A DNA stretch of 59,512 nt, counting the filler. It is 3 parts of 3 records of this genome, joined end to end, with 100 filler letters (N's around TTAATTAATTAA, not from the genome) between each part and the next. Parts side by side here need not be neighbours in the genome. Positions count along the whole stretch, not along the records: positions 28,491 to 42,822 come from SRR20825019_1931; 2 more parts are not named here. One strand, 5' to 3'. Shown one piece after another: positions 1 to 59,512 of the stretch (its first letter is position 1; the number at the start of each line of letters is the position of its first letter). Under the pieces are notes generated by a model that was not told where the DNA came from, searched no databases, and was given only the letters and a program-made list of their open reading frames with translations. The position numbers and the translations under genes were made by a program.

Positions 1-2
1 AG

Positions 3-92
3 CGCTTTGCTGGAATCGAGAGCATTGTTAAGAGCTATGCGGCCGATCTTCGAAAAGAAGTAGATCGACGCTCAAAAGATAAAAAAGCCTAG
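3..92 (+). CDS. 3' end of an unidentified ORF truncated by the window edge (RFAGIESIVKSYAADLRKEVDRRSKDKKA*)
   Basis: Open frame from the edge to TAG at 90-92. The stop lies inside the R'' box of the attC-like site, as in integron cassettes. Frame 1 (stop at 61-63) is an alternative. Confidence 0.4.
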   Translation, partial: RFAGIESIVKSYAADLRKEVDRRSKDKKA

Positions 93-147
93 CCAGACGC
101 CCGATCCAACGGCAGCAAGCCGCCGCGGCTCAGCTTAGTCGTCCGCC
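87..147 (+). mobile_element. Degenerate integron attC-like recombination site
   Basis: GCCTAGC (R'' RYYYAAC-like), CAGAC spacer, GCCCGATCC (L''), short inner stem, GGCTCAGC (L'), then GTCCGCC (R' GTTRRRY-like). 61 bp long, upstream stop in R'', next ATG 10 nt after R'. Confidence 0.6.
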
Positions 148-156
148 AGAAATCGA

Positions 157-852
157 ATGAGAAATCTTATAATATTCATATTCGTCTTCTTATCTTTTTC
201 ATCTCCGCAATTACGAGCGGATGATAGCGACAGGTCCGTCCCAGAAATCTCAGTCGAGCGTGTATCACTAAAAGATGGCGTCGTGAACGTCGAGATCGCT
301 ACGAACATCACAACTCCAATCGAAGTCATGATTTCGGTATCGTTGAAGGATCAAGAGCCGAATGCTACTTACATCGGAACGAATCAGAGAGTTACGCTTA
401 GCAGAAGTAAATCAAATCATGAGATTGATGTAAGCCAGGTTAGGATCGGATTGAATGCTCCCACTCTACTGCCCGATGGAGAATACACTGCTGAGGTATC
501 TTTCTATCCGCGATGGGGTGCGAAGAATAATCCCGAAGCCTCTAGATTTGCGACCGAACAGATTCAAGCGGCATCAGATACCTTTACGATTTCCGGTTCA
601 AACCAGTCTTCTCGTGAAATTGAAAATAAGGCCAAAAAGCAAAGATGGGTAATGGAGGAAATCCATATCGGATATAGATGGAATGCAGAGCTGTTCACAA
701 AAAAACTTGGGGATTTCAAGGAGCTTCAACTAACACGCGGGAATCCGAAGGTCTTGAAAGCGCTCTATTTCTCTGACGCGGACATGACTATAATCGTGAA
801 TACGATAAAAGAAGAAGTTGCCGTCTGGAGAATCGGAAAGCAGACAGAGTAA
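157..852 (+). CDS. Secreted hypothetical protein, cassette-like
   Basis: 231-aa ORF with an N-terminal signal peptide (MRNLIIFIFVFLSFSS...). Visibly more AT-rich than its neighbours and follows the attC-like site. Confidence 0.75.
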   Translation: MRNLIIFIFVFLSFSSPQLRADDSDRSVPEISVERVSLKDGVVNVEIATNITTPIEVMISVSLKDQEPNATYIGTNQRVTLSRSKSNHEIDVSQVRIGLNAPTLLPDGEYTAEVSFYPRWGAKNNPEASRFATEQIQAASDTFTISGSNQSSREIENKAKKQRWVMEEIHIGYRWNAELFTKKLGDFKELQLTRGNPKVLKALYFSDADMTIIVNTIKEEVAVWRIGKQTE

Positions 853-912
853 GGGGCGTAAACAAGGTCAATGTTGATTCTTACGGTGATCCCGATCACC
901 CATCAGCCTAAC

Positions 913-1404
913 CTACTTCTCCGCTATGAAAGCGGCGGTGATCACGCCGAGATAATTACTGTAGGTCACGCGGGTGTCATCGATGGCCTGTTCGTTATTC
1001 ACCCCGACCGTGATCCAACCTTGGCTAGTATTCTTCACCAGCGCATGGGCCACCCGACGGCCCGAGCCGTTGTGGTAAAGCACGACCTGGCCGACCTGAA
1101 GTTCTTCAAAGGGCAGCAGCCCGGAAACGATCCAAGCATCGGGCGGAATCAGGGGTTCCATCGAAAGCCCGTGTCCGCGCCAAACTTGAGCAGCGTAAGG
1201 GCGAGTGCGGGCGTAGGCTTCGGCACGGTTGCTTAACGCCCGATCGATCTCGAATCGAGGTGCATCGGGGTTACTGAGCTTGAATCGTTCGATTCGCGGG
1301 ACTGTCACCGTAATCGTCTGACTCTGACACCCGAAACTCAGCCCGACAATCAACAGGATGGCGGCGAGTAAAACCTGTCGGAACGGAGTGGAGGTGAGAC
1401 GCAT
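913..1404 (-). CDS. S24/S26-family (signal peptidase I-like) peptidase, probable lipoprotein
   Basis: Lipobox-like LSFGC, catalytic Ser motif GLSMEP, VAH motif and G-V-N-N...D C-terminal box. Confidence 0.7.
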   Translation of the reverse strand: MRLTSTPFRQVLLAAILLIVGLSFGCQSQTITVTVPRIERFKLSNPDAPRFEIDRALSNRAEAYARTRPYAAQVWRGHGLSMEPLIPPDAWIVSGLLPFEELQVGQVVLYHNGSGRRVAHALVKNTSQGWITVGVNNEQAIDDTRVTYSNYLGVITAAFIAEK

Positions 1405-1449
1405 GGAAATGATTTAGCCCGAGAAGATACCTCTACCCTAATGAAATAC

Positions 1450-1602
1450 GATTCACCTGTTCCAGAAGGATAATCACGCCCGCCCGCTCCGCGGACTCAA
1501 GCCGCGAAGACCCTAAGCAAACGCACAACCGCCAATTAGAAAACCTAAACCTTGGGGTCTTGGGGTCTTCGCGTGAGACTATCACGAGTTAACGGAGTGG
1601 GG
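1450..1602. repeat. ~150-bp palindromic element, copy 1 (REPIN-like)
   Basis: GATTCACC...TCACGCCCGC...TCAAGCCGC...CTAAACCTTGGGGTCTTGGGGTCTTCGCGTGAGACTATCACGAGT recurs at 2248-2397. Internal arm CGCGAAGACCCTAAG pairs with CTTGGGGTCTTCGCG. Confidence 0.85.
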
Positions 1603-1647
1603 ATATGAGAGTTGCCGCCGATGCTTGCAGCGCAAGCCTGGCGGGGA

Positions 1648-2184
1648 TCACTTCGTTCGGTCCTTTTTGCCCCGTAGCATCGACACTCCGGTGACGATGA
1701 GCATGAGCAGTCCACCACCCACCATAATAATGTAGAAAGGACGGAGCTTGGGACCAAGCCAACTGCCTTGATGAATAGTCATCAGCAGCTTCAGCGTGCT
1801 CTCTTCAAAATCAAAGACCAGTTCACCAAAATGATAACCCATACCCGTCACTGAGGTGGCAATTAAAGGCGGTAACAGCACCCAGGAGATCATCCGGTGC
1901 CATCGCCGGGCCCCATTTTTGGCTCGTGAGTGCCACAACAACCACCCACCGCTAAGTGCCAGCGTAAGCAGGCTCAACCCGACCACGGCCGTGTAGACCA
2001 AGGAAAATCCGTCGCCAACCACCGCGCCAGTGTGAATATCCAAAATACGGTGCCCGGTGTCCCGATCCATGCCAAACCAGGAACGTCCTATGCGGTAGGT
2101 CATTCCGGTCGCGACAACAATCAACAGCGGAGCGATCAACCAAGGCGAAAGACGGCGATGCAACATTCTGGGCGCAAATTTCAT
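1648..2184 (-). CDS. PepSY-associated TM-helix membrane protein
   Basis: Duplicated R-x-x-H-R...TG...H-x-G helix motifs. Start moved to the ATG of MKFAPRMLH. Confidence 0.75.
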   Translation of the reverse strand: MKFAPRMLHRRLSPWLIAPLLIVVATGMTYRIGRSWFGMDRDTGHRILDIHTGAVVGDGFSLVYTAVVGLSLLTLALSGGWLLWHSRAKNGARRWHRMISWVLLPPLIATSVTGMGYHFGELVFDFEESTLKLLMTIHQGSWLGPKLRPFYIIMVGGGLLMLIVTGVSMLRGKKDRTK

Positions 2185-2247
2185 CCCTTGAGAAGGTATC
2201 GCAGGTCGGCACGAGGCCAATCCCAAACCGATCCGGATAGGGTCGGT

Positions 2248-2397
2248 GATTCACCTATTCTCTTCTCACGCCCGCTCGCTCCGCGAGTTCAAGCCGCAAA
2301 TGCCCTCAACAAACGCAGAACCCACCGATCCGATAAAATCTAAACCTTAGGGTCTTGGGGTCTCCGCGTGAGACTATCACGAGTCAGTCGCGTGGGA
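2248..2397. repeat. ~150-bp palindromic element, copy 2 (direct repeat of 1450-1602)
   Basis: Same blocks in the same order, including CTAAACCTTAGGGTCTTGGGGTCTCCGCGTGAGACTATCACGAGT. Confidence 0.85.
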
Positions 2398-2476
2398 CGG
2401 GCACGGCAACTTCATTGCCAGAATAAGCATAACGTGTAAGACAGGTTTAATTTCCAAAATGGAACAGCGATCAGCC

Positions 2477-2501
2477 GTAGAGGCGGGTCTTTGACCCGTC
2501 T
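2477..2501 (+). repeat. GTAG-type REP, left of RAYT
   Basis: GTAG followed by the hairpin AGGCGGGTC-TTT-GACCCGTCT. Confidence 0.9.
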
Positions 2502-2509
2502 TTCTTATC

Positions 2510-3106
2510 ATGCCACCTCCACATACAACCCTATTTCGCAGAGGAAAACTGCCCCATTGGGAAGTGCAGGAGGGACGCTACTTTGTTACGGTGAGATTGC
2601 GTGATAGCCTTCCTCAGGAAGTCGTGCTGCGCCTGAGAGATATTTATCAAAATCTCCAATCAATCAGCCCGCAGTCTGCAGAGTTTTCCAATCTTCAGAG
2701 AGTGTATTTTCGCATGATGGAAAAGTATCTCGATGCTGGCAGTGGAAGTTGCGCGCTGAGGGATTCCTCGCTTGCGAGCATCGTCGCCGATGAGTTACAG
2801 GCCTTGGATGACTGGCAGGTTAAGGTGCCGCATTACAGTATCATGCCCAATCATTGGCATGCCTTAATTATTCCACCTAGCACACCCAACCGACCACTCG
2901 CGACGATCATGAAGAGGATTAAAGGACGTAGCGGTCTCCGTATCAATCGCACCCGAAAACAGAGTGGTCCCGTTTGGCAACGTGAATGGTTTGATCACTG
3001 GATTCGCAACGATGCTGAGTGGGCCAAGACGATTCGGTATATCCAGAACAATCCGGTCAAAGCTCATTTAGTGACGCGATGGCAGGATCATCTCTGGACG
3101 CGGTAA
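2510..3106 (+). mobile_element. REP-associated tyrosine transposase (RAYT, Y1 HUH family)
   Basis: YFVTVRL, HUH motif IMPNHWHAL, WQREWFDHWIR and YIQNNPVKA. Flanked by inverted GTAG REPs. Confidence 0.92.
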
Positions 3107-3130
3107 GGCGGGTCAAAGACCCGCCTCTAC
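3106..3130 (-). repeat. GTAG-type REP, right of RAYT (inverted)
   Basis: Reverse complement GTAGAGGCGGGTCTTTGACCCGCCT, one mismatch from the left copy. Confidence 0.9.
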
Positions 3131-3742
3131 TCACTCATCAATGCCGTCGTTCTGATCGACCCATTCTTCGTAGTCGGCGCGGAGGATGAAACGGAGGGAA
3201 GCGGAGTTGATGCAGTAGCGTTCGCCGGTGGGACGTGGGCCGTCGTTGAAGACGTGGCCGAGGTGGCTGCCGCAGACATTGCAGTGCACTTCGTCACGCA
3301 CCATGCCGTAGCTGGTGTCGCGTTCGACGCCGACGAAGGACTTTTCCATCGGCTTATAAAAGCTCGGCCAGCCGGTGCCGCTCTTAAATTTAGTCTCACT
3401 GTCGAACAATGGGGTCTCGCAACCTACGCAGAAATAAACGCCATCGGCCTTGTTGTCCCAATATTCGTTCTGAAACGGAGGCTCGGTCCCCTGCTCGCGC
3501 GCGACCTGATACTGACGCGGATTGAGCATGGAGCGCCACTCAGCCTCGGTGCGCTGCACCTTGTTTTTGCTCATGTCGATCACGACATTGGAAGGAAGCC
3601 CGCAGGCGGAGGTTTCGCCCAGTTCACATTCGAGGGCATCTTTGGCGGCGGGTTCTTCTGAATTTTTCATAGTAGCAGCGATCAAGACTCCTCCCGATAG
3701 CGTCAATCCGAGAGCCAGCAGGGATAAAAGTGATTTTTTCAT
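3131..3742 (-). CDS. msrB: Peptide-methionine (R)-S-oxide reductase with signal peptide
   Basis: GTEPPF, CxxC pairs, [21 protein letters not shown] and RYCINSASL motifs. Confidence 0.95.
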
Positions 3743-3769
3743 GCAGGTAAGAGTAACCAGGTTTCGGTT

Positions 3770-5056
3770 TTATTCCACCCGCACCGGCAAAGTGCCGTCG
3801 CCAAACTCGGTCTGGAGCTTTTGTCCCGAGGTCACCCCCGCCTTCCGCGCCACCGGATTCCCCTGTTCGTCGCGCACAATCGCGAAGCCGCGCTGCAGCA
3901 CCGAGGCCGGACTCACCGATTGGAGGCGTTTCCAAAGCGACAACAGCTTTTGCGATTCCTGCTGCACCCGAAATTCGGGCGAGTGACGCGCCAGTTCCGA
4001 ACCGACGGTTGCGAAACGATGACGCCGCTCCCGCAGTTGCCCGGACATCACCGACGCCAATCGGTTGGCATAATCATCAATCCGTAAAAAGCCCTGCTCG
4101 ATCTGCCCCCGCGGACTCAGCAACCGCAACCGGCTCTGCGCATGATCGAGCTGCGCGCGCGCGGTTTCCACCGCCCCCATGAGTTCGGTCCGCATATCCT
4201 CCGAAGCCTGCTGCACGCGTTCGCGCGCTTCGACAAAATGGCTGGAGATCAATTCCGCCGCCGCACTCGGAGTTTCCGCGCGCACATCGGCCGCGAAATC
4301 GCTCAGAGTGAAATCAATTTCATGGCCCACCGCCGAGATTACCGGGATATCGCATTCGGCGATCGCCCGCACCAGCGACTCTTCGTTAAACGCCCAGAGA
4401 TCCTCCAGACTTCCACCACCGCGCCCCACCACGATCAAATCGAAGATTCCCTGCTCTTCCGCCAACTCCAGCATCGACGCGATTTCCTTCGCCGCTCCCT
4501 CGCCCTGCACTTTCGCCGGCAAGACGACCACCCGTCCGCGCCATTCACGTCGGATCAGAATCCGCATGAAATCCTGCACCGCCGCGCCGGTTGGTGAAGT
4601 GATGAAGCCCACCGTCCTCGGCATGGTAGGCAGCTCACGTTTGCGATTCGCATCGAACAGCCCTTCTTCAGACAACCGTTTCTTCAGCGCTTCAAACTCC
4701 TGCTGGAGACGCCCCACCCCGTCCTCGACGATCACGCGCACGATCAGCTGGTATTGGCCGCGCACTTCATAGACGTTGAGCTCGCCATAAACGAGCACCT
4801 GCTGGCCAGCGCGCAGTTTCGTGCTCTGCCTCATCGCATCGCCCCGAAACATCACGGCGGAGAGCTGGGCTTCACTATCCTTCAACGAAAAGTAAACATG
4901 ACCGCTCGCCTGCTGGCGCAGATTCGAAACCTCGCCGCGCACCCAACCCGGAGCGATTCCGTTTTCGAGCAGTTCTTTTACGCGTCGCGTAAACTCGCCG
5001 ACCGTCGCCACGCGGATCTCGTCATCGTCCAACGTGATTCCCCCCCGCTTACTCAT
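3770..5056 (-). CDS. xseA: Exodeoxyribonuclease VII large subunit
   Basis: GEVSN, SGHVYFSLKD, RGGGSLEDLWAFNEE, SAVGHEIDFTLSDFAADVRAETPSAAAE. Confidence 0.96.
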   Translation of the reverse strand: MSKRGGITLDDDEIRVATVGEFTRRVKELLENGIAPGWVRGEVSNLRQQASGHVYFSLKDSEAQLSAVMFRGDAMRQSTKLRAGQQVLVYGELNVYEVRGQYQLIVRVIVEDGVGRLQQEFEALKKRLSEEGLFDANRKRELPTMPRTVGFITSPTGAAVQDFMRILIRREWRGRVVVLPAKVQGEGAAKEIASMLELAEEQGIFDLIVVGRGGGSLEDLWAFNEESLVRAIAECDIPVISAVGHEIDFTLSDFAADVRAETPSAAAELISSHFVEARERVQQASEDMRTELMGAVETARAQLDHAQSRLRLLSPRGQIEQGFLRIDDYANRLASVMSGQLRERRHRFATVGSELARHSPEFRVQQESQKLLSLWKRLQSVSPASVLQRGFAIVRDEQGNPVARKAGVTSGQKLQTEFGDGTLPVRVE

Positions 5057-5730
5057 GGCTTGATCTGCTTATCGGCATAGCGACGTCGTATCAATTGCAC
5101 TCCCACCGTTAATACGATGAACAAGCCTATCGCCATCAAGGCCATCTTGCCTCGGCCATGCATAAGCGCATCGCCAAACAAAACGAAAGCACAAGCGTAT
5201 AGTGAAGAGATGACCCAAGAAATATAAAAATACGTAACAAAGGGGATTCCTGCCAAACCAAGGATATAGCTCTGCAATACATAGGGAGGGCCGGGAGTTA
5301 CTCTGATCAAAAAGACCATGACTCGGTGATTCTGCGCCGAGACCTCCGGCAATTTGTAACCCAACCAAGCCAAGAGCTTAATCAGCCAAGGCCGGAATAA
5401 GTGGCGTGAAAGCCAATACGAAATAGCCAAGTTCACCCCGATACTCAGGCAGACCAAAAGCAGCACCAAAGGCATGCCCAATTCCGGCGCAAACACCGAG
5501 CCGGCGGGTAGCGTAAATACGGTGAGCGGACATCCCACCGCCGGCAGCAGAGCCAGTGCCACGAAGAAGGTCGTCGGACCCGCCTCGCGCACGATCTCAA
5601 TTCCCTGCTCAAGGAGCGCCTTGAGGTCCACCCCACTGAGCGCGAAAATCGCGGCCATCACGATGATGACTCCAAGGACGGTCAGCTTAATCAGCATCTG
5701 CATTTTCTCACGAGGCATGGGCTCACTCAT
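5053..5730 (-). CDS. DedA/VTT (TVP38/TMEM64, SNARE-associated) membrane protein
   Basis: Hydrophobic protein with LPAVGCP...AG and the R-V-T-P-G-P-P...Y-x-x-G motif. Start approximate. Confidence 0.8.
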   Translation of the reverse strand: MSEPMPREKMQMLIKLTVLGVIIVMAAIFALSGVDLKALLEQGIEIVREAGPTTFFVALALLPAVGCPLTVFTLPAGSVFAPELGMPLVLLLVCLSIGVNLAISYWLSRHLFRPWLIKLLAWLGYKLPEVSAQNHRVMVFLIRVTPGPPYVLQSYILGLAGIPFVTYFYISWVISSLYACAFVLFGDALMHGRGKMALMAIGLFIVLTVGVQLIRRRYADKQIKP

Positions 5731-5884
5731 GGCGTCACGATGCCCACCCCGCTTCCTAGCCGTCAATCACACACTGGTCTGCCTTCAGCCGTCGTTATGA
5801 AGAACAGGACGATGCCCCTATGGTCAGGTCGTCAGGAAAAAGACTTCCGTTCGCCCCGTCGTAAACTACGGTGCCCCTACGCGT

Positions 5885-6574
5885 ATGAAGTTATCCATCG
5901 TGATCCCTTGTTATAACGAAGCTAAAACCATCAAGATGCTGGTCGAACGCGTGCGCGCCGCTCCGGTCGAGAACAAGGAAATCATTATCGTGAACGATTG
6001 CTCAACCGATGGCACCCGCGAGGTGCTCGATGCGGAAATCGCCCCACTCGTGGACAAGGTTATCCACCACGAAACCAATCAGGGCAAAGGGGCCGCCCTG
6101 CGCACCGGATTCAACGCCGCGACGGGCGATGCGGTCATCATCCAGGATGCCGATCTCGAATACGATCCCGACGAATACCCCAAGCTTCTGAAACCTCTGC
6201 TCGAAGGAAAGGCCGACGTGGTCTTTGGATCACGTTTCACCGGGGGCGATGCGCACCGTGTGGTCTATTTCTGGCACATGATCGGCAACAAGTTTCTTAC
6301 GCTCTGTTCGAACATGTTCACCAATTTAAATCTCACGGATATGGAGACCTGCTATAAGCTGTTCCGTCGTGAGGTGCTGCAGAAGATTACGATTGAAGAG
6401 AATCGTTTCGGTTTCGAACCCGAGATCACCGCCAAGATTTCCCGCCTCAACGTGGCGATCTACGAAGTCGGCATCAGTTACTACGGCCGCACTTACGACG
6501 AAGGCAAAAAGATCGGCTGGCGCGACGGGTTCCGGGCCCTTTACGCGATCATCAAATATAATTTGTTTCGATAA
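5885..6574 (+). CDS. GT2 polyprenol-phosphate glycosyltransferase (DPM1-like)
   Basis: [53 protein letters not shown]. Confidence 0.93.
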
Positions 6575-6577
6575 TCG

Positions 6578-7993
6578 ATGACTTCCCCCTCCGACTCGCA
6601 TCCCATGACCCGAGTCTGGATCGCATGCACTCTGGTCATGAGCATGGGTTGGCTCTGGATCAACTTCTGCCGCTTTCCCAATTACGCTTGGAACGATATC
6701 CGATTGCTGCCCGTCTTCATGGCCGCAGTCGGGGAACCTGTTTACACCTTGCCGGGTTCCGGTGTGCTCACGACCTGGATGTATGGCCCCCTTCCGATGT
6801 GGCTCTGGAGCCCGGCCCTCTGGGGCAACAGCGCGATCTCCGCTCTGCTGATCGCCGATGCGGTCAACATCGGGATATCCATCTTGGTCATCGCATTGAC
6901 CTGCGCCTATTGGCCGATCGCGAACATCTCAAAAGCAACTCGTTGGCTCGCCTTCGCCGGAGTCATCGCGATCTGGCCCGACCACACCTTCCGTTTCCTC
7001 CAAGCCGATAACCTCGCGATCGCCTGCGCCCTGCTCGGCAACCTCCTGCTCGTCACCTCCTCAACGCAGAACAGAAACCGCCGCCTCTGGATTGTCGCCG
7101 CCACGACAGCAATCGCGCTGGGATGTAAGCAAAACTCACTCGGCATTCTCGGCGCCCAAACTCTGTGGCTCGCCATGGAATGTGATCGACGAACCGCCGG
7201 AGTGTTTCTCGTGCGCACGGTGTTGATTGGTGCTGTTCTCGCGAGTTTCGCCATTTTTCAATTTGGCTTCGCCGAGCTGTGGTTCGGGGTGGTCACCATC
7301 GCGGGTCAGCTCCCCTGGGTGGCTGACCCAACTCTACGGCTACTTGATATCGCCCCACAGCTCCTTGTGCACTGGGGGCTGCCACTCGCGGCTTATCTCG
7401 TGATCGGAAAAAGACTCCTGCTCTCATCGCATCCGCTACGGCTCCCGTTCTTAGCGTTCTTGTTCAGTTTTCCGCTTGGAATCATCGGCCTGCTCTCCAC
7501 CGGAGGAAGTCTCAACAATCTTCATGGCCTCCATTTGCTCGCCATTCCGCTGCTACTGATCGTATTGCATCACGGCATTCGGCCACTGAACCATTTTTAC
7601 CGTCCTTTGACGTGTGCTTTTATCGTGGGAATTTTTTCCCTACGGATCCTCCACGCCGATCAGGCGCCGATCATTCCGAATCTTCGCAATGTGGAAACCG
7701 CCAACGCCCTCCACCAGGAGCATCCCTATCAGCTCTGGCTGCCTTGGAATCCCTTGGTTTCCTATTTCGCCGAAGATCAATTTTACCACTCGGAAGACGG
7801 GATTTATGTGCGCTTCATCACCGGTCATCCCGTCACCCTGAATCAGGCCAATGCCCACTTACCAGACGATCTGAGGCTCATCGCTTTTCCCCACAAAAAC
7901 CTGCAGTGGGGCCTGTCCGCCAAGCTCGCCCCGGCCAATGCGATCACTCGAGATGAAGCCGGTTGGTGGTTCGTCGATTGGACCGAGCAGTGA
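6578..7993 (+). CDS. Polytopic membrane protein, possible GT-C-fold glycosyltransferase
   Basis: About 10-11 hydrophobic segments, Asp after TM1 (WNDIR), YGP, AD and KQ motifs, soluble C-terminal domain. Starts 3 nt after the GT2 gene. Confidence 0.6.
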   Translation: MTSPSDSHPMTRVWIACTLVMSMGWLWINFCRFPNYAWNDIRLLPVFMAAVGEPVYTLPGSGVLTTWMYGPLPMWLWSPALWGNSAISALLIADAVNIGISILVIALTCAYWPIANISKATRWLAFAGVIAIWPDHTFRFLQADNLAIACALLGNLLLVTSSTQNRNRRLWIVAATTAIALGCKQNSLGILGAQTLWLAMECDRRTAGVFLVRTVLIGAVLASFAIFQFGFAELWFGVVTIAGQLPWVADPTLRLLDIAPQLLVHWGLPLAAYLVIGKRLLLSSHPLRLPFLAFLFSFPLGIIGLLSTGGSLNNLHGLHLLAIPLLLIVLHHGIRPLNHFYRPLTCAFIVGIFSLRILHADQAPIIPNLRNVETANALHQEHPYQLWLPWNPLVSYFAEDQFYHSEDGIYVRFITGHPVTLNQANAHLPDDLRLIAFPHKNLQWGLSAKLAPANAITRDEAGWWFVDWTEQ

Positions 7994-8049
7994 TCTTGGT
8001 TGAATTAGAATCTTTTCGTGAGACTGCTTTTTACTCACTCTGACCTACC

Positions 8050-8991
8050 TTGAGCCTTCCCCAAGTAGCCCTCGTCATCCCCGCCTACAATGAAACCCCG
8101 GTTCTGCCGGAGTTGTTTCGCAGGCTCACGTCGATCTTCGATCAAAACACTCAGGTTCTCTGGACGGCTATACTGATCGACGACGGCAGTCGCGATGACA
8201 CCGCCACGATGCTCAAAAACCAATGCGCGCTGGATCAGCGTTTTCGCATGCTCGCGTTGTCCCGCAACTTTGGGTTTCAAGCCGCTCTGATGGCCGGCCT
8301 CGATCACAGCACGGAATTCGACGCAGTCATCACGATGGACGCCGATTTACAAGATCCTCCCGAAATCATTCCCGAAATCGTCAAAACCTGGCAGGACGGC
8401 GCGGAAGTTGTCCTGGCGGTGCGTCGTTCACGACAAGAAACCGGATTGCGTCGCCTGGGTTTTAACCTCTTCCATCGCTGCTTTGGTCGTCTTGTGGATA
8501 TCCCGATGGAAAGCAATACCGGCACGTTCGGACTCCTCAACCAAGCCGCCGTGGCCGCGTTTGCACGCTTGCCCGAATCTCACCGGTTCTTTCCCGGTCT
8601 CCGCTCGTGGCTCGGATTCACCCGGCGCGATGTCATTTACGATCGTCAGGAACGCGCCGCCGGGGAACCCGCCCAAAATCTTCGTCGGCTCTGCCGCTAT
8701 GCGTTTGATGGCATCTTCAGTTTTTCCCGGCTGCCCCTGCGATTACTCACGATCTGCGGAGTCTTCATCGCGGGCATGGGATTCGCCGTCGGCGTGTTTT
8801 TTATCGTGCGTCGCCTGATGGGGATTGAAATCGCCCAAGTGGGTTTCACCACCCTGGCCACGCTGGTGTTATTTCTCGGAGGTATGCAACTGATCGGCAT
8901 CGGCGTGCTGGGTGAGTATCTGGGACGCGTTTACGATGAAGCGAAACGACGTCCCAACTACATCATCAAAACTCGCATCGGTTTTGAATAA
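8050..8991 (+). CDS. GT2 undecaprenyl-phosphate glycosyltransferase (GtrB/ArnC-like)
   Basis: PAYNE, DDGSRD, LSRNFG, MDADLQDPP, two C-terminal TM helices, GEYLGRVYDEAKRRP. TTG start. Confidence 0.93.
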   Translation: MSLPQVALVIPAYNETPVLPELFRRLTSIFDQNTQVLWTAILIDDGSRDDTATMLKNQCALDQRFRMLALSRNFGFQAALMAGLDHSTEFDAVITMDADLQDPPEIIPEIVKTWQDGAEVVLAVRRSRQETGLRRLGFNLFHRCFGRLVDIPMESNTGTFGLLNQAAVAAFARLPESHRFFPGLRSWLGFTRRDVIYDRQERAAGEPAQNLRRLCRYAFDGIFSFSRLPLRLLTICGVFIAGMGFAVGVFFIVRRLMGIEIAQVGFTTLATLVLFLGGMQLIGIGVLGEYLGRVYDEAKRRPNYIIKTRIGFE

Positions 8992-11179
8992 AAGGCCGTT
9001 GCAAGTCTGCCTATTCGCTTCGCTGCTCCTCGCCTTGGGAGCCTGCGGTTACTGGCTTCTTTTTACGCAGTTCATGGCCTACGACGACGAAGGTTATGTG
9101 CTCTGGTCGCTTCACAATTACTTCCAAATCGGAGGACTCTACACCGAGGTTTACAGTCAATACGGACCATTTCTGTATGCGTTGTATGACTGTATCCATT
9201 CGGTCTTCGGCATCGCTTTCGACAATGAAACGGGACGCTACTTCACCCTGGGCTACTGGTTGATCAGCGCCGGATTGGCCGGAGTATTCGTCTGGAGACA
9301 AACTCGCCACAGTCTGACATCACTCACCGCGACGGCCTTCAGTTTTGGAGCGCTGCTGGTGATGATCAACGAACCCATCCATCCGGGGGGCCTCCTGGCG
9401 ATGCTCACCGCCGTGGCGGGGGTCGGCGGAGCCGTGGCCTTGGAAAAGAATCGCTACCGCACCTTCGCCATCATCTGTGGCGTGTGCGGAGCCGCGATGG
9501 TCCTCACGAAAATAAACGTCGGCGCCTTCTTCCTGATCGCCGCCGCCAGTTGGGGTGCGATCCATTGGGTGAACACCGCGAAAGCCCGCGCCTTATTGTG
9601 GTTCACGGCGGGAGGCAGTATTCTGCTGCCTTTCTGGCTGATGAATAAACTGTGGCCGGAACCTTGGGTCGCCCTATTCGCTCTGAGTTTCACCTGTGCG
9701 GCCCTGGCGCTTCTCCTCCTTGTTAAAGAACAGCACCGTCAGAACATCCGGCGATCTGATGTCCTCATCTTTATCAGCAGCACGGTAGGTTTAGCCGTGA
9801 TCATCCTCGGATCCATCTGGATGCGCGGCACCGATCTGGCCGCCCTTTGGCACGGCATTGTCGTGTCTCCCCTCAATCAACCCGTGGCTTATGCACATGC
9901 GGTGGTGTGGCCCGGGGTCATGCCGATCGTGATTGCGATCATGTTCGTGATTGCCCTGATGACGCATTCCCGAAAATACGTCTGGATTAACCCTACCATT
10001 GCGATCATCCGCATCGTGGTGGGGGTTTGTCTCCTGATTCTGACGTTCAGCAGTATCGACAACAGCCTGACCTTTTTCAGTTTCAAATTCGGATTACCCT
10101 TCGCCTGGCTCATGGCCGTCCCACTTGGGAATCGCACGAGGTATCCTCTGACGACAGCGCGCCTCTGGCTGGCCTGGGTCTTGGTTTGGCAAACCCTCCA
10201 TGCCTATCCGGTCGCGGGCAGCCAGATGGGTTGGGGTGCCTTTCTGTGGATACCGCTGGCGATGACGGGAATCCATGAAGCGATCCTCTACAGTCGTGAC
10301 CACTTTGCTAAATACGCACGGGCCATCAAGACGGTCAGCGTGCTCGCCGCCCTGGTGTCCATCGCCTCGATTCTCTCCGATTTGGGCTATCCCAGTTATC
10401 AACGATTCCAGATCGGCGAACCTCTGAATCTCCATGGAGCCCGGTCGATGCGCCTCACCGATGATACGACCTCGGTCTATCGGATTCTGAACAAGAACAT
10501 TCGGATGCATGGCGACATGCTTTTCAGTTATCCGGGTCTCTATAGTCTGAACATCTGGACCGAACGCCCCACTCCCACGGCGCATAACGTCACCCATTGG
10601 TTTTCACTCCTGAGCGATTCTCAGCAACACGCCATTTTGGAAAACCTCAGGGCTGAGGATCGCTCGGTGATCGTGGTGCAAAGTTATCTGATCAACTATC
10701 TGGTTCACTATGGCTTCGCTCCCCGCAGTGAACTGCAGCGCTATATCGTCGAGAACTATCACGCGGTGTTCAGTATCGATACGTTTCAATTTTGGGCCAA
10801 AAAAGGGCGGGCCATCGCACCGATCTCCACCGCCGGGCTATTCACCAACGAACAAGATGGTGATTCGATCCTTCAGCTCGTCACCGACGCGCAGGGCATG
10901 GTCGCCACCCTCGAATTGCGGGGCCTCTTCCACCCGTTTAATCGCGTGGGATCCGCCAGCCCCACGCCGGAATTCCCTTGGACAATCACGCCGATCAATC
11001 CGGACAACTCGCCACGGGGTGAGACTGTGACTATCTCAAAGGCAACGTCACTGCAGGGACTCACCTTGATCAAGATTCCGCTCGCTCAGACACAGGATCT
11101 CCCTCCACTGGACATCCTGAAAATCGAATTGAAGGATGAACAGGGTGAGACGCTTGATTCACTCCAGTTCGCGAACTGA
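8984..11179 (+). CDS. Large polytopic membrane protein, GT-C-like
   Basis: YDDEGY acidic motif after TM1, YGP, KIN motif, many TM segments and a C-terminal soluble domain. TTG start overlapping the upstream stop is inferred. Confidence 0.65.
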   Translation: MNKRPLQVCLFASLLLALGACGYWLLFTQFMAYDDEGYVLWSLHNYFQIGGLYTEVYSQYGPFLYALYDCIHSVFGIAFDNETGRYFTLGYWLISAGLAGVFVWRQTRHSLTSLTATAFSFGALLVMINEPIHPGGLLAMLTAVAGVGGAVALEKNRYRTFAIICGVCGAAMVLTKINVGAFFLIAAASWGAIHWVNTAKARALLWFTAGGSILLPFWLMNKLWPEPWVALFALSFTCAALALLLLVKEQHRQNIRRSDVLIFISSTVGLAVIILGSIWMRGTDLAALWHGIVVSPLNQPVAYAHAVVWPGVMPIVIAIMFVIALMTHSRKYVWINPTIAIIRIVVGVCLLILTFSSIDNSLTFFSFKFGLPFAWLMAVPLGNRTRYPLTTARLWLAWVLVWQTLHAYPVAGSQMGWGAFLWIPLAMTGIHEAILYSRDHFAKYARAIKTVSVLAALVSIASILSDLGYPSYQRFQIGEPLNLHGARSMRLTDDTTSVYRILNKNIRMHGDMLFSYPGLYSLNIWTERPTPTAHNVTHWFSLLSDSQQHAILENLRAEDRSVIVVQSYLINYLVHYGFAPRSELQRYIVENYHAVFSIDTFQFWAKKGRAIAPISTAGLFTNEQDGDSILQLVTDAQGMVATLELRGLFHPFNRVGSASPTPEFPWTITPINPDNSPRGETVTISKATSLQGLTLIKIPLAQTQDLPPLDILKIELKDEQGETLDSLQFAN

Positions 11180-11190
11180 ATCGCTAGATC

Positions 11191-11928
11191 CTAGCCGCGT
11201 TTCCGCGCCACCAGAATCAGGCTCAACCCAATCGGAAAGGGGATTCTCCAGAAGGCCATTCCCACGAAGATCCGCCGCAAGAGCCCATTCAGCCAGGCGG
11301 CCGGAATCCGATCCTCCATCCGGTTCTCAGTATCACCCGCCGGCTTTTGTTTACGCAGTTTTCTCAGCAACCAGGCAATCGGATAGGCCGGAATATTGGT
11401 ATAATTGACGTAGAGAATCTCCCACTGCGATTCGGGGAAAATTTCCTTCAATCCCTTACGCGAGTAACGACGATAATGATGCAGGGAAACATCCCAGTCG
11501 CTCCACAGCGCCATACTGGCCGGAACCGTGACCAGCGCAATTCCATCGGGTTTGAGGGCACGATGAAAACCTTCCACCGCCGGACCATCGTGTTCGACAT
11601 GCTCAAGCACATCCAAAGCGGTGATCGCCTCCACCGATTCATCCGGTAGTGGAATTCCGTCTTCACCTAAGGCGAGCACCTGTTCAGGAGTGAACTGCTC
11701 GCGGAGCAACTCCAGTGATTCTTCGTGATCGTCGAGAACCAACACTTTGCAATGTGCCTCCATCTCAGCCGCAAATCGCCCCGTGCCGGCACCGCAATCG
11801 AGCAAGGTATTCTCCGCTTTGAGCACCCCCACCTTTTGCAACCACCGTCGCACCAGCTCGCGTTTACCCGCGTAATACCAGTGCGTTCCTTCGACTCGTT
11901 TTAGATTCGTGTATTCGGCGGCATCCAT
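11191..11928 (-). CDS. Class I SAM-dependent methyltransferase
   Basis: LDCGAGTG, LDVLEHVE and VPA...WSDWD...HYRRY motifs. Confidence 0.9.
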   Translation of the reverse strand: MDAAEYTNLKRVEGTHWYYAGKRELVRRWLQKVGVLKAENTLLDCGAGTGRFAAEMEAHCKVLVLDDHEESLELLREQFTPEQVLALGEDGIPLPDESVEAITALDVLEHVEHDGPAVEGFHRALKPDGIALVTVPASMALWSDWDVSLHHYRRYSRKGLKEIFPESQWEILYVNYTNIPAYPIAWLLRKLRKQKPAGDTENRMEDRIPAAWLNGLLRRIFVGMAFWRIPFPIGLSLILVARKRG

Positions 11929-11979
11929 ACGACTGCGTGTTGACGAAAGTTGCGCTGCCCCGAAGCTGTGTCCACGCCA

Positions 11980-13926
11980 ATGTTAACTCTGCCCCGCATC
12001 GTTACACTCGTTTTACTGCTCCTCTTTGGCTGGATGGCGCTGGGAGACTCATCGCGAGTGGGCGTCACGGCCGATGAAACCGCGCATCTCACGGCGGGTT
12101 ATTCGTATTGGTCGACCGGTGATTATCGCCTCCAACCGGAAAACGGAAATTTCCCCCAACGCTGGGCCGCCCTGCCCCTGGTGCTCAGTAAAACACCTTT
12201 TCCCAAAACCGAATCGGCGTCCGGCGAACCCTACGATGTCTGGTTCCTCGGCCGGGAATTCTTTTTCGGAATCGGCAATCACACCGACGCGCTGCTCTTC
12301 AAAGGACGCGCCATGATCGTCCTGTTCGGGATCGCCCTCGTTGCCTTGGCTGCCACTTGGTCGCGCCAACTATTCGGACTGCTCGGCGGTTCGATCACCT
12401 TGGTGCTGCTGGTTTTTTGCCCTCACCTCCTCGCCCACTCCGCGCTGATCACGTCAGATATCGCCGCAGCCTTGGGATTCCTACTCGCCGTCGGCGCCTG
12501 GTGGAAACTCTGTCACCGGATCACCCCGGTTAGAATCATCGCCTTGGGGGCTGCGGCAGGGTTTCTCGCGCTGGCCAAATATTCCGCCGCCCTCTTCGCG
12601 CCCATCGCCGTGCTGATTTTACTCACACGCGCGCTCAAACGCACTCCCCTCATCTGGAAAATCGGGAAATACCGTGGTCGGGTAACCGGACTGGGAATCC
12701 CCATTGCCTTGGGAGGATCAAGCATCATCTCAGTGGTGATCGCGGTGGTAATCATCTGGAGCGCTTATGGATTTCGCTACAACACGAGCGATCAAGCTGA
12801 ACCGCATTTCGCCAAACCGTGGTCGGAAGTGTTGATCGAGAAACCGAAGATTGCCGGCTCTCTGATGGCCGACGGAAAACCACGGGCGGACCCCGTTCAC
12901 CTCGAGCCCGGTGTCGTGCAATCTTTCGTCAAATTGGCTCGGGATTACCAACTGCTGCCCGAGGCTTATCTCTATGGGCTCGCGTTCACCGATCTGCATT
13001 CAAGAGGTCGTCTCGCTTATTTCGCGGGTGAATACCGCGAGACCGGCTGGTGGGATTTTTTTCCGGTCGCCTTCTCCCTTAAGACGACCATACCGGCTCT
13101 GCTCCTGATGGGCTTCGCTCTGATTGGTCTGGTCCGCACCGATTCCAAGATCAGGGCCCGGCTTCTCTATCGGCAGGCCCCTCTGCTGATCTTCATTGGG
13201 TGCTATGGGCTCTTCGCCATCACGAGTCACCTGAATATCGGACACCGCCACCTTCTCCCGATCTATCCGGCGCTGTTTATCTGTGTGGGGATGATGGGCC
13301 GTTTCAGCTACCGGCCACTCGGGATCATCTTCATCGCTATTTTGCTACTCTGGCACACGGGCGAATCCGTGCGGGCCCGCCCACATTATCTGACCTATTT
13401 TAATCAGTTCGCCGGCGGAGCTTCGGGCGGACATCGCTACTTCGTCGATAGCTCACTCGACTGGGGACAGGGTCTTCCCGAGTTACATGCCTGGTTGCAG
13501 CAGAATCATCACGGCGAACCGCTCTACCTCTCGTCCTTCGGTTCCGACGATCCGCAACGTTTTCCACTCAATGCGACCCGCATCGGTGATCTCTATTTCG
13601 ATTTTTCCAATCGCCAAATTTTACCAGAGCTCAAGGCGGGTATCTACTGTTTCAGCGCGACGATGCTGCATCGTGTTTACACCCAAGTCCGCGGACCTTG
13701 GTCGGCGGAATATGAAAATGCCTATCATCAGTTCGCCAAGATCATCGCCACGACCTCGGCCTCACCGGAACAGCTGCAGACCTTCGCCCAACTCCGCTTC
13801 GGTCGCCTCTGCCATTATTTGGAACGTCGCGCACCGGATGAATGGGTCGAGCCCACCTTCTTCATTTATCGTTTGAGTGACGCGGAACTCGAACAAGCGC
13901 TCTATGCGCCTTGGGAGTCACTTTGA
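11980..13926 (+). CDS. GT39/ArnT/PMT-like (GT-C) lipid-carrier glycosyltransferase
   Basis: TADE motif after TM1, LAHSALITSD, KYS, GHRHLLP and DSSLDWGQ. Confidence 0.8.
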   Translation: MLTLPRIVTLVLLLLFGWMALGDSSRVGVTADETAHLTAGYSYWSTGDYRLQPENGNFPQRWAALPLVLSKTPFPKTESASGEPYDVWFLGREFFFGIGNHTDALLFKGRAMIVLFGIALVALAATWSRQLFGLLGGSITLVLLVFCPHLLAHSALITSDIAAALGFLLAVGAWWKLCHRITPVRIIALGAAAGFLALAKYSAALFAPIAVLILLTRALKRTPLIWKIGKYRGRVTGLGIPIALGGSSIISVVIAVVIIWSAYGFRYNTSDQAEPHFAKPWSEVLIEKPKIAGSLMADGKPRADPVHLEPGVVQSFVKLARDYQLLPEAYLYGLAFTDLHSRGRLAYFAGEYRETGWWDFFPVAFSLKTTIPALLLMGFALIGLVRTDSKIRARLLYRQAPLLIFIGCYGLFAITSHLNIGHRHLLPIYPALFICVGMMGRFSYRPLGIIFIAILLLWHTGESVRARPHYLTYFNQFAGGASGGHRYFVDSSLDWGQGLPELHAWLQQNHHGEPLYLSSFGSDDPQRFPLNATRIGDLYFDFSNRQILPELKAGIYCFSATMLHRVYTQVRGPWSAEYENAYHQFAKIIATTSASPEQLQTFAQLRFGRLCHYLERRAPDEWVEPTFFIYRLSDAELEQALYAPWESL

Positions 13927-15152
13927 AATTTCTCCCACCGACGAGTGCCCCAGCCGAGTAGTGCCAGCCCCAAACTCGCGCTCACGACAAATGCCAGTGC
14001 ATGCTCCATCCCCAAGGCAATCCATGCCAGGGGCGGTCCGGTAAAGAGGCTTTCATCCGCACTCAGCACCAGCAGATGCTCCTTCGTCCAAAGGCTCCAC
14101 ATCAACAAACCGATGCCGATACTTTGAAGACGAAGCGCGTGTCCCATCCGACCCGTATCGCCCCTCTGAAAACATAACGCGGCCGGCAGCAACAAAAGGA
14201 TCAATCGATACGGAAAGCTAATCGTTGTGGCGTAGCATACTCCCCATGCCAGAGCTCCCGAAACATAACAGGCCGAGATGAATCCTGTCGTCGGAACCAT
14301 GGACCAAAATTCCTGACGCCAACGCCACAGCAGATATCCCACTCCTAGAATAATTGGCAACGCCCCCGCACACAACCAGACCCGATGCTCCGGCAAAGTC
14401 AGAAAAACGTAATAGCTCAGTTTTAAACCGTAACCGAATATCGTCATCGGCTCCGGAGCCATCGCCATCACTTGCCGATACACACCCCAGGAACTCGCCA
14501 GCGCCGTGATCACCAACACGGTCGTCACAAGGAGGATCCCACCGGTCCGCTTATTGCCTTGGGCATTGGTTAACAACAAAGGCAAGGTGGCGATTGGGTA
14601 GAGTTTCAATGCCGACGCCAACACGATGAGCAAACCTGCGACGAACTGCCGTAGCCACGAATTGGCCGCAATCCCGCAACTCGCGAGAACCAGAATCGCA
14701 AAGATCACCAAATCGTTATTGCCTCGCTCCATCGCCAGCAAGACGGGTGGCGAAGCGAGCAGGAGGATCGCTCCCAGACAACTCTTCATCGTCATTGGGC
14801 GAAGGATCCAAACGGCCGCTATCACAAAGATCACCGCGAGCAAGGGTCCCAGCCATCTCGCATCACTGCGCACCAATCCAAGATCACCGGTTAGCAACCA
14901 CCACGGACCGTAAACATGCGGACGGTTAAACGGGTCCAGCGGATTATGCGCATAGGCATCACGACCCAATTGCTGGGCTTCGCCGGCAGCCAAAATCGCG
15001 ATTAGATCGGAGAAGATCGGCGAGATCGCATTCACCCCCAACGCCGTAAAGACCGGAGGAAAAGCAATCCCGCCGACCAAAACGAGGATCACCGTGCTGA
15101 TCGTCAGGCAGATCCAGCGCCACCGATTCCAACCGATCGAAGGGTCACTCAT
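13902..15152 (-). CDS. GT87/DUF2029-like (GT-C) membrane glycosyltransferase
   Basis: D after TM1, YGP, ERGNND and LKLYP motifs. Start at MSDPSIG overlaps the upstream stop. Confidence 0.7.
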   Translation of the reverse strand: MSDPSIGWNRWRWICLTISTVILVLVGGIAFPPVFTALGVNAISPIFSDLIAILAAGEAQQLGRDAYAHNPLDPFNRPHVYGPWWLLTGDLGLVRSDARWLGPLLAVIFVIAAVWILRPMTMKSCLGAILLLASPPVLLAMERGNNDLVIFAILVLASCGIAANSWLRQFVAGLLIVLASALKLYPIATLPLLLTNAQGNKRTGGILLVTTVLVITALASSWGVYRQVMAMAPEPMTIFGYGLKLSYYVFLTLPEHRVWLCAGALPIILGVGYLLWRWRQEFWSMVPTTGFISACYVSGALAWGVCYATTISFPYRLILLLLPAALCFQRGDTGRMGHALRLQSIGIGLLMWSLWTKEHLLVLSADESLFTGPPLAWIALGMEHALAFVVSASLGLALLGWGTRRWEKFQSDSQGA

Positions 15153-16986
15153 CGGAGTCCTCCCCCTCAACTCTCCCGGGTGTCGTTTCGATTTCTTTCT
15201 CTGGATCAATGCGCACTAATCGACTGATCCGGGCGGCGTGCGTGCCCACCCGACGTTCAATCATCGGCTCCAGGATAAAGTTATCCGGCAATCGATCCAA
15301 TGGTTCCAATTGAAAGCCCCCCTGAGGACCGACCGGCCGGTAGGTTTGCATCACCAACACCTCCTGAAAAGTATGATGATCGAGGTGAAACTGGATCTGC
15401 TCACCCCGCACCCTCGCGCGCACGATCTGCAAGGCGGAGATGCGATTGGTCAGCCAGATCAAGGCGGACTTATTTGTCAAAATCAGACGGGAAGCCGGCG
15501 GCAGTGCCTTAACCTGATCGACTTCCCACGCAATTTCCCGCGCCTGTTGATTCAGGGTCCAATGTGTCGCGTTGCCGACCAAGCCGGAAACCAGATAAGA
15601 GAATAACGCTCCGCTCAAAGCCACCAGAGCGGCCGGACGTTGCCAACGCTGACGGAACTGCATCACCGCCCAAGCGAGACAAATCACCAACAATGCTGAG
15701 AAGGGCAGGCTCAGCCTCGACACAATCGCATCATCCAACTGCCCCCAGTAATAAAACATCAACAGGCCCAGATTCGCCGTGATGGCGCCTCCAAAGATGA
15801 TGAGCAGCACATTCGCGGGCGCCGCATGCTTCCATCGCGGAATCGCTCGGGCGGCGGCCCAACCCGCCCAAATCAATACGGGGATCCCGGCTACTCCCAG
15901 CCACCACGAATTGGTTAATCGTCCCGAAAAATTGAAGAAAAACAGCAGCGCATGATAGAGATTGTCCGCCAGATATTGCGCTCCGAACCGAGCCGAATCT
16001 CCGTCCCGCAGCTCCCATAAAAGAGGGGTGCCGGAGAGATAGGTATTGTGCAACGCATAGGGGATCAGAAGCGCCGGAGCGAGGATCGCGGCCGGCGGCA
16101 GAATCAACTTACCCGCCCGGCGCCACCCTTCCAAAATAACAAGTGCTGCCGGGGCTACATATAAGCCCGATTCGTAACGTGACTGCGCGAGCAGCACGGT
16201 GCAAAGCACGAGGGCACTTAATCGCTTACCATTGGGATTTTCCAGATAGCCCAATCCCAAATGCATCACCAGCAGCAGCATCACCAAATTGATCATCTCC
16301 ATGCCGGATCCCGTAGCGTTTTGGGCCAGCAACGAGAACCCGCCCAGCGCCACGACCGCCGCCATCGCACCGAGATGTGAGCTGACCTTTCGGGCCATCA
16401 GATAAATCAGTCCGAGGCAGACCGGCATCAGCATGGTGTTCAGCGCAAAAGCATTGGCTTCACGATAGCCGGTCAGGTCATGCAGCAGTGAGACGAGAAA
16501 CGCGAAAAAGAACGGACGCTTATCCAGATACGTCTGCAAGGGGGCGAACACCCCACCGATATCATAACCACGCACCAGCACTCCCACTTCCCTCGTTTCA
16601 TGCAGACACCATGCCGTGGCCTGCAGCACAAATTCATCGTAGAGCACTTTGTAGGTATAGGGCACGGTCACGATCGCGATCAGGGTGAGTCCCCCAATCA
16701 CCCCCACTACGGTGCAAACTTCCCTGCGGGAAAGTTTTGGCCAACTGCGCCTCCAGTCGGGCGCCACCCGGGCAACCGCGACCACCGCCCAGATAAAGGT
16801 CAACAAAATCGTATAGTATCCGAATCGCTGCACCAGAGCTCCAGCCTCGCTCGCCCCAAAAGCCAGAAAACCGAACAGAGCTGATCCCACCACGATCAAA
16901 CCAAACAACAACAACCGCAGCGGGAATGACTGTTTCTCAGGTTTACTGACCGACAGACCGGAAGGCTCATTCGGACCGCTCATCAT
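15145..16986 (-). CDS. GT-C-like membrane glycosyltransferase (paralog B)
   Basis: YDE motif, LDKRPFFF...HDLTGYR and QSRYES. Polytopic. Confidence 0.7.
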   Translation of the reverse strand: MMSGPNEPSGLSVSKPEKQSFPLRLLLFGLIVVGSALFGFLAFGASEAGALVQRFGYYTILLTFIWAVVAVARVAPDWRRSWPKLSRREVCTVVGVIGGLTLIAIVTVPYTYKVLYDEFVLQATAWCLHETREVGVLVRGYDIGGVFAPLQTYLDKRPFFFAFLVSLLHDLTGYREANAFALNTMLMPVCLGLIYLMARKVSSHLGAMAAVVALGGFSLLAQNATGSGMEMINLVMLLLVMHLGLGYLENPNGKRLSALVLCTVLLAQSRYESGLYVAPAALVILEGWRRAGKLILPPAAILAPALLIPYALHNTYLSGTPLLWELRDGDSARFGAQYLADNLYHALLFFFNFSGRLTNSWWLGVAGIPVLIWAGWAAARAIPRWKHAAPANVLLIIFGGAITANLGLLMFYYWGQLDDAIVSRLSLPFSALLVICLAWAVMQFRQRWQRPAALVALSGALFSYLVSGLVGNATHWTLNQQAREIAWEVDQVKALPPASRLILTNKSALIWLTNRISALQIVRARVRGEQIQFHLDHHTFQEVLVMQTYRPVGPQGGFQLEPLDRLPDNFILEPMIERRVGTHAARISRLVRIDPEKEIETTPGRVEGEDSDE

Positions 16987-18854
16987 CAGGGCAACTGCTC
17001 AATCCAGTTCTCGAAATAAAGTGTCTTGGTTTTCTCCAGTTGCTGAGAAGTCCGCAACTCGCCCTGTGCCGGAGTGGCGTATTCCGAAGCTTCGATCATC
17101 TGATCTCCATCGTGAATCGCTTTGACCCGACTAATTCGACCAAAAATCAAGGTCGCCACCCGCTTCTCCCAAACAGGTTCGAGCTCAAAACCGGCGTCCA
17201 GTTTATCCGCGGGATCCACAGTCAGTTCCCCGGTTTGGTCATTCACCTTGAAACGCTGAAACACATACATCGCGGAGAAACTGTGATTCTTCAAATGATA
17301 CATCAGGCCTTCCTTCCGAGCCTGAGCCTGTTTGATCGGGGTCGCGGTGACTTGATGCGTAATCCAAAACACCGAGTCCTGATCGATGAACAGATAATCA
17401 CGATCGGGAAACTGCTGGATAAACTCCTGTCGCCAGGCCATCTCACGTCCTGGCAGATAGTCCATTTCGTAGGCCCGCTTCGCCATCACCGGCAAGCTGT
17501 GCAGCAACAAGGCCACCACCGAAATGGCACTCAGTGCCTTCCATTTCAAATGCCAGTTCACCATACGCCCCACGACGACGCAGATCGCCAGCAGCATCAC
17601 AAAATGCAGAGGCAAGCTGAGCCGGTGAATCACCGGATGATCGAACTGCCCCCAGAAATACACCATCAACAAACCGGTGATTCCCAAGAGCCCCACTCCA
17701 ATTGTCACCACAGCGATATCAGTCGGCGCGGGTGATTCGGAGCCCCGCAGCACTCTCGTAAGCCAGATACCAAACAGCGGCAAAGCCACGAGTCCGAGCA
17801 CCGCAAAGTAAATCGAATTGGGCTGAAATCCGGAGGTGTCGAAAAAGAAAGCCAGGGCGTGCCCCAGATTATCCGGCAAAAAGCTTAACCCAAACGGACT
17901 CGTCGCACCACTGCCCTGCCCGGCCAGTTCCCACAAACTTTCATTAGTCTCAAATTGGCGATTCTGCAGCACATACGGCGTGAGAAACAACGGAAGCAGC
18001 CACACTGAATGCGGCAAAAGCACCCGGCCTTTTCGCAGCCAAGCCCAAATCAACAGCCCCGCAACCGGGACAATGAACAACGCCGATTCGTAGCGGGTCT
18101 GCGCGAGCAATGTCGTGCCCAAACAAAGTGCCGCCGTCGAATCCCCATCCGGATTTTCGGCAAAACGGCAGGCGAGCCAGAGGATGATCGCAATCATCAC
18201 CAGATTCAGAAGTTCAAACCCACCACCCGCGACCTGCTGCGCCATGAGGGGCAAGCCTGCAAAAAGCAGGACTCCGAATACTCCCGCCCAATGATTGTCC
18301 CCGATTCGTCGGGCCGAACTGTAAACCAAGGCGAGGAAGATCACGCCCAACGCCATATTGACGTAGAATGAATTCGTAGCCCGGTATCCCGTCAGATCGT
18401 GCACCAATGAAACGACGAAAGGGAAAAACAAAGGGCGTTTATCCAGCACCCCCTGCAGCACCTGAAAAGGGCCCTGCACATCGGTCGCGCGTATCGGATA
18501 GGTCGCTTCGCGTTCCAAATGCATATCCATCGAAGTGCCGAGCAGGAGCACCTCATCCGCCAAAATCTTGAAACCCCGCGACTCATGCGCCTGCCACATC
18601 ACGGTGACCGCGAGAATCAGCGCCGCGGCCCACCGTTCCTCCCTTCCGAGAACCCAACCCTTGCCAGAGCGGCTGACCAATCGCCACACCGCCGCGACAA
18701 ACAGGATGAAGTTGGCCAAAACAATCCAATAGCCGCCTTTGACCACCAGGTTCACGGCCATCTCCGTGGGCACGACCCAGCGCGCCACCACAAACGCCAA
18801 GCCACCCCACAACAACAGTAACCACAAACGCCGATCTCGAATTAATTGTATCAT
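16986..18854 (-). CDS. GT-C-like membrane glycosyltransferase (paralog A), immediately downstream of the pilin
   Basis: ADE motif, LDKRPLFF...HDLTGYR and QTRYES. Start placed at MIQLIRD because the earlier ATGs lie in or before the terminator. Confidence 0.7.
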   Translation of the reverse strand: MIQLIRDRRLWLLLLWGGLAFVVARWVVPTEMAVNLVVKGGYWIVLANFILFVAAVWRLVSRSGKGWVLGREERWAAALILAVTVMWQAHESRGFKILADEVLLLGTSMDMHLEREATYPIRATDVQGPFQVLQGVLDKRPLFFPFVVSLVHDLTGYRATNSFYVNMALGVIFLALVYSSARRIGDNHWAGVFGVLLFAGLPLMAQQVAGGGFELLNLVMIAIILWLACRFAENPDGDSTAALCLGTTLLAQTRYESALFIVPVAGLLIWAWLRKGRVLLPHSVWLLPLFLTPYVLQNRQFETNESLWELAGQGSGATSPFGLSFLPDNLGHALAFFFDTSGFQPNSIYFAVLGLVALPLFGIWLTRVLRGSESPAPTDIAVVTIGVGLLGITGLLMVYFWGQFDHPVIHRLSLPLHFVMLLAICVVVGRMVNWHLKWKALSAISVVALLLHSLPVMAKRAYEMDYLPGREMAWRQEFIQQFPDRDYLFIDQDSVFWITHQVTATPIKQAQARKEGLMYHLKNHSFSAMYVFQRFKVNDQTGELTVDPADKLDAGFELEPVWEKRVATLIFGRISRVKAIHDGDQMIEASEYATPAQGELRTSQQLEKTKTLYFENWIEQLP

Positions 18855-18860
18855 GGGTAT

Positions 18861-18892
18861 AAAAAAGCCGTCCATTTTCATGGACGGCTTTT
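18861..18892 (-). terminator. Intrinsic terminator after the pilin gene
   Basis: AAAAGCCGTCCAT-TTTC-ATGGACGGCTTTT hairpin with a U6 tract on the minus strand. Confidence 0.85.
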
Positions 18893-18924
18893 GCCAGAGA
18901 TGTAAGCGAAATCAGCTGATCAGC

Positions 18925-19278
18925 TTAGTTGCTGTAAGTGATCGTGCGAGCGCCAGCGACAGCAGAAGCCGTGACAGCAGAACCCTGTTGGAGGTTGCTG
19001 TAGGTTTCCTGGGCAACCGTCTGCACTTGCTTGATGTATTGGCTGCTGTTGGTGCCAACGAGCAGAGCGGAAGTCACCGCGCTAACACCGTTTTCGAGGA
19101 AGTATTGGTCAGCAGCAGAGCTCAACTGGCGAAGGTTATTCGACACAGCCTTGTCTTGCGAGCTGGCACGGACTTTCTGGAACGCAGGAATCGCCATCGC
19201 AGCCAAGAGGCCGATGATAACGACAACGATCATGATTTCGACGAGGGTAAAACCCTTTTTGGAAGTATGCTTCTTCAT
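18925..19278 (-). CDS. Type IVa pilin (prepilin N-methylation domain), probably a major pilin
   Basis: MKKHTSKKG/FTLVEIMIVVVIIGLLAAMAIP class III signal with E5. 108-aa mature chain and its own terminator. Confidence 0.9.
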   Translation of the reverse strand: MKKHTSKKGFTLVEIMIVVVIIGLLAAMAIPAFQKVRASSQDKAVSNNLRQLSSAADQYFLENGVSAVTSALLVGTNSSQYIKQVQTVAQETYSNLQQGSAVTASAVAGARTITYSN

Positions 19279-19497
19279 GGTATGTAGTATGTATATATTA
19301 TGATTAACGTCGCTCAGAAGTGAGCTTCTGCGAATCAACGGCATTAGCCCGGGGACGGCAAGGTCAAAAGATTGTTAATACCGGCCAACCCACGCGCATC
19401 CACTTAGATCCGCTCTCAGTGGATTCTCGTATCAATAAACCGTCATCACTATGATTATAAACAACTTACAGTCTCTAAAACCACTCGACGGTCGCGG

Positions 19498-20010
19498 CTA
19501 CTTTTTTTTCGCCGTTGCCGTCTTTTTGACCACTGCCTTCTTCTTCACGGTAGCCGTCTTTTTAACCGGGGCCGCTTTCTTTTTTACAACCGTCTTCTTC
19601 TTGGTAGCAGTGGTTGCCTTTTTCTTCGCAACCTTCTTGGGAGGCGCGAGCAAATCAGCAACGGACAGTTCCTTCCCGTCCTTCCAAAGATTTTCCAAAC
19701 CGTAGTTCTTACGGTGTTCCGCGAGGAACAGATGGATCATCACATCGAAGGCATCGATCACCATCCAGCCGCTGGTCTGTTCGGCATCCATCCCGACGAT
19801 CACGGCCTTCGCCGCATCGAGCACTTTTTCGATCTCGACGCGCAAGGCACGTAAATGTGGCTCAGAGGTAGCCGTGGCCACCACCAGGTAATCGGTAATC
19901 GAAGATTGCTCGTGCACATCAAGCACGCGCAAGGCCTCGGCTTTTTTGTCATCAAGGGCGCGACAACAGGTTTTAATCAGCTCCAGAGTGGCAGTTTTTT
20001 TAGCTTTCAT
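19498..20010 (-). CDS. rsfS: Ribosome silencing factor with Lys/Ala-rich tail
   Basis: DDKKAE, ITDYLVVAT, W-x-x-x-D, YGLENLW. Lies downstream of nadD, the usual synteny. Confidence 0.93.
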   Translation of the reverse strand: MKAKKTATLELIKTCCRALDDKKAEALRVLDVHEQSSITDYLVVATATSEPHLRALRVEIEKVLDAAKAVIVGMDAEQTSGWMVIDAFDVMIHLFLAEHRKNYGLENLWKDGKELSVADLLAPPKKVAKKKATTATKKKTVVKKKAAPVKKTATVKKKAVVKKTATAKKK

Positions 20011-20597
20011 GCGTTACTGCGCCGATAGAGGCAGTGTTCTTGGATATACACAATCGCCTTATGTGGCACAAAATAATCCAACGATAAACTATTTCGCACC
20101 CGGTTCCGGAGTTCCGTGGAGCTGATCGCAAGCAAATGACCATCGCAACGATGCAATCGCAGTCCCGGAATTTCCGGGTGCTCCCGTTCCTCATGCCCCG
20201 GACGTTCCAGAAAGATAAATTCAATCAAGGAAGCCAGCTCTTCAATCTCTCCCCACAGATGCAGTTTCGGCAATTGGTCCCCTCCAATGATCCAATACAG
20301 CGTGTCGTTGGGATAGAGCTCCCGAAAATGTCGCACCGAATCGATCGTGTAATTCACTCCTCCCCGCGCGACCTCGTAGTCAGAGACTTCAAATCGATGA
20401 TCCCACTCGGTGGCATCGCGCAACATTGCCAATCGATCCGCACCTGACGACTGCACCTCATACGGTTTCAGCGGAGCCTGGGCCGCCGGGATCAGAATCA
20501 CACGATCCAGCCCATGCTGCTCATACGCATCCTGAGCCGCCATCAAATGACCGAAATGCACGGGATCAAAACTCCCGCCTAAAAGTCCAATTTTCAC
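20007..20597 (-). CDS. nadD: Nicotinate-nucleotide adenylyltransferase
   Basis: GGSFDPVHFGH, YTIDS, IIGGD, ISSTELR. GTG start inferred. Confidence 0.95.
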   Translation of the reverse strand: MKIGLLGGSFDPVHFGHLMAAQDAYEQHGLDRVILIPAAQAPLKPYEVQSSGADRLAMLRDATEWDHRFEVSDYEVARGGVNYTIDSVRHFRELYPNDTLYWIIGGDQLPKLHLWGEIEELASLIEFIFLERPGHEEREHPEIPGLRLHRCDGHLLAISSTELRNRVRNSLSLDYFVPHKAIVYIQEHCLYRRSNA

Positions 20598-20710
20598 TGC
20601 GCGCAACGTGCGCCTCACACGGTTGGTCCGCAAGCAGTTTTAGAACAAGGCCGTCGGCACACACCACTCGATCCTCACGGAACGAAGCTTGTAGTGTCAT
20701 AATTAAAACG

Positions 20711-22513
20711 ATGTCGTCAGACATGCCAAAGTTCCCCTATTTCACCCTCGGTCTTTGCTTATTAGGTGCCCCGACGATTAATCTCACCGCCACTCTCCTG
20801 ACCGCACCGAAGGTTACCTCCCGTGAGATAAATCAACTCTATGCCGAGTATTGGGAAGACGCCCTCCGGGCCAGCCCGCTCAGCGCCACGTTTGTCGGCG
20901 ATAATCGCTTTAACGATCAGTTCGGACCGATCACCTCGAAGGAGACCCGGGCAGTCACCCGCAAATTGGCGGTCAACTATCTTGATCGTCTCGACGAGTT
21001 GGATCCTTCGGCCTTACCCGCCGAAGATCATATCAGCTTCGACCTCCTGCGCTACCAGCTCAGGGAAGAACTCGAAAGTCTCCAATATCCCTCCCACCTG
21101 CTGCCGATCAATCAGATGTCCAGTGCACATCTGATCCTCGCTCAGCTCGGTTCGGGACAACTCGTCCAACCCTTCAAGACCGTGGAAGACTACGACAACT
21201 GGCTCGCACGCGTCGCGGATTTCGCGCCTTACGTTGACGGGATCATCGCAGACATGCGCACGGGGATGGAACAGGGAATCGTGCTACCGAAAGCCTTGGC
21301 CAAGCCCGTCATTCCTCAGCTCACCGCGATCGGTAATCCCGACCTCACCAAGAATGTGTTCATGAAACCCGTGAACCGTTTCCCTGATGATTTTTCCGAA
21401 GAAGATCAAATACGCCTCACCGCCGCCTACAATGTGATGGTGGGCGATGTCCTTGTGCCTGCTTACCAGAAGCTGCGCGAGTTCATGGAAAACGAATACC
21501 TTCCGGCCTGTCGCGATACCGTGGGATTGAGTGAGCTGCCCGGCGGGGCCGCGTGGTATGCGTTCAAAGTGCGCACCGCGACCACCACCGATCTCACCCC
21601 CGAACAAATCCACGACATCGGTCTTAACGAAGTCGCCCGAATCCGTGCCTTGATGGAAGCAGCCAAAGATCGAGTCGGCTTTGACGGGACACTCGCGGAA
21701 TTCTACCGTCACCTCGACGAAGATCCCGCCTTGAAATTCCAGAACCGGGACGAAATGCAAAGCGCCTATGAAGGCATGCGCGAACGGGTGTTATCGGCCG
21801 TTCCCCATTTCTTCGGACGCACCCCCAAGACACCATTCGAGATCAGACCGGTCGAAGACTTCCGGGAGGTCAGCGCCCCTCCAGCCCAGTATCAGTCCGG
21901 TCTGCCCGACGGTTCTCGTCCCGGTATTTTCTACTACAACGCTTATCAACCCGAAACCCGATCGCGTTATACCACTGAGGCATTCTTTGCGCATGAAGCG
22001 ATTCCCGGACACCACTTCGAAATCAGCCTCGCCCAGGAACACACCGATCTCCCCGCCTTCCGACGTTTCGGAGGCACCACGGCTTACAGCGAAGGTTGGG
22101 GACTCTATAGTGAAATGCTGGGGAAGGAAATGGGGCTCTACACCGATCCCTATCAATGGGTCGGCCGACTCTCCGCCGAAATCTGGCGCGCCTGTCGTCT
22201 CGTCATCGACACCGGCCTTCATGCCAAGGGTTGGACGCGTGAACAAAGCATCGCCTACTTTCTGGAAAACACGCCGCAGAGTGAAGGCGTCGCTATTCAG
22301 GAGGTCGAACGCTACATCGCGATCCCCGGTCAGGCTCTCAGCTATAAGATCGGCGAAATCAAACTTCGTGAACTACGCGCTCGCGCCGAACAGGAACTCG
22401 GCGACAACTTCGATATCCGCGCCTTCCACGACGAAATCCTCGCCCACGGCTCCGTTCCCCTCAGTGTGCTTGAAGCCGCGGTGAATCGCTGGATCGCCGA
22501 ACAGAAAAAGTGA
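20711..22513 (+). CDS. DUF885 family secreted protein (metallopeptidase-like)
   Basis: Signal peptide, HEAIPGHH, YSEGWGLYSE, RLVIDTGLH, PGQALSYKIG. Confidence 0.9.
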   Translation: MSSDMPKFPYFTLGLCLLGAPTINLTATLLTAPKVTSREINQLYAEYWEDALRASPLSATFVGDNRFNDQFGPITSKETRAVTRKLAVNYLDRLDELDPSALPAEDHISFDLLRYQLREELESLQYPSHLLPINQMSSAHLILAQLGSGQLVQPFKTVEDYDNWLARVADFAPYVDGIIADMRTGMEQGIVLPKALAKPVIPQLTAIGNPDLTKNVFMKPVNRFPDDFSEEDQIRLTAAYNVMVGDVLVPAYQKLREFMENEYLPACRDTVGLSELPGGAAWYAFKVRTATTTDLTPEQIHDIGLNEVARIRALMEAAKDRVGFDGTLAEFYRHLDEDPALKFQNRDEMQSAYEGMRERVLSAVPHFFGRTPKTPFEIRPVEDFREVSAPPAQYQSGLPDGSRPGIFYYNAYQPETRSRYTTEAFFAHEAIPGHHFEISLAQEHTDLPAFRRFGGTTAYSEGWGLYSEMLGKEMGLYTDPYQWVGRLSAEIWRACRLVIDTGLHAKGWTREQSIAYFLENTPQSEGVAIQEVERYIAIPGQALSYKIGEIKLRELRARAEQELGDNFDIRAFHDEILAHGSVPLSVLEAAVNRWIAEQKK

Positions 22514-22519
22514 GCCTAA

Positions 22520-22760
22520 TCACACATCCCCGATCGGCCTAAAACCCGATAGCGCGATAAATTCCCGGGAACTATCACGCCAAGAGGATCTGATCGGTTG
22601 AGCGCGGCCGCCGTGTTGCGGGTCGCACCGGTCAACACAGCAGCAGGAGGCACCTCTACCTAAATAATCGTGATTCTCGAGGAGGGAGCACCGTGCACCG
22701 GGTGGACTCACTTCAACAATCCGGTCCCCCTTGATGATCATCGTTGTGACTGGAAGCGAT
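22520..22760 (-). pseudogene. Degraded amidohydrolase-family remnant
   Basis: Fragments in different frames: TTMIIKGDRIVEV (N-terminal strand), then after a stop VPPAAVLTGATRNTAAALNRSDPLGVIVPG, then frameshifted EFIALSG..PIGDV. Confidence 0.55.
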
Positions 22761-22963
22761 AGCCGGGGGAAGCATGGGATGGAGACCTTGGCCGGGATCG
22801 TTCCACTCACTCTGGTCTTAATCGATAAGTGTCTCCGTTCTCCCGGTCCATTTCGTCAGGGCTGTTCCTTGGGATTGCTCGTGATGATGGGGACAATCGG
22901 CATGACGCCTGAAATGATGAAGGAACGGTTTGAGTTTCTGCTTAAACGACCTGTGATCAGGAC

Positions 22964-23956
22964 ATGCACTACCAACCCGCACCTGATCGCTATCAACGTC
23001 TGCCCTATGCCCGTTGCGGTCATAGCGGTCTTAAGCTCCCACTCATTTCACTCGGACTTTGGCACAATTTCGGTGGAGTTGACCCGCTGGATAACCAACG
23101 CGCTCTGCTGCACCGAGCCTTCGATCTGGGCATCACCCATTTCGACTTGGCCAATAATTACGGACCGCCTCCCGGCTCAGCCGAAGAAAACTTCGGCAAC
23201 ATTCTCCAACAAGATTTCTCTGGTTATCGCGACGAGCTCGTCATCTCGACCAAGGCGGGATATGGCATGTGGGAGGGTCCCTACGGGGACTGGGGTTCAC
23301 GCAAATACGTGCTCACCTCGCTTGAGCAGAGCCTGCGGCGTATGCAGTTGGACTACGTCGATATCTTTTATCATCATCGGCCCGATCTGGAAACCCCACT
23401 CGAGGAAACCATGGGGGCGCTCGTATCCGCCGTGCGCAGCGGCAAGGCCCTCTATGCCGGCATCTCCAACTATGACGCCAACCGCACGCGCGAGGCCGCC
23501 AAGATCCTGCGCGAGATGGGCGTGCCACTCCTTATCCATCAACCGGTCTACAATATGTTCAACCGCTGGGTTGAGCCCGAATTGTTACCCGCTCTTACCG
23601 AAGTCGGCGCAGGCTGCATTCCGTTCTCACCACTTGCCCAAGGCCTGCTCACCAACCGCTATCTCGACGGCATTCCCACCGATTCACGGGCGGCCAAGCC
23701 CACGGGATTTCTCCAATCCAACGGGATAACCCCGGACGTCGTGAAGAAGATCAAGGCTCTCGAGAAGCTCGCCACCTCACGCAATGCCACGCTCGCTCAA
23801 TTCGCCGTCCTCTGGCTACTGCGTCGACCGGAAATCACCACTGTGCTGATTGGCGCAAGCAAGGTCAGCCAACTCGAGGATGTCCATGCCGGTGTGCAAC
23901 TGCCTCCGCTCACAAATGATGAAATTGAGCAGGCTGAAAACATCCTGTCCGCATAG
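22964..23956 (+). CDS. mgrA: Aldo/keto reductase (L-glyceraldehyde-3-phosphate reductase, YghZ/Gpr-like)
   Basis: SLGLWHNFG, HFDLANNYGPPPGSAEE, STKAGY, GPYGDWGSRKY. Confidence 0.9.
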   Translation: MHYQPAPDRYQRLPYARCGHSGLKLPLISLGLWHNFGGVDPLDNQRALLHRAFDLGITHFDLANNYGPPPGSAEENFGNILQQDFSGYRDELVISTKAGYGMWEGPYGDWGSRKYVLTSLEQSLRRMQLDYVDIFYHHRPDLETPLEETMGALVSAVRSGKALYAGISNYDANRTREAAKILREMGVPLLIHQPVYNMFNRWVEPELLPALTEVGAGCIPFSPLAQGLLTNRYLDGIPTDSRAAKPTGFLQSNGITPDVVKKIKALEKLATSRNATLAQFAVLWLLRRPEITTVLIGASKVSQLEDVHAGVQLPPLTNDEIEQAENILSA

Positions 23957-23991
23957 CAATTGAGTGAAGCAGAGTTCAACGAACGCCTGCC

Positions 23992-26097
23992 TCACTCGAC
24001 CACTTTCACCGATTTGATATTCCACTTCGTGACGGTCAGTCCTTTCGCACTGCGCGTGCTCACGGGGACCTTGGTGAGGTCGAAATCGAATTCGCGGATG
24101 CGTGCGCCCCCGCGGCCATCGAGACCGATGTGCAGCGATTGCGGCATCGATTTTTCGTCCGGACTCACTTTGAAAAACACGATCTTGGAGCCCTCGCTCT
24201 TGATGAGCGGATAGAGCTTGTCGCGGGAGAGCCCGCCGATCTGGAAGCGTTTGGCAAAGGCCTTTCCCGATGCCTTGTCCTGATAAACCAGCGTGTAAAA
24301 ATTCGCGTCCCCGTCCTGCGGCCAAATATCGATGTGGATGATGTGGCGTCCCATGAACACCTTGTCGGCCACCTTGCTGACCTTCAGGGAACCGTCCTTC
24401 ATGATACACAGCACACTGTCCATGATCGTGCATTCCTTGACGAAATCGTGCTGACGCCAGTTAAGACCGATGAAGCCCTCATTACGATTAACATAGAGTC
24501 GCTGATTGGCGGAGACCACATCGGCGGCGTTGATCTGTTCAATCTCGTCGTAGGAAGTGCGGCGTTTGATCCCCTTGCCATACTTTGCTTGAATCGCTTC
24601 GAACCACTTGATCGCGTATTCAATCAAGTGCTTTAGATCGTGCTTCACCGACTTGATCTCTTCTTCGATTTTTTGGATCTGCTCGTCAGCTTTAAAGCGG
24701 TTGTAAGCAGAGATCCGTTTAATCCGGATCTCGGTCAACCGCACAACATCATCGTCGGTAACCTCCCGTTTCAGTCCTTTGATGAACGGTTTTAAACCTT
24801 CGTGAATCTCCTTGAGGACTTCTTCCCAGGTCTTCGATTTTTCAATGCGGCGATAGATGCGCTCCTCAATAAAGATGCGTTCCAGCGAATCCCAGTGCCA
24901 CTGCTGTTCCAGTTCACCCAATCTGATCTCGAGCTCCGATTTCAGGAGCGCGACCGTGCGATCCACACTGCGGCGGAGGATCTCTTTCACGCCGATAAAG
25001 TGCGGTTTATCGTCCTGGATAATGCACGCCGCCGGCGAGAGGCTCATCTGGCAGTTGGTGAAAACGTAGAGCTGCTGGATCACCTTGTCCGGTTTGCTGC
25101 CAGGAGGCAGGTGCACGAGAATTTCCACCTGATCAGCCGTATTGTCATCGACGTGCTTGATCTTGATTTTCCCCTTGGTGTTGGCCGCGAGGATCGACTC
25201 GATCAGCGATACCGTATTCGTGCCATGCGGGAGTTCCGTAATTGCGAGCAGGGTCTTCGATCGCTTCTCGATCTTCGCGCGGATCTTCACCTTTCCGCCC
25301 CGCTCGCCGTCATTGTATTCCGAAAAATCAGCCAGACCGCCATTGGGGAAATCCGGAAAGATCCGAAACGTTTTTCCCTGCAGGTGATTGATCGAGGCAC
25401 GGCACAAATCATTGAAGTTGTGCGGCAAAATCTTGGTCGAAAGCCCTACCGCGATCCCCTCAGCTCCTTCGAGCAGGGTGATCGGAAATTTAGCTGGTAA
25501 CGTCACTGGTTCCTTGGCGCGACCATCGTAACTGAGCTGCCAGGTGGTCGTCTTCGGATTGAAGAGCACCTCGCGGGCAAAAGGCGTGAGACGCGCTTCG
25601 ATATAACGCGAAGCAGCCGCATCATCACCGGTCAGCGAGTTACCGAAATTACCCTGAGGTTCAATCAACCAACCGCGTTGCGCAATCGCCACAAGGGCCG
25701 CGCAGATCGAAGCATCACCATGCGGGTGAAAACGCATCGTCGCGCCCACCACATTGGCCACCTTGTGGAAACGCCCGTCATCCATATCCCACAACGTGTG
25801 CAGCACGCGCCGTTGCACGGGTTTCAATCCGTCGGCGATGTGGGGCACCGCGCGATCAAGAATCACGTAACTCGCATATTCGAGATACCACTTCCGGTAA
25901 TGCCCCGCGAGCGGAGCTTCACCTAAACTCGTCTTTTCGGTCGGCGGCGTGTCATCGCCATCGTCGTCAACTTGCAGTGCGTCGTTCCCAGGAGCGACCT
26001 CCCCCACCTCGGAATCGGATTCCGCGGCGGTGCTTTCCTCTGGATCGAGAGGGAGTTCAGGTTGATCGGAATTATCGGAAGAGTTTCGTTTGGCCAT
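23992..26097 (-). CDS. parC: Type IIA topoisomerase subunit A (probably topoisomerase IV)
   Basis: DGLKPVQRR, HPHGD and catalytic SRY. Short C-terminal domain with no obvious GyrA box. Confidence 0.82.
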   Translation of the reverse strand: MAKRNSSDNSDQPELPLDPEESTAAESDSEVGEVAPGNDALQVDDDGDDTPPTEKTSLGEAPLAGHYRKWYLEYASYVILDRAVPHIADGLKPVQRRVLHTLWDMDDGRFHKVANVVGATMRFHPHGDASICAALVAIAQRGWLIEPQGNFGNSLTGDDAAASRYIEARLTPFAREVLFNPKTTTWQLSYDGRAKEPVTLPAKFPITLLEGAEGIAVGLSTKILPHNFNDLCRASINHLQGKTFRIFPDFPNGGLADFSEYNDGERGGKVKIRAKIEKRSKTLLAITELPHGTNTVSLIESILAANTKGKIKIKHVDDNTADQVEILVHLPPGSKPDKVIQQLYVFTNCQMSLSPAACIIQDDKPHFIGVKEILRRSVDRTVALLKSELEIRLGELEQQWHWDSLERIFIEERIYRRIEKSKTWEEVLKEIHEGLKPFIKGLKREVTDDDVVRLTEIRIKRISAYNRFKADEQIQKIEEEIKSVKHDLKHLIEYAIKWFEAIQAKYGKGIKRRTSYDEIEQINAADVVSANQRLYVNRNEGFIGLNWRQHDFVKECTIMDSVLCIMKDGSLKVSKVADKVFMGRHIIHIDIWPQDGDANFYTLVYQDKASGKAFAKRFQIGGLSRDKLYPLIKSEGSKIVFFKVSPDEKSMPQSLHIGLDGRGGARIREFDFDLTKVPVSTRSAKGLTVTKWNIKSVKVVE

Positions 26098-26115
26098 TGA
26101 GGCGATTAAAAAGGG

Positions 26116-27957
26116 TTAGGCTTCGATGACGTCTTTCTCGACGTAAAGGTTATCAATAATGAATTTCTGTCGCTCCATCGTGTTCTTCCCCATGTAGAAG
26201 GAGAGCAGCTCGTCGCTGTCTTGCAGATGACTCAAAGAGACGGGTTCGAGGCGAATATTCTCGCCGATAAAATCTTTGAATTCTCCGGCGGAAATCTCCC
26301 CGAGACCCTTAAAGCGGGTCACCTCCGCAGCCTTTCCGATTTTCGCCATCGCATCCCTTCTCTCTTCATCGGAGTAACAGTAATGGGTGACTTTCTTGCT
26401 CCGCACGCGGAACAAGGGCGTTTCGAGAATCGAAAGGTGCCCCCGGGTGATCAGGTCAGGAAAAAACTTCACAAAGAATGAGAGCAACAACAGGCGAATG
26501 TGCATCCCGTCCACGTCGGCATCGGTCGCGATAATCACTTTATTATACCGCAACCCGTCCAACCCATCCTCGATGTTCAACGCGGATTGGAGGAGGTGGA
26601 ATTCTTCGTTCTCGTAGATGACTTTTTTCTTCAGTCCGAAGGTATTGAGCGGCTTTCCCTTCAATGCGAACACCGCTTGGGTCTGCACGTCGCGGCAACT
26701 GGTGAGCGATCCCGCCGCGGAATCACCCTCCACGATAAAGAGGGAGCTTTCCTCATTCCGGCTCCCCTTCTGACCGAGATGCTGCCGGCAGTCGCGCAGC
26801 TTGCGATTATGCAGATTGGCCTTTTTGGCGCGGTCCTTCGCGAGTTTACGAATGCCGACGAGATCCTTGCGTTCGCGTTCGCTCTCCTGGATGCGCGAGA
26901 GTAACGCGTCGGCTGACTCTTTGTTCTTGTGCAGGTAAACATCGAGTTCCTGCTGCACAAATTTACCGATAAATTCCTTGATTGTCGGGCCGTTCGGACC
27001 GACCTCGCTCGAACCCAGCTTCGTCTTGGTCTGCGATTCAAACACCGGCTCCTGCACCCGAATGGAAATCGCCGCGATAATCGACTGGCGGATATCGGCC
27101 GCATCGAAATCCTTTTTATAGAAATTGCGCACGGTCTTCACGAAGGCCTCGCGAAACGCGAGCTGGTGCGTCCCACCCATCGTGGTGTGTTGGCCATTCA
27201 CAAAGGAAAAGTATTCCTCACCGTAATGCGCCCCGTGGGTCAGCGCAATTTCGATATCCTCACCTTCGAGATGAACGATGGGATAGAGCGTGTCTCCCGT
27301 GAGATTTTTCTCGAGGAGATCCTTTAATCCGTTGGTCGATTTGAAGGGTTTACCGTTGAGGCTCAGGGTGAGGCCGCGATTGAGAAACGCGTAGTTCCAC
27401 AACATGTCCTCGATGTATTCCATCCGGAACCGGAAATCTTTTCCGAAGAGCGATTCGTCCGGCGTAAACTCGATGATCGTGCCATCGCGCTCCGTGGATT
27501 TCACGATATTGTGATCCGTCGCGAGCTTGCCCTGGCTGAATTCGACTACCTTGGTTTTACCTTCCCGCACGGATTGGGCGCGGTATTCAAGCGAAAGGGC
27601 ATTGACCGCCTTTTGGCCGACTCCGTTCAGACCAACGGCTTTTTGAAACGCGTTATTATCGTATTTCGCACCGGTATTAATCACCGAGACACATTCAGCA
27701 AGTCTGCCCAAGGGGATGCCGCGACCGTAATCGCGCACCACGACCGTGCGCTCGTGGATGTGTATTTCGATCCGCTTGCCGTTCCCCATCGCGAATTCAT
27801 CGATGGAGTTGTCGATCGTTTCCTTAATCAGCACATAGATGCCATCTTCAGCATGGGTTCCGTTTCCCAGCCGCCCGATATACATCCCCGGTCGCAGGCG
27901 AATGTGATCCGTGGAAGAGAGGGTTTTAATGCTGGATTCGGTATATGCTGTGCCCAT
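26116..27957 (-). CDS. parE: Type IIA topoisomerase subunit B (probably topoisomerase IV)
   Basis: RPGMYIG, DNSIDE, GRGIP, EGDSA, PLN, TDADVDG, RFKGLGE. 613 aa. Confidence 0.85.
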
Positions 27958-28027
27958 GTAGGTGTCGGAATACGTAAAAGCGGTTCAGTTCAGGGAAGGA
28001 AGGGGAGACTATGAAATTGGTCGAGCT

Positions 28028-28390
28028 TCACTGACCAGCCTTATCCTTCATTACCGTCGGATAAGGGCGCCCGGCGATTAACTTTTCCCCGTCCGTGAAG
28101 CCTTCCGGGCGATCAGTCAGTTCGGTAATCAACCGCTCACGCCACGTGCTCACCCGGTCAGCGCAGGCTGGATCGGACGCCAAATCGCGCAGTTCCAGCG
28201 GATCGGCTCGCAAATCAAAGAGGTGCTCACGGCCGTCTTGGGTGAACCAGATATATTTTTCTTTCCCGTCGGTCAGCGCGTGGTGCCCAATGCCCTCTTG
28301 GCCTTCCAATTCGGAATGCTCGATATGCAGGTGCTCGCGCCACGGAGTCTCCTCCCCCCGCATCAATGGCCAAACACTGCGACCATCCAC
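28028..28390 (-). CDS. Arylsulfatase, C-terminal part (truncated by contig end)
   Basis: DGRS...WRE...KYIW...E-x-LFDL-x-x-DPLE-x-x-DLA sulfatase tail motif. Confidence 0.8.
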   Translation of the reverse strand: MDGRSVWPLMRGEETPWREHLHIEHSELEGQEGIGHHALTDGKEKYIWFTQDGREHLFDLRADPLELRDLASDPACADRVSTWRERLITELTDRPEGFTDGEKLIAGRPYPTVMKDKAGQ

Positions 28391-28490
28391 NNNNNNNNNN
28401 NNNNNNNNNNNNNNNNNNNNNNNNNNNNNNNNNNTTAATTAATTAANNNNNNNNNNNNNNNNNNNNNNNNNNNNNNNNNNNNNNNNNNNN
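28391..28490. other. Artificial contig linker
   Basis: 44 N + TTAATTAATTAA (stops in all six frames) + 44 N. Confidence 0.99.
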
Positions 28491-28624
28491 ATTTCACCCC
28501 GCCCTGAGAACGTCACCGGCCCAAACGAGCCAGCGACGCAAACTTAGGGGCGCGATCTGAAAATAACAAGCCCGTTTTTGACACCGGCGGTCACCAGACC
28601 GCGGACACAGTGTCAACGCAGTGT

Positions 28625-28981
28625 CTATGCACCGAGTTCGAAAACGGGGATAAAGCCGCCATAAATCATCCGTTTGCCGTCGAAAGGCATGGATTTCATG
28701 TCGCCCATTTCAGGATCGCTCATCATCTTTTCCCAAGCTGCGTTGCGCATCGCCTTGTCCGGCCACACCACCCAGGAGAACACGGCAACCTCGTTTTCTT
28801 CGCGCTTCAACGCCTTGGAAAACGATGTCACCTCGCCTTCGGGCACGTCATCGCCCCAGCATTCGACGTAATCGATCGCTCCAAGCTCGCGGAATTTTTT
28901 TGCCGCCTTTGCACACAAATCCACATAGGCCTTCTTGTTTTCTGCGGGCACAGCCGCCAAAAAACCGTCTACATACGCCAT
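28625..28981 (-). CDS. DUF1428 (YbaA-like) protein
   Basis: MAYVDGF, ECWGDDVP-x-G-x-x-TSF, MPFDGKRMIYGGF. GGAGG RBS. Confidence 0.92.
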   Translation of the reverse strand: MAYVDGFLAAVPAENKKAYVDLCAKAAKKFRELGAIDYVECWGDDVPEGEVTSFSKALKREENEVAVFSWVVWPDKAMRNAAWEKMMSDPEMGDMKSMPFDGKRMIYGGFIPVFELGA

Positions 28982-29019
28982 GAATCCTCCGATATCTTGA
29001 CTTTGTCCGTTGCGGAACA

Positions 29020-29037
29020 TACGTTGATATCAACATA
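29020..29037. promoter_or_regulatory. Probable MarR operator
   Basis: TACGTTGATATCAACATA, with a perfect 12-bp palindromic core, between the divergent genes. Confidence 0.7.
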
Positions 29038-29048
29038 AAGGCACGGAT

Positions 29049-29531
29049 ATGCGCGAAAGTCTACCCCTGTCGGTCACATTGGAGGTTCGGGACAGGTGTC
29101 TTTGCCTTCATCTGCAGCGCGCAGCGCGGGCGGTGGGACGCCATTTCGACGAGGTTTTGAGACCGCTGGGGCTTACCAACGGACAGTATTCGCTGCTGGT
29201 CTCGCTCAACCGGCCGGAACCGCCGCGCGTCGCCGAGGTCGCTCATGTGCTGGCAATGGACCGCACCACGCTGACGGCGAGCCTAAAGCCGCTGGAGCGC
29301 CGCGGACTGATGACCTCGTTCCAGGATGACAAGGACAAGCGCATCCGCCGGCTGAAGCTGACCGATGAAGGTCTCGACCTGCTTCAAAGGGCCGTGCCGA
29401 TCTGGCGCGAAACGCATGAACGGATCGACAAGGTGGTGGGTGCGGACATCGATCGCCTGCGCGCAAACCTGCTGGCGCTGACCTTTGCCCTGCCCGACAT
29501 CAACGAAGATATCAGCGATCCAGCGCCTTGA
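29049..29531 (+). CDS. MarR family regulator
   Basis: CLC..L.RAAR, GLTNGQYSLL, MDRTTLT, DKRIRRLKLT. Confidence 0.92.
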   Translation: MRESLPLSVTLEVRDRCLCLHLQRAARAVGRHFDEVLRPLGLTNGQYSLLVSLNRPEPPRVAEVAHVLAMDRTTLTASLKPLERRGLMTSFQDDKDKRIRRLKLTDEGLDLLQRAVPIWRETHERIDKVVGADIDRLRANLLALTFALPDINEDISDPAP

Positions 29532-30708
29532 GAATGCCGCGCAGTTCGGCGAGCCCCTTCAGCCGGCCGATCGCCGGGTAGCCGGGCTGGGCCTTGCGGG
29601 TCTGGTCGTCGAGAATGTCCAGGCCGTGATCGGGCCGGAAGGGAATGTTGCAGTCGGCGCGCCCCGCAGCCTTGCGTCGCCGCTCCTCGGCGATCGCCGC
29701 CGCCATCAGCGCCACCATATCGGTATCGCCGCCAAGATGCTCGGACTCGTAGAACGACCCCTTGATGCCAGCGGTCTCGCGATGGACATTGCGCAGGTGC
29801 AGGAAATGGACCCGATCGCCAAGCCGCTCCATCATCCCCGGCAGATCGTTGTCGGGACGCGCGCCGAGCGAGCCGGAGCAGAGCGTGATGCCATTGGCAG
29901 GCAGGTCGACAGCCTCCATCATGGTCCTGTAGTCGGCTTCCGTCGACATCACCCGCGGCAGGCCCAAAAGGCCAAAGGGCGGGTCATCGGGGTGGCAGCA
30001 GAGCCTGAGACCGAACTTGTCTGCAACCGGCGCAACCTCCTCCAGGAAATCGATGAAATGGGCCCGCAGCCCCTCGGCCGAGATCGACGCATATTCGGCG
30101 AGATGCCGGCGCACATCCTCCAGCGTAAAGCTCTCGGCAGCGCCCGGAAGGCCGAAGACGATATTGCTCGCAAGATCCGCCTTGCGCGCATCGTCCATTT
30201 CAAAAAAGCGGCGGGCGGCTTCCGCGCGCACTTCCTCGTCGAAATCCTCGTCAGCGCCCGGACGCTCCAGGATATGAATATCGAAAGCTGCGAAATCGGC
30301 ATAGTCGAAGCGCATGCAGGTGGCGCCGGTCTTCAGCCGATAGGCGAGATCCGTGCGGGTCCAGTCCAGCACCGGCATGAAATTATAGCAGATCGTCTCG
30401 ATCCCGGCCCCGGCCAGGTGCTCCATGCTGATCTTGTAGTTGTCGATATGGCGGCGCCATTCGCCCTTCTGCTTCTTGATGTCTTCCGAAACAGGCAGGC
30501 TCTCGACCACATCCCATTTCAGCCCGGACGGAGCGCCGTCGCTCATCAGCGAGAGTTCGCCCTGCCGCTTTTCGATCTCGGCCGGCGTCCAGACCGCGCC
30601 CGTCGGCATATGGTGAAGCGCCGTGACCACGCCTTCGACGCCCGCCTGCAGCATGTCGTCGATCGATACGCGATCCAAAGGTCCGAACCAGCGCCATGTC
30701 TGCCGCAT
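29512..30708 (-). CDS. uxuA: Mannonate dehydratase
   Basis: WRWFGP, VVESLPV, CYNFMPVLDWTRT, HPDDPP, RPDHG, PGYPAIGRLKGLAEL. Confidence 0.96.
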   Translation of the reverse strand: MRQTWRWFGPLDRVSIDDMLQAGVEGVVTALHHMPTGAVWTPAEIEKRQGELSLMSDGAPSGLKWDVVESLPVSEDIKKQKGEWRRHIDNYKISMEHLAGAGIETICYNFMPVLDWTRTDLAYRLKTGATCMRFDYADFAAFDIHILERPGADEDFDEEVRAEAARRFFEMDDARKADLASNIVFGLPGAAESFTLEDVRRHLAEYASISAEGLRAHFIDFLEEVAPVADKFGLRLCCHPDDPPFGLLGLPRVMSTEADYRTMMEAVDLPANGITLCSGSLGARPDNDLPGMMERLGDRVHFLHLRNVHRETAGIKGSFYESEHLGGDTDMVALMAAAIAEERRRKAAGRADCNIPFRPDHGLDILDDQTRKAQPGYPAIGRLKGLAELRGILKALDR

Positions 30709-30809
30709 TCTCTCTCTCCCGAAGCTTTTTTTTCATCTCATTAGCAGCCGGACGCAAGCGCGCAAGCACCCGGTTGGCCACGCCACAGACTTAGCATTGA
30801 AATCCACTG

Positions 30810-30830
30810 TTGACTAGTATGGAAGTATGG
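30810..30830 (+). promoter_or_regulatory. Candidate promoter -35 and GntR/FadR operator
   Basis: TTGACT followed by tandem AGTATGG repeats between the divergent uxuA and gntR genes. Confidence 0.4.
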
Positions 30831-30854
30831 TGCAACTTGGAGAAACAGGGAGGA

Positions 30855-31556
30855 ATGCAAATGCTGCCAGAGACAGTGCAAACGATGATTGCGCCCGGCG
30901 CGCCGGTTGGCGCCCAGTTGCACGGCATTCTGCGTGAGCTCATTCTTCACAATGACCTGCCGCCCGGCTCCAGGCTTTCCGAGTCTGATCTGGCGGCCCG
31001 CTTCGCCGTCAGCCGCCAGCCGGTGCGTGAGGCATTCATCAAGCTTTCCGAGGAAGGCCTGCTGGAGATACGCCCGCAGCGCGGAACCTTCGTGCGCCGG
31101 ATATCGCAGGCCGCCGTCATGGATGCCCGCTTCGTGCGCGAGGCGATCGAGGCCGACATCGTCAAGCTTCTGGCCGCCAAACCCGATGCGGGGCTCATTG
31201 ATGAATTGCGGCTGCAGCTTGAAGAACAGCGCGAGGCGGCGCGCACCGACGCCGCCCGTTTCATCAAGCTCGACGAACTGTTTCACAAGACGCTGGCTGA
31301 CGCTGCCGGAAAGGCGCGGGCCTGGGCCCTGATCGAGGGGCTGAAGGTGCAGATGGACCGGGTGCGCTATCTCAGCCTGCTGCGTTTTCCGATGGTCAAG
31401 CTGACCGCCCAGCACGAAGCCATCGTCGAGGCCATCGGAGCCGGCGATCAGATAACTGCGGAAGTCGCCGTGCGCGGACACCTGCGTGAAATCCTGAGCG
31501 ACCTGCCCGCGATATTCAATGAAAAGCCTGAGTTTTTCGAGGAGCCGGGACGCTAG
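30855..31556 (+). CDS. GntR/FadR family regulator
   Basis: LSE..LA..F.VSRQPVREA HTH plus FCD domain. GGGAGG RBS; the start could be 30861. Confidence 0.92.
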   Translation: MQMLPETVQTMIAPGAPVGAQLHGILRELILHNDLPPGSRLSESDLAARFAVSRQPVREAFIKLSEEGLLEIRPQRGTFVRRISQAAVMDARFVREAIEADIVKLLAAKPDAGLIDELRLQLEEQREAARTDAARFIKLDELFHKTLADAAGKARAWALIEGLKVQMDRVRYLSLLRFPMVKLTAQHEAIVEAIGAGDQITAEVAVRGHLREILSDLPAIFNEKPEFFEEPGR

Positions 31557-31608
31557 CCCCGGACATTGCCACCGGGGTGGATCCCCGCCGTCTGAATGGG
31601 AGGACGAA

Positions 31609-32592
31609 ATGAAATACATCTCCAGTCTAAAGAGCATAGCGCTTGCCGGCGTTGCCGCAAGCCTGATGGCAGGCTCAGCGCTTGCCGCCGATTACACGCT
31701 CAGCGTCAACACGGCGCTGGCGACCACCGACCCGCTCTACAAGGGCCTTGAAGCCTTCCGCGACAATGTTGCCGAGGCCTCCGACGGCGCGCTCGAAGTG
31801 CGCCTGTTCCCGAATTCGCAGCTTGGTCCCGACGAGGACGTGCTGGAGCAGGCCCGCGCCGGCGCACCGGTTGCCGTCGTGGTCGACGGCGGCCGCCTTG
31901 CCGTTTTCGTCAACGAATTCGGCGTACTGGGCGCGCCCTACCTCGCCAATGGCTATGACGGCATCCGCAAGGTCGTCACCTCGGAGATGTTCGACGAATG
32001 GGCCGAAAAGCTGAACGATGAAGCCGGTCTCGACGTCTTGAGCTTCAACTGGTGGCAAGGCGAGCGCCACCTGCTGACCAAGAAGGAAATCAAGGGTCCG
32101 GACGATCTCGCTGGCGTGCGCATGCGCACCCCCGGCGCGCCGGTCTGGACCGGCACGATCGAAGCCATGGGCGCGACGCCGACGCCGATGCCCTGGGGAG
32201 AAGTCTATTCCGCGATCTCCTCCAACGTCATCGATGGCGCCGAAGCCCAGCTTCCCGCCGTCGTCGGCGCCAAGCTCGACGAGGTGATCACCAACATCAC
32301 GCTGACCGGCCACATCAACCTGATCACCGGCCTGATCACCTCCGCCGGATGGGTCGATTCGCTGCCGGAAAACCTGCAAACGGTCCTTCACGAGGAAGCG
32401 CTGAAGGCCGGCGACATCGCCTCCTACGGCACCAGGGACGCGCTGGCGAGCCTCGAACAGCAGTTGAAGGATAGCGGCGTGATGGTCGAGGAGATCGACG
32501 TCACCCCGTTCAAGGAAAGAACGGCCGTCGTCTATGACAATCTCGGCTATGGCGACCTGCGCGACAAACTTCAGGCGATCGCCGCGCAGTAA
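31609..32592 (+). CDS. dctP: TRAP transporter substrate-binding protein (probably a sugar acid)
   Basis: Signal peptide, FPNSQLG, GERH, MRTP, GATPTPMPWGEVY. Next to uxuA. Confidence 0.92.
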   Translation: MKYISSLKSIALAGVAASLMAGSALAADYTLSVNTALATTDPLYKGLEAFRDNVAEASDGALEVRLFPNSQLGPDEDVLEQARAGAPVAVVVDGGRLAVFVNEFGVLGAPYLANGYDGIRKVVTSEMFDEWAEKLNDEAGLDVLSFNWWQGERHLLTKKEIKGPDDLAGVRMRTPGAPVWTGTIEAMGATPTPMPWGEVYSAISSNVIDGAEAQLPAVVGAKLDEVITNITLTGHINLITGLITSAGWVDSLPENLQTVLHEEALKAGDIASYGTRDALASLEQQLKDSGVMVEEIDVTPFKERTAVVYDNLGYGDLRDKLQAIAAQ

Positions 32593-32737
32593 ATCCGGCG
32601 GATCTGCTGAAGCCACCCGGCCGCGCCTTACTGCAAAGGGCGCGACCGGACACCCTATCCGGCTTCCCCCGCGGGAAGCCCAAGGCAAACATGCCGGGGA
32701 GCGTTCCGCTGCTCGCGCCATATCGGGAGGGGCCACC

Positions 32738-33262
32738 ATGCCCGGTTTCCTCGCAAGGATCGAGTATGTCGCAGGCGCGATCCTGCTTGCGGTCATCACC
32801 TTTCTGGTCTTCATCGCCGCGACCATGCGCTTCTTCGGCCATCCGCTGATCTGGTCCGTCGACCTGGCGCAGCTTCTGTTCATCTGGCTCTGCTTCTTCG
32901 GCGCTGCCCGCGCCATGCGCGAGCGGGGGCATCTGGGCGTCGATTTTCTGGTTCGGCCGTTCCCGCACCGCTACCGGCTGGCGCTGGAAACAGCGCTCGC
33001 CGCCCTGTTTCTGGCCTTTCTGATGGTGCTTGCCTATGAGGGCTACAAGCTGACCATGCTCAACAAGGAGCGCCAGTTTGGCGATTCCGGCCTTTCCTAT
33101 GCCTGGGTGACGATTGCCGTGCCCGCCGGCTGCGTGATGCTGTCGATCTCGATCCTCGGCAATCTCTGGCAGGCCTGGCGCAATGTGAAGGACCGGACGC
33201 TGGTGTTCACCCGCACCGCCGCCTACGACGAGCCGGTGATCCACCCCGGCGCGGCGGAGTAG
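32738..33262 (+). CDS. dctQ: TRAP small permease
   Basis: Four TM segments, W..DLAQLLFIW, HLGVD. RBS present. Confidence 0.9.
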   Translation: MPGFLARIEYVAGAILLAVITFLVFIAATMRFFGHPLIWSVDLAQLLFIWLCFFGAARAMRERGHLGVDFLVRPFPHRYRLALETALAALFLAFLMVLAYEGYKLTMLNKERQFGDSGLSYAWVTIAVPAGCVMLSISILGNLWQAWRNVKDRTLVFTRTAAYDEPVIHPGAAE

Positions 33263-33266
33263 ACCG

Positions 33267-34547
33267 ATGGCCCTGATCGGTATCGTGTTCTTCGCCCTGA
33301 TGCTGCTTGGCGCACCGATTGCCTTCGCGATCGGGATATCGGGTTTCACCTTCTTTCTGACCTCGGACATCATGCCGGTTTCGATCGGCGTCCAGAAGAT
33401 CGCGACCGTCTCGCAGAGCTTCCCGCTGCTGGCGGTGCCGTTTTTCGTGCTGGCAGGCCACCTAATGAACGAAAGCGGCATCACCGACCGGCTGTTCACC
33501 TTCTCCAAGGTGGCCGTCGGCTGGATGGCCGGGGGTCTGGCGCAGGTCTCGATCATCCTGTCGACGCTGATGGGCGGCGTCTCCGGCTCGGCCGTTGCCG
33601 ATGCGGCGATGGAAGCGCGCGTGCTCGGCCCGCAGATGATTTCAAACGGCTATTCCAAGGGCTATTCCTCAGCCGTGATCGCGATGTCCTCGCTGATCAC
33701 CGCGACCATTCCGCCGTCGATCGGCCTGATCCTCTATGGCTATGTCGGCCAGGTCTCGATCGGCCGGCTGTTCATGGCGGGCATCGTCCCCGGCGTGCTG
33801 ATGATGGCGTTCCTGATGGTCGCCGCCTGGCTGGTCGCCCGCAAGCGCAACTACGTCATGAGCGATATGAGGAAGCCGACGCCCGGCGAACTCGGCCGCG
33901 CTGCCTGGGGCGCCAAATGGGCGCTGCTGTTTCCCGTGCTTCTGATCGGCTCGATCCGCGGCGGGCTGTTCACGCCCTCGGAAGTCGGCGCGTTCGCGGT
34001 GGTCTACGCGATCGTCGTCGGCGTCTTCGCCCACCGGGTGATGACCTTTGCGACGATCAAGCGCGCCTTTGGCCATGCGCTGTCGGATATCGGCCTGATC
34101 ATGCTGATCATCCTGATGTCGGGCATGATCGGGTTCGCGATCATCTTCCTTCAGGTGCCGCAGAGTGTCGCCGGCTTCATGCTCGAAAGCCTCGCCAACC
34201 CGGTTCTGATCGTCACCGTGATCCTGATCAGCCTGTTCATTGCCGGCCTGTTTTTCGAAAGCACGATCCTGGTTCTGCTGCTGACGCCGATCCTCGTGCC
34301 GGTCGTGGTCAAGGCGGGCGTCGACCCGGTGCATTTCGGCATCCTGATGATGACCATCGTCACCTTCGGCAGCATGACGCCGCCGGTCGGCGTCGCGATG
34401 TTCACGGTGTGCAGCCTGCTCGATACCAAAATCGAGGACTATGTCAGGGAATCCTGGCCGTTCATCGCCGCCATCCTGGCGCTGGTGGCGCTGCTTCTGT
34501 TCGTGCCGGGCATCGTGCTGTTCCTGCCGAACCTGATGTACGGATAG
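33267..34547 (+). CDS. dctM: TRAP large permease
   Basis: LLAVPFFVLAG, SGSAVAD, IPPSI, DPVHFG, TPPVG. Confidence 0.95.
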   Translation: MALIGIVFFALMLLGAPIAFAIGISGFTFFLTSDIMPVSIGVQKIATVSQSFPLLAVPFFVLAGHLMNESGITDRLFTFSKVAVGWMAGGLAQVSIILSTLMGGVSGSAVADAAMEARVLGPQMISNGYSKGYSSAVIAMSSLITATIPPSIGLILYGYVGQVSIGRLFMAGIVPGVLMMAFLMVAAWLVARKRNYVMSDMRKPTPGELGRAAWGAKWALLFPVLLIGSIRGGLFTPSEVGAFAVVYAIVVGVFAHRVMTFATIKRAFGHALSDIGLIMLIILMSGMIGFAIIFLQVPQSVAGFMLESLANPVLIVTVILISLFIAGLFFESTILVLLLTPILVPVVVKAGVDPVHFGILMMTIVTFGSMTPPVGVAMFTVCSLLDTKIEDYVRESWPFIAAILALVALLLFVPGIVLFLPNLMYG

Positions 34548-34743
34548 GCGTCTCGCGCGGGAAGATACCCGTTTCAGCCCCCCGGCGAACAAATATCCCT
34601 GTGATCCCGAATGACAACTTGGAGATAGTTGAACCGCGCCCCCTGATCGGTTTAGTGCAGCACATACCAAAGCGCGCCACATTCGGGACGTTTCAGCGCG
34701 CCGGATTGCAAGCAACGGCAGGATGCCGCAGGGGATATCGTTG

Positions 34744-36051
34744 ATGAACAAATCGGGTGAACTGAGCCTGCTTCACCGCTGGTTTCGCGGCCTGTCTCTG
34801 CGCGCCTGGCTGATCGTCGGCTTCATGATGGCGCTGCTGCCGGTCGCGACCCTTTCGGGCTTCTGGTATCTCGACTATCGCGATCAACTGCGCGAACCCT
34901 TTCGGCAGGTCCTCCACATCCAGCACAACGTGTCGCTGGCGCTGGAGCGGATCCAGGGCAATCTCTGGAATATCGCCACGGACGTCAACGATTTCGCGCA
35001 AACCGGCGATGAAAGCTACCGCAATCGTTTCGAGGTGGCGGAGCGCGAGATCGCCGCCAACCTGCGCGACCTGGAGATGATAACGGAGGCGTATCCCTCG
35101 TTCGATCCAGTGCTTGAGGGCGTGCGCCAGCAATGGGCGTTGCTGCTCGATGCCGCGTCAAACGTCAGGCCTCAGCCCGGCACAGCCGATCAATCGGTGA
35201 TGCGCTTCGAAAGCGTGATCGGCGAAACCGGCAAGCGCGTGGAAAGCATTGCCGAGAGCATGCGCCTGATGAATGAGGAGAGCCACCTGGAAGCGCTTGC
35301 CACGATGGAACGCCTCGACCGCTTTGCCGCGATTGCGGGCGTTCTGGCGCTGGCGTTCGCGGGGATCGGCATAGTCATCATCGACCAGGCGCTGATCCGC
35401 AGCACCGACAAATTGGTCGAGGGCGCGCTGCTGGTTGCCGGCGGCACGCGCAATCGCGAAATCGAGGTGCAGGTCCCGCCGGAACTTGCCTCGGTGGCGC
35501 AGGCCTTCAACACCATGCTCAAGCAGATCAACCAACAGGAAAACGCCCTCGCCGCGGCCGCGCGCGCCGACGGGCTGACGGGCTTGCTCAACCGCCGCGA
35601 GTTCGACCGGGCAATCGACGAGGCCATCGCCGTGGCGCAGGAGAGCGGCGAGCCGTTCTCGTTTCTGATGATCGACGTCGACCATTTCAAGCAGTTCAAC
35701 GATACCCACGGTCACCTCGCGGGCGATGACGCGCTCAGGCAGGTGGCCGAGACGATCGCAATGGCCGCGCGCGCAACCGACCGGGCATATCGCTATGGCG
35801 GCGAGGAATTCGCGATGATCCTGCCTGGGCTCAGAACCTACGAGGCAACAGCGATCGCCGAGCGTTTGTGCAATACCATCGCCGCCCAGACGCTGATCCT
35901 GCCCGACGGACAGAAGCAGACGCTGACGGTCAGCATCGGCATTTCCGTCTTCAGCCCACGGGTGTCGCCGCCCAATATCATCGAACTCGCCGACCGCGCG
36001 CTCTATGCCGCCAAGCTGCAGGGCCGCAACCAGGTGAAGGTCACGAGCTGA
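34744..36051 (+). CDS. Membrane-bound diguanylate cyclase (periplasmic sensor, HAMP, GGDEF)
   Basis: Two TM segments, DGLTGLLNRR, DVDHFKQFND, RxxD I-site and GGEEF. Start approximate. Confidence 0.92.
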   Translation: MNKSGELSLLHRWFRGLSLRAWLIVGFMMALLPVATLSGFWYLDYRDQLREPFRQVLHIQHNVSLALERIQGNLWNIATDVNDFAQTGDESYRNRFEVAEREIAANLRDLEMITEAYPSFDPVLEGVRQQWALLLDAASNVRPQPGTADQSVMRFESVIGETGKRVESIAESMRLMNEESHLEALATMERLDRFAAIAGVLALAFAGIGIVIIDQALIRSTDKLVEGALLVAGGTRNREIEVQVPPELASVAQAFNTMLKQINQQENALAAAARADGLTGLLNRREFDRAIDEAIAVAQESGEPFSFLMIDVDHFKQFNDTHGHLAGDDALRQVAETIAMAARATDRAYRYGGEEFAMILPGLRTYEATAIAERLCNTIAAQTLILPDGQKQTLTVSIGISVFSPRVSPPNIIELADRALYAAKLQGRNQVKVTS

Positions 36052-36062
36052 GCGGCTGTTCT

Positions 36063-37061
36063 TCAGCCCTGCTCGACCGCCTCGATTGCGCTCATCCCTC
36101 CGACGACGGGCGCAAAATCGGACCAGACCGCCCGCGCCCCCGCGCGCCAGGCGTCCATATCCTCCGGCTCCAGGAAGGTCGCGCCATTGGCCTTGGCAAG
36201 GGCTACCGATTGCGCCTCGTCCTCGAAGATCAGGCGATTGAAATAGAGCGCCGCTTCGGATGAGATGGCGCTGAGGACGGCCTGCGTGTCGGGGTCCAGG
36301 CTGTTCCAGAAGCCGGCGGAAAAATAGATCACCCCGGAGGCCCGGATATGGCCGGTCTCGGTCATGAACGGCACAACCTCGTAAAGCCTGAATCCGGCAT
36401 AGGCCGATTTCGTCAGATCCATCGCATCCGCCACCCCGGAGGCCAGCGCATTATAGGTTTCGGTGATCGGAATGCCGACCGGCGTCGCGCCATAGGCGCT
36501 CCACAGGCGGGTGTGGAGGGGCGTATTGATGACGCGGATGGTCTTGCCCTCCATCTGCCCGGGCCGCGTGATCGGCTCCTTGGCAAGCAGGTTGCGGGCG
36601 CCGTAATCGATGAAGCCGCCGACGATGAACTGCTCGCGCGCAAGCTTTTCCGAAAAGTCTTCGCCGACCGGACCGTCGACCACATCGCGAAGATGACCGG
36701 CATCGCGAAACAGGAATGGCAGGTCGAGAAGCTGCAATTGCGGCACCCACGCCGAAAGCGCCGAAACGGTGGAGAGACTGGCCTGCACCGATCCAAGGCG
36801 GATATTTTCCGCCACCTGCTTTTCGCCGCCCAGCGCGCCATTGGTCACGATCCGGAAACGGAACCGCCCCGGAAGCCGCCGCTCGGCCTCATCAGCAAAG
36901 AAGCGCCAGACCCGGGTTTCGGGCTTGTCCTCGCCGAGAAGCGAGGCGACGACGATATCGCGCGTGGCGGCGTTGGCCGTCCGGATAGTGGCAGGGGCGG
37001 CAAGAAATACTCCGGCGGCGGCGGCGGTTTTGAGCAATTCGCGACGGTTGAGAGAAGACAT
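36063..37061 (-). CDS. dctP: TRAP substrate-binding protein with Tat signal
   Basis: NRRELLK Tat motif, NGALGGE, DLPFLF, KTIRV, ETYNALASG. Confidence 0.9.
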   Translation of the reverse strand: MSSLNRRELLKTAAAAGVFLAAPATIRTANAATRDIVVASLLGEDKPETRVWRFFADEAERRLPGRFRFRIVTNGALGGEKQVAENIRLGSVQASLSTVSALSAWVPQLQLLDLPFLFRDAGHLRDVVDGPVGEDFSEKLAREQFIVGGFIDYGARNLLAKEPITRPGQMEGKTIRVINTPLHTRLWSAYGATPVGIPITETYNALASGVADAMDLTKSAYAGFRLYEVVPFMTETGHIRASGVIYFSAGFWNSLDPDTQAVLSAISSEAALYFNRLIFEDEAQSVALAKANGATFLEPEDMDAWRAGARAVWSDFAPVVGGMSAIEAVEQG

Positions 37062-37073
37062 GGGGACATCCTT

Positions 37074-38882
37074 TCAGAAAAAAACAGCGAGGACGCTGAG
37101 GACGAACAAGGCGGCGAGAAGCGCCAGAAGAAACGGACGCATCGCCTTAAACAGGGCCTCGGGCGAAAGGCCGGTGACGCCGCCGACCACGAAGACCAAC
37201 ATGCCCACCGGCGGCGTGAGCCCGCCAATCATCAGGTTGACGACCAGGATGACGCCAAAGCGGATCGGATCGATTCCGGCGGAAACGGCGACCGGCAGAA
37301 GCACAGGCCCGAAAAGTAGGATCGCCGCTCCGATATCCATCACCAGACCGGCGAGCAGCAGAATTGCGTTTGCAAGCAGGAGAACGGCAACAGCGCCGCC
37401 TCCGAGCATCATGGCCGCCTGGCTGACCACCCCGGCGATATCGTCGACGGCCAGCAGGAAGGCGACCGGGGCCGCCGCACCGATCAGCAGGCCGATCGCC
37501 GCCGCCTCGGCCGCCGACTGGCGGAAGGTCGCGACAAGGCTCTCCCCGGAGCGACGGGACAGCACGGCCAGGATGAGCGCGTAGGTGGCCGCCAGCGCCG
37601 CCGCCTCCGTGGTGGTGACGATGCCAAGGCGAATGCCGAACACCACGATCAGGCCGAGACCGAAGGCCGGCAGGGCCGCGATCCCGGCGCGCCTGCGCAT
37701 GGCTCTCGAAGCCGGTGGTCCGCCGCTCGGGACAGTCGACACAAACCTTATGGCGACGGCGAGAAAAGCGGCCATCAACAGGCCGGCAAACAGCCCGCCG
37801 ACGAGCAGCGCGCCGACCGAAAGATTGGTCGCCGTCGCCAGGATGAGAAAGGCGATCGATGGAGGAATCACATTGTCGAGAACGGAGGATGCGGCGACAA
37901 GCGCCCCGGCGCGGGCGGGCGGATAGCCGTGCCGCACCAGTTCTGGGTGGAACGTCGAGGCGGCAAAGGCGGCATTGGCGACGGAGGAACCGGACGCCCC
38001 TGAAAACAGAACGCCGGTCAGGAGCGTCGTCTGCGCCAGCCCGCCGCGATAATGACCGACCAGCGAAGCCGCGAATGTCACAAGTTTGCCGGCCGCGCCA
38101 GACAGTTTCAAAAACGCGCCCGCGAGGAGAAAGAAAGGGACCGCCAGCAACAGGAATTTCGACATACCGGCAACGGCATTGACGATGATCGCCTGCTCCG
38201 TCTGCAGCGCGCCAAAGGCGATCGCGACATAGGACGACGCCAGAAAGACGTGGGCGAGCGGCGCGCCCGCCAGCAGACCGAGACCGGCGGCAACCACAAG
38301 CGGCAGGCTTGCCGGCAGTCCGGAACCGATCGCAAGCCGGCCGGCCACCGCGTAGACAACGCCGCCGAAGATCAGGGCGAAAAGCAGCGACCAGCCGGCG
38401 GAACGCTCCAGCCGGCGCAGGCACAGCAGCGCGAGCAACCCCAGACCGCCGAAGGCGGGAAAGGTGAAGCGGACCCACTCCGGCAGCCCGAGCGTCGGCG
38501 ACGTACCGCCGAGCCCCAGGCTCGCCCCGATGCCGCCGAGGAGGAGGATCAGCCCGGCGACAACGCTGACGCCGTCGGCCACCACCCGCAGTCCCCCGGA
38601 TGCGCGACCGGGCAAGCGCTTTGCGAGACCGTCGAACCGCATCGACAGCGGACCGGAGAAGGTCAATGGCAGACCTGCGGAAATCAGTCCGACGTTCAGC
38701 CAGATGCCGAGATCCTCCATGCCGATGACGCCGGTGTGAAAGACATAGCGCAGGACGACGCCGGTCATGACAAGCGCCAGCATCGCCATCAGAATGGCTG
38801 CTGCGAGCAGGCCGAGGGCGGTTTCCAGCCCGTCCGCAAGCCATCCGGCCGCGCGACGAATTGCCGTTGCGGCCAGGGTCAC
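37074..38882 (-). CDS. Fused TRAP permease (DctQ-DctM)
   Basis: N-terminal DctQ-like 4 TM (RYVF) plus LLAVPFFLLAG, SGSSVANAA, IPPSI, TPPVG. Start uncertain; GTG at 38882 is inferred. Confidence 0.88.
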   Translation of the reverse strand: MTLAATAIRRAAGWLADGLETALGLLAAAILMAMLALVMTGVVLRYVFHTGVIGMEDLGIWLNVGLISAGLPLTFSGPLSMRFDGLAKRLPGRASGGLRVVADGVSVVAGLILLLGGIGASLGLGGTSPTLGLPEWVRFTFPAFGGLGLLALLCLRRLERSAGWSLLFALIFGGVVYAVAGRLAIGSGLPASLPLVVAAGLGLLAGAPLAHVFLASSYVAIAFGALQTEQAIIVNAVAGMSKFLLLAVPFFLLAGAFLKLSGAAGKLVTFAASLVGHYRGGLAQTTLLTGVLFSGASGSSVANAAFAASTFHPELVRHGYPPARAGALVAASSVLDNVIPPSIAFLILATATNLSVGALLVGGLFAGLLMAAFLAVAIRFVSTVPSGGPPASRAMRRRAGIAALPAFGLGLIVVFGIRLGIVTTTEAAALAATYALILAVLSRRSGESLVATFRQSAAEAAAIGLLIGAAAPVAFLLAVDDIAGVVSQAAMMLGGGAVAVLLLANAILLLAGLVMDIGAAILLFGPVLLPVAVSAGIDPIRFGVILVVNLMIGGLTPPVGMLVFVVGGVTGLSPEALFKAMRPFLLALLAALFVLSVLAVFF

Positions 38883-38974
38883 AACCGGCACGGCCTGTCG
38901 ACGACGCATGCACGGCCGTCCTGGCGGCAGAGCCATTGCCGGTCTGCGGTTCTCGTCGGGAGGCAAGGCTTCAT
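38879..38974 (-). CDS. Putative 31-aa leader ORF (MKPCLPTRTADRQWLCRQDGRACVVDRPCRL)
   Basis: GGAG RBS 8 nt before the ATG. Its TGA overlaps an in-frame GTG of the permease (GTGA). Confidence 0.45.
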   Translation of the reverse strand: MKPCLPTRTADRQWLCRQDGRACVVDRPCRL

Positions 38975-39045
38975 GGTGCGATCTCCAGGATGTTGCAATC
39001 ACGGAGACCGGCGGAGAAGAGAAACACTATGGCGAAGCGGCCAAA

Positions 39046-39136
39046 TTTTCCGTTCCTACGCCGGCATGACCCGGATCAGGTTCAAGGGTCCGGCTCCACG
39101 CCGTCTCAGCATCGCATGATGCACCCCTCGGAATAG
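39046..39136 (-). promoter_or_regulatory. TPP riboswitch (THI element)
   Basis: Minus strand reads TTCCGAGGGGTGC...GCTGAGA...ACCCTTGAACCTGATCCGGGTCATGCCGGCGTAGGAACGGAA. All hallmark blocks are present, with P1 TTCCG/CGGAA. Confidence 0.95.
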
Positions 39137-39261
39137 TCAGGTTTTGTCCGCCTTTCAGGCCTCTGTCAATGGCATGGCGCGTGCGCGGCGCCCGGTGGCG
39201 GGTACTTCGACAGCCGGCGATATCCGGAAAAGCCTGTCGGGAACACGCTATCGGCGCTGGC

Positions 39262-40401
39262 TCACTGAAGCCTGAGCAACAGAGCCATCGACGGTTCGCC
39301 CGTGACCTCCAGCCCGTTCTGCCTTTGGTAGGCGGCGATCGCCGCGCGGGTTTGATCGCCGAATACGCCGTCGACGGTGCCTGCGTCGTAGCCCGCCGCC
39401 GCAAGCCGCAATTGCAGCTGCTTGCGCTGGTCGGCGGTGAAACCATAACCATCCGCGGGAAAACCGCCCCTCAGCGGGCCGGCGCCCGCAATCCGGTCGG
39501 CGAGGTATCCGACGCCCAGCGCATAATTGGTCGAATTGTTGTAGCGCTTGATGACGTTGAAATTCGGCCCCACGACAAAGACCGGACCGCCGGGCTGGGG
39601 CTGTATTCTGGTGGTTGCGGAGGCCGCGCCCGGCGAACCTTCCTCGCCGCCCCATGACTGACCTTTGCGCCATCCGGAGCGGGCAAGATAATTGGCCGTG
39701 CTCGCAAGCGCGTCGGTCGGGTCGCTGTCCCAGATATCGCGTCGCCCGTCACCGTTGAAATCGACCGCGTAAGCCAGGTAGGAGGTCGGAATGAACTGGG
39801 TGTGGCCCATGGCGCCGGCCCAGCTTCCCGTCATCCGTTCGGGTGCGATATCACCGTTTTGCAGTATCCTCAGCGCCCCGACCAACTGGTTTTCGAAGAA
39901 CGCCCCGCGCCGCCCGTCAAAGGCCAGCGTGGAGAGCGAGGAGACCACCGGGATACTGCCGCGCCGCTCGCCATACATGCTTTCCAGCCCCCATATGGCG
40001 ACAATGACATTGGCGTCGACACCGTAGGTCGCCTCGATCCGCTCCAGAACATCGCGATAGCGGGCATAGTTGGCGCGCCCCTTGGCGACCCGCTCGTCGG
40101 ATGCGGCGATGGCCAGATAATCTTCCAGCGTGCGGGTGAATTCGGTCTGGTTGCGATCCCGTTCGATGACGCCCGGCGTGTAGCCGGCATTGGCGAAGGC
40201 CGCCGTCAGCGTTCCGTCGGAAATTCCGCGTGTTGCGGCGCGGTTCTTGAACCCGACCACCCAGGAATCCCATGCGGGATTGGCAACCGGGCGCATCGCC
40301 GGATCGGAGACGGGCGAAAGGCCTCCGGCCGAATTGCCTGCGCAGGCCGAAAGCAGCGAGGCGAGCGCCCCGAGAGAAAACGCGCGCCGTGTCAGATACA
40401 T
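39262..40401 (-). CDS. Lytic murein transglycosylase (MltB-like) with PG-binding domain, lipoprotein
   Basis: TRR plus LSAC lipobox, IWGLES, GSWAGAMGHTQFIP, DFNGDGRRD, YNNS, C-terminal DGVFG..TR.AI. Confidence 0.93.
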   Translation of the reverse strand: MYLTRRAFSLGALASLLSACAGNSAGGLSPVSDPAMRPVANPAWDSWVVGFKNRAATRGISDGTLTAAFANAGYTPGVIERDRNQTEFTRTLEDYLAIAASDERVAKGRANYARYRDVLERIEATYGVDANVIVAIWGLESMYGERRGSIPVVSSLSTLAFDGRRGAFFENQLVGALRILQNGDIAPERMTGSWAGAMGHTQFIPTSYLAYAVDFNGDGRRDIWDSDPTDALASTANYLARSGWRKGQSWGGEEGSPGAASATTRIQPQPGGPVFVVGPNFNVIKRYNNSTNYALGVGYLADRIAGAGPLRGGFPADGYGFTADQRKQLQLRLAAAGYDAGTVDGVFGDQTRAAIAAYQRQNGLEVTGEPSMALLLRLQ

Positions 40402-40564
40402 ACCGATGATCCCGTTTCGACGAGAAGCGAGTCTAGCGCAATGACCCGCCGCCGGAAAGTCCGCGACATTGTGTCAGATGCAACCACCCGCCTTGAAATG
40501 CACCATCGTCTTGCTTTTGCGCACATGTCCGAACGGAAACGGCATCCAGTTTTCCCGGATGTCG

Positions 40565-42688
40565 TCAGTCGTCATCCGTATCGTAATATTTGTCGCCGTA
40601 GTGGGCGGCATAGCCATAGCCATAACCGTAATTATAGCCGTATCGCTTGAACCCGTTCGGATCGATCTGGTTCAGGACCAGGCCCTCGATTTTGCCTTTT
40701 TCAAACGAGCGGATCGCCTCTTCGGCCTGATTCTGATGGGTTGAATCCCATTTGACGATGAAGAGGATGGAATCGACAAACTGGCTGAGTACGCGTGCAT
40801 CGGGAACGATAAGCACCGGCGGCGCGTCAATTATGATGAAATCATACTTGGAGCGAGCCTCGCGGAGAAATTCGTCCATTCTTCTGGACGAAAGAACATC
40901 CGCCGCATTTTTCGTCGAACGTTCACCGAACAGAATGTCGATATCGAGTTCATCATGGCGGAAAACGGTTTCCTCCAGCGACTTCCTCCCCGAAAGCACG
41001 GAAATCAGGCCTGCATCGGTTCTGGAATTGCCGAAATACCAATGAAACGTCAACCGTCGCAGATCGCCTTCGACCAGAAGGACCTTCTTTCCCATACTCA
41101 CAAAATTGAGCGCCAGGGCGATACTGCTCGTTGTCTTGCCCTCGCCGGGGATGGAGGACGAAAGCATTATCACCTGCGGGGGCTTGTCGAGATTGGCGAG
41201 CAGAACCGACGTTCTGAGATTGCGTACCGCCTCGGCAAACGGCGACGTCGAATGCGTCTGAAGGTAGTGGAAGAAATCGCCCCGATGTTTCGCCGGCACC
41301 AGAGGCAACATGCCAACCACCGGCAAGCCTGTCAGTTCCTCGAGTTCCTGCGATGTCCGGAAGGTCTTGTTCCGCATCTCGAGAAGCAGGCTGAGCAGGC
41401 AGCCGAAAACGACGCCCAGAAGTCCGGCAAGAATAATAATCCTGTTCTTGTTCGGCTCGCTCGGGCCGACAGGCACGACCGCGTAGGAAAGAATGATGCT
41501 GTCTGCCTGCTGCACCCCCTGCTGGGCGGAGGTTTCCTTGAGGCGGGCCAGAAAATATTCGTAAAGCGTCCGGTTGGCTTCTGCTTCCCGCGTCAACTGC
41601 TCCAGTTCGAGATAGGAAGAGCTTTCGGTCTGAATTTTTGTCTCGAGCGCCGCTTCCGCTGTCTCCAATGAGGCCAGTTGGCTCTTGATCTCGGCTGAGT
41701 CCCTGCGACGATCGGCGAGCAGCGTCTCCATCCTCGTGTTGAAACGCGATGCAGCGAATCTATTGCCTGGAGCGGTAGCCGAGAGGTCGATGAGCGTCGG
41801 ATCGCCGAGCAGAACGGCTTTGTCCTCATAATCCGATGCTTGCTCGAGCTTCGCGAACAAAGCGTCGGAGGCTTCGACCCTCTGGCGGGTCTCGCTGATG
41901 CGATCGCGAATCGACTTCAATTGCCGCTCCAGCCCGCTCAGCACTTCCGGCGTGGTCAGCGGCGTATCGGTCTTGAACTGCTTTACCGCATTCTCGGATT
42001 TTCCGAGCGCGACCTTCAGTTCGGCAACCCTTTCGCTGAGCCAGTCGATCGCATCGACCGTGGCGCCGCGTTTGACGTCGACCTGGCGCTGCACATACTG
42101 TTCGGCGATCGTGTCGGCGACCAGCGCCGCCTTTTCAGGGTCCTCTGAACTCACGGTTATTCTAAAGGTGGTGGTATTGGGAACAACGTTTGCGGTAAAT
42201 CGGGTAAGCAGCGCGCTCACCACCCGGTCGCGGGTCCTGTCCGGATCAACGGGTCTCGGGGCGGGTTGCGAACCCGAAGACAACAGGCCCCTGAAATAGG
42301 CGACCAGCCTGGCAAACGCGGTCGGCTCCCTCAAGGCCCAGTTAAATTCCGGATCCGCGGTCAGATCGAGAATATCGACAACGTTCCCGAGCAGAATTCG
42401 TGACTTGATCACCTCGATTTCGGTTTGCAGCGCGACATCGTCCGTGCCAAGCTGCGCGAGCACGCTGGGCAGATCGATGATCTTCTCCGCCTGCCCGCTC
42501 ACCATCGTGACCGAAGATGCCCGATAGATCGGCGTTGTCATCCTGGTGGCGTAGTACCCGCCCGCCAGAACGAACAGGATGCATATCCCCGCAATCAGAA
42601 ATTTACGCCTCCAGAAAACAAAAAATATCTTCTGAATATCTATTTCGTCATTTTCAGTATTGGTTTTGCTATTCAGCATGTTGCTCAA
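40565..42688 (-). CDS. wzc: Polysaccharide co-polymerase/tyrosine autokinase (Wzc/ExoP family)
   Basis: EIDI N-terminus, two TM segments, Walker A GEGKT, DLR, IIDAPP and a Tyr-rich tail YGYNYGYGYGY. Confidence 0.9.
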   Translation of the reverse strand: MSNMLNSKTNTENDEIDIQKIFFVFWRRKFLIAGICILFVLAGGYYATRMTTPIYRASSVTMVSGQAEKIIDLPSVLAQLGTDDVALQTEIEVIKSRILLGNVVDILDLTADPEFNWALREPTAFARLVAYFRGLLSSGSQPAPRPVDPDRTRDRVVSALLTRFTANVVPNTTTFRITVSSEDPEKAALVADTIAEQYVQRQVDVKRGATVDAIDWLSERVAELKVALGKSENAVKQFKTDTPLTTPEVLSGLERQLKSIRDRISETRQRVEASDALFAKLEQASDYEDKAVLLGDPTLIDLSATAPGNRFAASRFNTRMETLLADRRRDSAEIKSQLASLETAEAALETKIQTESSSYLELEQLTREAEANRTLYEYFLARLKETSAQQGVQQADSIILSYAVVPVGPSEPNKNRIIILAGLLGVVFGCLLSLLLEMRNKTFRTSQELEELTGLPVVGMLPLVPAKHRGDFFHYLQTHSTSPFAEAVRNLRTSVLLANLDKPPQVIMLSSSIPGEGKTTSSIALALNFVSMGKKVLLVEGDLRRLTFHWYFGNSRTDAGLISVLSGRKSLEETVFRHDELDIDILFGERSTKNAADVLSSRRMDEFLREARSKYDFIIIDAPPVLIVPDARVLSQFVDSILFIVKWDSTHQNQAEEAIRSFEKGKIEGLVLNQIDPNGFKRYGYNYGYGYGYAAHYGDKYYDTDDD

Positions 42689-42822
42689 ATACTCAGGTCA
42701 TATATGTAAATCGTGTTGGTCATGCCGTCAGCCGATCCCGCGTTTTTACGCTGTCTTTGCTAGAGAATTCCGGTGAAAACAGGATCACCGGGAATGCTCT
42801 ATCTATTTGTTTTGGCGCATTT

Positions 42823-42922
42823 NNNNNNNNNNNNNNNNNNNNNNNNNNNNNNNNNNNNNNNNNNNNTTAATTAATTAANNNNNNNNNNNNNNNNNNNNNN
42901 NNNNNNNNNNNNNNNNNNNNNN
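42823..42922. other. Artificial contig linker
   Basis: 44 N + TTAATTAATTAA + 44 N. Confidence 0.99.
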
Positions 42923-43006
42923 CGCAGGCGGGAGAGAATATTGGGAGCAAGCCGCCGCTCCCCTCCAAAGTAGGGGGGGCCGGCCGAAGCCAGCCCCCGT
43001 TCCCCC

Positions 43007-44272
43007 TCAACCGCCGTGGCCATAGCCCTGGTTGCGGTCGATGTCGGTGTCGATTTCGTCGACCGCGCCATCCAGCGTGTCGGCGACATCCGCACCGTTG
43101 GCGATATCGGCGATCGCCTTCTGGAACACGCTGGTCTCGACCACATAGCCGGGCGTGACCGGACGGAGCGCCCCCTGCGCGTCCGACAGGCCGTAAAACA
43201 CGGCAAGCGGCGCGCCCTCCTTGTAGAAGTCGGACATGTCGGCGGCAGCCTGGGTGGCCGGCACCAGGCCGATGCCGTTAGAGAAATCCGCCAGATACTC
43301 GTCCTGCAGCGCGAATTCGATGAAGGCGGCAGCGCCCTCGGGGTGTTGCGAGGACGATGAAATGCCGAGCTGCCAGCTTGCCGCGCCGATCTTCTCGCCC
43401 TCGCCGAAATCGGGGGCAGGCAGGAAGACGACATCGTCGAAGGCGTCGAGTTTGGCGCGCGCCGTCCAGTTGCCGTTCCAGTCGATGGCGTAATCGCCGT
43501 TGATGAAGCCGTTCTGGTGGTCGGCCGGGTCCTGGCTCGGGCCGGGCGCCAGATCGCGCTCGAACAGCGACTGCCACCATTCGCCGAAGGCGATCGCCGC
43601 CTCGCCGTTCAGCACGCCCTCGGCGGACTGATATTCGGAGCGGTCGACAAGGTCGCCGCCGAAGGATTGCAGGAAGGGCAGGAAGGCATAGGTGTACCAT
43701 TCGCCGGCATCCGCCATGCCGAGGTTCAGCGGATATTCGAAATCGCCGCTGTCTTTCAGCTTGACAAGGATGGTATCGAATTCCTCTCCGGTCCACGGCT
43801 CTTCCAGCGTCGGTTTGCGGATATCGTATTTATCGAGATAGGACTGGCGGGTCATCATGGCGAGCGCCGCATCCCAGAGCCCGACGGAATAGACCTTGCC
43901 ATCCCACTCGCCAATCGCGCCCGGAAGGAAGCCATCGAGCTTCGATTTGTCGATCGGCAGCGGCTGCATATAACCGGACCAAGCCCAGTTCGGCATGATC
44001 GGGCCGTCGACATCGATAATGTCCGGCAGGTTGCCGGCAAGTGCCGCCGCCGTCACCGAGTCGTTATAGGAATCCTCGGGGAAGCTTTCGAGCACCACTT
44101 CCCAGTCATCCTGGCTGCCATTGAAGTCCGAAACGATGTTTTTCAGGATGCTCGATTCCGTTTCGTTGCCGGCGCCGTGATACCACATCGTCAGTTCGGT
44201 GGCGGCATAACCGGTCGCTGGCAGCGCCGTAGTCGCCATCAGCGATGCCAGGATGAAAGCTGTCTTCTGCAT
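43007..44272 (-). CDS. Sugar ABC transporter substrate-binding protein
   Basis: Signal peptide, AAL.G.LPDI family-1 SBP signature, GGAGG RBS. Confidence 0.9.
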   Translation of the reverse strand: MQKTAFILASLMATTALPATGYAATELTMWYHGAGNETESSILKNIVSDFNGSQDDWEVVLESFPEDSYNDSVTAAALAGNLPDIIDVDGPIMPNWAWSGYMQPLPIDKSKLDGFLPGAIGEWDGKVYSVGLWDAALAMMTRQSYLDKYDIRKPTLEEPWTGEEFDTILVKLKDSGDFEYPLNLGMADAGEWYTYAFLPFLQSFGGDLVDRSEYQSAEGVLNGEAAIAFGEWWQSLFERDLAPGPSQDPADHQNGFINGDYAIDWNGNWTARAKLDAFDDVVFLPAPDFGEGEKIGAASWQLGISSSSQHPEGAAAFIEFALQDEYLADFSNGIGLVPATQAAADMSDFYKEGAPLAVFYGLSDAQGALRPVTPGYVVETSVFQKAIADIANGADVADTLDGAVDEIDTDIDRNQGYGHGG

Positions 44273-44312
44273 GTTATCTCCTCCGATAAATTGCGCTCAG
44301 GCGGAATTGCCT

Positions 44313-44339
44313 AAAAAATGCGGTGGCTTGGCCACCGCA
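44313..44339 (-). terminator. Intrinsic terminator 40 nt upstream of the SBP start
   Basis: Perfect 9-bp stem TGCGGTGGC/GCCACCGCA followed by U6 on the minus strand. Confidence 0.75.
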
Positions 44340-44532
44340 AGAGACGTTTGTCGGGAGGGGGTGCCGCGTGAGCGGCGGGCAGGTCGAAGACCCAATAGAA
44401 AAGAGGTGGCGGGGGCTTTCCGGCGCACAGACGAACGGGTAACCGTTCCGCGCGCGCAGACTGCCATGACACCCTCCCCGTGCCAGGACAAAGCCACACC
44501 GCCAGTGTCCTGCCAGGGGCGGGACACATCTA

Positions 44533-44551
44533 ATGGTTAACGGATTACTAA
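44533..44551 (-). promoter_or_regulatory. CtrA-like box
   Basis: Minus strand TTAG-N7-TTAACCAT: one mismatch to TTAA-N7-TTAA, and it includes the TTAACCAT half-site. Confidence 0.4.
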
Positions 44552-44655
44552 CACGAAAGTTCCCCCGGGCTCAACCGGCGGACGCAATCAATTCGGCATC
44601 TGGGCTCTAAATGCTTCCGCCCCTACCGGGAACAGGTCTGCAATGACGCTGTCCG

Positions 44656-45636
44656 TTACCGGAAGCCCATCACGCGGTGCGGAATGTAGGGGGCCTCGAG
44701 CCGGGCGACCTCATCCTTCGAGAGGTTAAGTTCAAGCGCGCCAGCGGCATCATCCAGGTGATGCGGCTTCGATGCGCCGATGATCGGGGCGGAGACAACC
44801 GATTTCGACAGCACCCAGGCGAGCGCCACCTGCGCCATCGGCACGCCGCGTTCCTCGGCGATGGCCGCGACCGTCTCGACCACCTTGCGGTCGGCATCGG
44901 CGGTTTCGACAAACAGCGTCTTGCCGAATTCGTCGGTTTCGGTGCGGTTGGTCTCTGTGTCGAAAGGCCGGGTCAGGCGGCCGCGCGCCATCGGGCTCCA
45001 GGGGATAACGCCGATGCCCTCGGCTTGGCACAGCGGCAGCATCTCGCGCTCTTCCTCGCGGTAGAGCAGGTTGACGTAGTTCTGCATGGTCGAAAACCGC
45101 GCCCAGCCATGGGCCTTCTGGGTGGCGAGCATGGTGGCGAACTGCCAGGCGTGCATGGACGACGCGCCGATATAGCGCGCCTTGCCGGCCTTGACCACAT
45201 CGTGCAGCGCTTCCAGCGTTTCCTCGATCGGCACGTCATAGTCGAAACGGTGGATCTGGTAGAGGTCGACATAATCGGTGCCGAGGCGACGCAGCGAATT
45301 GTCGATCTCCTGCATGATCGCCTTGCGCGACAGACCGGCGCCGTTCGGGCCTTCATGCATCCGGCCGTGTACCTTGGTGGCGAGCACGATCTCCTCGCGC
45401 CGGGCAAATTCCTTCAGCGCGCGGCCGACGATTTCCTCCGATGTGCCGGCGGAATAGACATTGGCGGTATCGAAGAAATTGATGCCGTCCTCGACCGCCT
45501 TGCGGATGAAGGGCCGGCTATCCTCTTCGCCGAGCGACCATGGGTGGCTGCCGCGATCGGGCGCGCCATAGGTCATGCAGCCAAGGCAAAGGCGGGAAAC
45601 ATCGAGGCCGGTGCGGCCGAGCTTGACATATTTCAT
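44656..45636 (-). CDS. Aldo/keto reductase (YajO-like)
   Basis: LGRTGLDVSRLCLGCM, FFDTANVYS, ATKV, DLYQIHR. Confidence 0.93.
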   Translation of the reverse strand: MKYVKLGRTGLDVSRLCLGCMTYGAPDRGSHPWSLGEEDSRPFIRKAVEDGINFFDTANVYSAGTSEEIVGRALKEFARREEIVLATKVHGRMHEGPNGAGLSRKAIMQEIDNSLRRLGTDYVDLYQIHRFDYDVPIEETLEALHDVVKAGKARYIGASSMHAWQFATMLATQKAHGWARFSTMQNYVNLLYREEEREMLPLCQAEGIGVIPWSPMARGRLTRPFDTETNRTETDEFGKTLFVETADADRKVVETVAAIAEERGVPMAQVALAWVLSKSVVSAPIIGASKPHHLDDAAGALELNLSKDEVARLEAPYIPHRVMGFR

Positions 45637-45728
45637 GGCTGGAAATTCCTGTTTCCGGCAGGTTTGCCGATATTCGCGCCGCCGGCAAGAGCGAAAATGC
45701 AGCCGACGGCGTCGTGGCTTTCGATGGC

Positions 45729-46610
45729 TCAGGCCGCCTTGGCGAAAGCCTTCCGGCCCTCGGCATCGAGTGCGGAAAAATCGTCGTCGGAGAGCGCGAT
45801 CCTGGCCGCCGCGACATTTTCCTCCAGGTGTTTGACCTTGGAGGTGCCGGGGATCGGCAGCATCACCGGGCTGCGTTTCAGCACCCAGGCGAGCGCGATC
45901 TGGCTCGGCGCCGCACCATGCTTTTTGGCGATTTCGTCCAGCAGCGATCCCGGATTGGCAAGCTCGCCGGCGGCCAGCGGGAACCACGGAATGAAGCCGA
46001 TATCGTTGGCCGCGCAGTAATCCAGCACGTCTTCGCTGGTGCGGTCGACCAGATTGTAGCGGTTCTGGACGGTGGCGACGGGGAAGACCTTGCGGGCGGC
46101 TTCGATTTCGGCCACCGAGACCTCGCTCAACCCCGCATGGGCGATCAGGCCTTCATCGAGGAATTCCTTGATCGCGCCGAATTGTTCGTCGGCGGGCACC
46201 TTGGCATCGATGCGGTGGAGCTGCCAGAGGTCGATCTGTTCGACGCCCAGATTGCGCAGGCTCTTATGCACCTGCTGGCGCAGATATTCCGGCCGGCCGA
46301 CCGGAATCCAGACATTCGGTCCGGTGCGGGTCAAGCCGCCCTTGGTGGCAATCTTCACGTCATTATAGGGATGGAGCGCTTCCTTGATCAGCCATTCGGA
46401 AACATCGGGACCGTAACTGTCTGCGGTATCGATGAAATCGACGCCGAGTTCCGGCAGGCGTTTCAGCGTGGCAAGCGCGCCCTCGCGGTCGTCCGGCTCG
46501 CCCCAGATGCCCTTGCCGGTAATCCTCATGGCGCCATAGCCAAGCCGATTGACGGTGAGCTTGCCGCCGATGGAAAATGTGCCGGCCTTGTCGGCGATTT
46601 TGTCAACCAT
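45729..46610 (-). CDS. Aldo/keto reductase
   Basis: [34 protein letters not shown]. Confidence 0.93.
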
Positions 46611-46759
46611 TGTCGTCTCCAGTGATGGGATGCGCAGGCCGGTCGGCCCTCAGCGCAGGGAAAATGTCGATTGCTGGACTGAGGTGGGACGGATCGGACA
46701 GGTTTTCAAGGCAGCGGACCGCTGCAGGCGCGCTGCGACGCCGCCGTATCGGGACGCCG

Positions 46760-47881
46760 CTACCGCTCGTTGCCGAAATATTGCTGCGCCAGTTCGCGCA
46801 CCACGCCGTCCTCCTGCAGCGACAGAAGGCGCAAGGTGATCGGCTGTATCAGCGTGTCCTGGCCATAGGGCAGGGCGAAGCCGAACTTGTCGGGGGCGAA
46901 GATGCGGCCGACGACGTCGAGGCCCAGATCGAGGTTTTGTGCCTTGTAGTATTCCAGCACCGGCGCATCGCCGACGATCGCGTCGATCTCGGCGCCGCGC
47001 AGCGCGGCGACGGCGTCGTCCATGCCGGTATAGGTCACGAAATCGACGCCGTTGCGGCGCATCCGGTTTTCGGCCGTGGACCCCTTGAACACGCCGACGG
47101 TGCGACCCGGCAGGTCATCCGGGCCGGTAATGCTGCCGGTGATTGCGATACTGGTCATGACGCTGGTGACCGATGAGGTGATATAGGCAACCACGGCGAT
47201 GCCGATGATCAGCCAGAAGGCCGAGAAGATCTTGCCATACCAGCCGAAGAGCTTCGCGCGGCTCGGCAGCGCCCCCTTGGTCGCCACCAGCATGACGGCA
47301 TAGAAGCTTTCCGACACGCCTTCGCGCCAGCGCTTCGGAAAGGTCTTGTCGAAGTGCCGGTCGAACAGCGTCAGCCCGATCGTGCCGACCACGATCAGCA
47401 CCAGCAGCCAGGCGTAGTAGCGCAGGTACCCGGCCTCGGCGAGACCGTTCCAGACATTGACAAGGGAGGAGCCGGTCCGGTCGTCGACCATGATGCGAAG
47501 CCCGGAATCGAACCAGGGCTGGGTGAAATCGACAAGTTCGGCGCGCTCTTCCGTAATCGAGATCGCGCCGACCGCCACATCGACGTCTCTGGCTGCCGTT
47601 GCCGCCAGCAGGTCGGCGACGGTCGCATATTCGACATAGGTCGGCTTGATGTTGAAGCCGTCCTCGATCTGTCGCCAGAGCTCGCTCGCCATGCCGGTGA
47701 TGGTGCCGTCGCTCTGCTTGGTGATGAATGGCGGCAGCACGCGGTAGCCGACCCTGATCTCAATCGGCTCGGTTGTTTCCTGGCCCGCCGATGGCCCCGC
47801 AAACCCGCATAGCGCGAGAAACAACAGTGAAACGACAAGACCCAGACGGCTTACAGTCAGGCATTGGCTTGCTTTTGACAT
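46760..47881 (-). CDS. Prokaryotic ionotropic glutamate receptor-like channel (S1-M1-P-M2-S2)
   Basis: Signal peptide, ISITEER..VDFTQP (S1), TM-pore-TM insert, GST and GDAPVL (S2). Confidence 0.8.
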   Translation of the reverse strand: MSKASQCLTVSRLGLVVSLLFLALCGFAGPSAGQETTEPIEIRVGYRVLPPFITKQSDGTITGMASELWRQIEDGFNIKPTYVEYATVADLLAATAARDVDVAVGAISITEERAELVDFTQPWFDSGLRIMVDDRTGSSLVNVWNGLAEAGYLRYYAWLLVLIVVGTIGLTLFDRHFDKTFPKRWREGVSESFYAVMLVATKGALPSRAKLFGWYGKIFSAFWLIIGIAVVAYITSSVTSVMTSIAITGSITGPDDLPGRTVGVFKGSTAENRMRRNGVDFVTYTGMDDAVAALRGAEIDAIVGDAPVLEYYKAQNLDLGLDVVGRIFAPDKFGFALPYGQDTLIQPITLRLLSLQEDGVVRELAQQYFGNER

Positions 47882-47900
47882 CTGTCGGGCGTCCTTTCGG

Positions 47901-49046
47901 TTATCCCCTGTAGATCAGCAGAAGGAAGGCGACGAAGAGCAGGAAATGCACGGCGCCCTGAAGCAGATTGGTGCGTCCGCTGGCGAATGTGACGATGCTG
48001 ACGGCGAGGATCAGGATCAGCAGCAAGGCATCCGTCGGCGCAAGGCCGAGCTCGAGGTCGAGGCCGAGCGCGCTCGAGACCACGAGCATGATCGGAACGG
48101 TCAGGCCGATCGTGGCGAGCACTGATCCGAGGAAAATATTCACGGACGACTGAAGCCGCTTGTCGAGCGCGGCCTTGACGCCGCCGATGCCTTCCGGCGT
48201 GGTGACCAGGATCGCCATCAGCACGCCGCCGATCACGCCGGGGGCGCCGTGAGATTCGATGATATAGTCGACAGGCTTGGCGAACTGCTCGACGAGATAG
48301 ACCACCGGCACGATGTAGCAGAACAGCAGGATGACGCTCAGCCAGAGCGGGCCGGGCGGCTTTTCGTGCTCTTCGGTTTGCGCGCCTTCCTCGTCCGGCT
48401 GGGAAAAATAGCCGCGATGCCGCCCTGTCTGCATCATCAGGAAAATGAAATAAAGGCCCGCCGCCATCGATCCGAGCATCACCTTTTGCAGCGTACTCAA
48501 GGTCGGTCCGGCGGTCGAACTGGTGAAATCGGGCAGGATCAGGCTGAACACCGCCAGCGGTATGATCACGCCCAGATAGGCATTGGCGCCCTGCAGGTTG
48601 AAGGTGAGCTCGCGATGGCGCAGCGCGCCGAGCAGCAGCGAAATCCCCAGCATGCCGCCCATGATGATCATCACCACCGAAAACAGCGTATCGCGCACCA
48701 GCGCCGGATTGTTTTCGCCGTTGAGCATCACCGCAGTAATGCTCAGTACCTCGATACCGGTAATCGACAGCGTCAGCACCAGCGTGCCGAAGGGTTCGCC
48801 GAGCCGCGCGGAGATTGCCTCCGCATGACGCACGACGCCGACAGCGGATGCCAGGATTACCAAAAAGAACCATGCGGTCAGGAAGGCCAGCTTCAGCGGG
48901 TGGCCCATATCGTAAAACAGCTTGTCTTCGAACAGCAGGGCGATGATGCTGGTGACGATGGCAATCGCGAGCACGCGCTCGCGCCTGGCAAAAGCGATAA
49001 GCGAGAAGCGCCCTGCGGCTTCAGGCGCGCTGTGCTCGCTGGTCAA
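47901..49046 (-). CDS. chaA: Ca2+(Na+)/H+ antiporter, CaCA family
   Basis: LGEPFGTLVLTLSITGIE, RDT, PE, GSVLATIGLTVP, LQGAVH. Confidence 0.9.
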   Translation of the reverse strand: MTSEHSAPEAAGRFSLIAFARRERVLAIAIVTSIIALLFEDKLFYDMGHPLKLAFLTAWFFLVILASAVGVVRHAEAISARLGEPFGTLVLTLSITGIEVLSITAVMLNGENNPALVRDTLFSVVMIIMGGMLGISLLLGALRHRELTFNLQGANAYLGVIIPLAVFSLILPDFTSSTAGPTLSTLQKVMLGSMAAGLYFIFLMMQTGRHRGYFSQPDEEGAQTEEHEKPPGPLWLSVILLFCYIVPVVYLVEQFAKPVDYIIESHGAPGVIGGVLMAILVTTPEGIGGVKAALDKRLQSSVNIFLGSVLATIGLTVPIMLVVSSALGLDLELGLAPTDALLLILILAVSIVTFASGRTNLLQGAVHFLLFVAFLLLIYRG

Positions 49047-49147
49047 GGTTATGCCTCCTCGTGTCGGACAGTCCAGCCAACTTGGCTTTCCTACTCGATT
49101 GCCATGATATCGCCATCATTTCAACTGCTGTCCGAGGCGGGGCCCAC

Positions 49148-52100
49148 TTAGTATTCTCTCTCGTAGAAGACGCCGCCGGTGGCTTCGCCTCTCGATCCCG
49201 CCGAGCCCTTGAGGATGAAATTGCGGCCGATATCGATATTGACGCTCGCCTTTGTGCCGGAATCACGGCTCTGCTCGATCTCGAGATAGGTGTTGCTGTT
49301 GAGATATTTGCCGACGCTGACCGCAGTATTGCCGGTCGAATCCGTCGTCAGGTCGAGATTGTCGACGCCAAGCACGTCGCGGATCGAGCCGAACAGCGAT
49401 TGGTCTGTTCCGCCCGTCAACTGGATGACGGCATCGGCGAGCTGGGCGATCTGAAGGGCGGAAAGCTGGGAGGAGGACTGGTTGAACAGAAGCTGCGCCA
49501 GGATTTCATCGTCGGGCAATGCCGGGGTCGAGCTCAGCTTCACCTGCGGGTCGTTGGCCACGCCTTCGAGCGCGATGGTAATCGCGGTGGAGCCGGCATT
49601 GGTATTGGCCCTCAGATCGATCATCGGGATCAGCGCGCCGCCAAAGGTGATCCGTCCCTGAGTGAAATCGAACCTCCGGTTCAGGATCGACAGCCGGCCG
49701 CGGATCAGATCGAAACCGCCGCTGACAACCGGGTTCTGGGTGGTGCCCGTGATCCGCACGTTTCCGCCAAGCTCGGCGTCAATGCCGCGCCCGCGCACGA
49801 AAATCGCGTTGGGAGCCGAAATGGTGAGGTCGAGCGCCATCGAGGAGCGCGCCTCTGTGGTTTGAGCCGGAGAAAGTATCTCGGCCTGCCGGAGCACCGC
49901 CTTCGACGCATCCTGGTGCACGATGTCGATCTGCGAGATCGACGCGGGCAATCGGTCGGGGATCACGATCGCCGTGCGGGCAAGCGTCAGCCTGCCTGCA
50001 AGTTTCGGCCGTACCAGAAGCGGCCCCTCCAGCGTCAACGTGCCGTTGGCCGTTGTCGTCAGCAATTGTCCGTCATTGATGACCGCATTGTCGGCAACGA
50101 GCTGCAGCGAGGCGGGGAAGTTGCCGGTGATGCCGACACTCCCGCTGATTGCGAGCGTGCCGCCGCCAGCGAGCTTGCCGGTGATGCCGTTGATCTCGAC
50201 CCGGTCTCCGGAAAGCGCAACGCGACCGGTTATATCGTTGAGCGAGATGCCGCGCCTGATGTCGGTCAGCGCGGTGATGGCGATATCGACGCCGCCGGAA
50301 TAGCTGGGGCTCGTCAGGCTGCCGCCCACGGTCATGTCGACATCGGCATTGCCGGCGATGGCGAAACCGGAACTGGCGGCGAGCGCGGAGGCGATCTGCA
50401 TCGGCAGGCGGCCGTTGATCGACAGGTTCAGCGGCTTGTTGCCGGTGAGCCCGACAGAGCCGGTGGCGCGTGCGTTGAAGCCCTGGGCATTGGTGATCGT
50501 GGTATCGGTCGTCACCTGGCTGCCGTCATAGCGGCCGGTCGTGGTCACGGAAAACGGCTGTCCGCCAAGCGCGCTGGCCTGGGCCAGATTGCCGTTGTCC
50601 AGACGGAGATTGTAGTCCGCCGTCGGGTTCGCCGTGGTGCCGCTCGCCGTCACCGTACCGGATAGCGTGCCGCTGGCGCCAAGCGAGGGGACGAACTGAT
50701 TGGCGATTGCAGCCGAAACGCCGCTGATATTGGCCGTCAGGTTCAGCCTGTCGCCGACGCTGCCGCTTGCGGCAATGGAGCCGCCGCCGATGCCGAGCCT
50801 GAGGCTTTCGATGTTGGTCGTACCATTGGCGATGGTGATCCGCCCGGGTTCGAGCAGCCGCAGCCCAAGGCCCATCGGCGCTCCGTCGAGGCGGTTCAGG
50901 TCGATCTGCAGCGTCTCCCCCCGGTTCACGGCCGCTTCCAGCGATACCGGCTGTCCGTCGTAACGGGCCGCGAGGTCGAAATTCGTGGTCGTGTCCTGGT
51001 TGCTGGCCGAAAGCGTGATGTCGGTGACGGTCTGTCCCGCAACGGCGACGGAGCCGAGCGTGATCTTGCCGCTTGCCTTCAGCGCCGCGACATCGGAAAC
51101 CGTCATGTCGGCGTCGAGGTTTCGCGCCGTGATGCCGCTGAAGGTGACGCTGTTGCCCTTGGCATCGATCGACAGGCCAAGCCTGTCATTGGCGTTGTCG
51201 AGTTCGACGCGGCCGGAGATCGCGCCCTCCGCCTTCTGGCCGGCAAGGCCGGCGAGCAGTTTCAGGTCCGGGAAATCGAAGCTGATGCCGCCCGCGGGCT
51301 GGAACTTGCCGTTGAGACTTATGTCGCCGGAAAGCGTGTTGCCGCCAACCGCGCCGTTGATGCCCGCGATCTCGATCATGCCGTCCTTCGAGGTGACATT
51401 GGCGGCAAGCGACAGCGGCGCGCCGGCATAGCTGCCCTTGGCGGTGAGCGTTCCCGATGGCGCCGACATATCCGCCTTGCCCTTGATCGTCGCCACGAAG
51501 TCTTCAAGCGTCTCGCCGGTAATGTCGAGACTGCCCGCCTTGACCGTGGCATCGATTTCGGGCGCGGCAAGCGCGCCGCTGATCGTTGCGTCGATGGTGG
51601 TCGAGCCCTTGACCTGCGGCGCGAGCCGCCCGAGTTCGGCAATCGTCGCCTTCAGCGTCGCATCGATCGTCCCGCCGGTGATGCGGACATCGCCGCCCGC
51701 CGTAAGCAATCCGTTCTCGACTTCGAGATTGGATAAAGCCGCCGCGCCGGAAGCGGTCGAGAGGAAGAAGTCGCTCTCGATCCGGGTCATGTCGTCGATC
51801 ATGCCGGCTGCCGCATCGGGAAGGGCGTCGGCGAGCACGAACAGGCGGGCGTGGCCGGTCGCATCCTGGGTTTCGAGATCGTAGTCTACGGTGGCGGTTG
51901 CGCCGATACTGCCGCTTTCAAGGGCGATATCCTCGAGTTTTATGGTGCCTTCCGCAAGCGTGACCCGGGTCTTGAGCGACAGCGGCGCCTCGATCATCCG
52001 GTCGAGGCTTTCATCGCGGAAGGCAAGGCTTTCAACCGAAAGGCCGGTGTTGAACGCGCCGGTGCGGGTGGTGAGATCAAAGCCCTTGCCGTTGGCCGCC

Positions 52101-53314
52101 AGCGACATGCCGCTTGCCGAAAGCTGCGGCAACGAGAGCTGCGAGAGCGTGACCGAGGCCGACAGATCGGCGCTTTTCGCCGCCCCGTTCAGGCTGAAGC
52201 TGGCATTTTCCAGAGACAGCGACAGCGAATCGTCGCCAATGGGCGTGGAAAACGGCACGGAACCGCCGTTGACGCCGTCAAGCGCGACCTCGAGGTCGTT
52301 ATCGCCATTTGGATCGTAGGCGCCCGAGGCGTTCAGCACGAAGCTACCGGTTCCGATCCGGCCCTTGCCGATCGCGATCCGCCCGCCGGGATAAAGCGTC
52401 GCGGCGACGTCGATATCGGTCTTGCCCTCGACGAGCGACTGGAATTGCGGCGGCGTCAGCGCGGCGAATTCACCCTGGCCTGTGACTGTGACGGTGCGCT
52501 CTGACTTGTCGTTCAACTGGTGGCGAATATCGATCGCGCCGAGCGTCTCGCCGGAAAGCGCGGCCGTCAGACGTCCCTGCCAGTCCGAAAGCGGGCCATC
52601 GCCATCGACCGCGATATTGAGCGCGGGCGTTCCGGGAATTTTCAAAAGCGTCGCCACCATGCCGCCTTCCGGCTCGTTCACCTCGGCGGTAAGATCGAGC
52701 AGGTTCTGGTCCGGCGCGTATTCGATATCGGCCTTGACATAGGTGCCCGCGCGGGCGCGGTGCTCGATGTCGAGCGCGGTCGAGATCCGGTCGGTGACGG
52801 CGCTTACATGGCCGGAGGCGGCGAGCGGATAGGCCTCGCCCGCCACCGCTTCGGCGATATCGATCTGCGGAAAGTCGAATTTCTCGATATCGACGCCGAT
52901 CGGCAGCGAGAAGCCATTCGATTGCGTCTTTGCCGTCTCCGGCGCCGGTTTTCCTGGAACGGGAAGACGGGAAAGCGAGATCGTGCGCGCCGACAGGCTA
53001 TCGGCGGCAAACCGCCCCCGCAACAGCGCCATCGGCGACCAGTCGAGCGCAATGCCGTCAACCGTGGCATAGGGGCCCTTGATATCGGAGATGGTGACGC
53101 TGTCGACGGTGAAATTGCCGGTCAGCGGCGCGCTGACCCTGCCCACATGGACGGCGAAATCCGGGGAGGCGATCCGTGTGGTGATCTGGCGCACGGCGAA
53201 ATTCGCGCCGGGCTCGGTATAGCCGATCAGGATGACGACCGCGGCAACGATCACGATCGCAAGCGCCACAAGGCCCGCAACTATCTGCAGCAGTCGTTTG
53301 AAAAATACCGCCAT
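49148..53314 (-). CDS. tamB: Translocation and assembly module TamB
   Basis: N-terminal anchor, long beta-rich body, DUF490-like end (GRGIDAELGG, P.LP.DEILAQLLF, GKYL). Follows tamA. Confidence 0.92.
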   Translation of the reverse strand: MAVFFKRLLQIVAGLVALAIVIVAAVVILIGYTEPGANFAVRQITTRIASPDFAVHVGRVSAPLTGNFTVDSVTISDIKGPYATVDGIALDWSPMALLRGRFAADSLSARTISLSRLPVPGKPAPETAKTQSNGFSLPIGVDIEKFDFPQIDIAEAVAGEAYPLAASGHVSAVTDRISTALDIEHRARAGTYVKADIEYAPDQNLLDLTAEVNEPEGGMVATLLKIPGTPALNIAVDGDGPLSDWQGRLTAALSGETLGAIDIRHQLNDKSERTVTVTGQGEFAALTPPQFQSLVEGKTDIDVAATLYPGGRIAIGKGRIGTGSFVLNASGAYDPNGDNDLEVALDGVNGGSVPFSTPIGDDSLSLSLENASFSLNGAAKSADLSASVTLSQLSLPQLSASGMSLAANGKGFDLTTRTGAFNTGLSVESLAFRDESLDRMIEAPLSLKTRVTLAEGTIKLEDIALESGSIGATATVDYDLETQDATGHARLFVLADALPDAAAGMIDDMTRIESDFFLSTASGAAALSNLEVENGLLTAGGDVRITGGTIDATLKATIAELGRLAPQVKGSTTIDATISGALAAPEIDATVKAGSLDITGETLEDFVATIKGKADMSAPSGTLTAKGSYAGAPLSLAANVTSKDGMIEIAGINGAVGGNTLSGDISLNGKFQPAGGISFDFPDLKLLAGLAGQKAEGAISGRVELDNANDRLGLSIDAKGNSVTFSGITARNLDADMTVSDVAALKASGKITLGSVAVAGQTVTDITLSASNQDTTTNFDLAARYDGQPVSLEAAVNRGETLQIDLNRLDGAPMGLGLRLLEPGRITIANGTTNIESLRLGIGGGSIAASGSVGDRLNLTANISGVSAAIANQFVPSLGASGTLSGTVTASGTTANPTADYNLRLDNGNLAQASALGGQPFSVTTTGRYDGSQVTTDTTITNAQGFNARATGSVGLTGNKPLNLSINGRLPMQIASALAASSGFAIAGNADVDMTVGGSLTSPSYSGGVDIAITALTDIRRGISLNDITGRVALSGDRVEINGITGKLAGGGTLAISGSVGITGNFPASLQLVADNAVINDGQLLTTTANGTLTLEGPLLVRPKLAGRLTLARTAIVIPDRLPASISQIDIVHQDASKAVLRQAEILSPAQTTEARSSMALDLTISAPNAIFVRGRGIDAELGGNVRITGTTQNPVVSGGFDLIRGRLSILNRRFDFTQGRITFGGALIPMIDLRANTNAGSTAITIALEGVANDPQVKLSSTPALPDDEILAQLLFNQSSSQLSALQIAQLADAVIQLTGGTDQSLFGSIRDVLGVDNLDLTTDSTGNTAVSVGKYLNSNTYLEIEQSRDSGTKASVNIDIGRNFILKGSAGSRGEATGGVFYEREY

Positions 53315-53418
53315 GAAACTCCTCGGACGCGATTTCCCTTTGGCAAATAGAGTGATTTGCGCGTTTTTCCAATCATGTCATGAAAGGCATGAATGCATCG
53401 TCAATTGCAAGGAACTCG

Positions 53419-55341
53419 CTAAAAACTCTGCCCGATGCCGGCATAGATGCCGTAATGGTCGCCGCCGGGATAGCGATCGAGCGGGACGGCGACATCGAGA
53501 CGGATCGGGCCGAAGCCGGTGAGATAGCGCACCCCGATGCCGGCGCCGGCGCGGATATCGGAGAAGTCGGGGAAGTAGTCGGCGGACACATCGGCGGCAT
53601 CGATGAACGGCACGACCTGAATGTTTTCGGTCACGCCGATCCGCGCCTCGAGCGTTGCCTCGACATAGGAGCGGCCGCCGGTTTCATCGCCGTTGGCGAG
53701 CCGCGGCGAGATCGACTTGTAAGCATAGCCGCGCACACTGCCGCCGCCGCCGGCATAGAACCGGTCGTTTGCGGGGATGTCCTTGAGGTCGCCGCCGCCG
53801 ACGATGGTGCCGGCGCCGAGGCGGGCGGCGAGGGTGAAGCGGTCATCTTCGCCCGCCGAGAAATAGGTCGAGCCGACGGCATCGAAGGACGAGAAGAAAT
53901 TGCCGTTGAGGAAATCATAGGCGGGCTCGGCCGTGGTGATCAGGTAAATGCCCTCGGTCGGGTTCAGCGTGTCGTTGCGGGTGTCGCGGTCAAAGCTCAC
54001 GGGCGCGGAGAACGTCAGGTAATCCTCGGTGCCGAAGGCGTCCTTGATGTGGGAATAGTCGAGCGTCAGACCGGCGCTGATCGTGTTGTATTCATTCTGC
54101 TCATAGCTGTAGCTGACGCTGCCGGCGACCGATTTCGCATTGTAAGCGTCCGGGTTCTCCGTAGCTGTGATGAGGCTGGCGGTGAACATGCCGGACGGAT
54201 GGAACAGGCCCGGCTTGGTGAAGGTGATGCCGCCGGCGAGATCGAGCGAGTTGACGCCGTAATCGTCCGAAGCGCCGATCCGCGAAACGCCGGCTTCAAG
54301 ACGCAGGCCCTCGGCCTGGCCGAACAGGTTGCGGTGGCCCCAATAGCCTTCAAGCCCGAGGCCGTCGATCGATGATATGGTAGCGCCGAAGCCGTAATAC
54401 CGGAACTTGCCGTCGCGCACCGTGATCGTCGTCGGCAAATGGCCGCTGTCGTCGAGCGCGCTTGCGGTCGTGATCGTCACCGAATCGAAGGTGTTCAGGG
54501 TGCGCAGGCGATTGGCCGCCGCGGTAAGCTGTTCGGGAGAATATTGCTCGCCCGGCTTCAGCCGCGAATAACGCCGGATGAAGTCGGGCTCGACGGCTTC
54601 GGAGCCCTCCACCGCGATCGACCCCAGATCTGCCACCGGCCCGTCCTCGGCGCGAATATCGACATCGACTGTCGAGGTCGCGTGATCGGCAATCACCTCC
54701 CGGCGGGTGATGGTTGCAAAGGGGTGGCCCTGATCCTTCAACTCATTGGTGATCTCGCGGGCGGCCGAAAGGATGATGGTCGAATAGGCCGGCTTTCCCT
54801 TCTCGAGATCGAGTTTTTTCGGATCGAAACTTGCCGGTGCGCCCTCGAGGTTGACCCGAGCAAAGGTGAACATCGGACCCGCTTCGATCGCGACCGTGAC
54901 GGGGACCGGATCCTCGCGCCCGAAATCGGGCAGGCCGACGATATCCTCGATCGACTGCCCGTTGACGCTGATATTGACCAGCCCGCCATAATAGGCTTTC
55001 TCGAACAGCGAGCCGACGAGGATCTGAAGATCGTCGCGCGCCTTCACCAGCACGCCGAGATCGCCGTCGACGGGTTGGCGCTCATCGCTGACCAGCGCAG
55101 AGCGGTTGCGCAGGAAGCCTTCCAGTTCGCTGTCGCCCCCGGTCACGCTGAAGGTCACGGTGTAGTGCACGGGGTCCTGGATCGAGGAGATGTCGATCTC
55201 CTTCTCGCCCCAGAGATGGATGCCGAACAGGCTGAAAGCGTTGGCCTCGCCGCTGACGGCGAAGATCGCGGCGGAAATCGCCAGCTGCAGCTTCAGCGCG
55301 CCGGATATTCCTAAACTCTTCCGTTTTGAACGGGTTACCAT
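53419..55341 (-). CDS. tamA: Translocation and assembly module TamA (Omp85 family)
   Basis: POTRA region, HRNLFG, RFYAGGGGSVRGY, GPIRLDVA, IGQSF C-terminus. Confidence 0.93.
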   Translation of the reverse strand: MVTRSKRKSLGISGALKLQLAISAAIFAVSGEANAFSLFGIHLWGEKEIDISSIQDPVHYTVTFSVTGGDSELEGFLRNRSALVSDERQPVDGDLGVLVKARDDLQILVGSLFEKAYYGGLVNISVNGQSIEDIVGLPDFGREDPVPVTVAIEAGPMFTFARVNLEGAPASFDPKKLDLEKGKPAYSTIILSAAREITNELKDQGHPFATITRREVIADHATSTVDVDIRAEDGPVADLGSIAVEGSEAVEPDFIRRYSRLKPGEQYSPEQLTAAANRLRTLNTFDSVTITTASALDDSGHLPTTITVRDGKFRYYGFGATISSIDGLGLEGYWGHRNLFGQAEGLRLEAGVSRIGASDDYGVNSLDLAGGITFTKPGLFHPSGMFTASLITATENPDAYNAKSVAGSVSYSYEQNEYNTISAGLTLDYSHIKDAFGTEDYLTFSAPVSFDRDTRNDTLNPTEGIYLITTAEPAYDFLNGNFFSSFDAVGSTYFSAGEDDRFTLAARLGAGTIVGGGDLKDIPANDRFYAGGGGSVRGYAYKSISPRLANGDETGGRSYVEATLEARIGVTENIQVVPFIDAADVSADYFPDFSDIRAGAGIGVRYLTGFGPIRLDVAVPLDRYPGGDHYGIYAGIGQSF

Positions 55342-55547
55342 TTTCAACTCAAACCACATCGCGAGATATATACGCGATAAAATATTAGCAGGTTTCCAAA
55401 TGCATAGCCCAACAAAACCGAAAACCCGGCAACAGCATTAACCGTTGGTTACGGACGCTGTATGTCGGGTCTGGTTTTGCCACGGACGATCGCCGGAATT
55501 GACAAGCCCTGGCGGGGCCGCCCCCTTTGCGGCGGCGGCCCTATTTC

Positions 55548-55829
55548 CTACCGGTAGCCGGGCGGGCAGTCGTCGGTGTATTCGCGGCCGTAGCGGTCAC
55601 GATAGTAGCACTTGCCCGGCTGGTTCTCGACGGCACGGCCGACGAGAGCGCCGGCGCCGGCGCCGATCGCGCCGCCCAGAAGCGCGCCGCCGAGGCCGCC
55701 GCCATCAATTGCCGTGCCGACCAGCGCGCCGGTGCCGGCGCCGATGGCAGCACCTTCCTGCGTGGGCGTGCAGGCCGTGGCTGCAAGCGAAGAAACGCCG
55801 ATCAGAATTCCTGCGAATAATTTTTTCAT
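55548..55829 (-). CDS. Glycine-zipper lipoprotein (YMGG-like)
   Basis: Lipobox ATAC, GAAIGAGTGALVG repeats and a C-terminal Cys pair. Confidence 0.85.
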   Translation of the reverse strand: MKKLFAGILIGVSSLAATACTPTQEGAAIGAGTGALVGTAIDGGGLGGALLGGAIGAGAGALVGRAVENQPGKCYYRDRYGREYTDDCPPGYR

Positions 55830-56068
55830 GATACCCTCATCATCTTTGCGCTCTGGTTCCGCGCCGACTGACCGCTCCATTGTCCCGGACCTGTCGTTGC
55901 CGTCCCTCACATGCAGCACGTGGCCGCTCGTCCAATACATACCCGAATAGCGCTCCGTCGAAAAGCGAAAAGCTCGTCGACCGGGCCGTCACGCCTCGGG
56001 TGAATGGGTAATGTCCGGTGAGGCGATAGGTTCCATCTTTTCCCAAATTTCCGAATCCGTGCGTCAAA

Positions 56069-56082
56069 TTGACCCTGATCAA
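56069..56082. promoter_or_regulatory. FNR/FixK box upstream of hemA
   Basis: TTGAC-CCTG-ATCAA versus consensus TTGAT-N4-ATCAA. Confidence 0.75.
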
Positions 56083-56113
56083 GTTTTGGTCAGGCGGTTG
56101 CGCGTAGATAAAG

Positions 56114-56130
56114 TTTGGAATAGTTCAAAT
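56114..56130. promoter_or_regulatory. Irr iron control element (ICE)-like site
   Basis: TTTGGAATAGTTCAAAT versus TTTRGAAYNRTTCYAAA (2 mismatches). Confidence 0.65.
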
Positions 56131-56243
56131 TAAGGGCTGATTGTCGCAGGGGCAGGAATGAGGCCCCGACGCGGGTTGACGCGGAGCGATCTTCGTCAAA
56201 TCCTGTCAAGAAACAACAAGGCCGGTGGTGGAGCATCTGGGTA

Positions 56244-57458
56244 ATGGATTTCGAAGCATTCTTCAAAAGCGAGCTGGCGGAACTGCATGACGAGGGCCGC
56301 TACCGCGTTTTCGCGGAGCTGAAGCGCCACCGCGGCGAGTTCCCGCGCGCCTCCCGTTTCAAGGATGGCGCTGCATCCGACGTCACGGTCTGGTGTTCGA
56401 ACGATTATCTCGGCATGGGACAGTGTCCCACCGTGATCGCCGCCATGCAGGAGGCGATCGAGGTTTGCGGGGCGGGGGCCGGCGGCACACGCAATATTTC
56501 CGGCACCAATTATTATCACGTCCAGCTCGAGCACGAACTTGCCGACCTGCATGGCAAGGAAGCCGCTCTGATCTTCACGTCCGGCTATGTTTCCAACTGG
56601 GCGACGCTCGGCACGCTCGGCGAAAAAATCCCCGGGCTGATCATTTTCTCCGACGCGCTTAACCACGCCTCGATGATCGAGGGCATTCGTCACGGCAAGT
56701 CGGCGCGGGCGATCTTCCGCCACAACGACCTGAACGATCTCGAGGCCAAGCTGAAGGCCGCCGATCCTGCAGCCCCCAAGATGATCGCGTTCGAATCGGT
56801 CTATTCGATGGATGGCGATATCGCGCCGATCAAGGAAATCTGCGATCTCGCCGACAAGTACGGCGCGATGACCTATCTCGACGAGGTCCATGCCGTCGGC
56901 ATGTACGGCCCGCGTGGCGGCGGCGTTGCCGAGCGCGAGGGGCTGATGGACCGGATCACGATCATCGAGGGCACGCTCGGCAAGGCCTTCGGCGTCATGG
57001 GCGGCTATATCACCGGCTCCAAGGCGCTGGTCGATTTCATCCGCTCCTTCGCCTCGGGCTTCATCTTCACCACGGCGCTGCCGCCGGCGCTTGCCGCAGG
57101 TGCTGTCGCCTCGATCCGTCACCTCAAGGTCAGCCAGATCGAGCGGTCCCGCCATCGCGAACGGGTTGAGACGCTGCGCGCCAAGCTTGATCGCCAGGGC
57201 ATTCCGCATATGCCCAATCCAAGCCATATCGTGCCGGTGATGGTTGGCGACGCGTCCAAGTGCAAGTGGATCTCGGACATCCTGCTGGATAGTTTCGGCG
57301 TCTACGTGCAGCCGATCAACTATCCGACCGTGCCGCGCAAGACCGAGCGCCTGCGCTTCACGCCGACCCCGTTTCACACCGATGCCGATATCGATCATCT
57401 GGTTTCGGCGCTGCATTCGCTGTGGTCGCAATGCGCGCTGGCGCGCGCCGTGGCCTGA
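56244..57458 (+). CDS. hemA: 5-aminolevulinate synthase
   Basis: [36 protein letters not shown] (PLP Lys). Confidence 0.97.
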
Positions 57459-57465
57459 TCCGCGG

Positions 57466-57486
57466 AAAAGCCGCCTTCGGGCGGCT
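57466..57486 (-). terminator. Terminator hairpin between the convergent hemA and dxr
   Basis: AGCCGCC-TTCG-GGCGGCT with an A4 flank. Confidence 0.7.
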
Positions 57487-57556
57487 ATCCGACCCCGGAT
57501 GGGCGCAGACAAATAGATAGAGCATCACCGGCGAACCGGTCGTCAGCAGAAGGGCG

Positions 57557-58720
57557 CTATGCGCCGATCCGCTTTTCGGCCCGTCTACGAGCCTCGCCGT
57601 CGGCGGCGAATACGTCTTCGATGGCCACAGCTGTCGGAAGATCGCGCATTTCCTCCATCACGGCCTCGGTAATGTCGGCCATTTCCAGAAAGCCGCAGCG
57701 GCCTTCGATGAAGGCTTCGAGCGCGATTTCCTTGGCGCCATTCAGCACCGCGCCCTGCAGCCCGCCGCGCGCCATGGCCAGCCGCGCAAGCCGGAGTGCG
57801 GGAAAGCGAACCTCGTCGGGCGCTTCGAAATCGAGCCTTGCGAGCCTTGCGAAATCCAGCTTTTCCACCGAAAGCGGCCGGCGTTCGGGATAGGAGAGCG
57901 CATAGCCGATGGCGGTGCGCATATCCGGTGAACCGAGCTGGGCGAGGATCGAGCCATCGGCATAGCCGACCATGGAATGGATGATCGACTGCGGGTGGAC
58001 AACCACTTCAACCTGTTCGGGCGTGAGGTCGAAAAGATGCTGCGCCTCGATCATTTCGAGCGCCTTGTTGAACATCGAGGCGCTGTCGATCGAGATCTTC
58101 AGCCCCATCGACCAGTTGGGATGGGCGCGCGCGGTCGCCGCGTCGACATGGCGCATCTCATCCAGCGACATTTCACGGAACGGGCCGCCGGAAGCGGTGA
58201 TGATCACCCGGTCGAGCGCGCGGCGCTGGTTTTCCGTAAACACCTGGAAGATCGCGGAATGCTCGCTGTCGACCGGGATCAGCATGCCGCCGCCGCGTTG
58301 CACGGCGTCCATGAACAGCGGTCCGGCGGAAACCAGGCATTCCTTGTTGGCAAGCGCGATGTCGGCGCCGGCCGCAGCCGCCTTCAGCGTCGGGGCGAGC
58401 CCGGCCGTGCCGACGATCGCCGCCATCACGATATCATTGTTCTGCTCGGCCGCCTCGTCGAGGCCGGTGGCCCCTGCCGCGGTTTGGATGCCGGTGCCGG
58501 AAAGCGCTTGCTTCAGTTCACCATAACGGCTTTCATCTGCGGTGACGGCCATGGCGGCGCCGTGCTCGATCGCCAGGCGGGCAAGCGTCTCGACATTGGA
58601 ATTGCCGGTCACCGCCGTGATCTCGAAGGCCTTACGACCGCCGAGCTGGGCGATGACGTCGAGCGTGTTTATACCGATGGAGCCGGTCGCGCCGAATATT
58701 GCGATGCGTCGCGTCTGCAT
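57557..58720 (-). CDS. dxr: 1-deoxy-D-xylulose-5-phosphate reductoisomerase
   Basis: GATGSIG, LANKE, PVDSEH, TASGGPF, HPNWSMG, HPQSIIHSM. Confidence 0.97.
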   Translation of the reverse strand: MQTRRIAIFGATGSIGINTLDVIAQLGGRKAFEITAVTGNSNVETLARLAIEHGAAMAVTADESRYGELKQALSGTGIQTAAGATGLDEAAEQNNDIVMAAIVGTAGLAPTLKAAAAGADIALANKECLVSAGPLFMDAVQRGGGMLIPVDSEHSAIFQVFTENQRRALDRVIITASGGPFREMSLDEMRHVDAATARAHPNWSMGLKISIDSASMFNKALEMIEAQHLFDLTPEQVEVVVHPQSIIHSMVGYADGSILAQLGSPDMRTAIGYALSYPERRPLSVEKLDFARLARLDFEAPDEVRFPALRLARLAMARGGLQGAVLNGAKEIALEAFIEGRCGFLEMADITEAVMEEMRDLPTAVAIEDVFAADGEARRRAEKRIGA

Positions 58721-58930
58721 GTGCCTGCCTGTCGTTCCTGTCTGACAGGCTCTATCGGGTTTTTCGGGCGGAAAACAGAGGGCCGGCCAATATTCCCTTG
58801 CTTTGTGCCGCTTCCGGCTGGCTTGCTGCAAGGCACTGGAAAAACCGGACCCAAGGCATTATCAAAATGTCATCAAAATCTCCGGGGGCCGCGCGCGGCG
58901 ACCGTCGGATGAGGAATGAGGGAGTGCGAG

Positions 58931-59512
58931 ATGGCCGATAATATCAAGCGCATCGGGGTGATCGGCGCCGGGGCCATGGGCTGCGGCGTTGCGCATGTCT
59001 GCGCGATCGCCGGCTACGACGTCCACCTGATCGACACCGGACAGCCGCAGATCGAGGGCGGGCTTGCCACCATCAACGGCAATCTGGCGCGACAGGTCAG
59101 CTCCGGCAAGCTTTCCGATGACGATCGCAAGAAGGCGCTGAAGCTGATCACCGCCTCGACCGATCTCCAGGACCTTGCCGCCACCGATATCGTGATCGAG
59201 GCTATCACCGAGGACGAGACGGCAAAACGCGCGCTTTACGCAAAAATCTGCCCGATCCTGAAGCCGGAAACGCTGCTGGCCAGCAATACCTCGTCATTCT
59301 CGATCACCCGGCTTGCCGCCTCCACCGATCGGCCGGAGCGGTTCATGGGCGTGCATTTCATGAACCCGGTGCCGGTGATGGAACTGGTGGAACTGGTGCG
59401 CGGTATCGCCACCGATGAGGTGACTTTCGAAACCGCCAGGCAATTCGTGCTGTCGCTTGGCAAGACGCCGACCGTTTCGGAGGATTTCCCGGCCTTCATC
59501 GTCAACCGCATC
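58931..59512 (+). CDS. hbd: 3-hydroxybutyryl-CoA dehydrogenase, 5' part (runs off the window; absent from the ORF track)
   Basis: MADNIKRIGVIGAGAMG, IEAITED, ASNTSS, GVHFMNPVPVM, PAFIVNRI. Confidence 0.92.
   Translation, partial: MADNIKRIGVIGAGAMGCGVAHVCAIAGYDVHLIDTGQPQIEGGLATINGNLARQVSSGKLSDDDRKKALKLITASTDLQDLAATDIVIEAITEDETAKRALYAKICPILKPETLLASNTSSFSITRLAASTDRPERFMGVHFMNPVPVMELVELVRGIATDEVTFETARQFVLSLGKTPTVSEDFPAFIVNRI

Follow-up and report, generated by a model that had tools for sequence, protein, structure and literature searches.

Transporters described so far under the control of TPP riboswitches include the ABC systems ThiBPQ and ThiXYZ, the ECF systems ThiT and YkoEDC, the SSS-type ThiV, CytX, PnuT and the TonB-dependent Omr1. 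The locus that we describe here resembles these in carrying a THI element in its 5′ leader, in belonging to a salvage regulon and in its co-occurrence with thiM, thiD and thiE, and in five relatives its counterpart lies in one operon with ThiXY. It differs from all of them in that the transporter is a TRAP system, a binding-protein-dependent secondary carrier, and in that its predicted cargo is an acid from the thiazole side of the vitamin. The E. coli thiM-type TPP riboswitch acts by translational control, and the leader examined here is similar in having an SD-sequestering helix past the aptamer and no terminator, but the masked SD appears to serve a short leader ORF coupled to the first structural gene.

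Among TRAP systems, the closest comparisons are with SiaPQM (sialic acid), DctPQM (C4-dicarboxylates) and the EFI sugar-acid substrate-binding proteins (SBPs) 4ln5 and 4n15, with which the fold and two binding arginines are shared; as in other DctP-type systems there is a periplasmic SBP, and as in some of them the small and large membrane subunits are fused. The protein is nonetheless only 19–27% identical to any solved SBP, has D-L in place of the usual E-N, and is distinguished further by its riboswitch control and by a Tat rather than a Sec signal.

We know of no described thiazole (cHET or HET) importer family with which to compare it. Paerl 2018 (PMC5899164) reports growth of thiG-lacking E. 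coli on cHET at sub-picomolar levels and describes the cHET transport systems as being of 'unknown sequence identity', and a second report gives picomolar levels of carboxythiazole in seawater (PMC12236431). In the environmental studies consulted the kinase gene thiM is the only marker of thiazole salvage; a 2026 paper uses thiM as the thiazole-uptake marker, and the marker-gene lists consulted in 2024 and 2026 papers include no thiazole transporter. A full-text literature search found no TRAP system linked to a TPP riboswitch, to thiazole uptake or to B1 transport. Sun et al. 2013 (PMC3766115) reportedly tabulate 19 TPP-regulated transporter orthologues in their supplement, which, like predictions in RegPrecise or SEED, may bear on the novelty of the arrangement.

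Organization of the TRAP operon

The operon is contained in a 59.5-kb window (the whole stretch of DNA that was analysed), and its features, all on the minus strand, are as follows.

36063..37061, minus strand: dctP, an SBP of 332 aa with a twin-arginine signal (PF03480, NF037995)
37074..38882, minus strand: dctQM, a fused membrane subunit (PF04290 and PF06808), 602 aa from the putative coupled GTG
38879..38974, minus strand: leader ORF (uORF) of 31 codons plus TGA, the TGA overlapping the dctQM GTG (GTGA)
38980..39009, minus strand: predicted SD-sequestering hairpin
39036..39138, minus strand: TPP riboswitch aptamer (THI element), RF00059

The membrane subunits are encoded in one ORF, in which the DctQ domain (PF04290, 58.7 bits) occupies residues 74–198 and the DctM domain (PF06808, 282.1 bits; TIGR00786, 282.7 bits) residues 242–637, and the gene is therefore a fused dctQM. 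The dctP gene starts 12 nt after the dctQM stop, and its product scores above the curated cut-offs of both DctP profiles (186.6 bits for PF03480 and 191.7 bits for NF037995). It begins MSSLNRRELLK, with R6 and R7 invariant in 34/34 aligned homologues, and two homologues carry a precomputed match to the Tat signal PF10518. The AF2 model of DctP has a mean pLDDT of 85.6 and its top Foldseek matches, at the 19–27% identity given above, are all DctP-family SBPs, with TM-scores (normalised to the DctP model) of 0.74–0.86; the best sequence E-value against solved SBPs is 5e-39.

Two arginines of DctP, R156 and R176 (the latter in the motif KTIRV), align with arginines of the solved DctPs 4n15/4ln5 and 4n8y and are invariant in 34/34 rows of one alignment and 22/22 of another; their invariance fits an acid ligand. 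In SiaP an asparagine also helps to hold the carboxylate, as part of a carboxylate-binding triad. Three aligned solved DctPs have an E-N pair after a 'vDa' motif, which we take to mark the position of that asparagine, and the residues here are D215-L216, which are likewise invariant.

The aptamer and its leader

The riboswitch is genuine. Rfam cmscan matches RF00059 across the entire model (1–105 of 105) with 77.5 bits against a gathering cut-off of 54.3 (E 1.3e-13), and this is the sole match above the gathering threshold in the whole window. The aptamer shares ∼90% identity with TPP riboswitches carried by Sinorhizobium and Rhizobium plasmids, and in that DNA-level plasmid search the matches were confined to the riboswitch itself. 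Its 3′ end lies 62 nt from the ATG of the leader ORF, on the same strand as the genes, and upstream of the aptamer a simple scan gave no match to a promoter. Judged from its sequence the element probably binds TPP and represses the TRAP operon. The initial annotation had read the locus as a canonical THI element, for which it proposed a covariance check, upstream of a fused dctQM and a Tat-exported DctP that keeps the carboxylate arginine of KTIRV, with no thi enzymes nearby. Each of these readings is borne out: by the full-length covariance match, by the two domains in one ORF, by the DctP profiles, the invariant twin arginines and the aligned R176, and by tblastn of ThiX, ThiY, ThiM, ThiE and ThiD, which gave no match in the window at E≤1e-8.

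The putative control structure is a hairpin in which the anti-SD GGTCTCCG (39002–39009) pairs with the SD side (38980–38987), with GGAGA at 38982–38986. This GGTCTCC/GGAGATC hairpin is found in both the MFE and the centroid predicted folds, and its 8-bp consensus stem is kept in all nine aligned leaders, which come from riboswitch-TRAP and riboswitch-thi-TRAP operons; there are no double compensatory changes across the nine, so the support for the hairpin is conservation, not covariation. The anti-SD/RBS pairing that had been proposed at the outset thus stands, but the idea that the masked RBS serves dctQM directly does not: the GGAGA masked by the hairpin starts the 31-codon leader ORF, whose ATG (38974) is 7 nt past the masked SD and out of frame with dctQM.

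The overlap of the uORF stop with the dctQM start is seen in 4/4 Martelella-type loci, the relatives having uORFs of 35, 12 and 10 codons whose stop likewise overlaps the start of dctQM as ATGA or GTGA, and in the thi-operon relatives a uORF of 13–24 codons ends at most 13 nt, on either side, from the nearest thiX start candidate. We infer that translation of dctQM is coupled to that of the uORF. The recurrent overlap, together with aligned N-termini that give 598–602 aa, points to the coupled GTG as the dctQM start. The longest dctQM ORF extends to 39002, and in-frame ATG codons at 38939 and 38912 are alternative candidates.

Two other accounts of the leader were considered. A frameshift or sequencing error behind the out-of-frame ATG was rejected, as four separate assemblies have the same uORF and the same stop/start overlap. 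Transcription termination is unsupported as the mode of control, as a simple scan placed all nine of the terminator-like sites that it reported within coding sequence and none in the leader.

Homologous loci and linkage to thi genes

Whether orthologous TRAP operons keep the riboswitch was a check set beforehand, and RF00059 lies upstream on the same strand at 15 of the 35 loci whose DctP has an identity of 47% or more. At five of these the riboswitch is followed directly by the TRAP genes, at five a NIPSNAP gene lies in between, and at five the order is riboswitch-thiX-thiY-thiM-thiE-thiD-dctQM-dctP, with reading frames that overlap or are closely spaced and the TRAP genes as the last two. 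The riboswitch-linked DctPs thus occur in three gene arrangements, and they lie on several branches of the tree. Three further plasmid records place a riboswitch ∼6 kb upstream of dctP, from coordinates alone, and a distant MAG (DctP 47% identity) has the order thiM-dctQM-dctP. The gene order at one other locus is that of thiX-thiY-thiM-thiE-thiD-dctQM-dctP, cut at a contig end. In the genome of Martelella mediterranea five TPP riboswitches precede thiXY, thiM-thiE, thiB, thiC and this TRAP.

No riboswitch was found at the other 20 of the 35 loci, three of which are cut by contig ends, or at the three homologues with 42–43% identity, which were left out of the 35-locus count; a class-level sample yielded only one extra homologue (51% identity), with neither a riboswitch nor thi genes. 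The TRAP belongs to a thiamine-salvage regulon, on the strength of the 15 riboswitches, the five thi-operon fusions and the one thiM neighbour.

ThiG was not found in 10/12 riboswitch-linked host genomes and is present in two, and ThiM is present in all ten of the riboswitch-linked genomes searched. Two hosts, G001 and G396, have thiC with no thiG found, and so by gene content need only the thiazole. In the sample of the order, ThiG was not found in 215/401 genomes (54%), part of which may reflect incomplete assemblies, and because its absence is so common the enrichment among riboswitch-linked hosts is weak and not significant (6/7 in-sample hosts, one-sided Fisher p = 0.088). We have therefore rejected thiG absence as strong proof of thiazole import. 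A further check set beforehand, on which of thiC, thiG and thiM the hosts lack, showed thiG missing from most riboswitch-linked hosts and thiM kept in all those searched, but no significant enrichment. Two genomes carry a second, divergent thiM, and its surroundings consist of thiM-thiD only.

Probable identity of the imported compound

Conservation of the riboswitch, the fusions into thi operons and the hosts that mostly lack thiG and keep thiM together make a role for the TRAP in thiamine-salvage uptake well supported, and the system is a good candidate for the importer of the thiazole half of vitamin B1. Since ThiXY already covers the pyrimidine in the thi-TRAP operons, the TRAP would fill the one missing step, thiazole entry. 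The initial annotation had proposed import of an anionic B1 precursor or breakdown product, such as a carboxylated thiazole or pyrimidine, and the salvage component of this proposal is upheld by the 15/35 riboswitches and five fusions, whereas the carboxylated nature of the ligand is a deduction. A carboxylated thiazole appears to be the most economical choice, and our reading, to which we give a probability of about one half, is that the system, repressed by TPP, imports the thiazole moiety with high affinity, probably as carboxythiazole (cHET), and feeds ThiM and ThiE.

Under this reading, when TPP is low the aptamer would be empty and the SD free, and ribosomes would translate the short leader ORF, terminate at its TGA and re-initiate on dctQM, with dctP following 12 nt on. 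The Tat-exported DctP would use its pair of conserved arginines to bind the ligand and would pass it to the fused DctQM permease; in the cytoplasm ThiM would phosphorylate it and ThiE would couple the product to HMP-PP. When TPP is high, the aptamer would fold, GGTCTCC would mask the SD and the relay would stop. It is from gene content and sequence that we propose cHET as the cargo and ThiM and ThiE as its route.

It is unlikely, in our judgement, that the cargo is a different thiamine-related compound (thiamine or a phosphate ester of it, neutral HET, or an oxidised thiazole, for example thiazole acetic acid) taken up by a second route beside ThiBPQ, even though a thiamine-related cargo of any kind would suit the riboswitch and the thi operon context, both TMP and TPP are anionic, and the OarX paper (PMC11223231) argues that oxidised thiamine or thiazole derivatives are salvaged. 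In G001, G003 and G004 a separate riboswitch precedes thiB, a neutral HET would not need two conserved arginines, and a hydroxyethyl group oxidised to the acid would have to be reduced before ThiM could phosphorylate it, whereas the thi-TRAP operons contain no such reductase.

Five homologous loci without a riboswitch have the TRAP directly behind a signal-less SsuA/NMT1-like protein, predicted to be cytoplasmic, and an SsuD-like LLM monooxygenase (the SsuD model scores it at 424 bits, short of the cut-off of 510), one of them with a divergently placed ArsR/BigR-like regulator; a sulfonate importer would be expected in such a setting. Sulfite cleavage of thiamine yields pyrimidine methanesulfonate, and taurine and DHPS are among the compounds handled by TRAP systems for sulfonates. 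The TRAP could thus import an anionic pyrimidine-side breakdown product of thiamine such as this sulfonate, to be desulfonated by an SsuD-type enzyme and recycled by ThiD, which is part of the riboswitch-thi-TRAP operons. The monooxygenase-linked DctPs occur on two separate branches and are interleaved in the tree with the riboswitch-linked ones, and no alignment column separates the two groups, so the ligand is probably common to both; a carboxythiazole leaves the desulfonating enzyme with no obvious role. We nevertheless regard the pyrimidine sulfonate as quite improbable. An orthologue of that monooxygenase is lacking from the riboswitch-linked hosts (matches in G001–G003 reach no more than 33–36% identity, and G004 has no match at E≤1e-30), the thi-TRAP operons already have ThiXY for the pyrimidine, and the sole two-gene pairing with a thi enzyme involves thiM rather than thiD or tenA. 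The two hosts with thiC and no thiG make their own pyrimidine, salvage of the sulfonate was not found in the literature, and the isethionate-binding DctP (PDB 8t9t) matches at 70 bits, no closer than many carboxylate binders. One monooxygenase-linked host has thiG and thiC, and thiM was not found in it.

That the substrate has nothing to do with thiamine and is simply a common organic acid or sulfonate, with the riboswitch a lineage-specific accident or serving some other purpose, is very improbable: 20 of the 35 loci lack the riboswitch, Bosea genomes carry the TRAP beside tRNA genes and a PhnM-like amidohydrolase, and the protein is named only generically in every source, but the riboswitch recurs in three arrangements and on several DctP branches, the TRAP genes form part of thi operons in which the reading frames overlap or lie close together, and a distant lineage independently pairs the TRAP with thiM.

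Implications for vitamin B1 salvage

The reading of the TRAP as a cHET importer can be extended, tentatively, to a broader proposal. No high-affinity cHET transporter would have been identified before this one, nor any TRAP in a vitamin-salvage regulon. The system would be gated by a translational relay from riboswitch to leader peptide to gene, and in prototrophs, where it would feed the SsuD-like monooxygenase, it would mark a route, not described before, by which the same compound derived from thiamine is catabolised or scavenged for its sulfur.

The relay through the leader ORF would illustrate, in compact form, how translational coupling can hand on the control exerted by a riboswitch. 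The importer, if the reading is true, would extend the repertoire of vitamin transporters to TRAP systems, and DctP, if it binds cHET, could act as a cHET sensor. With a sequence-defined importer as a direct marker, marine and rhizosphere communities could also be surveyed for auxotrophy for thiazole and for its exchange.

The TPP riboswitch and the TRAP genes in the window

When all 59,512 bases of the window were scanned with Rfam, the only match above the gathering threshold was a TPP riboswitch (RF00059), which scores 77.5 bits (cut-off 54.3) and spans the complete model (1-105 of 105). The locus and its neighbours are as follows.

Features of the TRAP locus
39036-39138, minus: TPP riboswitch
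37074..39002, minus: long reading frame with dctQM, downstream of the riboswitch; DctQ (PF04290) at residues 74-198, DctM (PF06808) at residues 242-637
36063..37061, minus: dctP, 332 aa; PF03480 186.6 bits, NF037995 191.7 bits
34723-36051, plus: GGDEF diguanylate cyclase, convergent with dctP
31498-34547, plus: second TRAP system, unfused dctP, dctQ and dctM, 1.5 kb from the riboswitch-linked TRAP
39262-40401, minus: SLT_2 lytic transglycosylase with peptidoglycan-binding domain
40565-42688, minus: Wzz/GNVR/AAA_31 polysaccharide co-polymerase or tyrosine-kinase-like protein

Because the DctQ and DctM domains share one reading frame, the membrane subunit is fused; its stop codon is 12 bases from the dctP start. 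DctP begins MSSLNRRELLK, and neither arginine of the RR pair varies across 34 of 34 aligned sequences; precomputed annotation places a Pfam Tat-signal match on two homologues. The flanking genes, including the second TRAP system, are unrelated, and tblastn (E<=1e-8) finds no homologue of ThiX, ThiY, ThiM, ThiE or ThiD anywhere in the window. The initial annotation, which described a canonical THI element ahead of a fused DctQM and a Tat-exported DctP with no thi enzymes nearby, is thus borne out. The DctP of the second TRAP is ∼29% identical to the riboswitch-linked one, and this same paralogue is also present beside the homologous loci L001, L005 and L008.

The nearest recorded protein to the window DctP (95% identity) is named from Martelella soudanensis, and every source names the window protein only generically. 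Its AlphaFold model (mean pLDDT 85.6) matches DctP-family binding proteins only, at 19-27% identity, the best sequence match among solved structures being 4n15/4ln5 (E about 5e-39). Both predicted ligand-holding arginines, R156 and R176, align with those of solved DctPs and are invariant, in agreement with the earlier suggestion that the carboxylate-binding arginine (KTIRV) is retained. Three aligned solved DctPs carry an E-N pair after the 'vDa' motif, whereas the window DctP has D-L there. All solved or named relatives are too distant for a ligand to be transferred from them.

Proposed translational control through a leader reading frame

The pairing of a GGTCTCC anti-SD with the GGAGATC ribosome binding site, noted from the sequence at the outset, is present in the window leader in its minimum-free-energy fold as well as its centroid fold, and all nine leaders of related operons retain an 8-bp consensus stem; as the stem shows no double compensatory changes, its support is conservation, not covariation. 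No terminator-like site lies in the leader (all nine sites of a simple scan fall elsewhere), and control of translation is therefore the better reading. The masked site does not serve dctQM directly, since the ATG that stands 7 nt behind the masked GGAGA is out of frame with dctQM and opens a short frame of its own.

ATG 38974 to a TGA overlapping the dctQM GTG at 38882, minus: leader reading frame of 31 codons (GTGA overlap, GTG in frame with dctQM)

The leader frames of the other three Martelella-type loci, in which the TRAP follows the riboswitch, have 35, 12 and 10 codons and unrelated sequences, and each terminates in ATGA or GTGA; in all four, starting at the overlapped codon gives DctQM proteins of 598-602 aa whose N-termini can be aligned. 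On a Neorhizobium plasmid the equivalent ATG itself opens the dctQM frame (622 aa), and in four relatives with thi genes in the operon a 13-24-codon leader frame ends no more than 13 nt, on either side, from the nearest thiX start candidate. We propose a relay in which TPP would mask the Shine-Dalgarno sequence of the leader frame, not that of dctQM itself, and ribosomes that terminate on the leader frame would re-initiate to translate the first structural gene. Two further ATGs in the dctQM frame, at 38939 and 38912, may be alternative starts.

Arrangements of homologous loci

DctP homologues were drawn from one genome per species (17 loci), annotated plasmids (11 records, 7 fetched), 401 genomes sampled evenly from the same order (13 with a match, 12 new) and 401 sampled from the class (1 new match). 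The resulting set of 35 loci, which includes the window and excludes three homologues at 42-43% identity, was scanned with Rfam at the gathering threshold. RF00059 lies upstream on the same strand in 15 of the 35, so that retention of the riboswitch by orthologous TRAP operons, raised initially as a check, is found, in three arrangements.

Riboswitch-linked TRAP loci
riboswitch, (leader frame), dctQM-dctP: window, L001, L005, L008, L039
riboswitch, 110-aa NIPSNAP protein (PF07978, 99.9 bits), dctQM-dctP: L043, L044, L045, L046, L049
riboswitch, thiX, thiY, thiM, thiE, thiD, dctQM-dctP (thi-TRAP operons): L002, L007, L017, L037, L042

The reading frames of the thi-TRAP operons overlap or stand close together. 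L004 has the same gene order in a locus cut by a contig end, and coordinates alone place a riboswitch ∼6 kb upstream of dctP in three more plasmid records. In a deltaproteobacterial MAG (47% identity) the order is thiM-dctQM-dctP, and the scan gives no riboswitch at that locus, even at E<=1. The Martelella mediterranea genome contains five TPP riboswitches, before thiXY, thiM-thiE, thiB, thiC and this TRAP, a layout in which the salvage operon of Rhizobium type is divided into units that each have their own switch. That the TRAP belongs to a thiamine-salvage regulon is well supported and very probable.

Several further features of these loci were seen. The NIPSNAP gene (for example L043:6906-7238, plus), between riboswitch and dctQM, is 76-95% identical among five genomes, whereas homologues elsewhere in genomes G002, G003 and G005 reach just 43-46% identity. 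ThiM of the thi-TRAP operons (L017:2018-2764; genomes G003, G004, G365, G202, G234) is a divergent form whose match to thiM models is broken in two by a gap at about positions 125-155; it scores below the TIGR00694 cut-off and above that of NF006830; G202 and G234 encode it in addition to a canonical ThiM. No thiZ ATPase gene lies beside the ThiX permease and ThiY binding protein (L017:250-2021 and relatives). The L005 contig, from a MAG labelled Melioribacteraceae, has a DctP 83% identical to the window's and inside the Martelella clade of the tree; either the contig or the bin is probably mislabelled. A DctP homologue on a Neorhizobium galegae HAMBI 540 plasmid (L040:7965-8882), without N-terminal signal region or adjoining dctQM, is probably a remnant. 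A TRAP homologue of 42% identity has a cobalamin riboswitch (117.6 bits; L052:3527-3752, minus) ∼3.5 kb away, and an int-alpA RNA match (L042:12018-12083, plus) lies downstream of a thi-TRAP operon. In Bosea genomes the TRAP adjoins tRNA genes and a PhnM-like amidohydrolase.

Thiamine genes of the hosts

The thi gene content of the hosts was compared, as proposed initially. Of 12 genomes with a riboswitch-linked TRAP, 10 yielded no ThiG (PF05690), the exceptions being G007 and G365; ThiC was found in three of the 12, and ThiM is present in all 10 searched. Two hosts, G001 and G396, have ThiC with no ThiG found and are thus predicted to lack the thiazole branch only. Among seven hosts of a TRAP without riboswitch, ThiG was found in four and not in three, one of them a 1.8-Mb MAG. 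The pattern in riboswitch-TRAP hosts fits thiazole dependence; it is statistically weak, as ThiG was not found in 215 of the 401 genomes of the order sample, where it is missing from six of seven such hosts (one-sided Fisher p 0.088).

The transported molecule

The initial annotation proposed import of an anionic B1 precursor or breakdown product; its salvage setting stands, and a carboxylated thiazole is the most economical cargo. We put the probability of a thiazole-moiety cargo at about 0.5. It is favoured because ThiXY already supplies pyrimidine in the same operons, because thiM is the only thi enzyme gene that forms a two-gene pairing with the TRAP, because two hosts are predicted to make pyrimidine and not thiazole, and because the arginines imply an acidic ligand, a description that fits carboxythiazole, which ThiM-dependent salvage can use. 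According to one report, such salvage uses carboxythiazole at picomolar levels through a transporter of unknown identity (PMC5899164).

At five loci without riboswitch (L003 Shinella, L034 Thioclava, L035 Marinibacterium, L047, L048), two genes directly precede dctQM-dctP.

L003:2134-4123; L034:4050-6085; L035:4015-6072; L047; L048: signal-less SsuA/NMT1-like protein and SsuD-like LLM monooxygenase

The monooxygenase scores 424 bits with the SsuD model, below the 510 cut-off, and L038 retains a fragment of its gene. The DctPs of the monooxygenase context do not form a group of their own in the tree, interleaving instead with riboswitch-linked ones. L003, for example, shares a clade of good support (96/89) with L039 and L004, to which it is 74% and 77% identical (L039 and the window share less, 62.5%). 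The alignment has 78 invariant columns, including R156, R176 and many aromatic and histidine residues, and no column separates 11 thi-context from five monooxygenase-context rows. The interleaving, the lack of a separating column and the high identity across contexts suggest that the ligand is probably common to both. No orthologue of the monooxygenase was found in riboswitch-linked hosts (best matches 33-36% identical; none in G004 at E<=1e-30), and the Shinella host has thiG and thiC and no thiM. At L003 an ArsR/BigR-like regulator and a YfcG-like GST are placed divergently, and a gamma-glutamyltransferase gene follows in Thioclava.

The monooxygenase context is left unexplained by a thiazole cargo. 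Another thiamine-related molecule, compatible with the same regulon, is an unlikely candidate; a pyrimidine-derived sulfonate, which would suit an SsuD-like neighbour and sits poorly with ThiXY already supplying pyrimidine, is somewhat less likely still. An unrelated acid is very improbable.

The initial statement that no characterised example was known agrees with full-text literature searches, which turned up no publication that connects TRAP systems with TPP riboswitches or with the uptake of thiazole; marker sets of 2024 and 2026 list no thiazole transporter. An earlier in-silico prediction of a TRAP-thiamine link may exist, for instance in the supplements of a 2013 riboswitch-regulon survey (PMC3766115) or in curated databases. 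TPP-regulated transporters of thiamine precursors are known; what is new is the transporter class, TRAP, and the detail of the expression platform.
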